64,000 nt of DNA from Candidatus Latescibacterota bacterium (GCA_965226795.1 CBDDDZ010000005.1:224001-288000); one strand, 5' to 3'. Shown: positions 1-64,000, numbered from the stretch's first letter. Numbers and translations: made by a program. The notes: generated by a model not told the origin, from the letters alone.

Positions 1-140
1 GCCTGTGCCCTACGGGCTAAAAAGGATACACGCACGGTGGTGCTGTACGGAATTAACACGGAAAAACCCCCCGCTCTACCGCCCTGCGGTCGTGAGGTGG
101 ACCGAAGAGGACCGCCGCTTGGATTGTCGGTTGTACCGCT
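1..140 (-). repeat. Dispersed non-coding element, copy A (runs off window start)
   Basis: Reverse complement of 67-140 aligns without gaps to 57934-58007 (56/74 identical by hand count). Similarity continues through TTTTTCCGYGTTA(A)TTCCGTWCAGCA and CCSGYAGGGCA. Confidence 0.8.
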
Positions 141-214
141 GGCTGCGCTCACACTCTGAATTGGAAGACCAATTGGTCAACGAAAGCGAAACCTGACTGG
201 AGGACTCCCAGAGC

Positions 215-385
215 AGAGCGCGTGGTTCCGTTCGTCTGGGAGTATGGGCTTCCTCCCGGACTGGTAGGGCAGCAGGCGAAGTGCATCCTGTGAGGTAATT
301 CGCGCTGGGCATATGAACGGCCCCGCGCCAAGCGGCGACTTTTGGTTCCTTTTGGTCGCGTCAAAAGGAACCCGCCGGAGGCAGG
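215..385 (+). repeat. Dispersed non-coding element, copy B, ending in a hairpin
   Basis: Blocks CGCGTGGTTCCGTTC (219), CTGGTAGGGCA (261) and CGGCCCCGCGCCAAGCGGCG (318) are collinear with copy C. Hairpin GTTCCTTTTG/CAAAAGGAAC at 345-371. Confidence 0.65.
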
Positions 386-467
386 GAATTTGGGGAGATG
401 TGGATTTTGAGTTTGGTTTTCGCCTCTTGCTTCAAGCTGTCGGCTAACCACTGTCTTTGCTTCAGTA

Positions 468-3350
468 CTAGAAATCCGCCGTCAGGCCGACGGATAAGAG
501 CCGACCGATTTCGGGGGCCCCGACGAATTCACGGTGTTTCTGGTTGAACATGTTGGTTGCGTTCACGACGAGCGCAACCGTTCCATCTGTAACCATGGAC
601 GGCAGTTCGTACCTGAGGTCCGCGTCGAAGACCAGGGAGGACTTGACGTCGCCGATGTAGACGCCCGAGTTCATCGGGAATCCGCTGCGGCCGCGGAGGC
701 GAAACCCGATCCGGACCCCGGATTCCTGCATTTTGGCGGTTGCGCCGAGGGTGAATTTGTTGCGCGGGGCGTTGAGCGCGATGTCCGCGATACCGCCCAG
801 ATTCTTGAACAGGTCCTTGTTGACGTGGGAATAGCTGCCCGAAAAGGTCCACGTGTCATCCGCGTAGTAAGCGATGCTGACGTCCACGCCGTAAAAGTCG
901 ACGTCACCGAAGTTGCGGTAGGTCAACATAATCGCATTGGGATCGGTAGATTGCAAGGGCGACACGGTGCCGAAGGGGATGAATGCGGCGCCGTTATTAT
1001 TTGTGCCTGCCACGAAGAGACGGGTGAGTTCGTCTATGGGGGTGTTGTTTCCGTTGCCGCCCTCTCCAGGAGAATCCAGGAATGCGAGCGCGCCGGCCAG
1101 TGCGGCCGCGGACGGGTGTTGAAGGGCCTGCGTGATAGCGGCGGACAGTGAAGTAGATAGAGCGGTTGGATCCAGGAATACGTTCGGCGTTTCCACCCGC
1201 AGTGGACCGACAAAGTCCTGGGTGCGGGTACGGTAGACGTCGGCGGCAAGGACGAAACGGTTAGCGAAGATGCCCTTGTAACCCACTTCATAGGTTTCCG
1301 TAATGGTGGGCCTGATTTTGTCAACGTCCCGTACGGTCGATGCTCCCAGGTCGGGCACCGGATCGAAGGCTGCGGTCGAGGGGTTCAGAACCCGGAGGGT
1401 GTTCCTCAGGCCTGGAAGGGTCTGCGGAATGATATTCTGAAAAGCGACCGCGAGCCCCTCCACCCGCTGGGCCGCCATGGCCGGAATCTGTTCCGGGGGG
1501 ACCCCGGCGGCCGTGAGTAGTGCGGTCATCAGTTCCGTTGCCTTCGCCTTTAGTGACGGCAGGGCCGCAGCCATCACGGCGCTTCGCCCGATACCCCACA
1601 TCACATTGCTGAAACGTGCGTCGTTCATCCCGATCTGGTGTGAAGGCGACAGGCCGATAACCTGAGCGAAGGGCGAACGGAAATAAGGAACGCCGCTGGC
1701 ATCCCTGCTGAAGGTGAATCCATCCTCGGTTCCCTGTGCGCGGATATCGAAGCTCGGGCTGAATCCCAGGACCGGTTGAAAGGCGCGACCCGTACCGAAG
1801 GCGTCCCTGGCCTGGGCGACGTCCAGGAAGAGATTGTTTGTGGATGGCGTACCGAATGCCCTGTTGTACGTCAGCCTGAAGGTTTGCAAGGGGTCCGGTT
1901 TCAGAACAACGGCGGCCCGGGGAGAGAAGACCCGCTCGTCAACGTGGTTGTGGTCGTCGTACCGGGCGGCCGCTACCAGCGTCAGATACTCGTTAAAGGT
2001 GCTCTCGCCCTGCACGTAGACCCCGAGTTCGTTGATATCGTCGCGGGTTTCATTGGAACCGGTGATGGTACCACCTGTATTCGGGCGCGTGAACAGGGCG
2101 TCCATCCCGTAGGTAATCAGGTTACGGTCTGCCAGGCTAAAGCTATGCTGGGCCTGCAGGACCGTAAAGGAGGACTTGTCCACGATGAGCGCGTTTGTCC
2201 GCAGGAGTTTGGTATCCCCGGCGTCGCTGCCGTTGTGAAAGGCCTGAATGAATATGTCCTTGAAAAGCAGGCGACCCTGGAGGGAGTAATTGGCCCATCC
2301 GTCGGCCTGACCTCCGCCGATACCCGTCATTTCGATACTGTTGATCCGCGCAAAGCCGGCGGAAAGGATCCCCGTGAGATCCTCGCGGGGACGAACGTCG
2401 AGTCGCAGTTCCCCGCTGATGCGGCTCACATCGTAGTCTCTGGGATTCCTGCCGCGGAGGCGCACCTCCTCGGGGTCCGTGTATTCCCAGTCCGTTCCGG
2501 AAAAGTACTGGCCGGACAGTTTGACGCCGACCTTTTCGGTTGAGGCGGCGTGCCGGAAGGAGAGTTTGCGCAGGTCGCGTTCGCCGCCCATGACGCTGAC
2601 AGACGTGCCTTCGGAGCCGAAGGGCGACCGGGTGATGATGTGCATCACGCCATTTGCGCTGTTTGGCCCGTAAAGGGCCGACCCGGGTCCCAGGACGACT
2701 TCGACGCGTTCGATGTCGTGGTTTGTAACGGGAATGAAGTGATGGGCGTTGAACCGGAGAGAAGGCACACGCGTAATCCGGTTGTCCACCAGTGTAAGCA
2801 GGGTGCCGGAGAACACGTTGTTGAAGCCGCGCGTGACGGTGTTGGCCTGGAAGAGGCCGGTCTGGGCGTTGTCCACGCCCGCAAGCCCCACGATGTAATC
2901 CGCGGCGCTCAAACCGCGCTGAGCCTGTACGGCGTCGGATTCAACGACCGCGACGGAGGCCGGCGCATCCAGGACTTTTTCCCGCCGGCGGGACGCGGAA
3001 ACGATGATCTGGTCTCCATAAAGAACCTCGACGTCGAGACTGAAGTCGAGGTCGATCCCGTCGCCGTCGGATAGCCGGACGTTGCTCCGGGTCGCGGTCT
3101 CGTATCCGACGAAAGAAACGGAGACTTCATAGGTGCCGTCCGGTAGACCTGTGGCCTCGTACAAGCCGTTCATGTTGGAGACGACCTTGATGGTAGCCTG
3201 TAGAGCCGCGCTTTGGACAATGACGTTGGCGCCGTACAGAGCATCGCCCTCCGCACCGGTGATTTTTCCCTTTATGGAGCCCGTGCCCTGCGCGAAGGCG
3301 GGTGCGACGAAGCAGAGCAGCAGGGTCAGGACCTTTCTTGCGGATGTCAT
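468..3350 (-). CDS. TonB-dependent outer-membrane receptor with N-terminal carboxypeptidase-regulatory-like domain
   Basis: Signal peptide; plug motifs IIVSASRR, DAPASVAVV and DIERVEVVLGPGSALYG; C-terminal Phe; RBS AAGGAG. Confidence 0.93.
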   Translation of the reverse strand: MTSARKVLTLLLCFVAPAFAQGTGSIKGKITGAEGDALYGANVIVQSAALQATIKVVSNMNGLYEATGLPDGTYEVSVSFVGYETATRSNVRLSDGDGIDLDFSLDVEVLYGDQIIVSASRRREKVLDAPASVAVVESDAVQAQRGLSAADYIVGLAGVDNAQTGLFQANTVTRGFNNVFSGTLLTLVDNRITRVPSLRFNAHHFIPVTNHDIERVEVVLGPGSALYGPNSANGVMHIITRSPFGSEGTSVSVMGGERDLRKLSFRHAASTEKVGVKLSGQYFSGTDWEYTDPEEVRLRGRNPRDYDVSRISGELRLDVRPREDLTGILSAGFARINSIEMTGIGGGQADGWANYSLQGRLLFKDIFIQAFHNGSDAGDTKLLRTNALIVDKSSFTVLQAQHSFSLADRNLITYGMDALFTRPNTGGTITGSNETRDDINELGVYVQGESTFNEYLTLVAAARYDDHNHVDERVFSPRAAVVLKPDPLQTFRLTYNRAFGTPSTNNLFLDVAQARDAFGTGRAFQPVLGFSPSFDIRAQGTEDGFTFSRDASGVPYFRSPFAQVIGLSPSHQIGMNDARFSNVMWGIGRSAVMAAALPSLKAKATELMTALLTAAGVPPEQIPAMAAQRVEGLAVAFQNIIPQTLPGLRNTLRVLNPSTAAFDPVPDLGASTVRDVDKIRPTITETYEVGYKGIFANRFVLAADVYRTRTQDFVGPLRVETPNVFLDPTALSTSLSAAITQALQHPSAAALAGALAFLDSPGEGGNGNNTPIDELTRLFVAGTNNNGAAFIPFGTVSPLQSTDPNAIMLTYRNFGDVDFYGVDVSIAYYADDTWTFSGSYSHVNKDLFKNLGGIADIALNAPRNKFTLGATAKMQESGVRIGFRLRGRSGFPMNSGVYIGDVKSSLVFDADLRYELPSMVTDGTVALVVNATNMFNQKHREFVGAPEIGRLLSVGLTADF

Positions 3351-3412
3351 AAGCTCACTCCTTTTAGTAGAAAGTAGAGAATTTGGTATCGGGTTTGCCT
3401 ATAAGAGGACGG

Positions 3413-3440
3413 AAGTTAACGGGGATGCCTTGCGTTTCAA
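3413..3440 (-). promoter_or_regulatory. Possible sigma70 promoter for the TonB-dependent receptor
   Basis: TTGAAA-N16-TAACTT on the minus strand upstream of the start codon. Confidence 0.25.
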
Positions 3441-3518
3441 AAATCGGCCCGGCATTCGGAGGGAGAATCCGTGGCGAATCGCCGTCTCGAGAGTTCCTGC
3501 CGTCACGACGGAGGGCGT

Positions 3519-4133
3519 TCAGCCGCCACGCCCGCTGTCCGGCCCTGGAAGGCGGGCAAGTGCTGCTCTGATAGCACCAGCCAGCGGTTCCGCCGAAGCC
3601 AGGTATTTGCGCGTGCTCGAGAAGACGCCGCCGCCGATCTGCTCGCCGGGCAGTCTCGGTATCAACTGAAAGTGCAGGTGGGTCAGCTTTCCGGAACACA
3701 TGGTGACCTGGTAGACTTTATCGCAGCCTGTAACCGTCCTCAGTGCCCGTGTCAGCCGAAGCATTACTGTCATCAACTCGCAGCCGAACCCTTCCGACAG
3801 CCCGGCGATATCCGGGATGTGTGGTTTGGCGATCACGATCGTGTGGCCCAGGCCGCGCGGGTATTGCTCGAGGACTGCGAAACATCGTTCGCTATCGAAC
3901 AGCAGGGCGCCGTCCGGGTTCGACGTGGCTTCACCCCGGGCAATATACTGGCAGGTATGGCAGACCCCCTCCGAGATAAGGGTGTTCCATTCGCAGTTGC
4001 GTTCGGCGCGCTCGTGTAACTCGCGCTCCGTGGCTGGTCTGACACAGCCACGGAGACGAGCGAAATCCGCCACCACCGGTTTACGATCTCCCATCGATTC
4101 GCCAGTGTCGCAAATTGCGACGGTTAGTTTCAT
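3519..4133 (-). CDS. HIT-family protein (HxHxQ variant)
   Basis: CxxC, YPRGLGHTIVIAKPH, and HLHFQLIPR. Start codon uncertain. Confidence 0.75.
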   Translation of the reverse strand: MKLTVAICDTGESMGDRKPVVADFARLRGCVRPATERELHERAERNCEWNTLISEGVCHTCQYIARGEATSNPDGALLFDSERCFAVLEQYPRGLGHTIVIAKPHIPDIAGLSEGFGCELMTVMLRLTRALRTVTGCDKVYQVTMCSGKLTHLHFQLIPRLPGEQIGGGVFSSTRKYLASAEPLAGAIRAALARLPGPDSGRGG

Positions 4134-4353
4134 TAATATATGGCATTTTATTGTTGGTGTGTGCAGAAATCAACCCCCGACGACCCGATTTTCGGAGTGT
4201 CAGGAAAGATCCGGCAAAGGCAGGGACCGCCAGCCCGTCCACGCGCGATTGGGACGGACGGTAGTCGGAGAAGGTGGGTATCCAGGGTAGGGGCATGCTG
4301 CTGTACGCGGTGTGGGCGAGCGGTTTCCGGAGGCTCCTCGCGGACGATGCGGA

Positions 4354-7300
4354 CTACGGAAGTACGATTTTCCCCAGGTATTCCCTGAGCTTGGGCGGAA
4401 CGTGCTTTCGTATCAGGCTTTTCTTAAACGCCCAGGCCGTTTCCCCGTCGAGCTTCATCTCAAAGTGAACTGATTTTCCTTCGTAACGAGCGACGGGTTC
4501 CCCGTCGCGAAAGAGGATCCGGTTACCGGGAATCGCCGGGATACGCCTGCCCGGCGTAACGACTCCGACCAGGTTGACCGGATCGCAGGCACTGACCGAT
4601 ACGAGTTCGCCCCGTTTCTTTTCCCGCTTAAGGGACCGGATGACGGTAATTGCCTCGGAGAGCGCGTATTGCTCTCCCCATCTCTCCACGAATCGTCCTC
4701 CCCGGACCTCGCCTCGGTCCTCCATCCGCCTCAATACCCGTACCAGATCGCGCCAGGGCGGTATGCCGTTCTCTCTGGCCAGTACCCGTCTGAAGACAAC
4801 CCCGTAGCGTTTCAGCAGAATCCGCGCGCACTGTTCGATATCGGCCTCATCTTCGAATTCGGGTTCGATCACGGACCACCGGCCGGCTTGCTCCATGCCG
4901 AAGACCGGCCCCCGATTCCGACGGGACCGCACCTTGAATTTCTCAGGTATCAGGAGCGCCCGAAGACCCGCGAAGCTGTCGCACGTCAGCAATCCGGCCG
5001 CCACCAATTCGGCGATGGCGCTCTCGATTTCGCTCCTGAGCATTTTCGACCTGGCAAGGATGTCGTGGTAAAAAAGCGCGCCGCCGGCTTTCAGGCATTC
5101 GAGTACCCGTTGCGCGGAAGGCGTCAGGACCGGCGCGCAAGACTCCAAAGGGCGGAACGGCCAGGCCGCGAAGGTGGTTCGATTGACCAGGGTGATCGGC
5201 GTGGTTCGTATGGGGGTGTTTCCCGCCCTGACGCTTTGCGTCCTGAGATAACGGCCCCACATGGTTTTCCCCGATAAACAACAGGTATCCAGCCATAAAT
5301 GGTCGTAGTCCTTGATGCGCGAAGGCAGGACGTCGCTCTCCCACGCGATGGCTGGACAGGAAAATCCGTCGAGCTGATCCAGAACTTCCTTAAGCGCTTC
5401 GGGGCCCTCTTTCCGGGTGCCCTCGGTCAGACTGTGCCAGCGGAGAAGAAACCGAACGTAATCCGAAGAGGAAATGGGTCTTATTGCCCGCCGGAGCTTT
5501 TCGAGCGTGTATCTGTGGATACGCGCCAGCAGGCGGCGCTCGCACCATTCCGTTTCGGCGTCGGAAGGCAGGTCCGGTGAGAAGTGGCCCCTGATCGCGA
5601 ATCCCTCGGATTCCAGAGCGAGAAGAGCCTGGTCGATCCGCTGTCTGGAAAGGCCCATATCGCCTGCGATTCCGGACGCGGTTGTGGGCCCCAGCAGTTC
5701 TATCCGGCCCCTGACCACGTCCGTGAGTACCTGTTCCGGATCCTCCGACGAAAATGTCCGGATGGAGTCGTGAACCGCCGTTGCGCCGCGTCCGACGGTT
5801 TCGCCGTACAGGACCTCGAATTGCGGAATCCTCTCGACGGCAATCCAGAGTTTCGGTCCGTCCCTCGGGTCGACGGGTACCGCCTGACCCGATTCCACCA
5901 GCGACGCCAGGAGCGGCCGCCACGTTCCATCGCCGCTCTCCGTGATTTCCGCGTCGGTCAGGAACCCGTGCATCACCAGGACATCATACAATTCATCCGC
6001 GTCCGTAACCGCTGGCCAGGCCTCCTCCTTCACCGCATCGATCGCACCTTGCTCCAGCTTGCCCAGCTTCCTGGCGTCCGCGGGTTCGAGCCGCCTGCGT
6101 GTTCTGACGGCCTGTACCCGCCTTTCCTCAAGTGGCGCGTCATCCAGGAACGCATACGGCCGCGCATTGAGAATGCTCTCGGACATGGGGGAAGGTTCAC
6201 GGAGATCACGAGCCGACACTTCGATTTCCCCTGTGTGAATCCGCTGGAGAAGACGCTCCAGAGCGTCCACGTCCATCGCCTCGTGGAGGCAGTCGTGAAT
6301 CGTCTGGTACACCAGGGGATGGTCCGGTACCTCGCGGTCACCGGGGATGTTTTCCAGGCAGGCGAGCTGATCAGGAAAAATCAGGGCCAGCAGGTCCTCG
6401 GCGTCGGAACGCTGGATCTGGGGCGGAACGCGTTCTCCGCCCCTGCGCCTGAGCACAGCCAGCGCCGTGCAGGCGTTCCAGCGCCATCGCGCCTGGAACA
6501 TCGGCGCATCCAGCAGGGCCTGTACGAGAACCTCGCGAACCGTCCGGTCGTTCAGATAGCCGACCACTTCCTCAAGAGGGAAACTGTGCGTGGGCCCGAG
6601 GGAGAGCACCAGGCTCTCTTCGTTCGCCGCCGCCTGGAGTTCGAAGTTGAACTTTCGGCAGAATCGTTTTCGAAGGGCGAGCCCCCACGCCCGGTTCAAC
6701 CGGTTTCCGAAGACCGAATGGATGACGAGGTGCTGGTCGCCCACCTCGTCGAAGAAACGCTCCATAACGATGTGCTTCTGCGACGGTACCAGGTCCAGAG
6801 ATGCCTTTGTGGCAGCCAGGTACGTGACCACCTGGTCGGCCGCCTCCGCGCTTGCGCCGACCTCGTCCGTCAGCCAGGCGGCGGCATCCGTTTTCCATTC
6901 TCCGGATCCGTTGTCGTCCAGTTCATCGAGGTTTATTCTCGCAGCCACTTCTTCGCGGACACGGGAGACCGACGTTGAGAGTTCCGCGGATCTGCCGGGG
7001 GCTTCGCCGATCCAGAACGGCATGGTGGGGGGAAGGCCGTCGGCGTCTTCGACGCGCACCTTTCCGGTTTCCACCTTGAGGATTCGCCACGAAGCGGTGC
7101 CCAGCTGAAAAATGTCGCCAGGAAGGCTCTCGACGGCGAAATCTTCGTGCACGGAGCCGATCTGAACGCCGGATGGTTCCAGGCGCACGTCATAGTCGAA
7201 CTGGTCGGGGATGGTTCCTCCCGAGACGATCGCGTTGAGACGAGCGCCTTTTTTGGCCCTCAGTGTCCGCGTGACCGGATTGAAGTGGAGGTAGGACCGC

Positions 7301-8685
7301 CGCGTACCCCGCCTGAATGTGAATCCCTCCACCAGCATCTGGACGACGCCGTTGAATTCTTCAATGCTCAGATTTCGATAGATGGACGATTTCCGGACGA
7401 GGTCGTAGAGCGCTTCTGACGTGCTGTCCTCACTCGCGACCTCAGCCACGATCTGCTGGGCGAGCACATCCAGCGGTTTCTCGGGAAAGGGAAGGTTCTC
7501 CAGTTCGCCCCGGCGGACACTGTCCAGCAGCGCCACGGCTTCGACCAGTTCATCTTTGGTGAGCGGATACAGCTTCCCGCTCGGGGTTCCCTCGAGGGTG
7601 TGGCCGGAACGGCCAACGCGCTGAAGCAGCGTGGCGATGGCCTTGGGGGATCCGATTTGAACAACCAGATCGATGGATCCCACGTCGATGCCCAGTTCGA
7701 GAGATCCGGTGGCCACCAGGGCACTCAGGGCGCCGGCCTTGAGCCTCGTCTCCGCGTCCAGGCGTTTTTCGCGGGACATGCTCCCGTGGTGGGCGGAGAC
7801 GACCTCGGGCCCCAGCCGGTCGGACAGATGATGCGAAAGGCGTTCGGCCATGGAGCGCGTGGGCACGAATATCAGGGTGGTCTGATGTTCGGTGATGGTA
7901 CGTTCCAGGGATTGATGGATCTCTTCCCAGACTTCATTGGCCATCACTGCCGTGAGCGGCGATTCCGGCAACTCGATGTCCAGTTCCAACTCGCGCCGAT
8001 GACCGATGTTGAGGATCTTGCAGGGTTCTGCGTTTCCGGTGAGAAAATGCGCCATCCGATCAATGGGCTTCTGGGTGGCGGAGATACCGATCCGGTGGAC
8101 CGGGTTCCGGCTGAGGCGCGCCAGTCGCTCCATTGAAATGGACAGGTGGGCGCCGCGTTTGTTACCGGCAACGGCGTGGATCTCATCCACGATTAACGTG
8201 CCCGCGCTGCTCAGCATTTCCCGTCCGCCGTTGCTTGTCAGGAGAAGGTAGAGAGATTCCGGCGTGGTCACCAGGATGTGGGGGGGCGTCCGGATCATCT
8301 TTGCCCGTTCGGAGCCCGGTGTGTCTCCGGTCCGGACCATCGCCCGCACGTCCGCGTTGGGGTAACCGTTCTGTTCCAGGAGCGCCTTTATGCCCTTGAG
8401 CGGGACCTGCAGATTGCGATGGATATCGTTGCTGAGCGCCTTCAGGGGCGATACATAGACGACCTGGGTCCGGTCCTCCAGCGTGCCGTCGAGACGGCGC
8501 TCGAACAGGTCGTTCAGGACTGCCATAAATGCCGCGAGCGTTTTCCCGGATCCTGTCGGCGCGGACAGCAGGACATTTCTTCTATTCAGGATTTCAGGCC
8601 ATGCCAGAGACTGAATTTCGGACGGGTCGTTGAAATTCTTATTAAACCACTGCCGGACAACGGGATGGAAGCTTTCCAAGGGCAT
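4354..8685 (-). CDS. lhr: ATP-dependent helicase Lhr (full-length type with C-terminal winged-helix/AlkZ-like region)
   Basis: APTGSGKT, DEIH, SAT, AHHGS, LELGIDVG, QRVGRSGH; C-terminal RGGRFV..EQYA and DPVNL motifs. Confidence 0.93.
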   Translation of the reverse strand: MPLESFHPVVRQWFNKNFNDPSEIQSLAWPEILNRRNVLLSAPTGSGKTLAAFMAVLNDLFERRLDGTLEDRTQVVYVSPLKALSNDIHRNLQVPLKGIKALLEQNGYPNADVRAMVRTGDTPGSERAKMIRTPPHILVTTPESLYLLLTSNGGREMLSSAGTLIVDEIHAVAGNKRGAHLSISMERLARLSRNPVHRIGISATQKPIDRMAHFLTGNAEPCKILNIGHRRELELDIELPESPLTAVMANEVWEEIHQSLERTITEHQTTLIFVPTRSMAERLSHHLSDRLGPEVVSAHHGSMSREKRLDAETRLKAGALSALVATGSLELGIDVGSIDLVVQIGSPKAIATLLQRVGRSGHTLEGTPSGKLYPLTKDELVEAVALLDSVRRGELENLPFPEKPLDVLAQQIVAEVASEDSTSEALYDLVRKSSIYRNLSIEEFNGVVQMLVEGFTFRRGTRRSYLHFNPVTRTLRAKKGARLNAIVSGGTIPDQFDYDVRLEPSGVQIGSVHEDFAVESLPGDIFQLGTASWRILKVETGKVRVEDADGLPPTMPFWIGEAPGRSAELSTSVSRVREEVAARINLDELDDNGSGEWKTDAAAWLTDEVGASAEAADQVVTYLAATKASLDLVPSQKHIVMERFFDEVGDQHLVIHSVFGNRLNRAWGLALRKRFCRKFNFELQAAANEESLVLSLGPTHSFPLEEVVGYLNDRTVREVLVQALLDAPMFQARWRWNACTALAVLRRRGGERVPPQIQRSDAEDLLALIFPDQLACLENIPGDREVPDHPLVYQTIHDCLHEAMDVDALERLLQRIHTGEIEVSARDLREPSPMSESILNARPYAFLDDAPLEERRVQAVRTRRRLEPADARKLGKLEQGAIDAVKEEAWPAVTDADELYDVLVMHGFLTDAEITESGDGTWRPLLASLVESGQAVPVDPRDGPKLWIAVERIPQFEVLYGETVGRGATAVHDSIRTFSSEDPEQVLTDVVRGRIELLGPTTASGIAGDMGLSRQRIDQALLALESEGFAIRGHFSPDLPSDAETEWCERRLLARIHRYTLEKLRRAIRPISSSDYVRFLLRWHSLTEGTRKEGPEALKEVLDQLDGFSCPAIAWESDVLPSRIKDYDHLWLDTCCLSGKTMWGRYLRTQSVRAGNTPIRTTPITLVNRTTFAAWPFRPLESCAPVLTPSAQRVLECLKAGGALFYHDILARSKMLRSEIESAIAELVAAGLLTCDSFAGLRALLIPEKFKVRSRRNRGPVFGMEQAGRWSVIEPEFEDEADIEQCARILLKRYGVVFRRVLARENGIPPWRDLVRVLRRMEDRGEVRGGRFVERWGEQYALSEAITVIRSLKREKKRGELVSVSACDPVNLVGVVTPGRRIPAIPGNRILFRDGEPVARYEGKSVHFEMKLDGETAWAFKKSLIRKHVPPKLREYLGKIVLP

Positions 8686-8833
8686 GTGCGTTCCTCATCC
8701 GGAGTCTGTCGACGCCGGAATAAGACGTTTCGGCCGCGGTGTACGGGGGAACATCCGTTCACCAATATAGTGTACAGCCCTGTCAAAGGCAAGGCGCCGG
8801 AATCCGATTTCCGGTCCGGTTCCGGGACGCCAC

Positions 8834-9577
8834 CTAACGCCGTGCATGATCCTGGTGTATTGGCCGGAACTCGCCCCAGTGGGTGATCGAGTCCGTCCAC
8901 GTTTGCCGGTCCGTCGTCGGCCGGTCGCGCGAACGATCGAAATATACGGCGGCTATGCCCAGCGATCTCGGGGCCAGGACATCGTTTTGAAGATTATCCC
9001 CGATGAATAGGACGTCACCGGCGCGTTCAGCGGAAAGCCCGGCGCGACTGAGACTCTCACGATAGATTTCGGGGCCCGGTTTTCTGAACCCCAATCTGGC
9101 GCTGTCCACGACAAATTCGAAGTTTTCCAACAATCCGTAGTCGGCGAGCAGCTGTTCCGGCCACCCTGAAAGGTAGAAATTCGACACGACACCCATACGA
9201 ACGCTACCGCGCCACGACGCCAGCATCGCCTCGACCCCTGGCGTAGGCCGGACCTGCTTCGGATAAGACCTTTCGAATTCTTCCACCATTTCTTGTACGA
9301 GCCGATGGGCGGGCTTTCGATCGATCTTTCCGGAAGCCATCAGCACTTCCATCAGGCGATCCGGGAGCAACACCTCCCTCGAGTCGTTGCCGGACAATCG
9401 GTGCCTCCGCCAGCGCGAATACGCATTCACGAAGTCGCGCGGCGTGGCGAAGTAACCCTCCCGGACCGGCAGGTCGACAATCGAGCTCAATCCGGACTCA
9501 TCTCCGGTTTCATCGAAGTCGTCCAAAAGCGTATTGAAGCAATCGAAGAAGATCCAACTGGGTGTACGGTTGGTCAT
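8834..9577 (-). CDS. HAD-superfamily hydrolase
   Basis: FFDCFNTL, VVSN, RKP, FIGDNLQNDV. Confidence 0.88.
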   Translation of the reverse strand: MTNRTPSWIFFDCFNTLLDDFDETGDESGLSSIVDLPVREGYFATPRDFVNAYSRWRRHRLSGNDSREVLLPDRLMEVLMASGKIDRKPAHRLVQEMVEEFERSYPKQVRPTPGVEAMLASWRGSVRMGVVSNFYLSGWPEQLLADYGLLENFEFVVDSARLGFRKPGPEIYRESLSRAGLSAERAGDVLFIGDNLQNDVLAPRSLGIAAVYFDRSRDRPTTDRQTWTDSITHWGEFRPIHQDHARR

Positions 9578-10365
9578 GGAGTCGACGAAGACGATTGGGA
9601 GAGATTAATGTTCGTGGCCACAATTCTCGAGGTCCAATTCAGAACGGTATCCAGACCGGCGAGATGCGCGTTCGTTCGCTGCGCCATCGGCCAGGCCGTG
9701 GGCGTCTCGAAGATGAGCACGTGGTCCGCGTGGTGATGATATACGTAGGGGACGGTCCCGCCGGTGCCCCACGACGGCGAGACCTTGTAGACGCCCCTTG
9801 AGATGGGGAGGTCGTTCTCTTCCTCTTCCCCGTCGGGATCGATAGCGCCCACCTTCTCGACTTCGCGGACGATATCCGGACCGGCCCACCGTTCATCGCG
9901 GCGGCCTTCGTACATGTAGAATCCGGTGGCCTCCCAGTCTTCGTGAAAATCCACGTACAGGTCGAACCGCTTTCCTTTCAATATCTGCTTGACAATATCG
10001 CTCTCGGGAACCCCGGGCTCCGAGAAAGACCGGTTGATGTCTGTGCCCTCCCGGTTTTCCCTTCTGTTGTGGACGTATCCGTAGGGATTGACGCACGGCA
10101 GAATGAGAAACGTAAAGTAATGAAGCAGATCCACCGGGTTCCGTTCGAGAAAGGCGAGAACCGCCTCCGGCCCTGCCGGTTCGTCCCCGTGGACGCCGCC
10201 GGAGAGAAGCACGGGTTTCCGACCGCGCGGGTCACCGCCCAACCGGATGCAATAGATGGGAAATCCGTCCACGAATCCGGCCGTCTCTATCTCCATATCC
10301 GCGAGATCCAGTGCCTCCAGCCGCCGGGTCAAGCGGCCCAAATCATGGCCTTCCATTTTTAGCAT
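9574..10365 (-). CDS. M14-family metallocarboxypeptidase (AstE/AspA-like)
   Basis: GGVHGDEPAG, NPYG..NRREN..DINR, DFHED and FETP. Overlaps the HAD gene by 4 bp. Confidence 0.88.
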   Translation of the reverse strand: MLKMEGHDLGRLTRRLEALDLADMEIETAGFVDGFPIYCIRLGGDPRGRKPVLLSGGVHGDEPAGPEAVLAFLERNPVDLLHYFTFLILPCVNPYGYVHNRRENREGTDINRSFSEPGVPESDIVKQILKGKRFDLYVDFHEDWEATGFYMYEGRRDERWAGPDIVREVEKVGAIDPDGEEEENDLPISRGVYKVSPSWGTGGTVPYVYHHHADHVLIFETPTAWPMAQRTNAHLAGLDTVLNWTSRIVATNINLSQSSSSTP

Positions 10366-10374
10366 CTTTCGGTT

Positions 10375-11016
10375 TCATGGATCTGCCCGTTTTCTGAGAT
10401 GGTAAGCCTGATTAATACATGCAATTGTCATGTTTAGCTGCTTTATTCGCCAATCAATCAATGCCACCCCCGTATAAAGGCTTGTCGAGCCGTTGAGGAT
10501 GCGGGTGTGAAGGTGGGGCAGACATTCCTGTCTGCCCTTCTCAATGTCCTTACTGCCGGAATGCAGGCAGTTCGACTCCCCCTCTCCTCGCAGGAGAGGG
10601 GGTGGCGCGCCACAGAAGAATGGCTTGCGCCGTCCTTTTTCCAGTGGAGGAGATGGCGGCGAGTCGTAGCGTGCCCGGACACAGGATTCTGAGGTTTCGG
10701 TTTGCTGTATGTGAGCCGACAGGAATGTCTGCTCCACCTTCTTAAGTTTTGGTTCGAGGTATCGCTTGAGTGCGTGAACCATCCGAGATAAATCGCCTGT
10801 ACTTGCTTCCACTTTCCGTAGCAGCAACGTGTCACTGTCCCCTGTCTGCGTGAGGTGACACACAGCCAGGATGGTCAGGACGCCCTCGTCGAAGGCGCCT
10901 TTCACATTCTTGCCGCATTGACTTGCAAGATAGACCCTGTCACAATTATCTAGAACATCCACCGTAGTTTGATCCCAATTCATTGTTATAACATTACTTG
11001 CGTCACCATAATACAA
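10375..11016 (-). CDS. Hypothetical ORF; 3' half reads through REP sequences, possibly a pseudogene or spurious
   Basis: Open frame downstream of the nuclease-nitrilase gene; no recognisable motif. Confidence 0.2.
   Translation of the reverse strand: MYYGDASNVITMNWDQTTVDVLDNCDRVYLASQCGKNVKGAFDEGVLTILAVCHLTQTGDSDTLLLRKVEASTGDLSRMVHALKRYLEPKLKKVEQTFLSAHIQQTETSESCVRARYDSPPSPPLEKGRRKPFFCGAPPPLLRGEGESNCLHSGSKDIEKGRQECLPHLHTRILNGSTSLYTGVALIDWRIKQLNMTIACINQAYHLRKRADP
10512..10738. repeat. REP-like palindrome cluster
   Basis: GGTGGGGCAGACATTCCTGTCTGCCC (10512-10537), an inverted near-copy at 10713-10738, and CCCCCTCTCCT-CGC-AGGAGAGGGGG at 10578-10602. Confidence 0.75.
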
Positions 11017-11058
11017 TGACTTGGGTAGGGGAACTACCTTCTCAATGACTTATTCAGG

Positions 11059-13374
11059 TTAAGTAAGCGTTCTATAGCGATCCAATGCCTCTGCCCTCAT
11101 GTCGCGGGAAACACATGCTGTGACCATCTTGAACGCACTATCCAGACCCCACGCATATCCCAAGTCCACAATTGCTTCCCCGGATGCTTCAATCGTCCTC
11201 CGAGTGGGAACTTTATTACTATTGGAAAGCTCGACCAGTTCATGAATACGGTTACGGTCCGAAATCAGGATTGGCGCACAGCATTCAATTGTTCTGCCCA
11301 ACATGAGCGTTGCGAGGCGCGCCGAATCCGTAGGAAGGTCGTCCCACACATTCCAAATGATCGGTTTGCTGTTTGCCTTTTTCGCTCGATCTATAACGCG
11401 AAAACACTCAGCTGCATCGAGCATCCGTTCATTTTGCACAACACCCACGTACACTGATCCGCGATCGGTCTCCACATCACACCCGGGCACCTCCACGGTG
11501 CACCAACCCGTCCGACTTAAAAATGCCGGTTGTTCGTCGACTATTCCAACACGGATAGGCTGTTTTGCATTCGGGTTAGGGGGTTTCTTTGGTCTTGATG
11601 TCGAGAGGTTATCTGCTCGTGGAACCCGATTCCAATCTAATCCTCCTTCAGGCAGCCGCATGTCGAGTTCCACGACGTAGATCGAATCTGACTCTTTGCA
11701 CTCAGAAAGCGGCCGCGACTTCTTGATACCCGCTTGCCTTGCTGAGAGCTCTCTTCCATCGGGAGAAAACGCAAACGGATGAGTTGGGGCACGCCTTTGA
11801 CTACTGTCGTGCAGCGTACATAAAGAGAAGAAACGATTTTCTACCGCTCTTAGGCGAAGGATTGATGACCATTTGATGTCAACGACGTTGTCGTAACTTG
11901 GATTGATCCATATCCGGGCGCCGCGCCTTGCGAGAAATCGGGGCAGCAGGCCCAGATATTGGTCGTGGCAAATGGTCGCGCCAGCCCTCACGCCACTCAA
12001 GTCGAAGGTTGGTAGCGCATTGCTTGCTTGCCAATCCTGAAATTCAAAGGCGACGGTCTTTTCTGTGGAGTGTTTCGTGTACAAACGTGACACTGTTTCA
12101 TCAGGATCTATACGTAAAAGGATCTGGCGGGTGCGTCCGATCGAATCGTCACTATGGTCGGTCGCGCCGACAAGCAATGGCGCATCCAGATCCGCAGCGA
12201 GTTTCTTCAGTAAGTTGATACGTTTGGAATCGGTCGCGTTAATGTATTCTTCCGGAAAGAGAACAAAGTCTACGCTTTCGCCTGCAAAGGATGCGTGGGT
12301 GGGTATGACGGGCTTCTGGGCATTATCTCCAAGAGGTACGATTCCGAGTAGCGCACTATGGTTTACCCGAGGAAACACGAGTGCCGCTCGCAGTACAGAA
12401 GTCGTTCGAGCAGCGGAGTTATGCCTTTTAGCCATCGTTTGGCTTGTTCTTAAGGGCTTCTGAGTTGAACTGTGAATGCCGATAAAAGCGGAGAATCGCT
12501 GCCGGTCGTTGTTGCTGTCGGGGTCGAGCGAACACCAGACCATATCGCGGGCGTACAGTCTAACTGTCGGCTGAAGTCCCTCTATCGACGGCACGAGATC
12601 CCGCAATGCGTCATACCATGCCCGTTGTTCGTCACGAAATGGGGGATCGTTGTCCTTTGCATCGTGGCGCTCACAGTGTGAGATCCATTGCTTTCCGGAA
12701 AAACCCAAGGCCAGGTCGTCCGGGTACGCGTGAAGGGTCAGTTTTCGCGGCGTCGTGAAGTGTTGTCGCTCATCGAACTCCAGGATAAATCCGGGGTCGG
12801 GTAACCAAAAGTCGCACGCGGCCAGCGTTTCGGTTCTCACGAAATCCTTAAGGGCAAAGCCACGGTATTTCTCTAGAATTGCTGCGAGTTCCCGCAGTGT
12901 CGAGTAGATCTGCGTTCCGGCGTATGAGGAAAGATGAGTTGGCCAGTCAAACCTGTGGTTCGCCAGGCATTTTCCGTAGATTCGTACGAGAAGCTCGCGG
13001 ACCCGCGCCTTACAGTCAGGACAATGCTCAGAGTGACGTTCTTGCTGTATCACGAACTTCCTCTTTCTGGTTCGATTAGCACGCCGAGTGAGAGTCTTGG
13101 CGCGATAACCACCTCCGCAATTGCAATCAGCTATTTCGAAGCCACGTTTACTCAGAAAGCCGTTGGACTCACCGCCGCCAGAGAATTCGTACGAAGGGAG
13201 AAACCGACCCGTTGCTATCTGATGAGCCAATGCAACGGTGTACTTCGGCGGGTAATGACAGCCATCATTAACCAGGCAGTAATACCGCCCCTTCCTACGC
13301 GGTGGAACACCCTCACGCCTGATACGACAAATCGCTTCGACCAAGTGCTCGCTTGTAATGCATGACGGTATCAT
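11059..13374 (-). CDS. Multidomain protein: ScoMcrA/McrB-like N-domain, PD-(D/E)XK-like nuclease, carbon-nitrogen hydrolase (nitrilase)
   Basis: YPPKY..FSGG.E.N.FL..RGF; CDF..LEFDERQHF and RDEQRAWYD; FPEEY, YTKH, ICHD, RAVEN. Confidence 0.78.
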   Translation of the reverse strand: MIPSCITSEHLVEAICRIRREGVPPRRKGRYYCLVNDGCHYPPKYTVALAHQIATGRFLPSYEFSGGGESNGFLSKRGFEIADCNCGGGYRAKTLTRRANRTRKRKFVIQQERHSEHCPDCKARVRELLVRIYGKCLANHRFDWPTHLSSYAGTQIYSTLRELAAILEKYRGFALKDFVRTETLAACDFWLPDPGFILEFDERQHFTTPRKLTLHAYPDDLALGFSGKQWISHCERHDAKDNDPPFRDEQRAWYDALRDLVPSIEGLQPTVRLYARDMVWCSLDPDSNNDRQRFSAFIGIHSSTQKPLRTSQTMAKRHNSAARTTSVLRAALVFPRVNHSALLGIVPLGDNAQKPVIPTHASFAGESVDFVLFPEEYINATDSKRINLLKKLAADLDAPLLVGATDHSDDSIGRTRQILLRIDPDETVSRLYTKHSTEKTVAFEFQDWQASNALPTFDLSGVRAGATICHDQYLGLLPRFLARRGARIWINPSYDNVVDIKWSSILRLRAVENRFFSLCTLHDSSQRRAPTHPFAFSPDGRELSARQAGIKKSRPLSECKESDSIYVVELDMRLPEGGLDWNRVPRADNLSTSRPKKPPNPNAKQPIRVGIVDEQPAFLSRTGWCTVEVPGCDVETDRGSVYVGVVQNERMLDAAECFRVIDRAKKANSKPIIWNVWDDLPTDSARLATLMLGRTIECCAPILISDRNRIHELVELSNSNKVPTRRTIEASGEAIVDLGYAWGLDSAFKMVTACVSRDMRAEALDRYRTLT

Positions 13375-13538
13375 GGTTTTTCTTTGTGCGTTAATTTCCG
13401 AAGTGGGCTTTGAGTCTGCTTTGTGCTGAAAGTTGAGTCGAAGGTTTCCAACTTACATCCCTGCTGATTGGTCAGCCGTCTGCGGCCTCGGTGAACGGAG
13501 ACTTGTCATACGCTTCGTCGTGGACCTCCACTTACGAG

Positions 13539-14357
13539 CTATGATTCTTGAGTACTGTACCGAATCTCGTGGTAGTCGTAATCGCTCGTAATCGGCACGG
13601 GCTTCCCCTCCAGAAACGCCCATCTCCCCACGTCGCATGCCGATGCCCGGACGAATCCGTTAATGTACGATCGCCGGGGCAGGTCCGTCGCATTCGGCGA
13701 TGAGCCGTGAACCGTATACGACGTAAACATCAACACGTCTCCCGGCATGGCCTCGCAGGGCACGGCCGAGGAGACAGCCACCTGCGCTTCGACACTCCCT
13801 TTCGCGTACCGTTTCGCCTTCAAATCGCCCAGTTTATGGCTCTCTGGCACGACGTGCAGGCATCCGCTCGCGACGGTCGCCTCGTCCACCACGATAATGG
13901 TCTGCACATAATTGTTCACCTGATCGCGAAACGCGGGCGTGGGACGGACGTCCTGGTGCCACGGAAATTCGATTTTCCCGCCCGGCATCTTGAAGTTGAT
14001 CTGATTGATAAACTGCTTCAGTGTCGTTCCGATCAACGGGTCCAAAAGGGCGGGAAATTTGGTACTATTGCGGATCTCCTCGAACGCCGGATGAATCAGT
14101 GCCGGCCACTGGACCTTTCGAAGATAGCGTACGGCTTTTGGTCCCGCCATCGGTCCGGGGGTCTGCAGGTGAACGTGCACGTCGTTCCGCCTGCCCTTGA
14201 GAATTTCATCCGGAAGATCCGTCCGCGATGCCAGTTCCAGGATGTAGTCGTAGCCTTCGCGCAGGCGCGCAATCTCATCGCCGCCGAATACGCCGCGCGC
14301 CACGTGGTATCCCTGTTCCCGGAAGGCTTCGACGTCTTTCTTGCTGAGAGTTTTCAT
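13539..14357 (-). CDS. Phytanoyl-CoA dioxygenase (PhyH) family Fe(II)/2-oxoglutarate oxygenase
   Basis: FREQGY, PWHQD, GCLHVVPESH, HGSSPN..RR. Confidence 0.9.
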   Translation of the reverse strand: MKTLSKKDVEAFREQGYHVARGVFGGDEIARLREGYDYILELASRTDLPDEILKGRRNDVHVHLQTPGPMAGPKAVRYLRKVQWPALIHPAFEEIRNSTKFPALLDPLIGTTLKQFINQINFKMPGGKIEFPWHQDVRPTPAFRDQVNNYVQTIIVVDEATVASGCLHVVPESHKLGDLKAKRYAKGSVEAQVAVSSAVPCEAMPGDVLMFTSYTVHGSSPNATDLPRRSYINGFVRASACDVGRWAFLEGKPVPITSDYDYHEIRYSTQES

Positions 14358-14557
14358 AGGGCATCTTTCCAGAGTTTACCGGCAATCCCGTATCCTTAAA
14401 GAGCCTCGTGTTCCGCCGTTTTTCGATGGCGTGAGAGTTCGTGCGACCTCCTGGCCGCGATCGAGCCGTGTACTCCGGTATGCTATCCGCAACCACCGTG
14501 CGCCCTGTGCATTCGCGTTTGAGGGTCCGGTACGTCGTGATTCAATTCACCAGCGTT

Positions 14558-15367
14558 CTATTCCAGGTCCGGAAGATCCCTCTGGTCCAGGTTAAGCCTG
14601 ATGGAGCGCGGTTGACGTGGAACCCTGGAGACAAATCCCAGCTGTTCCAATCTCTTGAGCATGCTATTTACGGTTGGAGGAGTTACGGCGAAATAACGCT
14701 GGATATCGGCCTGGGCCGGCGGAATGCCGTTCACCTTGGTGTAGTAATGGATAAAGGCCAGATATTGACCTTGCCTGTAAGTAAAGGATACGGTCTCCAC
14801 GTAATCGCCGATTTCGTCACTATCGAACTGGGCCAGGGTCTGATTGACAAGATCAATAGGGAAGGTTTCGGGATCGAAATTGCCCCCAAGCCAGTCGATT
14901 GTCGAGGAATGCTCCGGGTGATCGCTGTCCCCCAGGGCCTCCAGGAACTCCTTATATCCCGAGATACCGCCTGCATTCTCTGGCGGGCACGAACGCTCAC
15001 CCGCCAGACACGTAGCGTGGAATACCTCCGATTCCGGCTCTTTGATTGCTTCCACTTTCACCAGGTGTTTCCAACTGTCTCCAAAATCGTATTCGTAGAG
15101 AAATTCGACGCCGGTGAATGGTGCAACACGCTCCAGCTGGTATCCCTCTTCATCCAGCGTCTCCTCGCCCCAATCGTCGAGATCCGGATTGCATATGCCG
15201 AAGCGGGAGTCTGCTATGCGAAACTCGTGGAGATGGGAGTTCGTCCATCCCATCACGATTTGAATTATCAAATGGAGGTCGGCCAGGGAGCACTCGCCGT
15301 CAACATCGATGCGTCTCCATATCGGTGGCTCGATGTTCAGCAGGGTGATCTTGAGTTGGTAGATCAT
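14558..15367 (-). CDS. pRiA4b ORF-3 family protein fused to a C-terminal LexA/MarR-like winged HTH
   Basis: IYQLKITL..PPIWRR, HLHEF, YEYDFGDSW, CPPEN.GG; then FTYRQGQYLAFI..PPAQADI..TPPTV..RSIRL. ATG at 15367 has an RBS. Confidence 0.85.
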   Translation of the reverse strand: MIYQLKITLLNIEPPIWRRIDVDGECSLADLHLIIQIVMGWTNSHLHEFRIADSRFGICNPDLDDWGEETLDEEGYQLERVAPFTGVEFLYEYDFGDSWKHLVKVEAIKEPESEVFHATCLAGERSCPPENAGGISGYKEFLEALGDSDHPEHSSTIDWLGGNFDPETFPIDLVNQTLAQFDSDEIGDYVETVSFTYRQGQYLAFIHYYTKVNGIPPAQADIQRYFAVTPPTVNSMLKRLEQLGFVSRVPRQPRSIRLNLDQRDLPDLE

Positions 15368-15468
15368 GGCTTTCCTTCCGCTTTTTTCAGCCACTGGATG
15401 CGCCCGCCCTTTGTTGTCGGATAAGGAAGACAGCGTCACCGAATGTGGGCGTATCCGAACGCAGGTTT

Positions 15469-15966
15469 CTATTTCCGGCCTTCCAGGTTCTGCCGGATTC
15501 TGGCTGTCATCGCGTGTATCTGTTCGGACGTGAGATGCGTGGGCGTAACCGTGTCGAAGCGGACGCCCTCTGCTCGCGCGATGTGCGGAGGGAATTTGCC
15601 CTGCGCTGTCGTCGTTTTCCACTGCGGCACCACGTGCAGGTGGAAATGCGGGACTTCCTGGAGGCTGGCGACGCCGTTATTCTGGTAGATCAGCAAACCC
15701 TCCGCATTCACCGCGGTTGACAGCGCCCTGCCCACCCGGCGGGCGACATCTAGCACCTGGATCATTTCAGATTCGGTGAGATCGAACACGGTTGGTGCGT
15801 GCCGCTTTGGCGCAATCAGGCATTGTCCCTTCAGGAACTGCCTGCTGTTCACCCGTGCAATGGTGCCATCCGTTTCTTCCACAAAATCATCGGGTTTACC
15901 GTTGCGCACGACTTCGCAGAAGAAACACGGATCCTGTTCCGGAAGTTCGAAACCGTCAAAGCTCAC
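15469..15966 (-). CDS. HIT-family protein
   Basis: CFFC, LIAPKRH, QNNG..QEVPHFHLHVVP. GTG start chosen from the GAAAGG RBS. Confidence 0.85.
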   Translation of the reverse strand: MSFDGFELPEQDPCFFCEVVRNGKPDDFVEETDGTIARVNSRQFLKGQCLIAPKRHAPTVFDLTESEMIQVLDVARRVGRALSTAVNAEGLLIYQNNGVASLQEVPHFHLHVVPQWKTTTAQGKFPPHIARAEGVRFDTVTPTHLTSEQIHAMTARIRQNLEGRK

Positions 15967-16087
15967 GGGATGGATTACCCTTTCGTCGGCGTACAGCGGG
16001 GCGGCTGCCGGCCGAATCGGGCTACGTGGTGCTGGCGTGATCGTCGCAAATCGCAACAGCGCCACACGGCAAACGCATGTGAGATCA

Positions 16088-16258
16088 TCACCGCTTCCTG
16101 GCGACGAACAGACCGGGTCGCTTCACAATACGAACCGCTCCCTTTCGGCGATCTCCCTATCCGCGATTTTTCGCAGTTCGCACAACTCCTGAGCGCTGAG
16201 GCGTTTAAATGACGCGAAATAAGCCACCAATGGCGCGGATTCCGAGACGTGCAGAGCG
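16088..16258 (-). pseudogene. C-terminal gene remnant, probably a class I SAM methyltransferase
   Basis: Manual translation gives LHVSESAPLVAYFAS..LRKIADREIAER, then after a frameshift near 16141 GAVRIVKRPGLFVARKR*. No start codon. Confidence 0.4.
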
Positions 16259-16263
16259 GTCGT

Positions 16264-18498
16264 TTATGGTCCCGGCGGCGCGTAATCCACAAAAATGGGA
16301 CTGGACCAGGCCATTTCCATGTCGGTTTGCGCCACCCGCACCCAGTAGGGGTTCACGCCCGGCACGGGCGAGGGGTCGGTGAAGGTGAATTCGGCGGTAT
16401 CCGTCGCGGATTGTTCGGGCGCGAGGGAGACAGTGACCTTTCGCCCGAGAAGGCCGATGCCTATCTCCATGGGCTGTTCGCGAAGCTCCCGGAGGCTAAC
16501 GCTCAGGCTTACTCTTTCGGCGGGGGCGTAGGATATCCGCCTGGGTCCTGTTTCGCCGTGGCCGCCGTAGGTGGGGCCTGCAATGAGCGAGGTGTGGATC
16601 GCAAGCCGGAGTTCGGCGTCCGGGCCCGCATTCAGGTCCAGGATCACGCCGCTCCGGTACCCACAGGTTACCGAGTGCCAGCGCAGGCTGCTTTCGCCGC
16701 GTTCCAGAATGTCGGAGCGCGGGCTGTCGAAGCGGAGCTTTTCAACCGCCGTGATCTTGGCGCCGTCCAGATTCAGGGTCCCATCCCAGATAACGCCCGA
16801 GTAGCTGCTTTTTCGACTCGCGCCTTCCCATAAGATGCGGACCCGGTTACGGGCGGGCGCCACAGTGAGGGGGTGCGTGTGGAGGGTTTCCAGCCCGCGG
16901 AAGAGCTCCACGGATTCCAGGGGCGCGGTACCGATGACGGACACCGAGATCCGGGGCGGGGAGTCGGTTATGGGTTCACTACCCATCGGGTGGCCGTCCA
17001 TTTCCGTGTGCAGAACGATCCGTGCGCCAGTGGTGGCATAGCATCGGCGGGCCTTCAGGGCTTCCAGAAGGGCTTCCAGGCTCACCTCGGTGGCGTAAAC
17101 GGCCGCAAGCCCCGCCTTTGCGTAGCGCCGGTGCTGGTGGCCGGGACGGTCGTCGCCTGGCCTTCCCGTGTGGCTGTCGCTGCCGCCGAAGAAGCCGAGT
17201 TTGTAACCGTGTTCCAGGGTTTCCCGTAGGAACCACTCGAAGCTGCCGTGGGTCGAGGTGACTTCCACGGCCGGTTCCAGCCCGGGATCGTGGTGGTTGA
17301 GGTCTGAGTGTTCACCGCCAACGTGGGGGGTGATGACGGTGTCCGTGCCGCGGTAGGTCCGATACAGGTTCGTGATGTGATGAATGTCCGTGCCGATATC
17401 CGAACGGTCCTGCAGGGCCAGGTGACTCGACCGGCGAATGGGTTGATTGTGCCGCCGAAAGTAGACATTGTGGTGGCCGCCCTCTTCAGTCCTGGGAGAC
17501 CATTCGAATCCCGGGATGGCAATAAACCGTCCGGGCTGGTAAAATTCCCGTTCAGCCCGCTGCTGGATTTCCCAGTCGGATTTTGAGACGGCGTGGTCGT
17601 TGCGCTGGTAGCTGGCGAACTGGATGGCGGCCACGTCCCGGGCGTAGCGAAAGAAGCCGGAAATCTTCTCGGCAAGGGCCACCTGGCCCCCGTGGTAGTC
17701 ACCCCAATAAAGGCCGTAGGGTTCGGGTTGATCCCTGCAGACGACAGGATTGCTCTGTGCCTCCAATCCGGACCCGGTGTCCGTTGCGGTGATTCTGTAA
17801 ACGCCGGGCCGTGAAGGGGTGCATTCCTCGATCCAGCGAACGCCGTTGTCTTCGCGCTGGAAGATGAGGGATTGTTCGGCGAGTTTCACGCCGTCCCCGA
17901 TGAGTTCCACGCTTCCCGCGTATTCGGCGGACGGGTTTCCCCAGGCGTCTTCGGCTTTGACCATCAGGCGAAACGGGTCTCCGACAGTCGCGGTTGACGG
18001 CGCGACAACGACCAGCCGGACCGCGGGTCCGCCCACGATGGAAACACAGGGCGAGTCCGTCAGTTCGGTGCAGGCGCCGCTGGCGTTCGTGTCCACAGCG
18101 ACCCGGAAATAGCGCTTCGCCTCCATGAAGGTCTGTGCGCGGGAGCCCGGCCCGCCGCCGCTGCGGTCCCCATAGACGAGGATGACCTTCTCACCGGGCA
18201 TGAGTCCGCGTCCATGCACGAGCAGGACCATGGATGTGACACTCTGATTCAGGATGCCCACGTGTACTCCTGGCGGCGCTTCAACCGTCATATAGTCTGC
18301 GCCGGCGGGCTCCTGAAACTGGGGAATTTCCCAGTCGGTGTCCGAGTCGGTGTAGACCCTGATGCGTCCGCCGGGCGCCACCCCTTCCAAGCCCGCCGTG
18401 TAGGCGAGTTTCCAGGTCCCGTAGCTACCGGCAACGATCTCGCCGTCCGGGTCGAGGGTGGCAAGGCCGAATCTTTCGGGATCTGCTGCAATCGTCAT
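16264..18498 (-). CDS. DUF3604-like protein (PHP-fold metal-dependent hydrolase)
   Basis: LYWGDYHG, GFEWS, HHNV, PHVGG, GGSDSHTGRPG, RRCYATTG, AWSSPIFV. Confidence 0.82.
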   Translation of the reverse strand: MTIAADPERFGLATLDPDGEIVAGSYGTWKLAYTAGLEGVAPGGRIRVYTDSDTDWEIPQFQEPAGADYMTVEAPPGVHVGILNQSVTSMVLLVHGRGLMPGEKVILVYGDRSGGGPGSRAQTFMEAKRYFRVAVDTNASGACTELTDSPCVSIVGGPAVRLVVVAPSTATVGDPFRLMVKAEDAWGNPSAEYAGSVELIGDGVKLAEQSLIFQREDNGVRWIEECTPSRPGVYRITATDTGSGLEAQSNPVVCRDQPEPYGLYWGDYHGGQVALAEKISGFFRYARDVAAIQFASYQRNDHAVSKSDWEIQQRAEREFYQPGRFIAIPGFEWSPRTEEGGHHNVYFRRHNQPIRRSSHLALQDRSDIGTDIHHITNLYRTYRGTDTVITPHVGGEHSDLNHHDPGLEPAVEVTSTHGSFEWFLRETLEHGYKLGFFGGSDSHTGRPGDDRPGHQHRRYAKAGLAAVYATEVSLEALLEALKARRCYATTGARIVLHTEMDGHPMGSEPITDSPPRISVSVIGTAPLESVELFRGLETLHTHPLTVAPARNRVRILWEGASRKSSYSGVIWDGTLNLDGAKITAVEKLRFDSPRSDILERGESSLRWHSVTCGYRSGVILDLNAGPDAELRLAIHTSLIAGPTYGGHGETGPRRISYAPAERVSLSVSLRELREQPMEIGIGLLGRKVTVSLAPEQSATDTAEFTFTDPSPVPGVNPYWVRVAQTDMEMAWSSPIFVDYAPPGP

Positions 18499-18572
18499 AG
18501 GGCATTCTCTTTGTGCCTGCGATGATATCCTATTCGAAGTAAGGTCGGCGAAACCGACTTTCCTTCTGCTGT

Positions 18573-20324
18573 CTATTCCTTTGCGCCATATCTCCTCAGC
18601 AAAGCGCCCATGTCGACTTCCTCCGTGTCGAGTCGAGCGTATTCCTTATGACCCTGCGGATTGTCGGTCCAGGCCAGAGGTGTCGCCCATGCCGCGCCCG
18701 CCAGATTCGGATCGGCGCCCGCTTCCAGCATGAACCTGGCGAGTTCGGGCCACTCGTAGCGTACTGCCATTGCCAGCGGCGTCGATTGTCTTTCTCCGCC
18801 CGGCACGTTTATCTCGGCGCCGTGGTTCAGCAGCTTTTGCGCGAACACGATTCGATCCTGCTCGCTGACGTGCCAGGTGATTTCCGCGGTCCAATGAAGG
18901 GGGGTCAAGCCGCCTTCCTTCGCGCGGGCGTTTGGGTCGAATCCGTGATCCAAAAGGAGTTCGAAGCAGGCGTAGAAGTGTTCCACGCGCGCATTGCCCG
19001 GTTTTCTCGGACACCGGAGCCGCCACACCCGCATTGCCAGGCACAGCACGTCATGCATTTCGCTTTCCGTAAAACCCGGATTCTGTGAGAGGCAGAGGTC
19101 CACGAGATCCGGATGCCCGCCGTGGACGGCCCCTTTCAGAACGTCCTTGACACACGAGGGATCGGATTTAACGAGCGCTGCATCGACAGTGATATTGTCA
19201 CTGTGCTGTGCATAGAATCCTGGAGTGATCGCGTTGTCATACCCGGGAAATGCGCCGTGTCGCAAAAGCAGTTTTTCAATCTCATGATTCCCGTTGGAGA
19301 TCGCCAGATTGAATGCATTGCCGGACGCATCCATCACGGTATGTGCCGATGCCTCGTGCGCCAGGAGCAGCGTCGCCATTTCCAAATCGTCGTTGGCTGC
19401 CGCGGCATGCAGAGGGGCGCCTCGCTCCGCCACGGGGTATCCCTCGTCCTTGTCATATGGCGTGTCCGGATCCGCTCCCCGCTCCAACAGGAGGCGCACA
19501 ACTTCGCGGTGCCCCTTCTCGGCGGCAATCGTGATCGGATACGCGTCCATGCCGGGATAGTTTCGGGCCCAATCGTTCACGGCCTCGGGATCGGCATCGA
19601 GAATGCTCCGCGCCCGGTCGACGTCGCCGATTGCGCACGCAACCCACAGATCGTATTCCGTTCCACGTCCCAACAGAATTCCGCCAATCACCGGCCACAG
19701 CGGGCTCGGCGGCGGGTCCCACCCGCGTTTGGGTCGGGGCCCAAGGGCAAGGTGGATGGGCTTCTTCCCTCGTGCGTTCGCTCGATCTGTATCGGCGCCC
19801 CGATCCAGGAGTTCCTCGATCACCGTGATATGATGATTCTCCACGGCCACGTGAAGTGCCGTATCGCCGCTCTTGTTCACCGAGTGTATCCCGGAAGGGT
19901 CCGTGTCAAGCAGTTCCCCTACGCCTTCAATATCACCCCTGCCGGCGGCTTGGCAAAGGAGGATTCCTGTTTCTGTCTCTCCCGTCTGCCGGAACCGCCA
20001 TTCTTCCATTGCTTCGGCCACTTCGGCATGCCCATGGTGCCGGGCCATATCGATCCCCGACACGCGCTCCCTGTAGGTTATCCGGGTCGGGCTGGCGCCC
20101 GCCTCAAGTAGTAGCCTGACCACGTGCAGGTGACCCTCCCGCGCCGCGTAGTGAATGGCCTGATAGCCCTGTATTCCGTCTCTGCGTGCGAGATCGGGTC
20201 TCTGCTTCAGGATCGCCCGGACCCGATCCAGGTCACCCTCACACGCGGCCTTGCAGATTCCGACGATACTCACAGAGGCGTCGTCACCTGACTGCACAAT
20301 CTTCCGAAACTCTCTCTTTGACAT
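18573..20324 (-). CDS. Ankyrin-repeat protein
   Basis: Many ANK motifs (AIHYAAREGH..V.LLLEAGA, TALHVAV, TPLHW, TPLA..GADPN). ATG at 20324 has an RBS. Confidence 0.9.
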   Translation of the reverse strand: MSKREFRKIVQSGDDASVSIVGICKAACEGDLDRVRAILKQRPDLARRDGIQGYQAIHYAAREGHLHVVRLLLEAGASPTRITYRERVSGIDMARHHGHAEVAEAMEEWRFRQTGETETGILLCQAAGRGDIEGVGELLDTDPSGIHSVNKSGDTALHVAVENHHITVIEELLDRGADTDRANARGKKPIHLALGPRPKRGWDPPPSPLWPVIGGILLGRGTEYDLWVACAIGDVDRARSILDADPEAVNDWARNYPGMDAYPITIAAEKGHREVVRLLLERGADPDTPYDKDEGYPVAERGAPLHAAAANDDLEMATLLLAHEASAHTVMDASGNAFNLAISNGNHEIEKLLLRHGAFPGYDNAITPGFYAQHSDNITVDAALVKSDPSCVKDVLKGAVHGGHPDLVDLCLSQNPGFTESEMHDVLCLAMRVWRLRCPRKPGNARVEHFYACFELLLDHGFDPNARAKEGGLTPLHWTAEITWHVSEQDRIVFAQKLLNHGAEINVPGGERQSTPLAMAVRYEWPELARFMLEAGADPNLAGAAWATPLAWTDNPQGHKEYARLDTEEVDMGALLRRYGAKE

Positions 20325-20404
20325 CGTCAGCAACCCCTTCTTCAGCCGCTTCCACGCGGACCGCAGACGGTTGTTCACCGTTTGTACGGATCCCCCGTCC
20401 CCGT

Positions 20405-22729
20405 TCAGGATCCGTACAGATCGGACGTTTCCACCAGTTTCCACGTATTTCCGAGATCCGCGGACATCATCAGCGAGCGATGGCTGCCGGCGTGGTCATT
20501 CCTGTAGAACCAGTAGGTCGAAAAGTATTCGTACGAGAGGAAGAGCCGCCCGATGCGGTCTATGGTAAGGCGGTGGTAGAACACGCTGTATTCCGAGAAC
20601 GGCGGCACGACAAGGACCCGGGGTTCCTGCCAGGCGTCGCCCGCGGGGCGTCGCTGATGCGCGAGGGTCGCGTAGTTGCCGGCCGGGAAGTAGCCGGTAC
20701 CGTTCCACCAGAGCCTGAAGGCCGAGTGAAGTGTGTCCTCCGGATCACAGACGAAGCCGATGTAGGTCTGGCGGGCATCCGGCCAGGCGTCTCCGGGCTC
20801 GGACCACCCGGCGTGTGCGGTGTTGGGAGCCGGCGAACGGGCATACGGGAAGGGGCAACCGTGGGTACCCGAGAGGGCGTGCAGATAACCCTGGCTGTCC
20901 ATGGTGATACTGGGTGAATTGTGGATGTCGTTTGCGGGCGGTCCGTAGCCGACCAGCACGGGTGCGCCCATTTCCCGGGTCTCCCTGTCGATGGTGGCGA
21001 CGTAGGTCGGCACGCCGGGGACGTCTTCCTCCGGATCGGTAGCTTCCGCCCAGATGACGTGCACCTTCCCGTCCTTCGAGACCACCGAGGCGGGAATACC
21101 CGAGTGCTGTGAGAGGCCGATACAATTGTCTGATACGAGAATCGGACGACCTATCGACAGCCCCCCGGACGTTTTCTCCGGCAGAAAGAGTTCGAGGTCG
21201 TTGACTTTCCGCCAGAAATGAAGTACATCTTCTCCAGTACGGGCGTAACGAAGGAGGGGCGGCGGACCGTCGCACGTGTTATGACCCGTAAACCATTCGA
21301 TATCAAAAGTGAGCGGAAATCCTTCCTTTCCGGGAATTGCGCACGCCGAGAAAGTAAGGCCGCGATCGGTGGAATACAGCAGGTTGGGTTGACCATTGAC
21401 ATTGACAACAAGATATAGTAAATTTTTGGCATCGAAGGCAATCTTGGTGGACGCGGTTCCAAAGGCGGCGTTCTCAAAGCCCCGGACGGAATCTCTGAAG
21501 TCGGTCGCCGTCCAGCGACCGTCCCGCAACGCGGTGATACCAGTTTCGGTCCGTACGAAGGGCCGGTTGTCGAGGTCGAAGTAGGTCTGATTCTCCACGG
21601 GACAGTCGGGCACATAGCCGAACTGTGCGTTCTCGTGTTCATAGGGTTTCAACACCAGGGGCAGTCGGATGGGACGCCGGACGGGCGAAGTTCCGGCATT
21701 GAGCGTCAACGTTGAATACGTGGAAACGTCCGGATATGTCTCGGAGGTCGCTCGCAATCGGCAGGTGAAGATTTCACTCTCGCCCGCGGTATCGGGCATA
21801 CAGTAGCTGGCGGTGACGCCGGCACTTTCCATTGGGCCGAGATCGAAGGTGTCCTCGGAGAGCCGGACGGGAAAGGCCGCGGCCTCGTCGTATTCGGGCG
21901 CCAGGCGCACGGTCTGCGGTTTGTTCGAATGGTTCCGGACCCGGAAGTCGACCGCTCCTGACTCGCCCGGGCGGACGTAAAGGTTCCTGTTGTAGGGCGT
22001 CAGAAGCCAGCGGCAGGGGTGGAGGGGGAAGAAAGAATCCAGGTGTGGGGTCCAGTAGGACATGTCCGTGTGCGGATCGTCATCGGACCAGCGCGTGACC
22101 CCGTCGATGTGGATGACGGCTCGCTGGGAGGGCAGGTGGAGACGCCAGGGTGCGGACCGGTGAGTGTGCCCCGGGAACGTATGGGTGGCGCGTCCGCCCT
22201 GAACAGTCAGGGTATCAACGAGGCTCCCGGCAGCGTCGAACACCGGCAGCATTTCCACGGTCTCGGGCAGGTCTCCGATTTCAACGGAGAACGCGCCTTC
22301 GGGAGGAAGAAAGCAGACGTCGCCGGGATACTCCGGCGCGAGCAGGACGATGGGTTCCTGGTGCGTGGCGTCTTTGTGGCCGCGGGAAGTCTCGACGAGG
22401 TAACGCTTGCAGTTGGTTCGAAACGCCCAGACGATCTCCTCGCCGTATCTGTCCTGGGAGATGGTGACGTTGAGTTTATAGATGCCCTTGTGGTTGACGC
22501 GCGTGGACAGCCGGGCCCGTTGAAGCGGGCCGTCGCCGGGGCCGGTGTCCGGCAGGGTAACCTCCTGTACAACCTTCCGGTCGGGCGTTATCAGAAGCGC
22601 ACGCAGATCCGTGCGGCGGTTGTGGACGTTGCGGTCGCGTTTCTGGAGGTCGATTACGAGTTCACCCGGCGTAGCCAGAAAATAAGCGCCTCCGGCGCCG
22701 CCGATGCCCCATCGAATCGTCGAGTTCAT
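20405..22729 (-). CDS. BNR-4 repeat-like beta-propeller protein (putative glycan-active)
   Basis: YSTDRGLTFS and SADLGNTW Asp-boxes; DIHNSPSITMDSQGYLH. Confidence 0.7.
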   Translation of the reverse strand: MNSTIRWGIGGAGGAYFLATPGELVIDLQKRDRNVHNRRTDLRALLITPDRKVVQEVTLPDTGPGDGPLQRARLSTRVNHKGIYKLNVTISQDRYGEEIVWAFRTNCKRYLVETSRGHKDATHQEPIVLLAPEYPGDVCFLPPEGAFSVEIGDLPETVEMLPVFDAAGSLVDTLTVQGGRATHTFPGHTHRSAPWRLHLPSQRAVIHIDGVTRWSDDDPHTDMSYWTPHLDSFFPLHPCRWLLTPYNRNLYVRPGESGAVDFRVRNHSNKPQTVRLAPEYDEAAAFPVRLSEDTFDLGPMESAGVTASYCMPDTAGESEIFTCRLRATSETYPDVSTYSTLTLNAGTSPVRRPIRLPLVLKPYEHENAQFGYVPDCPVENQTYFDLDNRPFVRTETGITALRDGRWTATDFRDSVRGFENAAFGTASTKIAFDAKNLLYLVVNVNGQPNLLYSTDRGLTFSACAIPGKEGFPLTFDIEWFTGHNTCDGPPPLLRYARTGEDVLHFWRKVNDLELFLPEKTSGGLSIGRPILVSDNCIGLSQHSGIPASVVSKDGKVHVIWAEATDPEEDVPGVPTYVATIDRETREMGAPVLVGYGPPANDIHNSPSITMDSQGYLHALSGTHGCPFPYARSPAPNTAHAGWSEPGDAWPDARQTYIGFVCDPEDTLHSAFRLWWNGTGYFPAGNYATLAHQRRPAGDAWQEPRVLVVPPFSEYSVFYHRLTIDRIGRLFLSYEYFSTYWFYRNDHAGSHRSLMMSADLGNTWKLVETSDLYGS

Positions 22730-23104
22730 GGGCAATACCTCCCGTTTTTTTTATTCATGTTATGTGCAAATATAAGTATACTACATGTACGGATATTAAG
22801 TATACGATATGGGGGTCGTCATTTAAAACGAAAAAAAACCGGGGCCGGATCTCAGGGCCCACCCGCCGCCGGCGGCGCCCCGTCCTCTTAGCCCTGGTAC
22901 AGTGAGGGACGGAGATCGGAATCTGGAACGAAGTCGTATATTGCGTTGTCGAACCTCTATAGAGCATGCCCGGCGCAATGTCGGGTCGTCTCCGGAGGTT
23001 ACAGGTTTTCAACCTTCGCGCAACGGATCCGTAACATTTCGGAACTACATTCATAAGGGACGGGTTTCACGGCCGTTTCGTGGAATTACCGTGAGGGGGA
23101 TCTG

Positions 23105-23878
23105 ATGAAGTTCGTGCTGCAACGGTTTGACGGTTCAATACTGTCGAATCTGGCCGCTCAGCGAGATCGACGCAAGCGATTTCAGCTGCTTCTTGCGGAT
23201 CGCCAGACGGATATCCAGGTGGAAAAACGGGACAAGAACCCCGAGGTGGACCTGAAGCGGCGATATAGGAAGGTTCTGGGCCTATCGTTCGTGATGTCCG
23301 CGGCGGTTCATGCTGGAATCGCCGTTCTGTTTCCAACCCTGGACATTCAGGCCACGCCTTCCAAACCCGAACAGATTGTGATTCAGATAGAGGATCTTCC
23401 GGAGACACGGCAGATCACTCGTCCGCCGCCACCGCCCCGTCCGGCTGTGCCTGTCGAGACCGAAAGCGACGACGTGCCGGACGATGTGACGATCGAGACC
23501 ACCGATCTCGAACTGGAAGACGTGCCAGTGGATCTGCCGCCGCCCCCGCCGGCAGGAAGCGAAGAGGCTCCCTTCGAAGAAGAGGAGATTCTGGAAGTCT
23601 GGAAGGTGGAGCAGAAGCCCAGGCTGCTGAGGAGGACGTTGCCGGTGTATCCTCAGTTCGCGCTGCGTGCCGGCCTGCAAGGATCGGTCATGTTGAAAGT
23701 GCTTCTTGGCAAAGACGGAAAAGCGGAGAGTATCCGGATGTTGAAGGGCGAGGAAATCTTCCGGAAATCGGCCGAAGACGCGGTGCGCAAGTTCCTGTTC
23801 GAGCCGGCGCGCCAAAGCGATCGGCCCGTTAAGGTCTGGCTCGTGATTCCGATTCACTTCAAGCTGGAGGACGACTGA
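23105..23878 (+). CDS. tonB: Energy transducer TonB-family protein
   Basis: Transmembrane segment with SxxxH, Pro-rich linker, C-terminal YP..A...G.QGSV and F.PA motifs. Confidence 0.88.
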   Translation: MKFVLQRFDGSILSNLAAQRDRRKRFQLLLADRQTDIQVEKRDKNPEVDLKRRYRKVLGLSFVMSAAVHAGIAVLFPTLDIQATPSKPEQIVIQIEDLPETRQITRPPPPPRPAVPVETESDDVPDDVTIETTDLELEDVPVDLPPPPPAGSEEAPFEEEEILEVWKVEQKPRLLRRTLPVYPQFALRAGLQGSVMLKVLLGKDGKAESIRMLKGEEIFRKSAEDAVRKFLFEPARQSDRPVKVWLVIPIHFKLEDD

Positions 23879-23909
23879 GGGCGCGCGTCGGTTGATTCGT
23901 AAGCACAAA

Positions 23910-23932
23910 GGGCTCCGGAAAAACCGGAGCCC
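23910..23932. terminator. Hairpin downstream of tonB
   Basis: GGGCTCCGG-AAAAA-CCGGAGCCC; no clear U-tract on the plus strand. Confidence 0.45.
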
Positions 23933-23953
23933 GTCGTGTGTTCGAGGGTAGAG

Positions 23954-24070
23954 GTAAGACGTTAGACGGTAGACGACGTCCTTGCCCGATTGGTTTTTCC
24001 TTTATGCCTCCGGCACAAAATGAAACCGGACTCGGCAGGGGATCTCTCACGTCTTGCGTCTCACGTCTAA
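23954..24070. repeat. Two short heptamer arrays in inverted orientation
   Basis: GTAAGAC GTTAGAC GGTAGAC near 23954 and TCACGTC TTGCGTC TCACGTC near 24047. Confidence 0.5.
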
Positions 24071-24076
24071 CCGCTT

Positions 24077-24133
24077 CTCCAGGAACGCGTACTCGATTTC
24101 GCGGTGCGCGTCGTCGAAGCCATGACCTTACTT
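24077..24133 (+). pseudogene. Remnant of a four-helix-bundle (23S rRNA IVP-like) gene
   Basis: LQERVLDFAVRVVEAMTLL resembles the family N-terminus. Preceded by a stop, no start codon. Confidence 0.45.
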
Positions 24134-24184
24134 CGTGCAGGACCTGGCGGAAGTTGCCTTCGACGCCATATAGCGAAAAGACGC

Positions 24185-24433
24185 GGGAGACCGTTTCGGC
24201 GCCTCCCGAACCCCCACATGGATCAGTTTGCCCAGACAACACGAAAGTCCGTCTCAGATCTCACGTAACGAATGCGCTTGCGCCAACTGGCAGAACAGCA
24301 TTGCCACAAACTGTTCCCAGCACGTGAACCCTTTCATGTATCGCTCTGCCCGGTGCGCTTTCACCGAACGCTGAAACTGGTTGCGAGGGAATAAATCCAA
24401 CAGTTGACTGAACAGACTGGCTGTGCGTACCAT
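24185..24433 (-). pseudogene. IS4-family transposase fragment (DUF4372-type N-terminal domain)
   Basis: RBS GGAGG, then MVRTASLFSQLLDLFPRNQFQRSVKAHRAERYMKGFTCWEQFVAMLFCQLAQAHSLREI*DGLSCCLGKLIHVGVREAPKRS. In-frame TGA at 24254-24256. Confidence 0.85.
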
Positions 24434-24853
24434 ACACCAATCCTCCGAGATGCGGTTCAGGGATTCTTGTTGGCTCTTCTACTTCCATGATCGCATCCTC
24501 GGAGGGATTATTCTAATACTTTCAAATTCCGTTTTTGGACAGATGTGATATCCATATTAAACTCAATTGTCAAGTATTTTATGCTCTGTTTATTGACGTT
24601 CTTACCCCGCTACCACACAGCAGGGGCAGATAAACTAAATCATGCTCCCCGTAATAAGGGCGAAATAGGGCACGAAGGCGTGATTTTTTGTCATTGCAAT
24701 ATGGCGGAAAATCCGTTACATTCGGTGATTGAGTGTGGCGTCCCGAGAATGACTTCACCTTGCCATCCCTCTCTATTATAACTCTTCTTTCCAGCAGAGA
24801 CAACCGACAGCTTAATCAGAGATTCCTCAAGTTCACAATTACAAACGTAACCC

Positions 24854-25990
24854 ATGGGGTCAGCCTTGTTTACCAAGATTCGCAGTCTGTTCGTTTTCTC
24901 GCTCGTCGCAGCCGTGAGCTGGGGCTGCGTTGCAGATGGTCTGCCCGAAAAGATCGAGATCGGCGTCGCACTCCCGCTGACCGGCCCGCAGATTTTATAC
25001 GGCGCGCCGGCGTGGGAAGGCTTCCAGTTCGCACTTGAAGAAATCAACGGTTCATCGATACTCGGAGGCTCAAACATCGAGTTCATCAGGGAGGATTCCC
25101 GAGGCACGGTTGATGCCGCCACGAAAGCGTTCAATAAACTTATCAAAGAGGACGGTGTGTCCGTCATCCTGGGTCCCGGTATTTCCACCGTGGCGAAGGA
25201 GGTGTTTCCGATCGCTCAACAGAGCGAGGTTCTGACTTTAAGTTCGACATCGACCGCCGTCGGCCTGAGCGCGATCGGCGACTATATCTTCCGCACAGGC
25301 CTCAACGTTGGCACGCTCGCTCCAGGCGCCGTCAAGGGTACGAAGGAGAAACTGAGGTATCGAAGAGTGGCGATTATGGTCGATTCGACCGACGTGTATT
25401 CCCGCAGCTTGGACGAGGAATTGCGCAACGCCCTGGCCGAGAACGAGGTCCAGATTCTGACAAGGGAGACTTTTGCAACGGGCGACACCTCGTTTGCCGA
25501 CCAGCTGAGCAGAATAATGGCTTTGAAGCCACATGCCGTGTTTGTCTCGTGTCTGGCGGCGGAGATGATTCAAGTTCTGGTCAACGCCCGTGAGGTTGGC
25601 ATCACTTCAATGATTCCTATGATCATACCTGAACTGTCCCTGACCGAAGTTAAGAAAGCGGGCGACGCCGCCGAAGGCGCGATTTCCGTATTGAGTTGGG
25701 CAAGCAACGCTTCCACACCTGGGAACCAGGCCTTCGTTGAAAATTACATCGCCAGGTACGGCTATGAACCGCATCCATGGGGCGCGATTTCTTACGTCTC
25801 GCTGTTTGTTCTCGCCAAAGCAATAGCGGAAACTGGATCGATGGACGCGAGTGCGATCAAACGCGCGATGATCAATACCCGGGAGGTCGATACGATTCTG
25901 GGGCGTTTCTCGTTCAATCCCGATGGCGACGCGGTTTACAATCCCATTGTGCTGAAGGTGCGGAACGGTGCCTTTGAAGTCTTCAAGTAA
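24854..25990 (+). CDS. Branched-chain amino-acid type ABC substrate-binding lipoprotein
   Basis: Lipobox-like SWGC, IGVALPLTG, EEING..ILGG, YIFRT, F.FNPDGD. Confidence 0.9.
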   Translation: MGSALFTKIRSLFVFSLVAAVSWGCVADGLPEKIEIGVALPLTGPQILYGAPAWEGFQFALEEINGSSILGGSNIEFIREDSRGTVDAATKAFNKLIKEDGVSVILGPGISTVAKEVFPIAQQSEVLTLSSTSTAVGLSAIGDYIFRTGLNVGTLAPGAVKGTKEKLRYRRVAIMVDSTDVYSRSLDEELRNALAENEVQILTRETFATGDTSFADQLSRIMALKPHAVFVSCLAAEMIQVLVNAREVGITSMIPMIIPELSLTEVKKAGDAAEGAISVLSWASNASTPGNQAFVENYIARYGYEPHPWGAISYVSLFVLAKAIAETGSMDASAIKRAMINTREVDTILGRFSFNPDGDAVYNPIVLKVRNGAFEVFK

Positions 25991-26049
25991 GCCAATCTAT
26001 GGGCCCCTACTGAGATAGTGTAACGGGCGCGACCCCGCTGTCGCCCGGC

Positions 26050-26239
26050 GGTCTGCCGGCAAAGATCGCCATCGGCGTCGCCTCTGCTCAGCGCGGCGGG
26101 CCTTCCGGGTCTCATCGGCGAACTCACCTGTGACGGGTTCGGAGACTGCGGCACCGGGCGTGTGAACATCTACCACCACACGGATACGAGCATCGTAGAC
26201 CCGGCGCAGTTGCCCGTGGTCTATCGTTTTGAGCCGTAA
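26050..26239 (+). pseudogene. Deletion scar of ABC substrate-binding protein gene(s)
   Basis: GLPAKIAIGVA (compare GLPEKIEIGVA in the upstream gene) joined out of frame to GLIGELTCDGFGDCGTGRVNIYHHTD..YRFEP*. Confidence 0.6.
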
Positions 26240-26415
26240 TGACCTGACGGACGTCAGGGATTCCGATACGGTTGCGCCCGGCGCTCTTTCTGCGCCATTT
26301 ATAACGCGTTTGACGAATCAACTGTACCGATATCCGGCGACGGTCTTTTCCAGATTTCCGGTTAGCCCGCGACTCGCCGGTCAGGATGTTCCGCCCCGTC
26401 TGGTTGGGACCGAAT

Positions 26416-26447
26416 AAATGACAGGCAGTGAAGGCTGCCTGTCATTT
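26416..26447. terminator. Probable bidirectional intrinsic terminator
   Basis: AAATGACAGGCAG-N6-CTGCCTGTCATTT, a perfect 13-bp stem. Confidence 0.65.
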
Positions 26448-26883
26448 TGCGATTTAAAGGAAGACGACTTTCGGACCGTTTCGTATCCCTTCGACCCTTC
26501 GACAAGCCTGGCCCAGGCAGTGCAAGCGACGCCGCGAGACGGGATGAATCGGCGGTAGAGTGGTGTCGTATTTTTGGGAAAGGATTAAAGGAGGTCTGGT
26601 TTGTTTATTACAGGGAGCGTTAAATAGTTGACACAATTAGAGCGCGGCGTAGCGTACGGAAGGGGCATGAAAGGTGCGTTTTACGCTGGCCCTTTTTCGT
26701 TGTCTGCCGCGCAGGTAAGCGCGGACGTTGTCCATCATCTGTTGAAGGTACGGGGTCGCGTCGTATGAAAAACGACGGACGGAGGCGGGCGCTGAGGGGA
26801 CCGAAGGCTTCCTGCGGACAGGGACGTGGGCCATAAGAACGGCTGTCGGTCGAACAAAACGGCGAAAGGAAGGGGGTGAGGTT

Positions 26884-28440
26884 GTGCTGCAGGTACAGGA
26901 TCTACGCGTTGCCTACGGGGCTGTTTCCGTGCTCGACGGCATTTCATTCAGCTTGCAGCGAGGTGAGGCGGCTGCGGTCGTTGGCGCCAACGGATGTGGA
27001 AAAACCACGCTGTTGAAGTGTCTCATTGGCGAGATCACGGATTACGACGGAGACGTGGCGCTGGACAGGTCCGTCAGGCCTGTCTGCGTGCCCCAGGAGA
27101 GCCCTGTGGAATTCGAGGGCTCGGGACTGGAGCGAGCGCTGTCTTTTGACGCCGGGTTGGTGAGGCTTTACAGGGGCATTCAGGCGGGACGGCACGAGTT
27201 TTATCAGGACTACTACGAGTCCGGCGGGTTCGAGCGCGAGGACCGGGTTCGAGCCTATGCCGGGAATTTCGGCGTGGAGTTGGAGGTGCCGTACAGGACC
27301 ATGTCCCGCGGGCAGCAGCGGAAGGTGGATCTCGCCGGGGTGTTGGCCCTGGACGCGGATCTGATGATGTTCGACGAACCGTTGAACTACCTGGATATCA
27401 GGGGCATTACGGCGTTCGAGGAGGGCATCCGTGTTGTCAAACGACGGGGTAGGGCCGTGTTGATCGTGAGCCACGATCGGGAGTTGATCGACAATGTGGC
27501 GGATCGGACGGTTTACCTGGAGCGGGGACGGATGTTCTCGGTTCAGGGCGGTTATTCAATGGCGCTGGAGCATAAGGAGCGGGACTTTCAGGGTAGGATG
27601 GACAGAGCCGGGACGCTGAGTAAGAAGATTTCCGGACTTCAGGAGGCCATGCGGCGGCGGATGGCGTGGGGGGTGAGCCGGGAGAACGAGACAAGGGATT
27701 CGTCAAGCCGTCGTCTGGCCGCAAAGGTGATGAAGGGCGCGAAGGTGATGGAGCGGCGCCTCGAACGGCTCACGGCTGCCCGGGAGGAGGAGAAACCCTG
27801 GATCGAGAAAAGAATCCGATTGAATTTTCCGCCGTACGAGGTGAACCGGCGGTTGGTGGGGAGGATGGAGTCGGTGGACAAGCAGTTCGGCGGCAACCCG
27901 ATCCTTGAGACCCTCGACCTGGTTGTTGAGACCGGAGACCGGATCGCAATAATGGGCCCGAACGGGACCGGGAAGACAACACTCCTGAATGTGATGACGG
28001 GGAAACTGCCGCCGGATTCAGGCGCAGTCTACTTCAACGCGAAAGTAAAGGTGGGATATGTAACACAGGGCCTGGACGGGTTTTACAACCAGGAGATCTT
28101 CCTGGATAATTTCCGGGATGTCGATTACGTGGAAAGTGAGGTGCGGCAGTTCCTGGGCGCGGCCAGGCTGCACGCCGATAAGGTGGTCCGGCCGGTTCAC
28201 ACACTGAGCTATGGTGAGCGGATGCGCGGAGCCATTGTAAAGATGATACTGAAACAGATGGAGTTCCTGGTGCTGGACGAGCCCACGACGCATCTGGACA
28301 TCGAGTCCGTGGAGGTGCTGGAAAGGCTGCTCGAGACATTTCCCGGCGGCTTCGTCGTCGTCAGCCACGACCGGCGTTTGATTTCTCACGTGGCGGATGA
28401 GATCTTTATGTTGGACAACGGACGGCTGGAGAGGTTATAG
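26884..28440 (+). CDS. ABC-F family ATPase with an Lsa-like interdomain linker
   Basis: Two ABC domains (GANGCGKT..DEPLNYLD..VSHDR; GPNGTGKT..LSYGE..DEPTTHLD..VSHDR) and no transmembrane segments. Confidence 0.9.
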   Translation: MLQVQDLRVAYGAVSVLDGISFSLQRGEAAAVVGANGCGKTTLLKCLIGEITDYDGDVALDRSVRPVCVPQESPVEFEGSGLERALSFDAGLVRLYRGIQAGRHEFYQDYYESGGFEREDRVRAYAGNFGVELEVPYRTMSRGQQRKVDLAGVLALDADLMMFDEPLNYLDIRGITAFEEGIRVVKRRGRAVLIVSHDRELIDNVADRTVYLERGRMFSVQGGYSMALEHKERDFQGRMDRAGTLSKKISGLQEAMRRRMAWGVSRENETRDSSSRRLAAKVMKGAKVMERRLERLTAAREEEKPWIEKRIRLNFPPYEVNRRLVGRMESVDKQFGGNPILETLDLVVETGDRIAIMGPNGTGKTTLLNVMTGKLPPDSGAVYFNAKVKVGYVTQGLDGFYNQEIFLDNFRDVDYVESEVRQFLGAARLHADKVVRPVHTLSYGERMRGAIVKMILKQMEFLVLDEPTTHLDIESVEVLERLLETFPGGFVVVSHDRRLISHVADEIFMLDNGRLERL

Positions 28441-28571
28441 ACGCGGAAGCCGTGGAGTATGCCGCACACGGGTATCCGGGAGGACGGGCGCCGTTCCGGG
28501 CACATCCACGGATTCCGGAAAGGATTCGACGTCGGGCAGGCAGACACGCCCTCAACACGATTGGGGATGAA

Positions 28572-29588
28572 ATGAAGGTCATCTATTCCGCGAACCACAG
28601 GCGGCATTCGCCGCCGTTTCAGTTTGTCGCAGGCGGGCTGAAGCCATATCCGGAGGTCCCGGCGCGGGCGGAGGCGATTCTGCGCGCCATCGAAGGGACG
28701 CACGAGGTGATGCCGCCGCGAGGGTTTTCGATGGATGCCGTCCGCGCCGTGCACGAAGCGGGATATCTGCGCTTCCTGGAACGGGCCCACGCGGCGTGGG
28801 TCGAGCGCGGCGGAGGGAACGAAACCGGATTGATACCGGATACCTTCGCCGCGCGCGCGTCGTCCCGAAAGCCGCGCGATCCTGTGCACCAGGCGGGGTA
28901 CTACGGCTTCGAGACACAGACGCCGATTCTGGCGCACACCTTCGCGGCGGCGCGCGAGGCCACGTTCTGCGCGCTGACCGGCGCAGCGATGCTGCTGGAG
29001 GGAGAGTCCCCGGTCTACGCGCTCAGCCGTCCTCCTGGCCATCACGCGGCGGGCGACCTGTACGGCGGCTATTGCTATCTCAATCACGCCGCGGTTGCGG
29101 CGAGATATCTCAGCGCGGGTGGACGGGTGGCCGTGCTGGACGTGGACTATCACCACGGGAATGGCACGCAGTCGATCTTCTACGCGTCGGATGCGGTTCT
29201 GTTCGTTTCGATCCACGCGGACCCGAACTGCGAGTATCCCTATTTCAGCGGGTATGCGGATGAGGCGGGTTCGGGCACCGGGCAAGGGTTGAACGTGAAT
29301 CTGCCGCTTTCCATCGGCACGGGCGACACGTCGTACCTTGAGACGCTGGACCGGGCGCTGAACGAAGTGGATCGGTTCGCGCCCGCCTTTCTGGTGGTTT
29401 CGCTGGGTGTGGATATCTCCCGGGATGACCCGCTGGGTAAGTTCGACCTGCCGGTTTCTACGTTCCAGGCAATCGGGCTGCGACTGGCCCGGGCGGATCT
29501 TCCGACACTGCTGGTGCAGGAAGGCGGATACGCCCTGGACGCCGTTGGCGCGTGTGTGCAGAATGTGCTTGATGGATTTGGGCGTTAG
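28572..29588 (+). CDS. Histone deacetylase family protein (acetylpolyamine amidohydrolase-like)
   Basis: RPPGHHA, GGYCYLN, LDVDYHHGNGTQ, SLGVD, QEGGY. Confidence 0.92.
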   Translation: MKVIYSANHRRHSPPFQFVAGGLKPYPEVPARAEAILRAIEGTHEVMPPRGFSMDAVRAVHEAGYLRFLERAHAAWVERGGGNETGLIPDTFAARASSRKPRDPVHQAGYYGFETQTPILAHTFAAAREATFCALTGAAMLLEGESPVYALSRPPGHHAAGDLYGGYCYLNHAAVAARYLSAGGRVAVLDVDYHHGNGTQSIFYASDAVLFVSIHADPNCEYPYFSGYADEAGSGTGQGLNVNLPLSIGTGDTSYLETLDRALNEVDRFAPAFLVVSLGVDISRDDPLGKFDLPVSTFQAIGLRLARADLPTLLVQEGGYALDAVGACVQNVLDGFGR

Positions 29589-29681
29589 GCGTTAATTGTC
29601 CGTTCGGACAACCCGAACGAAAATACGCAGTTTCGGCGCCATTGCGTCGTTGGCGTCCGCGTTGGCTGGCGAAAGGCGGAA

Positions 29682-30431
29682 GTGATGATTCTTGCTGAAA
29701 TGACGTCCCCCGAAATCGACGCCCTGCCGCGGGATATTGTGGTTCTGATGCCTGTGGCATCCTGTGAACAGCACAGCCTGCATCTGCCCGTGTTTACCGA
29801 CAGCCTGATCGGTGGCGAGGTGGCCAGGCGGGTGCACGAGCGCTGCCCGGACGACGTGCTGGTGCTGCCGGTGCAGTGGCTGGGGTACTCCCGGCATCAC
29901 ATCCGATATCCCGGCACGGTGAGTGCCGTGTCCCAGACGCATCTGCTTCTGATGATGGACATCGCGGCATCGATGGTGGGGCACGGATTTCGGAAGATTC
30001 TGATTCAGAACAGCCATGGCGGGAACGGCGCGAATATCTCGGTGCTGCTACAGCGGCTGATGGAACGGTACCCCGACGGCAACGTGGAGTTTTACTCACG
30101 CTGGGCGTGGGCCTCCGGCGATACGCTCAACAGGATACGCCAACTCGGTTCCGGCGGTTCCGGCCATGCCGGTGAGACGGAGACGTCGATGATCCTGGCG
30201 ATCCGTCCTGAACTCGTGCGCACGGACCGGCTGGATGCGGATGGCGAGCGGGACGGCATGCGGGTGCCTGGCGTGGCGTCCTATTATCGATTCGATCAGC
30301 GCACGAGGCACGGCGGCGTTGGCGACCCCACGGTTGCAAGCGCCGAGAACGGGGAGCGCATGCTGGATGCTTCCGCGGATGAGGTCGCTGAACACGTGCG
30401 GCAGATTCGGGCCCTGAAGCCGTTCAGTTAG
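29682..30431 (+). CDS. Creatininase-family amidohydrolase
   Basis: EQHSLHLP..TD, NSHGGN, HAGETETS, GDP..AS.E.G. Confidence 0.92.
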   Translation: MMILAEMTSPEIDALPRDIVVLMPVASCEQHSLHLPVFTDSLIGGEVARRVHERCPDDVLVLPVQWLGYSRHHIRYPGTVSAVSQTHLLLMMDIAASMVGHGFRKILIQNSHGGNGANISVLLQRLMERYPDGNVEFYSRWAWASGDTLNRIRQLGSGGSGHAGETETSMILAIRPELVRTDRLDADGERDGMRVPGVASYYRFDQRTRHGGVGDPTVASAENGERMLDASADEVAEHVRQIRALKPFS

Positions 30432-30571
30432 GAACTGTCTTGGAATTCCTGGACCTTTCGGACATTTAGGGCAACCCGCCGGCCTATGCCGCGGTCTGCC
30501 TCCAGATCCTATGGCAGATGGCCAGGATCACTTGAATTCAGCAGGTTGAAAAAACACCCGGAGGAAACGGC

Positions 30572-31363
30572 ATGCGCAGGAATAGATTGAGTGAGTTGCT
30601 GAAGGCGGATCGGCCCAGTCTGGGGACCCACGTTCACAGCCCATGGCCGACCGTGATGGAACTGGTCGGAATATCCGGAATGTTCGACTACGTGGAATAC
30701 GTGTCGGAGTACGCACCGTACGACCTGCATACGTTCGAGAATCTTGCCAGGGCGATCGAGTTGTACGATATGTCATCGATGATCAAGGTGGAGCAGGAAC
30801 CGAGAGCGCACCTTGCTTCGCGGGCAATCGGCGCCGGCATTCAGAATGTGCTGTTCGCCGACGTGCGTTCCGTCTCGGACGCGCGCGAATGCGTTAAGGC
30901 GGTGCGTGCAGAAACGCCGGCTGCCGGAGGGCAGCACGGAGCCAGCATGCGCCGGACAATGCAGTTCGGGATGGCCGGTGGCCTGCCCGAGTTCGTGGAT
31001 GCCATGGAGGATGTCGTGATTGCCGTGATGATCGAAAAGGCGCCGGCGGTGGAGAATCTGGAGGCGTTGCTGTCCGTTGGCGGCGTGGATATGGTGCAGT
31101 TCGGACCGAGCGATTATTCCATGAGTATCGGGCATCCCGGCGAATATGGACACGAGAGAGTCAGAGAGGCGGAGGGGTTCGTCATCGAGACTTCGCTGAA
31201 GATGGGCGTGGCGCCGCGCGCGGAAATCAGCAGTCCGGACCAGGCCAGACGATATCTGGATATGGGGGTGAAACACTTCTGTATCGGTACGGATGTCAGC
31301 ATCCTGATGGACTGGTTCCGTACGCGGGGAGATGAGATGCGGCGGGTGCTGGAAGGCGCATGA
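30572..31363 (+). CDS. HpcH/HpaI aldolase family protein
   Basis: FDYV...EYAP, MIE...AVENLE.LL.V.GVD...FGPSD.S.SIG. Confidence 0.88.
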   Translation: MRRNRLSELLKADRPSLGTHVHSPWPTVMELVGISGMFDYVEYVSEYAPYDLHTFENLARAIELYDMSSMIKVEQEPRAHLASRAIGAGIQNVLFADVRSVSDARECVKAVRAETPAAGGQHGASMRRTMQFGMAGGLPEFVDAMEDVVIAVMIEKAPAVENLEALLSVGGVDMVQFGPSDYSMSIGHPGEYGHERVREAEGFVIETSLKMGVAPRAEISSPDQARRYLDMGVKHFCIGTDVSILMDWFRTRGDEMRRVLEGA

Positions 31364-31553
31364 TGTTTCCAGCCGGACCCCTAACGAATTTCATTGCGGC
31401 GGTCACTGCGATTTCAGGGTTGCCCGGACCGACAGGAATCGAACATGAAGTACATATCCATCTGCTTTTCGCGGCGTCGGGATAACGACAGGTGCCGCGG
31501 ATTCAAGAGGCATGTTCGCTAAGCGCGACAGGCCGGAGGGAGGCGATTTTGTG

Positions 31554-32610
31554 ATGGCAGCGGATTCAACTGAAGTCGATCGGTCGGATCCTCACAGTCT
31601 CTGGAACGTGGATAGTCCTCGTATGCACGTGGGCACGCAGCGGTTCGACACAACGGACGAGCATCTGGCGTTTCTCTCTCGCCTTGGCGTGAACAGTATG
31701 GCCGCGAACGATATCACGTTCGATCGCGAGCGGGGTTGGGATGCCGAGGAACTTGCGGAGAAACGCGAGAAATGCCGGCGTTTCGGCGTCGACCTGGAAA
31801 TGGTGGCGTTGCCTCTCCACCAGTTCAACGACGACGGCGGGTCGACGCCCAACTATATGCTGGGGAATTGGAAAAAGGGAGAGAAGGAGATCGACCGCGT
31901 CTGCAGAATGGTGCAGGCGACGGCCGATGCCGGCATTCCGGCAATCAAGTATTTCCTGTGTGAGATGGAAAACCAGCGCACGGAAAGCGTGCCGCTCGGG
32001 CGTGGAGGCGCGCGGTATTCCACCTGGGATCTGTCGAAGGCCGATGCCGATACGCCGCGTTATGATAAACCCGTGACCGCCGAGGAGAACTGGGAACGGG
32101 TGACGTTCTTCCTGGAGCGCGTGATTCCCGTTGCGGAGGCGTGCAAGGTGCGCATGGCGTGTCATCCCTGCGATCCCTGGCTGCCGCCGGGATACAAGGG
32201 CGTGGACCGCGTCCTGGGCGGGGCGGAGGGTTTCAAGCATTTTATAGACATCTGTCCCAGTCCCTATCACGGCCTGAATCTCTGCCTGGGCTGCATGGCC
32301 GAAAGCGTGGAGGATCCTGCCCGGGAGGTGCCCGATATCATCCGATATTTCGGTGAACGAAAGAAGATCCATCTGATCCACTTTCGTAATATCTTCGGCG
32401 GACGCAACAAGTTCCAGGAGGTCTGGCCCGACGAGGGCGACATGAATATGTTCACGCTGATGCAGGCGCTGAAAGAAGTCGGGTATCCGCACATGGTGGT
32501 GCCGGACCACGCGCCAGGCCACAGCGCGCCCGGGCAGCTTCGAACAGGCGTTCGCCTTCCAGTTCGGCTATATCAAGGCGATGATGCAGGCGGTGTTCTC
32601 GGCTGCGTGA
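31554..32610 (+). CDS. Mannonate dehydratase (UxuA)-family protein with an apparent +1 frameshift near 32531
   Basis: MACHPCDP, HFRNI, DEGD.NM, PDH. The expected C-terminus FAFQFGYIKAMMQAV lies in the next frame. Confidence 0.85.
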
Positions 32611-32722
32611 GGACGGGCGGATATCTGCAGGTCCGACCGGAACATACGATACGTCCCGCCAGTGCAGCATCGGGATGTCGTTGGTCGTTCGAGGCAGACC
32701 GTGTACCCGTGGAGTCGTGACG

Positions 32723-33061
32723 ATGTTTGATACGAGTGTATTCGATCGGGCTCTGGAGAAACGGAGAGAGAAGCGAAACCGGGAGAGAGCGGAATGTCTG
32801 CGTTCCGTTACCGAAACCCTGCATTGGATCCGGAACCAATACGACATTGGCGAGGCTTATGTTACGGGGTCGCTTCTGGTTGAACACAGGTGGAAACAGA
32901 CTTCCGACGTCGATGTGGCTGTTGGCGGCTGCTCGGGGTCGGTCCTCGACGTGATGAAGGCGTTGGAAGATGCCACGGGCAGGGTTGTGGACGTCATTGA
33001 TCTTGACACGCATCCGTTTCCGGAAACGATCAAGGAAAAGGGCTGGAAGGTATATGGATGA
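32723..33061 (+). CDS. Minimal nucleotidyltransferase (MNT) antitoxin
   Basis: YVTGSL..SDVDVAV..VDVIDL, about 112 aa, overlapping the next gene. Confidence 0.85.
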   Translation: MFDTSVFDRALEKRREKRNRERAECLRSVTETLHWIRNQYDIGEAYVTGSLLVEHRWKQTSDVDVAVGGCSGSVLDVMKALEDATGRVVDVIDLDTHPFPETIKEKGWKVYG

Positions 33062-33515
33062 AGCCAGGATCGCCATCCTGAAGGCGGAAATCGATTCACG
33101 CGAGCGTGACATCGACCGCATTTGCGAACGGATCGAACAGCGCGCAGGAATTTTTCGCGAAACGGCCGAGAGTGTCGACAGTATGGCCTATCAGATCCAC
33201 AACCTCTATTCCGCTTTCGAGCAGCTGTTCGAGACAGTTGTCCATTTCTTCGAGAACCGGCTCGAAGAGGAGAGGTATCATATAGACCTTTTGCGACGAA
33301 TGCGCCTCGAAATCGAAGGCATCAGGCCTGCTCTGGTATCCGATGGCGCCTTTGATCTGCTGGATGAACTGCGCAGGTTCCGGCATTTTTTCAGGCACGC
33401 GTACACGGCCGAATTGAACCCTGATACGTTGGACGATCTTCTCGGCAAGGTCCGTCGCCTGAGAGAGATTCACTGGCAGGACGTAGAAGAATTCATGGAG
33501 CGGATCAGGCCATAG
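33054..33515 (+). CDS. HEPN (HepT-like) ribonuclease toxin
   Basis: HNLYSAFE, YHIDLL, RFRHFFRHAY. Confidence 0.85.
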   Translation: MDEARIAILKAEIDSRERDIDRICERIEQRAGIFRETAESVDSMAYQIHNLYSAFEQLFETVVHFFENRLEEERYHIDLLRRMRLEIEGIRPALVSDGAFDLLDELRRFRHFFRHAYTAELNPDTLDDLLGKVRRLREIHWQDVEEFMERIRP

Positions 33516-33684
33516 GAAAAACGCGGTTTGTGGCCGCCGGCCTGTGCTTGAGGCACCCAGGTTTCCGATCTGCCAGTCCGGTGAATAGGCCATACGCGAG
33601 ATCGGAAGCCACCTGGTTTCCACGGTTCCCGCAGACGATGCGGTCGAACATATTGAAAAACCGGTAAGTGGAAGGCGTTGTAAA

Positions 33685-34509
33685 ATGGAGGGTAAGGTAA
33701 ATCTGTTTTCTCTGCAAGGGCGCGTCGCTCTGGTGACGGGAGCCGGACGGGGGATCGGGCATGGTGTCGCGAAGGGCCTGGCGGCGCACGGCGCCCGGTG
33801 TGTCTGCGCGGCGAGGACCCGTTCGCAACTGGACGAAACCGTGGCGGCGATCGAAGCGGCAGGAGGCGACGCCCTGGCTGTGGAAATGGATATGGCTGAC
33901 CTGGACTCCGTCAAGCGGGGGGTGGAGACAACCTGCGCGCACTATGGGCAACTGGACATTCTGGTGAATAACGCCGGGATGAATATCCGGGAGCCGCTGG
34001 ACGCGGTTACCGAGGAACATTACGATCGGATTATGGCAGTGAATCTGAAGGGACTTTATTTCCTGACACAGTTGGCCGCCAAACTCATGATGCCTCGAAA
34101 GCAGGGCAAAGTCATCAATATCGGCTCCCTGACCACCGGAATCGCGCTGCACGGCGTGTCGGTCTATACCGCCACCAAGGGGGCCGTGGGTCAGCTGACG
34201 AAGGCGCAGGCGCTCGAACTGGGACCCCACAATATCCAGGTGAATGCGATCTGCCCCGGATTTATTCTGACGCCTCTGACGGAAAAACTCTGGTCCGACC
34301 CGGCGATGCGGGCATGGGGCGAAGGCCGGACCCCCGCCGGGCGGCTGGGCATCCCGGACGACCTTGTGGGAACCGCCGTGTTTCTGGCGTCCGCCGCTTC
34401 GGATTACGTAACGGGCCAGCACATCTACGTGGACGGCGGATTCATGGCGGGCGAGACGTGGCCGCTGCCCCCGAAGGCGAGTGTTCTGTCCCGAAAAAAG
34501 GTTGCCTGA
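33685..34509 (+). CDS. Short-chain dehydrogenase/reductase (gluconate 5-dehydrogenase-like)
   Basis: TGAGRGIG, NNAG, YTATK, NAICPG, VDGG. Confidence 0.92.
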   Translation: MEGKVNLFSLQGRVALVTGAGRGIGHGVAKGLAAHGARCVCAARTRSQLDETVAAIEAAGGDALAVEMDMADLDSVKRGVETTCAHYGQLDILVNNAGMNIREPLDAVTEEHYDRIMAVNLKGLYFLTQLAAKLMMPRKQGKVINIGSLTTGIALHGVSVYTATKGAVGQLTKAQALELGPHNIQVNAICPGFILTPLTEKLWSDPAMRAWGEGRTPAGRLGIPDDLVGTAVFLASAASDYVTGQHIYVDGGFMAGETWPLPPKASVLSRKKVA

Positions 34510-34643
34510 ATTCGGCCGCCGAGTCGCCGGTCTCGCAAGGCGCCTGAGCGCAGGCGACCTGCGTAAGGTCTGCGAGCGAAGGCAACGTAGCGAGACGTGA
34601 TGAATCGGCGGGAGAATGGTGAGATATTTTCGGGACAGGACAC
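34481..34643. mobile_element. MITE-like element overlapping the SDR 3' end
   Basis: Terminal inverted repeats GTGTTCTGTCCCGAAAA / TTTTCGGGACAGGACAC (16/17 match) plus an inner inverted repeat. A partial copy lies at about 26534-26583. Confidence 0.7.
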
Positions 34644-34661
34644 CAAATAAGGCGCACGTCG

Positions 34662-35258
34662 ATGGATGCAGACAGGATCGAACAACAGATCGCTTTCGTT
34701 ACCGAGATCGACAGGTTGAAGCAGGTGCTCCGGCGGACTTATCTGATCGACGGCAAACGCCGGGAGAACGACGCGGAACATTCATGGCACCTGGCGGTGA
34801 TGGCCGTGCTGCTTTCGGAGTACGCGCGGGAAGAACCGGATCTGCTGAAGGTCGTGAAAATGCTTTTGTTTCACGACGTCGTTGAGATCGACGCTGGCGA
34901 CACCTCGCTTTACGACGAGGCGGGACACGCCGATAAAACCGAGAGGGAGCGCCGCGCCGCCGAGCGGATTTTCAATCTGCTGCCGGCCGATTTGGCCAGG
35001 GATGTGTTTGCGTTGTGGGAGGAGTTTGAAGCTCGTGAGACTCCGGAGGCGAAGTACGCGCAAGCCCTGGACAGGCTACAGCCGATCCTGCTGAACTACG
35101 GATCAGGCGGGATCGCATGGCGGGAGCACGACATCAGTTCGGAGCAGGTAATTGCTCGAAATCGGCATATCGAAGCGGGATCGCCGGCCCTGTGGACGTA
35201 CGTCCGGGAGTTGATCGACCGGGCTGAGAAACAGGGGTATCTGGCATCGGAGGCCTGA
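34662..35258 (+). CDS. HD-domain phosphohydrolase (HDDC2/YfbR-like)
   Basis: RENDAEHSWH, HDVVEIDAGD, LWEEFE, ALDRLQP. Confidence 0.9.
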   Translation: MDADRIEQQIAFVTEIDRLKQVLRRTYLIDGKRRENDAEHSWHLAVMAVLLSEYAREEPDLLKVVKMLLFHDVVEIDAGDTSLYDEAGHADKTERERRAAERIFNLLPADLARDVFALWEEFEARETPEAKYAQALDRLQPILLNYGSGGIAWREHDISSEQVIARNRHIEAGSPALWTYVRELIDRAEKQGYLASEA

Positions 35259-35304
35259 TCCACGCGTGGGCAGTGCGGACCGGGTTTAACAGGAGGTTCG
35301 GGTT

Positions 35305-36366
35305 ATGGCACAACAACAGGCGGAATCGATGTGGTTTTACGTGGGTGGCGCCGGTATCTCGGTCTACCGTCTGGATCTTTCCAGCGGGGATCTGGCGCAT
35401 GTGAGTACGGTATCGGACGTGAAGAATCCTTCATTTCAGGCCATCCATCCGACGAACGGGTTCCTTTATTCGGTGGCGGAGGTACAGGAGGGCGGGGCGT
35501 TACACGCGTTCGCCATCAATCCGGCCACGGGAGCGTTGCGTTCGCTGAACCACCAGTCGTGTACGGGCGCAGGGCCGTGCCACGTCAGCGTAGACGCAAC
35601 CGGAAGCGTGGCGCTCGTGGCGAATTATTCGAGCGGGGGTGTGGCGGCGCTGCCCATCCGGGAGGACGGGAGCCTGGGCGAGGCCACTTCCGTTTTTCAG
35701 CACGAGGGTTCCAGCACGCATCCGGGCCGGCAACAGGGACCGCACGCACATTCAATTACGATCGATCCGGGAAATCGATACGCCGTGTCAGCGGATCTCG
35801 GAATCGACAAGGTACTGGTCTATCGGCTGGATCCGGAAAACGGGACGATAACGCCGAACGACCCACCGTGGGTGGACGTTCAGGCGGGCGCGGGTCCCAG
35901 ACATTTCGCGTTCCACCCGAACCGGAAATACGCCTACCTGATCAATGAACTTGACAATACGGCCGTGGCATACGCCTATAACGAAAGCCGGGGGGTTCTG
36001 GAGACCGTTCAGGTGATTTCCACGCTGCCCGGGGACTTTACGGATACCAGTTATTGCGCGGATATACACGTGTCGCCCGACGGGCGTTTCGTGTATGGTA
36101 CCAACCGCGGGCACGACAGTATCGTGATTTTCAAAGTCGACGCGGCGACAGGCAAGCTCTCGTTCGTGGACTTCGAGTCGACCCGCGGCGAGTTCCCGAG
36201 AAATTTCGCGCTGGACCCCTCCGGGCAGTTCCTGTTCGCCGCCAACCAGAATACGGACAATATCTTCACGTATCGAATCGATGCGCGTACCGGCAGGCTC
36301 ACGCCGACGGGGCAGGAGGTCCGGACGCCGCAACCGGTCTGCATCAACATGATTCCCGCCGCATAG
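35305..36366 (+). CDS. pgl: 6-phosphogluconolactonase-family beta-propeller lactonase
   Basis: PCHVS, VANY, PHAH, DLG.D, GAGPRH, NRGHDS, PRNF. Confidence 0.9.
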   Translation: MAQQQAESMWFYVGGAGISVYRLDLSSGDLAHVSTVSDVKNPSFQAIHPTNGFLYSVAEVQEGGALHAFAINPATGALRSLNHQSCTGAGPCHVSVDATGSVALVANYSSGGVAALPIREDGSLGEATSVFQHEGSSTHPGRQQGPHAHSITIDPGNRYAVSADLGIDKVLVYRLDPENGTITPNDPPWVDVQAGAGPRHFAFHPNRKYAYLINELDNTAVAYAYNESRGVLETVQVISTLPGDFTDTSYCADIHVSPDGRFVYGTNRGHDSIVIFKVDAATGKLSFVDFESTRGEFPRNFALDPSGQFLFAANQNTDNIFTYRIDARTGRLTPTGQEVRTPQPVCINMIPAA

Positions 36367-36542
36367 GACTGAGCGGTCTCCCGCCGGCTCCGAACCCGCT
36401 TCCATCCCGATCACATTGATCCCGGCCGGCAACGATTGCCGATTATGCGCCGCTCCGCTCGGCGCGGGACAACTGCGGACGCCCGGAAATGCCGATCGAA
36501 AGACCACGGCGGCGGGCGTTTTTTTTGGAGCAACGACAGGCA

Positions 36543-38108
36543 ATGAACATCGGCACGTTGCTGACGAAATCCGCGCGAACGTTTCCGCAGAATCTGGCCG
36601 TGGCGTGCGGCTCCAGGCGATGGACCTATGCCCGGTTCAACGAACGCGCGAACCGGTTGGCGCACGCGTTTCGCAGGCTTGGCGTCCGTCCGGGTGACCA
36701 TGTGGCCATCCTCATGCACAATCTCCCCGAAATGCTGGAATCCATGTTCGCCTGTTTCAAGCTCGGCGCCGCGGCCGTGCCGATCAATTTCCGCCTGCAT
36801 CCCAACGAATTCGCTTTTGTCATCGATCATTCGGAATCTGAAGTGGTTGTTATTTCCTCCGAATTCAACGCGCCGATTTCGCAGATCAAGGATCGCTTGC
36901 CGCGGGTTCGGCAGGTTGTCACTATTGCGGAAGCGCAAGGGGACATGCTGCACTATGAAACATTGATTCGCGCCGAACGCGCCGCGTTCGACGACGTGGA
37001 CGTGGATCCCGACGACGTGGCATGGGTGTTCTACACGTCCGGAACAACGGATCAGCCTAAAGGGGCATTGCTGACACACCGTAGTCTGCTGGCGATGACG
37101 ATGAACTTTTACGCGGACATCTGCCAGGGCTTGGGACCCGACGACGTGGCCCTGCACGCGGCCCCACTGTCGCACGGCAGCGGCCTCTATGCCCTGCCAA
37201 ACGTGGGCAAGGCCGCGGCCAATATTATTCCGGAAACTGTTTCATTTGATCCCGACCAGGTCCTCGAGGCAATCGAAGAGTACCGGGTCACCAATTTGTT
37301 CGCCGCGCCGACCATGGTTAAGCGCCTGGTGGAAAGTCCGGCGCTGCACCGGTACGACCTTCGATCGTTGAAAACCCTCAACTACGGCGGCGGACCGATG
37401 CTGGCCGAAGACCTCCGGGTTGCGATCGAAAAGCTGGGGCCTTGCCTCGTGCAGCTGTACGGCCAGGGCGAGTCTCCGATGACGATCACCTGCCTGCCCC
37501 ACCGGGACCACGTTCCGGATGGTACGCCGGAGCAGATAAAAAGACTCAGTTCGGTGGGGTTTGCACGCACCGACGTGGAGGTCAGAATCCTGGACGACGA
37601 AGGCTACGAACTTCCGGCCGGAGCCATCGGCCAGATCGTAACGCGGTCGGACCTGGTCATGAAGGGATACTGGCGGAATCCCGACGCTACCGCGGCCGCT
37701 CTGAAAGACGGCTGGCTTCACACAGGCGATGTGGGGTACATGGACGAAGATGGCTACGTTTTTCTCCTGGATCGCTCCAAGGACCTGATCATCAGCGGCG
37801 GCGAGAATATCTACCCGCGCGAGATTGAAGAGGTGCTCGTACGACACCCGGCCGTATTCGAGGTCGCGGTCATCGGTGTGCCGCATCCGGAGTGGGGCGA
37901 GGCCGTCAAGGCCGTCGTGGTTCCGAAACCCGGGTGCGACGTGTCCGGCGAGGAACTGATCGACTTCTGCAAGGGCCGAATCGCGAGTTTCAAGAAACCG
38001 GGATCGGTGGATTTTGTCGAGGAATTGCCGAAGAACAACTACGGCAAGATCGTGAAGAACCTGATAAGGGCGCCGTATTGGGGCGGCAGGGCGAGCAGGG
38101 TGATCTGA
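36543..38108 (+). CDS. Acyl-CoA synthetase (AMP-binding family)
   Basis: YTSGTTDQPKG, YGQGE, TGD, DR.KDLIISGGENIYP, GK. Confidence 0.92.
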   Translation: MNIGTLLTKSARTFPQNLAVACGSRRWTYARFNERANRLAHAFRRLGVRPGDHVAILMHNLPEMLESMFACFKLGAAAVPINFRLHPNEFAFVIDHSESEVVVISSEFNAPISQIKDRLPRVRQVVTIAEAQGDMLHYETLIRAERAAFDDVDVDPDDVAWVFYTSGTTDQPKGALLTHRSLLAMTMNFYADICQGLGPDDVALHAAPLSHGSGLYALPNVGKAAANIIPETVSFDPDQVLEAIEEYRVTNLFAAPTMVKRLVESPALHRYDLRSLKTLNYGGGPMLAEDLRVAIEKLGPCLVQLYGQGESPMTITCLPHRDHVPDGTPEQIKRLSSVGFARTDVEVRILDDEGYELPAGAIGQIVTRSDLVMKGYWRNPDATAAALKDGWLHTGDVGYMDEDGYVFLLDRSKDLIISGGENIYPREIEEVLVRHPAVFEVAVIGVPHPEWGEAVKAVVVPKPGCDVSGEELIDFCKGRIASFKKPGSVDFVEELPKNNYGKIVKNLIRAPYWGGRASRVI

Positions 38109-38214
38109 CGGATAGTCTTGATGCTTACGGGATATTGCCAGGGCCGGGAAGCGTCACTTCCCTTTGTTCCCGCGCTCTCCGGTCGAAACGAAACGGGTGC
38201 CGAGGCGATATACG

Positions 38215-39480
38215 ATGGATAAGAAACGCAAACTCGGGCGGGGCGTTGCCATGGTGGGCGCCGGCATGTCGGAGTTCGGCATGTTCGAAGAAAGAGATTC
38301 CAGGGATCTCTTCGTCGATGCCTTTCGTGGCATGATCGCATCGGTGGACAAAGGGTTGGACCCCGGCGACATCGACGCTCTCTATATCGGTAATTTCACG
38401 AACGACTTCTTTGTGCATCAATCCCATTGGGGCGCCATTCTCGTCGACGCGCTGGGCCTGGTTCCCGCACCGGCGACCCGCACCGAGGGCGCATGCGCCT
38501 CCAGCGCAATCGCCTTCCGCGAGGGCGTCTTTGCAATCGCGTCGGGATTTTACGACATGGTTCTGGTCGGCGGCGTGGAGGACATGTCAAAGCGCTCCAC
38601 GGCCGATGTGGCGGAGGGTTTGGCGTCGGCAGCGGTACCCTACGAGCGGAAATCGGGCTTTACCTTTCCCGGGGTGTTCGGTGCGATCGCGACGGCGTAT
38701 TTTCACAAGTACGGCGCAAGCCGCGAGCACCTGATGAACGTGACCATCAAAAGCCACGAGAACGCGCCGCTGAATCCGAAAGCGCAATTCCGGGCCTCAG
38801 TCGCTGATTTAATGAAAGCGAAGGTGGAGCGCGCCAGGGCAAGCGGCGCGACCGTGCCTGAATGGACGGACGAAAAAGACTTCCTGCGCGACCCCCGGGT
38901 CAACCCGCCGGTCGCCTGGCCGATGCACCTGTTCGATTGTTGTCCCATCAGCGACGGCGCCGGCTGTATCCTGCTGGTCGGCGAAGAAATCGCCAGGCAT
39001 TTTACCGACGATCCGCTATACGTGGTGGGCCTTGGCCAGGGCAGCGGCAGGGGGCTCCACGCGGCGCCCGAGCTGACCAGTTTCGAGGCCACCCGCCAGG
39101 CCGCCCGGGAAGCCTATGCCATGTCGGATCTTGGCCCCGCGGACATACAGTTCGCCGAGGTGCACGATTGTTTTTCCATCGCGGAGATTATCCACATCGA
39201 GGACCTCGGCTTCTTCAGCCCGGGGGAAGGTTGCAGGGCCGTCGGTGAAGGCGCGACCCGGCTGCACGGACCGAAGCCGATTAACACATCGGGCGGTCTG
39301 AAGTGCAAGGGGCACCCCGTGGGGGCGACCGGCGTCGCACAGTTGATCGAGGTATGGGAACAACTGCGGCAACAGGCCGGCGGCAGGCAGGTGCCGAGCG
39401 GTGATTTGCGCCTGGGTGCGGCCCACAACCTGGGCGGCACCGGTGGTACGAGCACGTTTACGATTCTCGAGAGGCGATAG
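38215..39480 (+). CDS. Thiolase-domain protein (SCP2/archaeal-type)
   Basis: EGACASS, EVHDCF, GHPVGATG, HNLGG. Confidence 0.9.
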   Translation: MDKKRKLGRGVAMVGAGMSEFGMFEERDSRDLFVDAFRGMIASVDKGLDPGDIDALYIGNFTNDFFVHQSHWGAILVDALGLVPAPATRTEGACASSAIAFREGVFAIASGFYDMVLVGGVEDMSKRSTADVAEGLASAAVPYERKSGFTFPGVFGAIATAYFHKYGASREHLMNVTIKSHENAPLNPKAQFRASVADLMKAKVERARASGATVPEWTDEKDFLRDPRVNPPVAWPMHLFDCCPISDGAGCILLVGEEIARHFTDDPLYVVGLGQGSGRGLHAAPELTSFEATRQAAREAYAMSDLGPADIQFAEVHDCFSIAEIIHIEDLGFFSPGEGCRAVGEGATRLHGPKPINTSGGLKCKGHPVGATGVAQLIEVWEQLRQQAGGRQVPSGDLRLGAAHNLGGTGGTSTFTILERR

Positions 39481-39483
39481 GCG

Positions 39484-39900
39484 GTGGGAAAGCGACCGAT
39501 CAGCGATTACTGGTTCGAAGCATTCCTCCGTGAAGAAAAACTGACGGGGTCGACGTGTCCGCGGTGCGGCGCCTTGTACGTGCCGCCAAGGTCCATATGT
39601 ATAAACTGTTACAATGCGGGAATGCAATGGCGCCGGATGACGGGCGCCGGCAAGCTGGTCGCCTTTACATGCATATCCATTGGCCCGCCTGCCATGCAGG
39701 AGGAGGGCTTCGACAGGGACAATCCGTATTGCACGGGGGTTGTCCAACTGGACGAAAGCCCCAGAATCGTCGCCCGCATAGAGGGTTTCGACACACGGAA
39801 TCCGGAATCCATCGAGATTGGCGCACCCTTGACCGCGATCTACCTGCATCGAGGCAGCGGCGAGGATCGCACGACGCAACTGGCCTTTCAACCAGCGTGA
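39484..39900 (+). CDS. DUF35 Zn-ribbon/OB-fold protein
   Basis: CPRCG..YVPPR..C..C followed by an OB-fold region; directly after the thiolase. Confidence 0.9.
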   Translation: MGKRPISDYWFEAFLREEKLTGSTCPRCGALYVPPRSICINCYNAGMQWRRMTGAGKLVAFTCISIGPPAMQEEGFDRDNPYCTGVVQLDESPRIVARIEGFDTRNPESIEIGAPLTAIYLHRGSGEDRTTQLAFQPA

Positions 39901-40122
39901 GGGCGCGAGCGATGATGCCTGTCAATGGACGGGAAACGATTGCGGCGGGTGACGTGCGTGATTATATTTACGCGCTTGCCTGTCCTCGCCGAGAAAACGT
40001 CGAGCGTGTCATCCAGCGACGTGTTATGGTGCGGTTCCGGGAGGGGTAGTCAGATCGGCTGACGCCCCTGTTTCAACGGCAGGTTCCAATCCCGGATCCG
40101 GCAAAAAAGGAGACCTTCGGAT

Positions 40123-41976
40123 ATGAGTCGGACCCTTAAAGATCTGATGAACGAGAGCTTCGCAAAGCACGCGGATCGGACGGCGGTGCGCGTTCTGAGG
40201 CAGTCCGATCAGCGGGGCGAACGGGGATTGCGCTACGTTCCGATGACCTACGCGCAGCTCCGTGAGCAGCGGGACCGGCTGGCTTCCGGGCTCGCCCGCG
40301 CCGGTTTTGCAAAAGGCGACCGCGTGGGGGTACTTACGGACGGCGGTCTGGAGCCGGTGCTGATTTTCCTGGCGGCGGATATGCTGGGTCTGTCTTCGGT
40401 GCCGCTCTGCAATAAGCTGCCCGACGATATTCTGAAGTACAAAATCGACCATTCAGGCCTCGGGGTGCTGTTCCTGGACAGCAAAAGCCGGGAACAGGTG
40501 GAGCGGGTACTGCCGCGCCTGTCGAAATCACCGAAACTGATATTGACCGAGGGCCACTCCAAAGAGATCGGGTCATTTTTCGCCCTGGTGAAGGATGGAG
40601 GGGAGGCGCCTCCTCCGGACGTGGAGATCCACCCGGACGACGAGTCAAAGGTGGTCTACACCTCGGGTTCGTCGGGTCTGCCTAAGGGAGTGGTGCAGAC
40701 CCATCTGAATCTGGTGGATAACGTAAGGTCGGTGTGGGACGGGATATCCCGTCGCGAACAGCCCGTTCTGTTCAAGTCCGCGCCGGATTACCATACGATG
40801 GGCATCCTGAATATCTACTATCCCCTTGTCAAGGGCTGGACACTGGATCTTGCGCGTTCGCCCGATCGGGTGCTGGTGGACATTCGTTATTCCGAACCTC
40901 ATGGCTTCCTGACCGTGCCCCTGATTCTCGACAAGGTGTACGGAAACGTCCGCAAGGAGATAGACGCAGGCGGCGTAAAGGGCAGGCTGGTGGCGCGCGC
41001 GGTTCGGGCCAAGGCAAACATCTCGAGGGGCACGGCTTCCATCTCGGACCGGGCGGTACACGGATTGATCGGACGGAAGGTGGTGGCGAAGATCAAGGAG
41101 AAACTGTCCCAGCGCATGGGCGGCCGGCTGGAACTGCTGATCATAGGCTCCGCCAAGGCGGACCCCGAGGCACTGGATTTTTTCCAGGACGTGCTGGATA
41201 TCGCCTCGCTTGAAGGATACGGGACGACCGAGTGCTGCCCGCTGATTGCGGTGAATACGCTGGACGCTCAGAAGACAGGTACCGTGGGAAGGCCGCTGCT
41301 GGAGGTGAAGCTGATTGCGGAAGACGGTGAAGAAGTGGGGTCCGGCGATCCGGCCACGCAGACCTACACCGAAAGCCAGGGAAGGGAAGGAGAGCTCTGG
41401 GTGCACGGTTCCCACGTGATGCGGAAATATCTGAATGATCCCGATCGCACCGCCCGGACGCTGGTGAAGGACGAGTCCGGAAAAACGTGGTACCGGACGG
41501 GCGATCTGTTCAGTATGGATGGGGACGGGTATCTGACGTTTCGAGGACGCCTGGGACGGCAGTTCAAATTGAGCAACGGTGAGTTTGTGAATCCCGAGTT
41601 GCTCGAACGGATATACGCCCGGGTTCCGCTGGTGGAGCACGTGATGGTCTGGGGCGATCAGAGCGGGTCCTTTCCCATGCCGGTTGTCACGATAAATGTA
41701 GAGGAGGCGCGGACGTTGACTGATTTACCCGATCTTCCCGAAGACGATGACGCCGTACGCCGGCATTCGGGTGTGGCCGAACGGTTGCGGGAACTCCTGT
41801 TGAACGAGGCGACCGCCGCCGGCCTGCCCAGTCACGAGCGTCCGCAGCGGGTACTGGTGCTGCCCGACGCGCTCAGCGAGGAGACGGGTACGCTGACGCG
41901 GGGTTTGAAGAAAGTGGTCCCGGGGGCGATTCTGGAGCGGTACCGGGACAGCGTAGAGGCGGCGTACACAAGTTAA
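40123..41976 (+). CDS. Long-chain fatty acyl-CoA synthetase
   Basis: YTSGSSGLPKGV, EGYGTTE, YRTGD, FKLSNGEFV.PE. Confidence 0.88.
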   Translation: MSRTLKDLMNESFAKHADRTAVRVLRQSDQRGERGLRYVPMTYAQLREQRDRLASGLARAGFAKGDRVGVLTDGGLEPVLIFLAADMLGLSSVPLCNKLPDDILKYKIDHSGLGVLFLDSKSREQVERVLPRLSKSPKLILTEGHSKEIGSFFALVKDGGEAPPPDVEIHPDDESKVVYTSGSSGLPKGVVQTHLNLVDNVRSVWDGISRREQPVLFKSAPDYHTMGILNIYYPLVKGWTLDLARSPDRVLVDIRYSEPHGFLTVPLILDKVYGNVRKEIDAGGVKGRLVARAVRAKANISRGTASISDRAVHGLIGRKVVAKIKEKLSQRMGGRLELLIIGSAKADPEALDFFQDVLDIASLEGYGTTECCPLIAVNTLDAQKTGTVGRPLLEVKLIAEDGEEVGSGDPATQTYTESQGREGELWVHGSHVMRKYLNDPDRTARTLVKDESGKTWYRTGDLFSMDGDGYLTFRGRLGRQFKLSNGEFVNPELLERIYARVPLVEHVMVWGDQSGSFPMPVVTINVEEARTLTDLPDLPEDDDAVRRHSGVAERLRELLLNEATAAGLPSHERPQRVLVLPDALSEETGTLTRGLKKVVPGAILERYRDSVEAAYTS

Positions 41977-42048
41977 AGTCACCGCGCGAAGCCCTGGTCC
42001 GGCGCTCGGGATCGCGCGGCCGGTGAATTCGCAAAGAGGAGAAATCGC

Positions 42049-43092
42049 ATGCCGGTTTTTTCTGCAGCCGAACTGCGTCGAATAGGGCGTGAGATCTACG
42101 AACGGGCCGGCGCCACGTCCGAGGAAGCGGAAACGGTCGCGGGGCAACTCGTGGAATCCAGCCTGTCGGGTCACGACTCGCATGGCGTACAACGCCTGCC
42201 GCAGTACGTTGCGGGAGTGGCATCCGGACAGATTGTTCCGGGCGCCGCGGTCGAAGTGGAACGGGAGACACCCGCAACGGCGGTGTTGAACGGGAACTGG
42301 GGGTTCGGACATGTGACCGCGGTGGCTGCAATGAAAGTGGCCATCCGCAAGGCCCGCGAGGCCTCGGTGGGGCTGGTCTCGGTCCACCGGTGCAACCACG
42401 TCGGCCGGCTTGGCGCTTTTCCGCCGCTGGCTGCCGAAGCCGGCATGATCGGGATGCTGGCGAATAACGGACACGGGGCCGATCTGGCGATGCCCCCGTC
42501 GGGCGGCATCGGGCGGGTACTGCCCGCGAATTGCCTCGCCGTCGCGTGTCCATCGGCGGGGGAATTTCCAGTTGCCCTGGATATTACCACCGCGGTGGCG
42601 GCAGGCGGCAAGGTTCGCGTGACACTGGCGAAGGGTGAACGGATGCCGGACGGTTGGATGATCGATCACGAAGGCTATCCGACAAACGATCCCGGGGTGT
42701 ATCTGTCGGAACCGAAAGGTGCGCTGCTGCCGTTCGGCGGTCCCGTGGCGCACAAGGGATACGGGCTGGCCTTCGTGATCGACATTCTCTCGGGCGCGCT
42801 CTCGCCGGCCGGATGTTCCCGCAGGGACTCTAAGGTGACGGGAAACGCGCTGTTTGTGCAGGCCATCAATATTGAGGCGTTTCAGCCGCTCGACGCGTTC
42901 AAGGCTGAGGTAAAGCGATTCGTCGACTACGTGAAAGCGGCCGAACCGGCGCCGGGGTCGCACGAGGTGCTGGTGCCGGGTGAGAGGTCGTGGCGGACCA
43001 GGAAGGAACGTTCGAAGTCCGGCATTCCCGTTCCCGACCCCACCTGGGAGCAGATTGTGGAGACCGGGCGGAAGGTGGGCCTCGAACTGTAA
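42049..43092 (+). CDS. Ldh_2-family (malate/lactate/ureidoglycolate) dehydrogenase
   Basis: GHDSHG, NHVGRLG, LLPFGG..HKGYGL, VLVPGE. Confidence 0.9.
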   Translation: MPVFSAAELRRIGREIYERAGATSEEAETVAGQLVESSLSGHDSHGVQRLPQYVAGVASGQIVPGAAVEVERETPATAVLNGNWGFGHVTAVAAMKVAIRKAREASVGLVSVHRCNHVGRLGAFPPLAAEAGMIGMLANNGHGADLAMPPSGGIGRVLPANCLAVACPSAGEFPVALDITTAVAAGGKVRVTLAKGERMPDGWMIDHEGYPTNDPGVYLSEPKGALLPFGGPVAHKGYGLAFVIDILSGALSPAGCSRRDSKVTGNALFVQAINIEAFQPLDAFKAEVKRFVDYVKAAEPAPGSHEVLVPGERSWRTRKERSKSGIPVPDPTWEQIVETGRKVGLEL

Positions 43093-43179
43093 CGGGTCGC
43101 AGACCGGCGGGTCCGTCAAACGGGAAATTTTCGTTGCCTTGTATGACCATTTGAGGATTTCCGAGGGAGGTTGTCGGAA

Positions 43180-44514
43180 ATGTCAGACGAGATTCGAGCC
43201 AGAGCCGAGGGCGCACGGGCCGCGGCATTGCAGTTGAGCCACGCGTCCGAGGGGGAACGCAACGCGGCGCTGGAGGCGATCGCTCGGGGTCTGGAGGCCG
43301 GCGCGGGCGCCATTCTGGAGGCGAACAGGCGGGATCTCAAGGCAGCGGACGTCCTGCTGGCCGAAGGCAGGTTGACAGGCGCGCTGGTGGGGCGGCTGAA
43401 GGTGGATAAGGTCAAGTTGCACAATGAAATCGTCCCGGGAGTGCTCAGCGTGAAGGCCCAGAAGGATCCCATTGGCCGGACGCTGGCGGCGACGGAGATG
43501 GACCAGGGGTTGAACCTCTATAAAGTATCGGTACCGATCGGCGTGGTGGGAATCGTGTTCGAATCACGGCCGGACGCGCTGGTGCAGATTGCCACGCTTT
43601 GCCTGAAGTCGGGCAATGCGGTGCTGTTGAAGGGCGGCAGCGAGGCGTTTCATACCAATCGCGCGCTGGCGAACGTCCTCGTTGCGTCGACACGCGGGTT
43701 GCCCGGAATTCCGGACGGGTGGATGCATCTGATGGAGGCGCGGGAGGACGTGCAGGCCATACTGGATCTGCACCATCTGATCGATCTGATTATCCCCCGG
43801 GGCGGCAACGCGCTTGTCCAGTATATTATGCAGAATACCAGGATTCCGGTGATGGGGCATGCCGACGGTATCTGCCACGTGTACGTGCACGCGATGGCGG
43901 ATCTCGAGAAGGCGAAGCGGATCTGTCTGGATGCCAAGACCCAGTATCCCTCGGCATGCAACGCGGCGGAGACGTTGCTTGTAGACAGGGAAATCGCGGG
44001 AGAATTTCTGCCGGAAATGGTGGGGATATACCAGCGGAACAGCGTCGATGTGCGGGGGGACGATCTGACGCGAACGCTGGCAGGAGGCGCGCTGGCACCG
44101 GCGACGGAGGAGGATTGGGGAACGGAATACCTCGACATGGTGATCTCTGTCAAAGTGGTAAACGGCGTTCGGGAGGCGGTCGAGCATATCAACCGCTACG
44201 GCAGCCACCACACCGATGCGATTGTGACGGAAGACAGGGTGGCGGCGTCCAGGTTCCTGCGCGAAGTGGATTCCGCGTCCGCGTTGCACAACGCGTCGAC
44301 CCGGTTTGCGGATGGATTTCGTTTCGGTCTGGGCGCGGAGGTGGGCATCAGCACCAACCGATTGCATAGCCGGGGGCCTGTCGGCCTCGAGGGTCTGGTG
44401 ATCTATAAATACATCATTGAGGGGAACGGGCAGATTGCGGACGATTATCTTGGAGAAGACGCAAAAGCGTTCACCCATCGACCCCTCGCCGAGACGTGGA
44501 CTCCCCACAGCTGA
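43180..44514 (+). CDS. proA: Glutamate-5-semialdehyde dehydrogenase
   Basis: VPIGVVGIVFESRP, LKGGSE, CNAAETLL, GSHHTDAI, NASTRFADG, GAEVGIST, RGPVGL. Confidence 0.96.
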   Translation: MSDEIRARAEGARAAALQLSHASEGERNAALEAIARGLEAGAGAILEANRRDLKAADVLLAEGRLTGALVGRLKVDKVKLHNEIVPGVLSVKAQKDPIGRTLAATEMDQGLNLYKVSVPIGVVGIVFESRPDALVQIATLCLKSGNAVLLKGGSEAFHTNRALANVLVASTRGLPGIPDGWMHLMEAREDVQAILDLHHLIDLIIPRGGNALVQYIMQNTRIPVMGHADGICHVYVHAMADLEKAKRICLDAKTQYPSACNAAETLLVDREIAGEFLPEMVGIYQRNSVDVRGDDLTRTLAGGALAPATEEDWGTEYLDMVISVKVVNGVREAVEHINRYGSHHTDAIVTEDRVAASRFLREVDSASALHNASTRFADGFRFGLGAEVGISTNRLHSRGPVGLEGLVIYKYIIEGNGQIADDYLGEDAKAFTHRPLAETWTPHS

Positions 44515-44523
44515 GGATTTTCT

Positions 44524-47415
44524 ATGAAATACGCATTGCGGTTACCGGTCGTGTTGAGTCTCACCCTGTTCGGCGCCTGTGCGTCCTCGCAAAAGGCGGC
44601 CCCGCCGCAACCACCCGCGCCTCCCCCTGCGCCGAAGTTGCCGGTGGATCCGAATCTGACGATTGGCAGGCTGCAGAACGGAATCCGATATTTTATCCGT
44701 GAGAACCAGCGGCCGGAAAATCGCGCTGAATTGCGCCTGGTGGTGAATGCGGGTTCGATTCTGGAAGACGAGGATCAGCAGGGGCTGGCTCATTTTGTGG
44801 AGCATATGGCGTTCAACGGAACCCGGAATTTTCCCAAGCAGGACCTGGTGAATTACCTGGAGTCGATTGGCATGCGTTTCGGGCCGGACCTGAATGCATA
44901 CACGAGCTTCGACGAAACCGTGTATATGCTCCAGGTGCCCACCGATAGCGCGCAGGTTGTCACGCAGGCGTTCCGGATTCTGGAGGATTGGGCGTCGGGC
45001 GTTCTCTTTGAATCGGAGGAGATCGACAAGGAGAGAGGGGTGGTGATCGAGGAATGGCGGCTGGGTCAGGGCGCGGGCGCCCGGCTGCGGGACAAGCAGT
45101 TTCCAATACTGCTCAAGGGGTCTCGGTACGCGGAGCGCCTGCCCATTGGGAAAAAAGCTGTGCTGGATACGTTCAAACACGAGGCGGCGAAGCGGTTTTA
45201 TCGGGATTGGTACCGCCCGGACCTGATGGCCGTCATTGCGGTGGGCGATTTCGAGACGGAATGGATCGAAGGATTGATTCAGGAACATTTCGCGCGGATT
45301 CCTCCAGCAAGCCAGCCCAGAAAACGGACGCTGTATCCGGTGCCGGGGCACGAAGAGACCCTGTTCGCGATTGCTACCGATCCGGAGGCGACGCGGACGA
45401 CTATTTCAATCTACTATAAGCAACCCTTGCGCCAACAGGATTCGGCTGAGGCTTACAGACAGAATATTGTCGAGTCCCTGTACAACAGGATGCTGAACGC
45501 GCGGCTGCATGAATCGACCAAGAAACCCGATGCGCCTTACATGTTCGCGTTCTCCAGCCAGGGTCGTTTTATCCGCACGCGCGAGTTCTATACGCTGGGG
45601 GCAGGTGTGAGAGAGGGTGGCATCCAGCGGGGCCTGGAGGCCGTACTCACGGAGGCCAGGAGGGTGCGCCTGCACGGGTTCACGCAGTCGGAACTCGACC
45701 GCGAGAAGACCGGGGCGCTCCGTTCAATGGAACGGGCGAACGCGGAGCGCGACAAGGTGCGGTCCCGCAGGTTCGCATCGGAGTATATCCGGCATTTCCT
45801 GACGGGTGAGCCGATTCCCGGCATCGCGTATGAGTACAAATTGTATCAGGAGATGGTGCCCGGTATCGAACTGGCCGAGGTGAACCGCCTTGCGGGCGAG
45901 TGGATTACGGACCGAGAACGCGTCGTGCTGGTCGACGGTCCGGGGAAGCCAGACGTGACAATGCCGACCGAAGAAGATCTGACGGCGGTAATCGGGCGCG
46001 TCAACGAGAAGGAGATCGAGCCATACGAAGACGCGGTCTCGGGCCGCCCGCTGATCGAAACGCCGCCGCCGCCCGCCGAAATCGTCTCGCAGAAAGAGAT
46101 AGCCGACCTGGGCGTGACCGAATGGACGCTGGCGAACGGTGTGCGCATTGTGCTCAAACCGACCGACTTCAAGAACGATGAAGTGCTGTTTACGGCATTC
46201 AGCCCGGGCGGGCATGGGCTGGTGTCGGACCAGGATTATCTTGCGGCGGCGACGGCAACGTCGGTGATTCGCGAGGGCGGCCTGGGGACGTTCGATGCGA
46301 TCGGCTTGCAGAAGAAACTGGCTGGAAAAGTGGTGAACGTATCGCCCTGGATCCAGGAACTGCGGGAAGGCGTTCAGGGCAGCGCCTCCTTGAAGGATCT
46401 GGAGACGATGTTTCAACTCATCTACCTGACGTTTACTTCGCCTCGAAAGGACCCTGAGGCGTTTCTGGCCTACGTGCAGCGCATCCGCGGATCGCTGGAA
46501 AACCGCAGCGCCAGCCCGGCGGCGGCATTCGGCGATACGATTCAGGTAACGTTGTCGCAGTACCACCACCGCGCGCGGGTCTGGTCGGAAGCGCTGCTGG
46601 AAGAATTGAATCTCGAGCGCTCTTTCGAGATTTACAAGGATCGGTTTGCCGACGCGAGCGATTTCATATTCTTTTTTGTGGGCAACATCGATCCGGATCG
46701 CATCCGTCCCCTCGTACAGACTTACCTGGGCGGGCTGCCGGCGACCAGGCGAAGTGAAACCTGGCGTGACGTGGGTATACGGCCCCCGCGGGGGGTTATA
46801 GAAAAAACCGTCCATAAGGGCCTGGAACCCAAGAGCAACAATCGAATCGTCTTCACCGGACCATTCGAGTGGAGCCGCAGGAACAGTTACAACCTGGGGT
46901 CGATGACCGACGTCCTCCGCATCAAACTGCGCGAGGTCCTGCGGGAGGAAATGGGGGGCACCTACGGCGTGAGTGTGGGCGTGTCCACCTCTCTCTATCC
47001 TGAGCAGCGGTACAGTATCCGGATCGGTTTCGGCTGCGCGCCCGACAGCGTCGAGCAGCTCACCCGGGCGGTTTTCGCCCAGATCGACAGCCTCAAGCGG
47101 TTCGGCGCAGCGGACACCGATATAGAGAAAGTCCAGGAGGCGGACCGCCGCGGGCGGGAAGCGGCGTTGAAGGAAAATGGATTCTGGCGTAGGACCCTTT
47201 CGTCCAACTATTGGCTGGGACTGGATCCGGTTTCGATACTGGCGTACGACGATCTGGTGAACGGTCTGACTTCCGACATTATCCGGGAGGCGGCACAGAA
47301 GCATTTCGATACGGGGAATTACGCGCGTTTCGTGCTCTACCCCGAAAAGAAAAATGGCGAACCTCAGGACGGGTCAGGTGATCCTCCGGACGCGACAAAT
47401 GGCTCAGATCGCTGA
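44524..47415 (+). CDS. M16 (insulinase-family, PqqL-like) zinc protease, probable lipoprotein
   Basis: Lipobox-like FGAC, HFVEHMAFNGT, NAYTSFDETVY, and a second-half LANG motif. Confidence 0.93.
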   Translation: MKYALRLPVVLSLTLFGACASSQKAAPPQPPAPPPAPKLPVDPNLTIGRLQNGIRYFIRENQRPENRAELRLVVNAGSILEDEDQQGLAHFVEHMAFNGTRNFPKQDLVNYLESIGMRFGPDLNAYTSFDETVYMLQVPTDSAQVVTQAFRILEDWASGVLFESEEIDKERGVVIEEWRLGQGAGARLRDKQFPILLKGSRYAERLPIGKKAVLDTFKHEAAKRFYRDWYRPDLMAVIAVGDFETEWIEGLIQEHFARIPPASQPRKRTLYPVPGHEETLFAIATDPEATRTTISIYYKQPLRQQDSAEAYRQNIVESLYNRMLNARLHESTKKPDAPYMFAFSSQGRFIRTREFYTLGAGVREGGIQRGLEAVLTEARRVRLHGFTQSELDREKTGALRSMERANAERDKVRSRRFASEYIRHFLTGEPIPGIAYEYKLYQEMVPGIELAEVNRLAGEWITDRERVVLVDGPGKPDVTMPTEEDLTAVIGRVNEKEIEPYEDAVSGRPLIETPPPPAEIVSQKEIADLGVTEWTLANGVRIVLKPTDFKNDEVLFTAFSPGGHGLVSDQDYLAAATATSVIREGGLGTFDAIGLQKKLAGKVVNVSPWIQELREGVQGSASLKDLETMFQLIYLTFTSPRKDPEAFLAYVQRIRGSLENRSASPAAAFGDTIQVTLSQYHHRARVWSEALLEELNLERSFEIYKDRFADASDFIFFFVGNIDPDRIRPLVQTYLGGLPATRRSETWRDVGIRPPRGVIEKTVHKGLEPKSNNRIVFTGPFEWSRRNSYNLGSMTDVLRIKLREVLREEMGGTYGVSVGVSTSLYPEQRYSIRIGFGCAPDSVEQLTRAVFAQIDSLKRFGAADTDIEKVQEADRRGREAALKENGFWRRTLSSNYWLGLDPVSILAYDDLVNGLTSDIIREAAQKHFDTGNYARFVLYPEKKNGEPQDGSGDPPDATNGSDR

Positions 47416-47563
47416 GGTTGAAAAGCAGTTCCGCCGGGGCAGGCTCAACGACCGGAATCCGGAAGGCAATTGTACTCAATGAAGAACAGCGGAGTCCCGG
47501 CATGTCCGGATGCCGGGACTCCGCTTTAGTGTGATACGGAGATACACGTTCGAGGGGCAAAAT

Positions 47564-48598
47564 ATGGCGAGGTTCGAACGGGCGGCGGACGTCAGGACAG
47601 GTGTGGTCGGATACGGTGCGGCCTTCGAAATGGGCCGGCGCCACCTGTCGGATATGCGAAAAGCGGGAATGACGCCCTGCGCGGTGGCCGAGACGGATCC
47701 GGCGCGGCTGGCCGCGGCAGAGACGGATTTCCCGGGAATCGAACAATATCGCTCCGTTTCGGAGATGTTGAGTAAATCGGACGTAAATCTGGTGGTGCTG
47801 ATTACGCCGCACAACACCCATGCGAAGCTGGCCCTGCAGTGTTTGCGGGCGGGCCGGCACGTGATCAGCGAGAAGCCGTTCGCCATTACGACCGCTGAAT
47901 GCGACGCCATGATCCGGGAGGCCGGGGCGCGAGACCTCCTGCTTTCCGCGTACCATAACCGGCACTGGGACGGCTGTGTTCTGGAAGCGCTGAAACATCT
48001 CCACGAGGAGAAGGCAATCGGCGAGATCTATCGCGTCGACGCGCGAATCGGCGGATACGGTCACCCGGGAGACTGGTGGCGGAGCAGCCGGTCGGTTTCC
48101 GGGGGCATCATGTACGATTGGGGGGTGCACCTGCTGGAGTACGCGCTCCAGATCATACCCGCGGACGTCGTCGAGGTCGCGGGGTTTGCAAAGACCGGCT
48201 TCTGGGCGGAAGAGACGCCGTGGAAGGACGATACGAACGAGGACGTGGCGTGCGCGGTGGTAAGGTTCGACAACGGCGCGTGGCTGAGTCTGACGGTGTC
48301 TTCGCTCGAGGCGAATCCCAGGCCGGGACAATTGGAGATCTCAGGTACCGGAGGCAGTTATGTCTTTGACGGACGCACTTACGAAATGATCCGGCAACTG
48401 GGAGAGCAGCGGGTGGTTACGAAGGGCGCCAATATGACCAGCCAATGGGAAGCATACTACGAGAACGTCGCCGAGCATCTGACGGGCGGCAAAGCGCTGG
48501 TCATTACCCCCGAATGGGCCAGGAGGCCGATACACATTCTGGACCTTGCCGCGAAAAGCGCAAAGCGGGGAAGGGCGATCAGAGCCAGATACAAATGA
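47564..48598 (+). CDS. Gfo/Idh/MocA oxidoreductase
   Basis: VVGYG, TPH..H, EKP, HNRHWD, DWGVH. Confidence 0.9.
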   Translation: MARFERAADVRTGVVGYGAAFEMGRRHLSDMRKAGMTPCAVAETDPARLAAAETDFPGIEQYRSVSEMLSKSDVNLVVLITPHNTHAKLALQCLRAGRHVISEKPFAITTAECDAMIREAGARDLLLSAYHNRHWDGCVLEALKHLHEEKAIGEIYRVDARIGGYGHPGDWWRSSRSVSGGIMYDWGVHLLEYALQIIPADVVEVAGFAKTGFWAEETPWKDDTNEDVACAVVRFDNGAWLSLTVSSLEANPRPGQLEISGTGGSYVFDGRTYEMIRQLGEQRVVTKGANMTSQWEAYYENVAEHLTGGKALVITPEWARRPIHILDLAAKSAKRGRAIRARYK

Positions 48599-48608
48599 GG
48601 GGATTGAA

Positions 48609-49931
48609 ATGAAGAAGGATACACGGAATTCACATAGCATCGCGCCGCCGGTGCATCCTCCCCCCGACGTCACCAGAATGCAGGGTTACGCTTCCCGGCT
48701 GAGCGCATCGCCCGACGACAATATCGCGTTCCGGATGACAACAATCGCCCGGTCCTACGTCGTGGCGTTCAAGCGCGTGGGAAAAACCGCCGCGGGAATC
48801 GGTGAGTTGAACGGGCTGCGAGGGAGGATGCAGGCCTGCCCCGGGAATGCTTGGGAGAACGGCTGCGATTGGGAGTCGGATTTCTACTGGATCGTGCCTG
48901 AAGAGACGCGGTCGTGGATCTATACGGCGGATTTCATGGACGAAAGGGGCGTGAAGTTCCACGTTCCGTTCGTTATCAAACCCCGTTTCCATCTGAAGGG
49001 CGACGTGGCCGTACTGGCATCCACAAACACCTGGCACGCGTATAACGGATGGGGCGGCCGGTCGGCCTACAGCGAGCCGCAGCCCAGGACCCTGAGCCTG
49101 GATCGCCCCATGCCCACGGCATCCCCCGAAGGCGAGGGCCGAAGCCATCTGTTGAGGGCCGAGATGTGGATTCTGGACTGGATGGAGGAAAGCGGTTATG
49201 CGGTGGACGTATATTCGGACATCGACTTGCATCGGGGATGGGATTGGCTGGCGGATTACAGCGCTCTCGTGATCAATACGCACAGTGAGTACTGGTCGGA
49301 GCCGATGCGAAACCACCTGGACGCCTATCTGGATGCGGGCGGGTGCCTGCTGTATCTTTCGGGAAATGGCGTTTACTGGAAGGTGACCTGGGATTCCACC
49401 TGCCGGATCATGGAAATCCGCAAAGACGGCAAGCCGCATTACCAGAATGGCGAGGACGGCGGGCTGTGGCGAAACCTGGGCCGGCCCGAGCATGCCGTGC
49501 TGGGGGTGGGATATCTACGGCCGGGATATATGACGTTTGCACCATACAAGGTCGAAGCCGCGTCTCACTGGGTATTTGAAGGCCTCGGACTGGACAACGG
49601 AGATCTGATCGGCGAAAAGGGTGTCAACGGCGGCGCGGCAAGCGGCTGGGAGGCGGATCAGGTACGGGAGCATTGGTCTCCGGAGAATATCACGGTGCTG
49701 GCAATGGGAATCAATCCGGAAGATTATATGCGAGACGGAGAATCGGCGGTCTATCCGAACGAAGAGTACGATTGGGACGGCTCGGGAGGCGCCCATATGA
49801 CCTATTACGACCATCCCGGTGGAGGCGGGGTGTTCTCGGTGGGGTCGATCGCCTTTGGCGGCAGCCTGATCGCGGACGGGTTCCTGCAGGGGACCGTGAG
49901 AAATGTGCTGGATCGGTTTCTCCGCCGATAA
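48609..49931 (+). CDS. N,N-dimethylformamidase large-subunit-like protein
   Basis: TWHAYNGWGG, HSEYWS, LSGN..YW, GWEAD, VFSVGSI. Confidence 0.8.
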   Translation: MKKDTRNSHSIAPPVHPPPDVTRMQGYASRLSASPDDNIAFRMTTIARSYVVAFKRVGKTAAGIGELNGLRGRMQACPGNAWENGCDWESDFYWIVPEETRSWIYTADFMDERGVKFHVPFVIKPRFHLKGDVAVLASTNTWHAYNGWGGRSAYSEPQPRTLSLDRPMPTASPEGEGRSHLLRAEMWILDWMEESGYAVDVYSDIDLHRGWDWLADYSALVINTHSEYWSEPMRNHLDAYLDAGGCLLYLSGNGVYWKVTWDSTCRIMEIRKDGKPHYQNGEDGGLWRNLGRPEHAVLGVGYLRPGYMTFAPYKVEAASHWVFEGLGLDNGDLIGEKGVNGGAASGWEADQVREHWSPENITVLAMGINPEDYMRDGESAVYPNEEYDWDGSGGAHMTYYDHPGGGGVFSVGSIAFGGSLIADGFLQGTVRNVLDRFLRR

Positions 49932-49947
49932 AATAAGGGACGAATCA

Positions 49948-50835
49948 ATGGCTGACGGACGGATGGCCGCATGCTACGATCTGCACCTGCACACGTACTG
50001 GAGCTATGATGCTCTTGCGCGGCCGGAGAACCATTTCAAACGCGCCCGGGAACTCGGGGTCGCCTGCTTCGCCATTACGGACCACCACGTGCTGGATTCG
50101 CTTCCGGAGGTACTGGAGATCTCGCAGCGCTACCCCGAGGTGCGTGTGGTGCCATCGGCCGAATTGACGATGACAACGTCGATTGGATCCGTAGATCTTC
50201 TGTGTTACGGTTTTCCCGCGGAACTGCCCTCTGCGATGAAACAGGTGCTTGAAGCGTATCACCGCTGGCAACGTGACTACGGCGCCGCGATTTCAGCAGG
50301 CCTGATGGCTCTGGGATACGGGTTTTCCGACGAGGACCGGCTGGATCTACTGAGGTCCTATCGGCCAGAGAAGACGATCGAGGTGCAGGGAAATACTCAC
50401 GTGAAGGGCGGCGTGATCCAGCAGTACTGCGTGGCGCGGGGATTCATCGACCGGATCGAGGACTACGGAGATCTGATGTCGCGAGCGGGTGCAGCGACGC
50501 GGTTTCCGCCTTATCCCCACGCGAAGGATGCGATGCCGGCCGTCAAGGAAGCGGGCGCGCTGGTGGCGATCGCGCATCCGTTCGGCTATTTCAGGGAAGA
50601 CAACGTGGAACGGATGGACGCGCTTCGCACAGAGTGCTCGCTGGACGGGATCGAATGCGCCCATCCCGGCGTGCCGCCGGCGTTCACGGCGAAATACCGG
50701 GAATATTGCGAACGTCACGGGCTGTTCTCCACGGGCGGATCCGATTGCCATACCGATGAGGACGTGGAGAGGGGTTTCGCGGGGCACGGAGGCCCCGACG
50801 AGTGGCTGGACGAATTCCTGGAACGGTTGGACTGA
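49948..50835 (+). CDS. PHP-domain phosphoesterase
   Basis: DLHLHT, AITDH, AHP, TGGSDCH. Confidence 0.88.
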   Translation: MADGRMAACYDLHLHTYWSYDALARPENHFKRARELGVACFAITDHHVLDSLPEVLEISQRYPEVRVVPSAELTMTTSIGSVDLLCYGFPAELPSAMKQVLEAYHRWQRDYGAAISAGLMALGYGFSDEDRLDLLRSYRPEKTIEVQGNTHVKGGVIQQYCVARGFIDRIEDYGDLMSRAGAATRFPPYPHAKDAMPAVKEAGALVAIAHPFGYFREDNVERMDALRTECSLDGIECAHPGVPPAFTAKYREYCERHGLFSTGGSDCHTDEDVERGFAGHGGPDEWLDEFLERLD

Positions 50836-50916
50836 CGAGCGGCTGGCAAGATTGTTGAAAACGGCCGGTCGGAGCAAACCTGTTCAAAAAAACCGCCGGT
50901 GCAGAGGTTTTATCAT

Positions 50917-50942
50917 GGGACCGAGGGCATCCTGCCCTCGAA
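50917..50942 (+). repeat. REP-like palindrome, copy 1
   Basis: GGGACCGAGGGCATCCTGCCCTCGAA; 25/26 identical to 52765-52790. Confidence 0.7.
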
Positions 50943-51079
50943 AACCGTTTGACGACCAGGACGCCTGCCTCTAAGGCGAAAAACGAAGGGGAGGTGGTTG
51001 ATTTTCTCACGTCTTCCCTCTTGCTTCCAACCGATTCATTGGCGAAAAAAAAAGAAGGTTTACCGCGAGTGTTGATACA

Positions 51080-52711
51080 ATGAAAGCCTCAGATCTTTTC
51101 GTAAAGGCCCTCGAGGCCGAGGGCGTGGAATTTATCTTCGCCATCCCCGGCGAGGAGAACCTGGACCTGCTCGAGTCGCTTCGCAATTCGAGCATTCGCG
51201 TCATTCTCACCCGGCACGAGCAGGCGGCGGGCTTCATGGCCGCTACGTACGGCCGCCTCACCGGCAAGACCGGGGTGTGCATGTCCACCCTTGGTCCCGG
51301 GGCGACGAATTTCGTAACCGCGGCGGCGTACGCCCAGCTGGGTGGCATGCCGCTGCTGATGATCACGGGGCAGAAGCCCATCAAGTCGAGCAAACAGGGA
51401 CACTTCCAGATCGTGGACGTGGTTGAGATGATGCGCCCCCTCACGAAGTACACCACCCGAATTGTCAGCGGTGCGACCATTCCGCCGCGAGTGCGGGAGG
51501 CGTTCCGCGTGGCGGAAGAGGAGCGACCCGGGGCCGTGCACCTGGAGTTGCCCGAGGACATCGCCGCGGAAGAGGCGGTAGCGCATCTTTTTCCCAGGGA
51601 TCGGGTCCGGCGCCCGGTGGCGGAGGCCAAGGCGGTCTCCCGGGCCGTCGCCAGGATCCAGGATGCTCGCCGGCCGTTGCTGCTGGTGGGTGCAGGAGCC
51701 AATCGCAAGCGAACGTCAAATATGCTGGCCCGGTTCATAGACATCACGGGCATACCCTGGTTCAACACTCAAATGGGCAAGGGCGTGGTGGACGAGCGCC
51801 ATCCGCTGTACCTGGGGAACGCGGCAATGTCTTCCGGCGATGCCATTCATTGCGCCATCGAGCGGGCCGATCTGATTATCAACGTGGGCCACGACGTGGT
51901 GGAGAAGCCGCCTTTTCTGATGCAGGATGGGGGCCTTCATGTAATCCACGTCAACTTCTCCTCCGCCGAGGTCGATCCCGTGTACTTTCCGCAACTCGAG
52001 GTGATCGGCGACATCGGCAACAGCCTGTGGCAGATCTGCCAGCGGATCGAACCCCAGCCCCACTGGTCGTTCGACTACTTCATTCGAGTGAAGGAGTGGG
52101 CCGACAGGAAGTTGGCCGCCGGAGATGATGACGACCGCTTTCCGGTACTGCCGCAGCGGCTGGTGGCCGACGTTCGGCGCGTGCTGCCCGACGACGGCCT
52201 GATCGCCCTCGATAACGGCGTCTACAAGATCTGGTTCGCGCTCAACTACCGCGCCCACCAGCCGAATACCGTGTTGCTGGACAACGCCCTGGCAACCATG
52301 GGCGCCGGTCTTCCCTCCGCCATGGCGGCCAGCCTGCTTTACCCGGATCGCGAGGTGGTGGCGATCTGCGGCGATGGCGGCTTTATGATGAACTCACAGG
52401 AGTTGGAGACCGCGGTGCGCCTGGGCCTCAATCTGGTGGTGCTGGTTCTTCGGGATAACGCCTACGGAATGATCAAGTGGAAGCAGGCCCACATGGGCCT
52501 GGCCGATTTCGGGCTGGATTACGGGAATCCCGATTTCGTGCGCTACGCCGAAAGCTACGGCGCCGCGGGGCACAGGGTGGAACGGACGGATCAACTGGCG
52601 GGATTGCTCAAAGGGTGCCTCGAGTCCGGTGGCGTACACCTGATCGAAGTGCCCGTGGATTATTCCGAAAACCACCAACTGTTGGACGGACAACTGGTGT
52701 GTCCCCTGTAA
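51080..52711 (+). CDS. Acetolactate synthase large-subunit-like TPP enzyme
   Basis: RHEQAAGFMA, GPGATN, GDGGFMMN..N; no small subunit gene nearby. Confidence 0.9.
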   Translation: MKASDLFVKALEAEGVEFIFAIPGEENLDLLESLRNSSIRVILTRHEQAAGFMAATYGRLTGKTGVCMSTLGPGATNFVTAAAYAQLGGMPLLMITGQKPIKSSKQGHFQIVDVVEMMRPLTKYTTRIVSGATIPPRVREAFRVAEEERPGAVHLELPEDIAAEEAVAHLFPRDRVRRPVAEAKAVSRAVARIQDARRPLLLVGAGANRKRTSNMLARFIDITGIPWFNTQMGKGVVDERHPLYLGNAAMSSGDAIHCAIERADLIINVGHDVVEKPPFLMQDGGLHVIHVNFSSAEVDPVYFPQLEVIGDIGNSLWQICQRIEPQPHWSFDYFIRVKEWADRKLAAGDDDDRFPVLPQRLVADVRRVLPDDGLIALDNGVYKIWFALNYRAHQPNTVLLDNALATMGAGLPSAMAASLLYPDREVVAICGDGGFMMNSQELETAVRLGLNLVVLVLRDNAYGMIKWKQAHMGLADFGLDYGNPDFVRYAESYGAAGHRVERTDQLAGLLKGCLESGGVHLIEVPVDYSENHQLLDGQLVCPL

Positions 52712-52764
52712 TGGACTCGGTTTCGCTTTGGACGGTCGTATTCTCGCCAACAGGGTATCCCCAC

Positions 52765-52790
52765 GGGACCGAGGGCATCCCGCCCTCGAA
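52765..52790 (+). repeat. REP-like palindrome, copy 2
   Basis: GGGACCGAGGGCATCCCGCCCTCGAA. Confidence 0.7.
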
Positions 52791-52947
52791 GCGGGAACGA
52801 CAGCTACTTGCCAATCAACCCAACGCCGTCATCTACGACTTGCGAATCGGGTTTCCGACCATGTATCGAATCGGGGCCACGGACGCCCTTCCGAAGTCCA
52901 CCATAGCCGGATATTCACAGTGAAATCTCCCCAGGGAGTACACATTA

Positions 52948-54816
52948 ATGAAGCCATTCTCAGAAGATCTGCTCGCGAAACTGAATAACGCAACGGTGGC
53001 GCCGCCAGAGACAAGGCCGCGAGTCCTGCTGGGCGCGGAGGAGGTGTCGGAGGTTCGAGACCGGGCGAGCGCGACACCGGGGTTTGTGGACAAGCTTGTC
53101 GTGTCGGCCAGAGAAGCTTCCGGCAGTGAGGATCTTTTCGGCGACGCCCCGGAGCTTCCGTACTTCTGCCAGACGCCGCTCCGGTCTCTGGCAAACGCTG
53201 CCTTTATTCTTGAGGATGAGGTGTTCGCGGCCAGGGCGCTGGCGGGCGTGGAGGTGATGTTCTCATTTCCGCCTGAGGAGTGGGTGGCGCGTCCTCACCG
53301 CCCCATGCGATGTGACCACGCCATGCTGAACGTGGCATCAGCAATCGGTTTGACGATGGACCTCTGCTCTGAACTCTGGCCGGCTGACGCGGTAGCGTCG
53401 ATCTCCGAGCGAATCAACGCGTATACGGTCGCCCGGTTTCTCGAGACCTGGGAAAAACAGGATGCGCACTGGTCAAGTCCGGACTACCATTGGAACTGGA
53501 AGATCATGTGCTGCGGCGAGATGGGTACGGCTGCAATCGCGTGTGCGGAGGCAATTTCGGATATCGACGCGGTGTTGCGGGCGGCGCTCGAAGGATGTCT
53601 GGACATTCTGGATTTCGTGCCGCCGGAAGGGGACTGGGCGGAGGGCCCCGGTTACTGGCTGGGCACATTAGGTCACGGCGTGAAGTTCGGCGTCGGGCTG
53701 CGTCGGGCAACGGGCGGAGCGGTGAATCTGTTCGAGCATCCGGCATTGCGGGAAACGGGGGACTATATCGTTCACGTGACCGAGCCCGACGGACAGGTGT
53801 ACAATTTCAACGATAACGGGATTTCCCTTGGCCCCAGTCTCGACTACTTGCTGCTGCTGGCAAATCTGAACCGTCGGGGAGACTGGGCGCGAACCGCCCG
53901 GGCCAGCGACCATGCGACGGTGGAGCGTCTTATCTGGGACGATCCATCTCTGGCCGACGCGATTCCGAGCGAGACCTCCCGAAGTTATCCCACAACCGGT
54001 GTGGCGACCATGCGCAGCGGATGGGACGACCAGGCGACCTTTGTGGGCCTCAAATCGGGTTCGAGCGCCGTCGGCCACTCACAGCTCGACGCGAATTCAT
54101 TTGTGGTCACCTCGCGTGGGGAACGGCTGTTGATCGACGAAGGTATCTGGCCGTACGGCCACGCGCTCGGGTTTTTCGACAGCGACGGGGGCGAGCGGTG
54201 GAATTTTGACGGAAACGGGACGATCGGGCACAATACGGTGATGGTCGACGGCGAGGGTCAGCGTTACGGGGCCGACTATCCAGGGAGGATCGTTTCTTTC
54301 GAGCGTGGTAAAGAGGTGGACGTAGCCGTCGGAGACGCGACCGCGGCTTACGGCGGGAAACTGAAACAATATCTGCGCACGCTGGCTTTCTTGAAACCTG
54401 ATGTGGTTCTGGTCTACGACCGGATTTCGTCCGAGGAGCCCCGGCTGCTGGAGTGGTTGTTCCATCACCGGGCCGAGGTGTCGGGCGACGAGCGGCTAAC
54501 CGGGTTCAGGCGGAACGGCGTGACGTTGTCGCTGTCCAGAGTGATTCCGGAACACATGGAATGCTGGCGGATGAGCGACGTGAAGCGGACCAGCATGTAC
54601 ACGGAGTCCAACCAGTATCGACCCCATCGGGTCAGCGTCGAATATCGAAGTTTCGGGCCGTTTCATCCATGCCGGGAAATCGAGGTGTTGTGGGCGATTC
54701 ACGTGGGGGACGCTTCAGATCGACCGGAAGTCGAGGCTTCGGTGGGGGATCGGACGGCGACGGTCCGGGTGGTGTCCGGGGGCGGGAACGAGCGGAGCGT
54801 GACGCTCAGGAAGTAG
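52948..54816 (+). CDS. Heparinase II/III-family polysaccharide lyase-like protein
   Basis: NW, G.W.EG.GYW, FND, MRSGW, GHSQLD.NSF, HNTVMVDG.GQ. Confidence 0.83.
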   Translation: MKPFSEDLLAKLNNATVAPPETRPRVLLGAEEVSEVRDRASATPGFVDKLVVSAREASGSEDLFGDAPELPYFCQTPLRSLANAAFILEDEVFAARALAGVEVMFSFPPEEWVARPHRPMRCDHAMLNVASAIGLTMDLCSELWPADAVASISERINAYTVARFLETWEKQDAHWSSPDYHWNWKIMCCGEMGTAAIACAEAISDIDAVLRAALEGCLDILDFVPPEGDWAEGPGYWLGTLGHGVKFGVGLRRATGGAVNLFEHPALRETGDYIVHVTEPDGQVYNFNDNGISLGPSLDYLLLLANLNRRGDWARTARASDHATVERLIWDDPSLADAIPSETSRSYPTTGVATMRSGWDDQATFVGLKSGSSAVGHSQLDANSFVVTSRGERLLIDEGIWPYGHALGFFDSDGGERWNFDGNGTIGHNTVMVDGEGQRYGADYPGRIVSFERGKEVDVAVGDATAAYGGKLKQYLRTLAFLKPDVVLVYDRISSEEPRLLEWLFHHRAEVSGDERLTGFRRNGVTLSLSRVIPEHMECWRMSDVKRTSMYTESNQYRPHRVSVEYRSFGPFHPCREIEVLWAIHVGDASDRPEVEASVGDRTATVRVVSGGGNERSVTLRK

Positions 54817-54831
54817 CCCGTCGCGCACGGT

Positions 54832-57063
54832 TCAGTTCGATGGCGGCGCTTTGCTCTGCGACGACTGTCTTGAATTTTCGCGCCGTGCGCTCCGTTCCGC
54901 CCTGATTTTTTCAATCAGCCATCCGTATTGCAGGAGTGTCTGGTCGTTGGTCTTTTTCTCCGCAGTAAGCTTTATATATCTGTTCAGGTACCTCGCCCCC
55001 CTTTCCGCCATGCCCACCCGGATCAGGCCCACGTAGGCCCCGGCCGACAGCCCGGAGTCCGCGATCCTGCGAAGTTCCCTCTTCGCGTCCGCGTGTCTGC
55101 CCTCCGCAAGATAGACCTCGCGGAGCAACAGGCGTCCCAGCGCGAAAGCCGGCTTCACCTCCAGGCTGCGCCGGAACGCGCTTTCGGCCCGCTTCCAGGC
55201 CTTCCGATGGTAGGCGACCACGCCGGCATGGACGTATCTGTCCGGCAGTGCCGGGTCTGTCCGGACTTCCGCCTTCCACTGCTCGAGCAGTTCCTGCACG
55301 TTGGCGTTCGTACGTCGGTACACTGCAACACTGGGATGATCGAATCCCGTGATCGTGGGTTCGGCGTCCGCTTCGGAAAACGTGTATCCCAGAATTTCGG
55401 GGGCGACTTTGAACAGCGCGACCCGTTCAAAGCCCAGGCTCTCATCGGCCAGGCGGCGGTAGTAGGTGTGAGCGACCGGGTATCGATGCGGCACCTTCAT
55501 GAACGGTCGCATGCGGTTCTCCTCGATCACGACAATCCATTTGACGCCGGACAACCGGTTTTGTATGAATTCGACGTGTGCCTCGTAGGGCAGGTTGCCG
55601 TCGGCACTGAGAAACCAGGCCGCCTCGTCCAGCCTTTGTTTGTACCGCCCCGCCGGCGCCATCCAGGACGTCGGGTATCCGCCCCGCTCTGCCAGCACAC
55701 GTTCCCCTTCGGGGATATTCCGCTTTATCCATCCGGCGGCTTCGAAACGGCCGCTTGACCGGTAGACGCGGGATGTCGCAATACCGTAGGCAACTGTGGG
55801 AACAACCACAAGCGCTACGGGCAGAGCGTAAACCCACACCTGGTTCAGACGCCGGCGCATCCAACCTGCGGCCTCAACACAGGCCCAGGCACCCATCACC
55901 GCCATCAGCGGTTGCATCGGTGTGGTATAACGGACAGGTTTGGTGTGGAGTCCCGCCACCATAAGGAAGTATGGCGCCAGCCAGGCCAGCAAAACCCACC
56001 ATTTCCTTTCCCGCTTCCAGATGGCCAGTGCGACACCGCACAGCGCCGCGATTTCAAGGGGCGTTCCCAGCGCGTACCGGAATAGATGGGTGATAAAGAA
56101 CAAATAGGGTGTGGTGGAGAAATCGTAGAGTCCCCAGATGCGGATCGTCTGCCCCTTCGCTATCTTCATGCTGGGCAGGAAATTCCTCATGTCTTTCGAA
56201 CTGAAGAATTCTCCTGGCGTGAGCAGGAGGGGTTCGCAGACCACCACAACCGCAACCACGACCGCCCCGCAAAGCAGCGCTCTCGGCGTAACCGCCGGCT
56301 TCAGACGGCGCCAGACCCTTTCGGCCGCCGCCGCCAACCACCGCCACCTGCGGCTGCGTTTACGTTTCCCACGCCGGACTTCGCCGGTCTCCGTCCGTGC
56401 CTGCGCCGGCCAAACGTGTGCCAGCAGAAAAGGCAGGCACAGCATTCCCGCCATCAGCCGCGTTCCTGCAGCCATTCCGCACACAAGCCCGCAGATCAGG
56501 TAGGGACGGGTGCGGTCCGATGGCAGTTTCAGGATGAGGTAGACGCCCAGGGTGATCCAGAACGCAAGGGACACGTCCACGGTGTAGAAGTGGCACTGCT
56601 GGATGTGCCCGGCGCAAAACGCCAGTAGGGTCGCGCTGAGAACGCCGGTCCGGATTCCAGCCAGATGGCGGCCGATGGCGAATACGACCCACACGGTCAG
56701 AATGCCCAGCGTGGCAGAGATCCCCCGACCCACGAGGTGGGTGAATTTCACCGACCTGTTGTCGTCTTTGTCGAACGGTTCAATTCCTGCAACGAAACCT
56801 GCGCCACGAGCCATGACCCACAGAACGTACGCCGGGCCCTTGGCATAGGCCGTGACCGCCCGGGTTATTTCCACGCCCACCAGCCCGGCGCTCTCGACAA
56901 CCGTACGTTCATCGGGATGGAAGGCGTGAAACCTGCCGGTTTCGGGATCGGTTCCCCAGCCTATCCCATAGAACCTCAAAGCTGCCGATGCAATCAGGAT
57001 GAGGATAAGGAGCGCGTATGCGCTCCGATTTTCTTTTAAACTCGACATTGTGGTGTCGGTCAT
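54832..57063 (-). CDS. GT-C membrane glycosyltransferase (GT39/ArnT-like) with C-terminal TPR-like region
   Basis: ALRFYGIGWG, HPDE, HFYTVD, many transmembrane helices, C-terminal AESAFRRSLEVKP. Confidence 0.82.
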   Translation of the reverse strand: MTDTTMSSLKENRSAYALLILILIASAALRFYGIGWGTDPETGRFHAFHPDERTVVESAGLVGVEITRAVTAYAKGPAYVLWVMARGAGFVAGIEPFDKDDNRSVKFTHLVGRGISATLGILTVWVVFAIGRHLAGIRTGVLSATLLAFCAGHIQQCHFYTVDVSLAFWITLGVYLILKLPSDRTRPYLICGLVCGMAAGTRLMAGMLCLPFLLAHVWPAQARTETGEVRRGKRKRSRRWRWLAAAAERVWRRLKPAVTPRALLCGAVVVAVVVVCEPLLLTPGEFFSSKDMRNFLPSMKIAKGQTIRIWGLYDFSTTPYLFFITHLFRYALGTPLEIAALCGVALAIWKRERKWWVLLAWLAPYFLMVAGLHTKPVRYTTPMQPLMAVMGAWACVEAAGWMRRRLNQVWVYALPVALVVVPTVAYGIATSRVYRSSGRFEAAGWIKRNIPEGERVLAERGGYPTSWMAPAGRYKQRLDEAAWFLSADGNLPYEAHVEFIQNRLSGVKWIVVIEENRMRPFMKVPHRYPVAHTYYRRLADESLGFERVALFKVAPEILGYTFSEADAEPTITGFDHPSVAVYRRTNANVQELLEQWKAEVRTDPALPDRYVHAGVVAYHRKAWKRAESAFRRSLEVKPAFALGRLLLREVYLAEGRHADAKRELRRIADSGLSAGAYVGLIRVGMAERGARYLNRYIKLTAEKKTNDQTLLQYGWLIEKIRAERSARRENSRQSSQSKAPPSN

Positions 57064-57073
57064 CGCGGGCGCC

Positions 57074-57817
57074 TTATCGATATTTGCGGCAGATTTCGAC
57101 CATTCCGAATATGGCGATGACGAAATCGCGAAACCTGATCTTCGATCCGGCCGCGTCGCGCCATTCCGAAAGCGGGACCTCGTACACGATATCCCGCACC
57201 TGTGGTCGTTGCGTGCCCGTTCTGGCGCGCATGAGCCTCGCGATGATTTCGATGTCGAAAATCCATCGGGTAACGAAGGGTTCATGAAACAGGGCCGCCA
57301 GGCCCTGCGTTACCCGGAAGAGTTTCGCGCCGCATTGTGTGTCATAAATGTCGACGCAAAGAAATAAGGAGGCCGTGGTCGCGAACAGCCTGCTCAAAAA
57401 GTGTCTCAACCGGTTCCGCCTGATCGACCTTCCCAAAAGGCGCACCCTTGCGCCGAAGGCCATCTCGATGTCCGGCCTGCCTTCGAGGACGTCGCGGAAC
57501 TCCGGGATGGCGTCCAGCGGTGTCGCGAGGTCCGCATCCCAGAATCCGACGTAGTCGGGGTTGGATTCAAATGCTTTCAGAAATCCGTGCCGTACCGCCT
57601 CGCCCTTGCCGGAATTCACCACGAGGGTATGGACGTCAAAGGATTCGGGATCCGACGCCCGCAGGGTGCGCAGGACCCCGTCTGTGGCATCCGTGCTGCC
57701 GTCGTCGACGAACAGAAACCTGATGCCACGCGACCGCTTGACGAATCCCTGAAACGCCTCAACCGGAAGACGGCCTGCTTCGTTGTAGCACGGGACGACG
57801 ATGATCGTTTCCGACAT
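57074..57817 (-). CDS. GT2 polyprenol-phosphate glycosyltransferase (DPM/DPG synthase-like)
   Basis: VVPCYNE, VDDGSTD, NSGKG.AV, DADL, DTQCGAK, W.FD.E. Confidence 0.9.
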   Translation of the reverse strand: MSETIIVVPCYNEAGRLPVEAFQGFVKRSRGIRFLFVDDGSTDATDGVLRTLRASDPESFDVHTLVVNSGKGEAVRHGFLKAFESNPDYVGFWDADLATPLDAIPEFRDVLEGRPDIEMAFGARVRLLGRSIRRNRLRHFLSRLFATTASLFLCVDIYDTQCGAKLFRVTQGLAALFHEPFVTRWIFDIEIIARLMRARTGTQRPQVRDIVYEVPLSEWRDAAGSKIRFRDFVIAIFGMVEICRKYR

Positions 57818-57879
57818 GCGATTTGACTCGTGACGACGTAATGCAGGCAGCAGCAGGAAAGACAATCAACTCACACGAA

Positions 57880-57929
57880 GCCACAAAGACACAAAGACAA
57901 AACTCAGCTGTCAGCGTACAGCGGTCAGC
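57880..57929 (+). repeat. Short tandem repeats
   Basis: CACAAAGA x2-3, then TCAGCTG TCAGCGT ACAGCGG TCAGC. Confidence 0.5.
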
Positions 57930-57933
57930 CCAA

Positions 57934-58217
57934 AGCGGTACGACCGCTAATCCACGCAGCGTTCCTTCCCTGTCCGCCTAGCGCCCGCACGGCTGTGGAG
58001 TGGGGGGTTTTGTTTTTCCGCGTTATTCCGTTCAGCAACGTCGTTTTGGATAGCCTGCGGCGCCGGCAGGGCAACATCGTACGCATTCTCCATTGCGGCA
58101 GTTCGCGGAAAAACCGGCCCCGTGCCGAACGGCCTGCCTGCGCCGAGCCGTGCTCGGCAGGCAGGCGCCGTTCTTTTTCGTCCTTTTTCTTGGGCGTACA
58201 AGAAAAAGGACGAAAAA
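57934..58217 (+). repeat. Dispersed non-coding element, copy C (most complete)
   Basis: Homologous to copies A and B. Begins with hairpin AGCGGT-ACG-ACCGCT and ends with a perfect 19-bp stem at 58174-58217. Confidence 0.8.
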
Positions 58218-58534
58218 AACAAAAAAAGAGAGAAAGGGACATGACCTGACAGGCGCCAAGTACAACCCATCATCAGCCGTTTTCGATTGTTACCCCGTAA
58301 CCGGTTCTGCCGTCTCGGCATTCTGGCAAAATATATCGTATGGCGATTCGCGTGTCAATTGAATCACCGGGTGCGGCTGCCGATCGTTTGAGGCGCGTAC
58401 ACCCGCTTCTGCGGGCACGAGATCGGTCCCCGTGGCGCTGTATCACATGGTTTGGGCACGGTGTTTCCGTTCTGGATTCGGGACAACCTGCCGGGCTTGA
58501 CAAAGGGATGCGGAGGCCGTAAATTTCGGCTGGC

Positions 58535-58700
58535 TAACAGTCCGTTGATAAAGTCGCTCTGCAGGCGAGGCCGAGCCATTGTGACCGAAGACAAGGCGCG
58601 CGACCGAGTCGAATCTGGGGATTCGGGGAGGGAGCGCAACGCAGTAATTCGGGCACAAGAGCCGGCCGCAGCCCGGATGGACTTTTTCAACGGGCTGCTA
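58535..58700. mobile_element. MITE-like element
   Basis: Terminal inverted repeats TAACAGTCCGTTGATAAAGT / ACTTTTTCAACGGGCTGCTA (17/20 match) with TA at both ends. Confidence 0.7.
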
Positions 58701-58715
58701 AGAAGGCGCCGGACA

Positions 58716-60033
58716 ATGGAACCGGAGCCGTCGAAATCGGAGATCCTTATGCTCAGGGACGAACATCGGGTCGACGTAGCGTTTGGTCGCGGCAGCGTGT
58801 CCATCAGCGCCGACCCCGAATTGGCGGAATGGGAGGTGATTCGTCCTTCCTTCGAGGCGGCGATACCGGATCCGAAACGTCGTTTTCGGCAGGCGATCGA
58901 GAAGCCCGTGGAATGCGAGCCGCTCGAAGAGATCGTCTCGCACCGGGACCGGGTGGTCATCGTGACCTCCGACGGTACCCGCGCGGTGCCCAACCGGCAG
59001 TTGATTCCCTGGATTCTTGAGGCTCTGCCAGTGCCCGATGAGAATATCACGGTGTTACTGGGAAACGGGACGCATCGGGCAAACACGGATGAAGAAATCG
59101 CGGGGATGTTCGGCAGCGCGGTCTCCAGGCGGTTGCGGATTCTGAATCATGACGCGTACGACGCATCGAAAAACATGTTTCTGGGCAAGTCCGCCTGTGG
59201 TACGGACGTCTGGCTGGACCGGGCGTATGTAGAAGCGGACAAGCGGATTGTGTTGGGATTTATAGAGCCCCATTTCTTCGCGGGTTTTTCGGGCGGGCCA
59301 AAGGGCGTTGCGCCTGGAGTGGCGGGAATTGAGACGATATATCGGCTGCATCGGTCGGAACTGATTGCCCATCCCATGAGTACATGGGGTGTCCTCGACG
59401 AGAACCCCCTGCAACGGGAAGTCCGCGAAGCGGTCGCGCTTTGCCCGCCGGATTTCCTGGTGAACGTAACGCTGAACGGGGAAAAGGCGATCTCGGCGTT
59501 CTTGCGTGGGAAACTATCTGGCGGCGCATCAACTAGGGTGCGTGTCCGCGAAGGCGTCGTCGATGGCGCCTGTAGAGAAGCCGTTCCGGATCGTACTGAC
59601 TTCGAACAGCGGATACCCCCTGGATCAGAACCTGTACCAGGCCGTCAAGGGCATGTCGGCGGCCGCCCGCATCGTGGAAGATGCCGGGACCGTGCTCGTC
59701 GCGAGCGAGTGCAGCGACGGGGTCCCGGATCACGGAAACTTCGCCGAATTGATGCGCACTGGAGACCGGCCGCGGGACGTCTTGCAGGCGGTACACGACC
59801 GGGAACCCATTCTGGACCAGTGGCAGGCGCAGACCCTGGCGGCCATCCTCGAGCGGATTGAAGTAGGGGTTTATTCCGGTATGGACCGAGCCGATATCGA
59901 GGCATGCAAGCTGGACTCCGTGGCAGATCTGGACGCAACCCTTCGGGAAAAGATCCGGGCGATTGGCGGCGACGCGCGGGTGGCCGTGCTGCCGGATGGC
60001 CCGTTGACAATTCCATATCTATCTGAACCATAA
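58716..60033 (+). CDS. larA: Nickel-pincer-dependent lactate racemase family protein, split by an apparent +1 frameshift near 59504
   Basis: SDGTRAVP, GTHR, NHD, EPHFFAGFSGG.K in the first frame; GYPLDQNLYQAVK and DQWQ in the second. Confidence 0.88.
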
Positions 60034-60147
60034 AAAGGATCAACACGATCCAGGGCCGGATGTAAATTCCACACCTGAAGCAAGGCCTTCACACGATTGC
60101 CAATTCAGCGTGGAATGTGAAGAAATCCGCCGGAAAGGGATTTGCAC

Positions 60148-62685
60148 ATGCCGGAACGAGTGGCAATCGGGTTGCGGGTGGTTGAATCTGAGGGCGTTGC
60201 GCGTCGCAATTGGCCGGTAACGAGGGGGGTCCCGATTCCCAGAGGTGCTGTTCAGGATCCGACCGTGTTGGGGGTGAAAGATGCGGACGGCCGCCCGGTA
60301 TCCTCACAGTTCCGCGTGTTGAGTCGGTGGCCGGACGGGAGTTTGAAGTGGGTTCTCACGGACTTCCAGGCGGATGTGCCGCCCGGTGGCAAGTCGTTGT
60401 ATACGGTCTGTCAGAGTGGGGACCGGGTTAAGCCGGCCAATGAAGTGCGCGTTCAGGAAGCCGACGAAAGGTTGATCATCTGTACGGGCCCGCTCCGGTT
60501 CGAGGTGCATCGCCGCCGGTTTTCTCTTGTGGAAAACGTGGCGCTTGGGCGGATGGAGCCGGACGGCGAGTTTACGCCGGAAGAGGAAGTCGCAAGCCTG
60601 GGAGGGGACGCGTGGGTGCGTATCCGCGAGTCGTTTCTGGACGACGAGGGGAAGCGGTACATCTATGGGATGGGCGGCGATTGCCGGGCGTCTCTCGCGG
60701 AGGCCGTGTACGACGTGAGCGTGGAGGAGGCCGGCCCGCTCAGGGCCGTGATCCGGTGTGAAGGCTCATTCGAGGCCGATCTGCCGATGCACCACTATTC
60801 GGGGTATCGGCCGTTTCGTTTCGTGACGCGAATTTACGCCTACGCGGGCCGAACCGAGTTACGCGTGCTGCACACCGTGGTTGCCGCCTGCAATCCGAGA
60901 GAGACGGAAGTGGAGGAAATCGCATTGCGAGTGCCGGTCTCGCTCTCGGGTGCGGTGAATTACCGGATTTCCGCGAGCCGGGAGATCGCCGGTGTGGCGG
61001 CCGCCGGTGAATCGCTGTTGCTTTCTCAGCGCCTCCACAACCATTTTCGTCTGGACCGGCGTCAGGGCCAGGGCACAAGAACACTTGCCGAAGGTGACCG
61101 CACGGAGGGCTGGATCACCTGCGAAGACAGCCGGGTGGGTGTTGGCGTCGGTCTGCGCCATATGCCCGAGGAATATCCGAAAGCACTTGGCGTTTCCGGT
61201 ACCGGCGGTGGGATCGACGTGTATTGCTGGAAGGATCCCGATGGGAAATGCCTTTCTTTAAAGCGGTATTCGGAGGCCGTGGCGTGGGATGAAGGCGAGG
61301 GGGTCTATGCCGATGGTACCGGCACTTCCAAAACGACCGAGTTCTTCGCTTGTTTCTACCGGACGTCGGACAGCGACGGCGTCCCCGGGCGCCTGAGAGG
61401 TTGGCTCCGGGCGCCGCACGTATCCGTGGATCCGGTGTCGATGGCGGAGGGTGAAGCCACGGGCGGGTTTCAACCCTTTGTTGAAGGGCGTTTTCCGAAA
61501 TCCGAGCGGATGATGGCGGCCTTCGTTGATTGGCTGCAGCGGAATATTGAACTGGGCGCCTGGTACGGTTTTCTAGACTGGGGCGACGCGCTGGTGGCGT
61601 GGGATCAGGGCACCGACGACTGGCGATTTTACGGCCGGTGGGGTTGGTGCAACAGCGAGTGGGATCCGCGGCACGGAGTCTGGGTGCAGTACATGCGCAC
61701 AGGCGACCCCCGGCATTTTCTGCTCGGCGAAGCGATGACCCGGCATTCGGTGGACGTCGATACCTGCCACTACCACCCGTTCAGACCCTATATGGTGGGC
61801 GGCTGTTTCCGCCATAGCGTGGACCATTTCGGGGATGAGAGCTGTGCGTCCCACACGTTTCTGGACGGCTGGATGGACTATTACTACCTGACGGGTGACC
61901 TTCGGACGCTGGAGGTGATCCGTGAGGCCGGGGAGTTTCTGTTGCGATACCGGTGGACGGAAGACCCGGCGTTCAGTTTCAGCCTGCGCAGCATTGCCAA
62001 CGCAATGCGCGGTCTGCTTTATGTGTACCAAGTCACGGGCGAGGAGCGGTTCAAGACGCGTGCGCTTGCCGTGTACGAGGCGATTGCGCGGGGTCAGAAT
62101 GACGATGGAAGCTGGCACAAGCGGTTTCAGATCTCCACCGCGGAACGGCTGTCCGATCAGAGGCCGTACGGAATGGCCACGGAGGGCACGACGATGGCCG
62201 TGGAAATGGGCACGGCGGCTCCGTTCACCGACGCCGAGTTTCGCACGTTGAGAGGCGATGCGAAGTCGACTCACCGGGTCCTGCCGGTTTCGGAACTGAA
62301 AGGGTACCAGACCCATTATCTGATGGTGGGGTTGGAACTGTTGCACCGCCTTACGGGTAGGGAAGACGTGGCGAAGGTCTACCTCAGGGCCGTGGACTGG
62401 TTCTGTGGCTATCCGGACGCACTGAATACGGAAAAAGCCATCCAGCAGCGGTACGGTGGCGTCCTGTGCCGGCACCTGGGCTACGCGTACAGGATGACAG
62501 GGAATCGGAAATATCTCGAGATCGGTCAGGCGGTTTTACAGGTCTCGATCGAGGGCCAGGACTGGGGAGACGATCCGAAACGTCACGGGGCGGTCGAAAT
62601 GAGCCCGATGCACATCAGTTTGTTGTTTTTCGGCGTTCCCTATTTTCTCGGTGCGTTGTCCCACGCGGAAATGGGAGAAGAATAA
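60148..62685 (+). CDS. YetA/PcRGLX (PL26-like exo-rhamnogalacturonan lyase family) protein
   Basis: PVT.GVP.P.G, SRWPDGSLKW, WYGFLDWGD, W.NSE, RH..DVD. Confidence 0.7.
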   Translation: MPERVAIGLRVVESEGVARRNWPVTRGVPIPRGAVQDPTVLGVKDADGRPVSSQFRVLSRWPDGSLKWVLTDFQADVPPGGKSLYTVCQSGDRVKPANEVRVQEADERLIICTGPLRFEVHRRRFSLVENVALGRMEPDGEFTPEEEVASLGGDAWVRIRESFLDDEGKRYIYGMGGDCRASLAEAVYDVSVEEAGPLRAVIRCEGSFEADLPMHHYSGYRPFRFVTRIYAYAGRTELRVLHTVVAACNPRETEVEEIALRVPVSLSGAVNYRISASREIAGVAAAGESLLLSQRLHNHFRLDRRQGQGTRTLAEGDRTEGWITCEDSRVGVGVGLRHMPEEYPKALGVSGTGGGIDVYCWKDPDGKCLSLKRYSEAVAWDEGEGVYADGTGTSKTTEFFACFYRTSDSDGVPGRLRGWLRAPHVSVDPVSMAEGEATGGFQPFVEGRFPKSERMMAAFVDWLQRNIELGAWYGFLDWGDALVAWDQGTDDWRFYGRWGWCNSEWDPRHGVWVQYMRTGDPRHFLLGEAMTRHSVDVDTCHYHPFRPYMVGGCFRHSVDHFGDESCASHTFLDGWMDYYYLTGDLRTLEVIREAGEFLLRYRWTEDPAFSFSLRSIANAMRGLLYVYQVTGEERFKTRALAVYEAIARGQNDDGSWHKRFQISTAERLSDQRPYGMATEGTTMAVEMGTAAPFTDAEFRTLRGDAKSTHRVLPVSELKGYQTHYLMVGLELLHRLTGREDVAKVYLRAVDWFCGYPDALNTEKAIQQRYGGVLCRHLGYAYRMTGNRKYLEIGQAVLQVSIEGQDWGDDPKRHGAVEMSPMHISLLFFGVPYFLGALSHAEMGEE

Positions 62686-62885
62686 CGAAAACTGCGGTGG
62701 AATTCGTGCAGTGTCCGCCCGGCGTCCGATGCAATGGGGATGAGGGTGTACCGTTTGATTGAAAGCCGGGGAATCCCGCTAAACACCGATCCACAGTGGG
62801 TCGGCGGGAACACCGGTCCGGGCGGTCATGCGCCGCGGGAAGCCCGGGAGCGGGCAGACCTCACCAACATAGGGAGGTGGGCAAG

Positions 62886-63974
62886 ATGGAAGGCAGGGCG
62901 CTTGTTCGGGTCGGCATTCTCGGTCAGGGACGCAGCGGTCGGGATATCCATGCGGAGTGGCTGTCACGGTCGCCAGGGAAATATCGGATTGTGGCCGTGT
63001 CGGATCTGCTGCGGGACCGTCGTGACCGCGCGGTACGTGAGTTTGAGTGCGATGCGTATGCTGATTATAAGGAGCTACTGGCGCGGCAGGACCTCGACCT
63101 GATTGTCAACGCGTTGCCCAGCCATCTGCATACACAAAGTACCGTGGAAGCCTTTGGTGCAGGTCATCATGTCGTCTCCGAAAAACCCCTGGCTGCCAGC
63201 ACAAGGGAATTTCGGCGAATGGTGGCGGCGTCCGGGCGGGCAGGCAGGGTGTTCGCACCGTTTCAGCAGTCAAGATACGCGCCGCAATTTCAGCAGATAC
63301 GCAGGGTGATCGATTCCGGCGTGCTGGGGCGAATCGTCCAGATCCGGATTGCGTTCAACGGGTTCGCGCGCCGATGGGACTGGCAGACGCTGCAGGAGTT
63401 CAAAGGCGGTAACCTTCTGAATACGGGGCCGCATCCGATGGACCAGGCCCTGTGTCTGCTGGACTGGAAAAAGCCCGCCGTGCACTGCATCATGGACCGC
63501 ACGAATACGTACGGAGACGCGGAGGATCATGTAAAGGTGCTGTTGCGGCGGAAAGGATCTCCCACGGTCGATCTGGAGATATCCTCCTGCGACGCCTATT
63601 CCGGAGATATGTATCACGTTTACGGTACGCGCGGCGGGCTGACGGGCGGATCCGACGGGATCCGCTGGCGGTTTTTCGATCCCGCGGCGGCGCCGGAACA
63701 GCGGCTCTTGCGGTCTCCGCTTCCGGGACCGAGTTATTGCCGCGAAGAACTGCCCTGGACGGAGAATACGTGGACGCCAAATGAAGTGGAAAAAGATGCG
63801 TTCACGTTTATGTCCAGAGCGTTCTATGATCATTTACATAACGTCCTGCAGAACGGTGCGGCACTGTATATCACGCCAAAGCAGGTCGCCGTGCAGGTGG
63901 CGGTGATGGAGGAATGCCACCGACAGAATCCCCTGTCCAGGTGGCGGCCAAAAGGCTGGAAAAAAGAAAGTTAG
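62886..63974 (+). CDS. Gfo/Idh/MocA oxidoreductase
   Basis: GQGRSG..IH, EKP, RRWDWQT, GG.LLN.GPH..DQ. Confidence 0.9.
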   Translation: MEGRALVRVGILGQGRSGRDIHAEWLSRSPGKYRIVAVSDLLRDRRDRAVREFECDAYADYKELLARQDLDLIVNALPSHLHTQSTVEAFGAGHHVVSEKPLAASTREFRRMVAASGRAGRVFAPFQQSRYAPQFQQIRRVIDSGVLGRIVQIRIAFNGFARRWDWQTLQEFKGGNLLNTGPHPMDQALCLLDWKKPAVHCIMDRTNTYGDAEDHVKVLLRRKGSPTVDLEISSCDAYSGDMYHVYGTRGGLTGGSDGIRWRFFDPAAAPEQRLLRSPLPGPSYCREELPWTENTWTPNEVEKDAFTFMSRAFYDHLHNVLQNGAALYITPKQVAVQVAVMEECHRQNPLSRWRPKGWKKES

Positions 63975-64000
63975 TCACGTCGTACAAAGGGGTTCCGTAT

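Follow-up and report, generated by a model that had tools for sequence, protein, structure and literature searches.

What does a nitrilase do on the same polypeptide as a nuclease? The question is raised by one gene in a 64,000-nucleotide stretch of DNA from a Candidatus Latescibacterota bacterium (the window, meaning the whole stretch that was analysed). A first-pass annotation had proposed that an N-terminal domain of the ScoMcrA type, a nuclease and a nitrilase are joined there in a 771-aa ORF on a low-GC islet, and that the product acts in defence. Our analysis points to a real, large and uncharacterised family that is a candidate for such a role.

Four domains on one polypeptide

The ORF is present and open over all 771 codons (Table 1), and the motifs quoted for it are all there, at most about 20 bp from where they had been placed: YPPKY (13254) and FSGG (13185) in the head, CDF (12816), EFDERQHF (12780) and RDEQRAWYD (12636) in the nuclease, and FPEE (12258), YTKH (12081) and ICHD (11973) in the nitrilase. 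Missing from the earlier description was a fourth, C-terminal domain of about 170 aa. At E<=0.001 the protein has 660 homologues. The 120 best of them are 56–100% identical to it, and as 117 of these 120 have the complete four-part architecture, an assembly artefact does not explain the fusion. A contig from public run X1, which may be the source sample itself, covers 12157–14500, including the point where nuclease and nitrilase join, and shows a single difference. The AlphaFold model has a mean pLDDT of 83.6, with disordered linkers at residues 90–113 and 301–324. Pairwise comparison with nine alleles gave dN/dS values of 0.11–0.32 in each domain where they were computable, and all domains are under purifying selection. 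Contig pieces of the gene were found in two RNA runs (X17 and X18), in which DNA may be present, and a promoter/terminator scan of the gene performed no better than chance. The nuclease motifs occur in an estimated 880 or so metagenome stretches.

Table 1. Position of the gene, its domains and its flanking features in the window.
Feature	Residues	Position	Strand	Basis
Four-domain gene (head, nuclease, nitrilase, C-terminal domain)	1-771	11059..13374	-	ORF and homologue architecture
ScoMcrA-type head domain	1-88	13111..13374	-	VIA against 5zmm; PF26345
Vsr/AbaSI-type PD-(D/E)XK nuclease-fold domain (predicted)	113-300	12475..13038	-	VIA, AbaSI motif match, DUF7255, conservation
Nitrilase-superfamily C-N hydrolase domain, E375-K434-C469 (+E444), nucleophile motif C-H-D	325-578	11641..12402	-	PF00795, Foldseek, VIA
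Conserved C-terminal domain	600-771	11062..11577	-	pLDDT, hhalign, dN/dS
MITE-like dispersed repeat at the stop codon of the gene, outside the system		10420..11058	.	Dispersed copies with a common sharp end
phyH-family dioxygenase, upstream core flank of the insertion site		13539..14357	-	Pfam, genus comparison
M14-family peptidase/deacylase, downstream core flank		9574..10365	-	Pfam, genus comparison

Assignment of the head to the ScoMcrA type was borne out by the VIA match to ScoMcrA itself (5zmm; Z 8.1, rmsd 2.1, 64 aligned residues, 25% identity; Z 7.8 in a second comparison), and precomputed PF26345 (ScoMcrA_N) annotations are found on nearly all homologues. Foldseek with the head-nuclease model returned no match at E<=0.001, the best being ScoMcrA at E 0.02. 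The available text of PMC6224610 describes the ScoMcrA head as small, flexibly attached and of unknown function. Elsewhere the head is fused to a GIY-YIG domain (L152) or, on a Thermococcus plasmid, to another PD-(D/E)XK-like domain with restriction genes alongside. Because it recurs with four nuclease types we infer that the head binds DNA, and the family could supply a first function for it. The GIY-YIG fusion (L152:6607-7596) has a Wadjet JetA gene a few kb away. The plasmid gene (pTBMP1, L210:2291-10231) encodes a head, DUF7662 and a nuclease-like domain, and lies in a cluster with HSDR_N, a beta-CASP nuclease, a class II glutamine amidotransferase, a cyclotransferase, an ADP-ribosylglycohydrolase and DUF2357; an amidoligase link guessed from this cluster was dropped in view of that domain composition.

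The middle domain, earlier taken for a Vsr/DUF559-like nuclease, indeed has Vsr-type nucleases as its top VIA matches, namely Vsr (1cw0; Z 6.0–6.5, rmsd about 4, 115 residues) and I-Bth0305I (Z 5.7–6.3); RAP, Bax1 and NGO0050 are matched as well. The upper VIA rows are mostly restriction-fold nucleases, at a middling Z of about 6. A profile built from 58 nuclease sequences matched eight PDB sequences, of which AbaSI (4par) is the sole DNA nuclease of this fold; that sequence match is weak (E 0.16–0.5), and AbaSI is not among the 50 VIA matches listed for the domain. D188 and E199-F-D201-E202-x-Q204-H205-F206 stand in gapless register with AbaSI D61 and E72-V-D74-E75-x-H77-H78-F79, and K122 is, by position only, the probable counterpart of AbaSI K23. 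In the accessible part of PMC4081097, D61, E75, H78 and K23 are given as essential for AbaSI. All 118 homologues that have the nuclease domain keep K122, D188, E199, E202 and H205; H114, C118, C121 and C187 are likewise invariant in them and, as an HxxxCxxC..C arrangement, likely form a Zn site. Copper-chaperone matches to the CxxC stretch were put down to chance likeness. Each of the 58 nuclease domains tested weakly matches DUF7255 (PF23913), with a best E of 2.8e-6 and scores mostly below the curated cut-off, and DUF7255 is found in 14–26% of the members of Atlas neighbours at 0.96–0.97; our search found no literature on its function. Judged from the fold and the residue match, the domain is predicted to cleave DNA.

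The claim of a nitrilase with all three catalytic residues proved correct, with E375, K434 and C469 present in 120/120 of the best homologues and E444 in 113/120. The domain matches Pfam CN_hydrolase (PF00795) at E 1.3e-11, is found by Foldseek at E 1e-13, and has the alpha-beta-beta-alpha sandwich fold, superposing on Nit2 with a VIA Z of 22.6 (rmsd 4.0, 236 aligned residues). Its nearest solved relatives are nitrilases of the Nit3/Nit2 type, and all five NCBIfam matches of the protein lie far below cut-off. We know of no nitrilase that acts on DNA. The C-terminal domain is mostly modelled at pLDDT 75–95 and has a dN/dS of 0.15–0.32; hhalign relates it to the C-half of the nitrilase at E 0.0012, yet 3 of 40 block shuffles scored as high, and it is tentatively regarded as possibly a degenerate copy of that half.

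An accessory gene and its neighbours

Part of the proposed low-GC islet holds up, in that the ORF has a GC of 0.525, where the genome averages 0.583, and a GC3 of 0.54, where most neighbours have 0.69–0.76. However, a GC this low is also found in 134 (5.7%) of 2,335 genome tiles of the same size, and the remaining dip is the MITE-like repeat. The 'islet' is a single accessory gene between the phyH and M14 peptidase genes, not an island. The repeat measures about 640 bp and abuts the stop codon with a sharp end common to 13 genome copies; the end is preceded by a short target, T/A-rich or CTAG-like and in many cases a stop codon, and internal palindromes of the repeat have 20–38 genome matches. 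Adjoining phyH is a gene conserved in the genus that fuses a pRiA4b ORF-3-like domain to a LexA-type DNA-binding domain (window 14558–15622), and three genes downstream of the nuclease-nitrilase gene lies a full-length Lhr-type helicase gene (window 4354–8685) that is core in the genus.

At the phyH-M14 site the 15 genomes of the host genus carry different alleles. The gene is intact in five (G000, G003, G006, G013 and G014), broken by an IS in two (G005 and G008) and nuclease-less in three, of which G002 and G012 are in frame and retain the head, and G004 lacks the head as well. The site is empty in the remaining five (G001, G007, G009, G010 and G011), where the flanks are 24–39 bp apart. These empty-site genomes fall in at least four places on the flanking-gene tree; therefore loss or gain was repeated. 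Alleles are also mosaic: those of G000 and G013 are 96–97% identical over codons 301–400 as against 65–87% elsewhere, and the 5' dS between G000 and G008 is 0.016 as against 0.14–0.49 in the flanks. In the sister nuclease-less alleles of G002 and G004, the nitrilase has a dN/dS of 0.20 at a dS of 0.51. Shared features suggest that their common ancestor was already nuclease-less; if so, the nitrilase has been selected on its own, which suggests a role for it beyond gating the nuclease. Within the phylum the nuclease was present in 10 of the 168 genomes searched, from 2 of 49 genera, and outside it alignment matches were found in 14/104 genomes of one family, several of them partial, and in 2/121 genomes of one order.

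The gene's own flanks in the window are metabolic genes; no conserved metabolic operon recurs across loci, contrary to what would have spoken against defence. Neighbours were compared as 280 de-duplicated proteins from 69 loci, near-identical neighbours and ORFs of <110 aa having been dropped, with 136 proteins encoded in 14 randomly chosen 12-kb stretches, all from the host genome; components of RM, Druantia, CBASS, TIR and Abi systems were counted by hand as defence. Pfam alone identified 17/280 defence neighbours against 3/136 in the control (p=0.09). With PADLOC added, which was run on 91 of the 280 neighbours and 25 of the 136 controls, picked mostly for having no Pfam match, the counts were 28/280 against 4/136 (p=0.010), to be read with the clustering of such genes and a control from one genome in mind. 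Counted by locus, Druantia, RM, CBASS or TIR genes lie near 13/69 loci, a defence gene near 9/21 loci of at least 8 kb, and one in 3/14 control regions. Among the 19 loci of the intact-triad class with readable flanks, three without usable flanks being excluded, a strict defence gene lies near 5 and mobile-element genes near 9. This enrichment lends modest support to defence. PADLOC has no model for the 771-aa protein at E<=1, nor for six other members at 1e-8. The proposed defence role has indirect support from the gain/loss pattern, from an RM slot in a second genus and from the modest neighbour enrichment.

That slot lies in genus g6, where the gene or a piece of it precedes a Dam-like D12 methylase gene directly in 3/21 genomes. 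Of 17 other genomes in which the slot was examined, 16 have no restriction gene there and one (G026) has a split type II REase; in G047 and G043 a weakly Mrr-like gene stands upstream. The slot is an RM locus with an orphan, non-cognate methylase. No neighbour family recurs across independent loci and hence there is no cognate methylase, nor any other conserved partner. Upstream of the methylase, the g6 slot (L167–L206) is a small variable defence hotspot. In the host genome, about 15–40 kb from the gene and outside the window, there is a defence cluster (G000:C5:207993-219992 and 195382-207381; L165 and L166) with Eco57I-type/type IIG RM genes, an HNH protein and a TPR-GreAB-C-PIN system, and a further defence-like island (G000:C2:532085-544084; L157) comprises TIR, a type ISP specificity domain, LA2681-like HEPN and two DUF5131 genes.

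Known systems and the wider family

Four known systems come close, and each differs in a defining point. AbaSI and PvuRts1I (4PAR; available sections of PMC4081097), of a family of 5hmC-dependent type IV REases, likewise have an N-terminal Vsr-like nuclease with the D-x10-E-x-D-E-x-x-H-F register, a second domain behind it and no cognate methylase, but their second domain is an SRA-like 5hmC reader, whereas here we find a nitrilase and an extra C-terminal domain, besides the head and the putative Zn site. ScoMcrA, a type IV enzyme for phosphorothioate and 5mC (5ZMM; PMC6224610, as far as available), shares the flexibly tethered head, but the 771-aa protein has no SBD, SRA or HNH domain, and 5zmm matches residues 2–92 only, the rest of the chain falling to other folds. 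END nucleases, in the accessible text of PMC12191111, are also single-gene nucleases with a borrowed enzyme fold and a swappable C-terminal domain; their nuclease is PLD or NucS and their reader a catalytically dead EndoIII, in contrast to the Vsr-type nuclease and intact-triad nitrilase here. Pfam and fold searches found no inactive EndoIII/Ogg1 sensor in the 771-aa protein, the slot being held by the nitrilase. From the same source, a borrowed enzyme fold can serve as a reader, and readers are swapped. DRT1 and UG5 (DRT11) are defence polypeptides that likewise join a catalytically complete nitrilase to an enzyme of nucleic acids, and their nitrilase Cys is needed for abortive infection (PMC13275509 and PMC13436386, available parts); the present protein has a nuclease and no helical repeats, neither it nor its flanks contain a reverse transcriptase, and PADLOC gives no match. 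As a defining feature of each is missing, the protein belongs to none of the AbaSI, ScoMcrA, END and DRT groups. What it shares with type IV enzymes is a solo nuclease with no conserved neighbour to serve as methylase; the co-occurring cognate methyltransferase of a type II RM system was not found.

As far as the accessible part of PMC13275509 goes, the nitrilase domains known from anti-phage defence all accompany reverse transcriptases, and what they act on is still a question. C-N hydrolases have been proposed as toxins in ParA-linked systems (10.64898/2026.10.19.760177, available portion) and appear as a NACHT-fused domain (10.1101/2022.07.19.500537, likewise in part). The head-nuclease-nitrilase architecture is not named in the accessible sections of these two or of 10.1101/2024.10.26.620412 and PMC12904381. 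We found no published description of it; candidate tables in preprint supplements or subscription papers may list the family.

The nuclease swaps among several C-terminal modules: intact nitrilase, class B, class C and unrelated domains. Of 147 extensions behind the nuclease, 25 are intact nitrilases, 105 belong to classes B and C, which form one linked cluster, and the remaining 17 are of other kinds. Class B resembles the nitrilase (E 1.6e-4, with 0/25 shuffles as high); it retains Lys and Cys, has Gly or Ala in place of the catalytic Glu and has no Pfam match. Class C has the motif order of the nitrilase, whereas its direct match was equalled by 10/25 shuffles; it matches class B at E 0.007, and the merged profile of both classes matches the nitrilase at E 4e-4. 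Going by motif order, class C may tentatively be counted as a nitrilase fold. Profile searches with classes B and C gave no meaningful PDB match. Nuclease-only, head-nitrilase and stand-alone forms all occur, the last accounting for 74 of 120 class C matches, some of which may be fragments. P0173, P0193, P0226, P0232 and their relatives combine the same nuclease with unrelated, helical-looking C-terminal domains of 300–500 aa that have no Pfam or PADLOC match.

Possible functions of the nitrilase

A defence role overall is fairly probable, and from its context the protein is likely to be antiviral. Because it combines a type IV-lineage nuclease, a type IV head, no methylase and a swappable C-terminal module, it most resembles modification-dependent restriction enzymes. 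We tentatively favour, with somewhat less than even confidence, a stand-alone type IV-like enzyme: the nitrilase, in the position that the modified-base reader has in AbaSI, would either bind or hydrolyse a base modification with an amide or nitrile group and thereby allow the predicted AbaSI-type nuclease to cut invading DNA, and head-nitrilase forms without a nuclease would strip or damage the modification unaided. N6-carbamoylmethyl-adenine and 7-amido- or 7-cyano-7-deazaguanine are candidate modifications. Any action of the nitrilase on a DNA base is speculative, and so is the identity of the base. The triad being intact in 120/120 homologues, unlike the dead readers of END nucleases, speaks against this type IV-like enzyme, as do the continued selection on the nitrilase in nuclease-less G002 and G004, the large share of class C that stands alone, the weak AbaSI sequence match with its middling fold scores, the weak neighbour enrichment and the lack of a PADLOC model. 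In a bolder version, which we consider unlikely, a nitrilase-fold amidase delivered to DNA by the head would strip or convert amide- or nitrile-bearing viral bases and pass the site to the nuclease; in bacteria and archaea, classes A, B and C would then read or erase different modifications, as the first nitrilases to act on DNA.

Those same nuclease-less alleles fit a different scheme, that of abortive infection with two effectors, in which the head or the nuclease would sense phage DNA, the nitrilase would be a toxic amidase that destroys an essential metabolite with an amide group (the action proposed for DRT1), and the nuclease would be a dispensable second effector. We regard this main rival as possible, if on the unlikely side. 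The need for the nitrilase Cys in DRT1 and UG5 and the toxins proposed in ParA-linked systems (both from the available parts of the sources cited above) favour it, as does the intact catalytic tetrad, and IS breakage and clean loss, together affecting 7/15 genomes, suggest that the gene carries a cost. On the other hand, no PADLOC DRT nitrilase model matches the protein, whose closest solved relatives are of the Nit3/Nit2 type; much of the family, namely class B, is without the canonical catalytic Glu, and no antitoxin or sensor partner is conserved.

DNA repair or damage control, with a Vsr-like nick beside an amide-type lesion and removal of the lesion by the amidase, would suit the Vsr fold, the position of the window gene among HIT, HAD and Lhr helicase genes and that of many relatives among archaeal housekeeping genes. 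It is nevertheless improbable for a gene that is missing from 158/168 phylum genomes searched and from its site in 5/15 congeners, that has no conserved repair partner and that has mobile elements near about half of its intact-class loci. Filled, empty and mosaic alleles at one site, and a nuclease fold common to the homing endonuclease I-Bth0305I, could instead point to a selfish or addiction-type gene without antiviral benefit, spread as homing nucleases are or maintained by post-segregational toxicity. This is quite improbable, however: insertion sites vary between lineages, there is no intron or intein setting, the nuclease is the part most often deleted, a loss that a homing element could not afford, and the nitrilase and C-terminal domain are under selection. 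As for a restriction subunit of a type II RM system paired with the adjacent Dam-like methyltransferase, in G032 and G043 nuclease-only forms do extend over the start of the methylase, but the G043 form is a deletion product that ends in the neighbouring small gene. The methylase was ruled out as cognate partner, as all 21 g6 genomes carry it and 18 of them lack the gene, and a methylase query found no match in G000, G011 and G014; this pairing is largely refuted and hardly credible.

The family is large and unannotated; its interest lies in the joining of a nitrilase with intact catalytic residues to a type IV-like nuclease, and its natural nuclease-less and altered-nitrilase variants are built-in controls. 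If, as the type IV-like reading would have it, amide-type DNA modifications are read or erased, the family would provide a new class of reader and a reagent with which to map bases of this kind. Should it instead be an effector that destroys a metabolite, it would allow the DRT1 substrate question to be approached more simply, through a single gene. No full-length match to the 771-aa protein was found in plasmid and phage collections, and none of the viral contigs has a class A alignment. One viral contig does carry a nuclease-less gene of head and class C (L207:5650-6837), on the opposite strand to its two flanking genes. These flanking genes presumably encode terminase and portal. The same contig also has a tandem Dam-like methylase.
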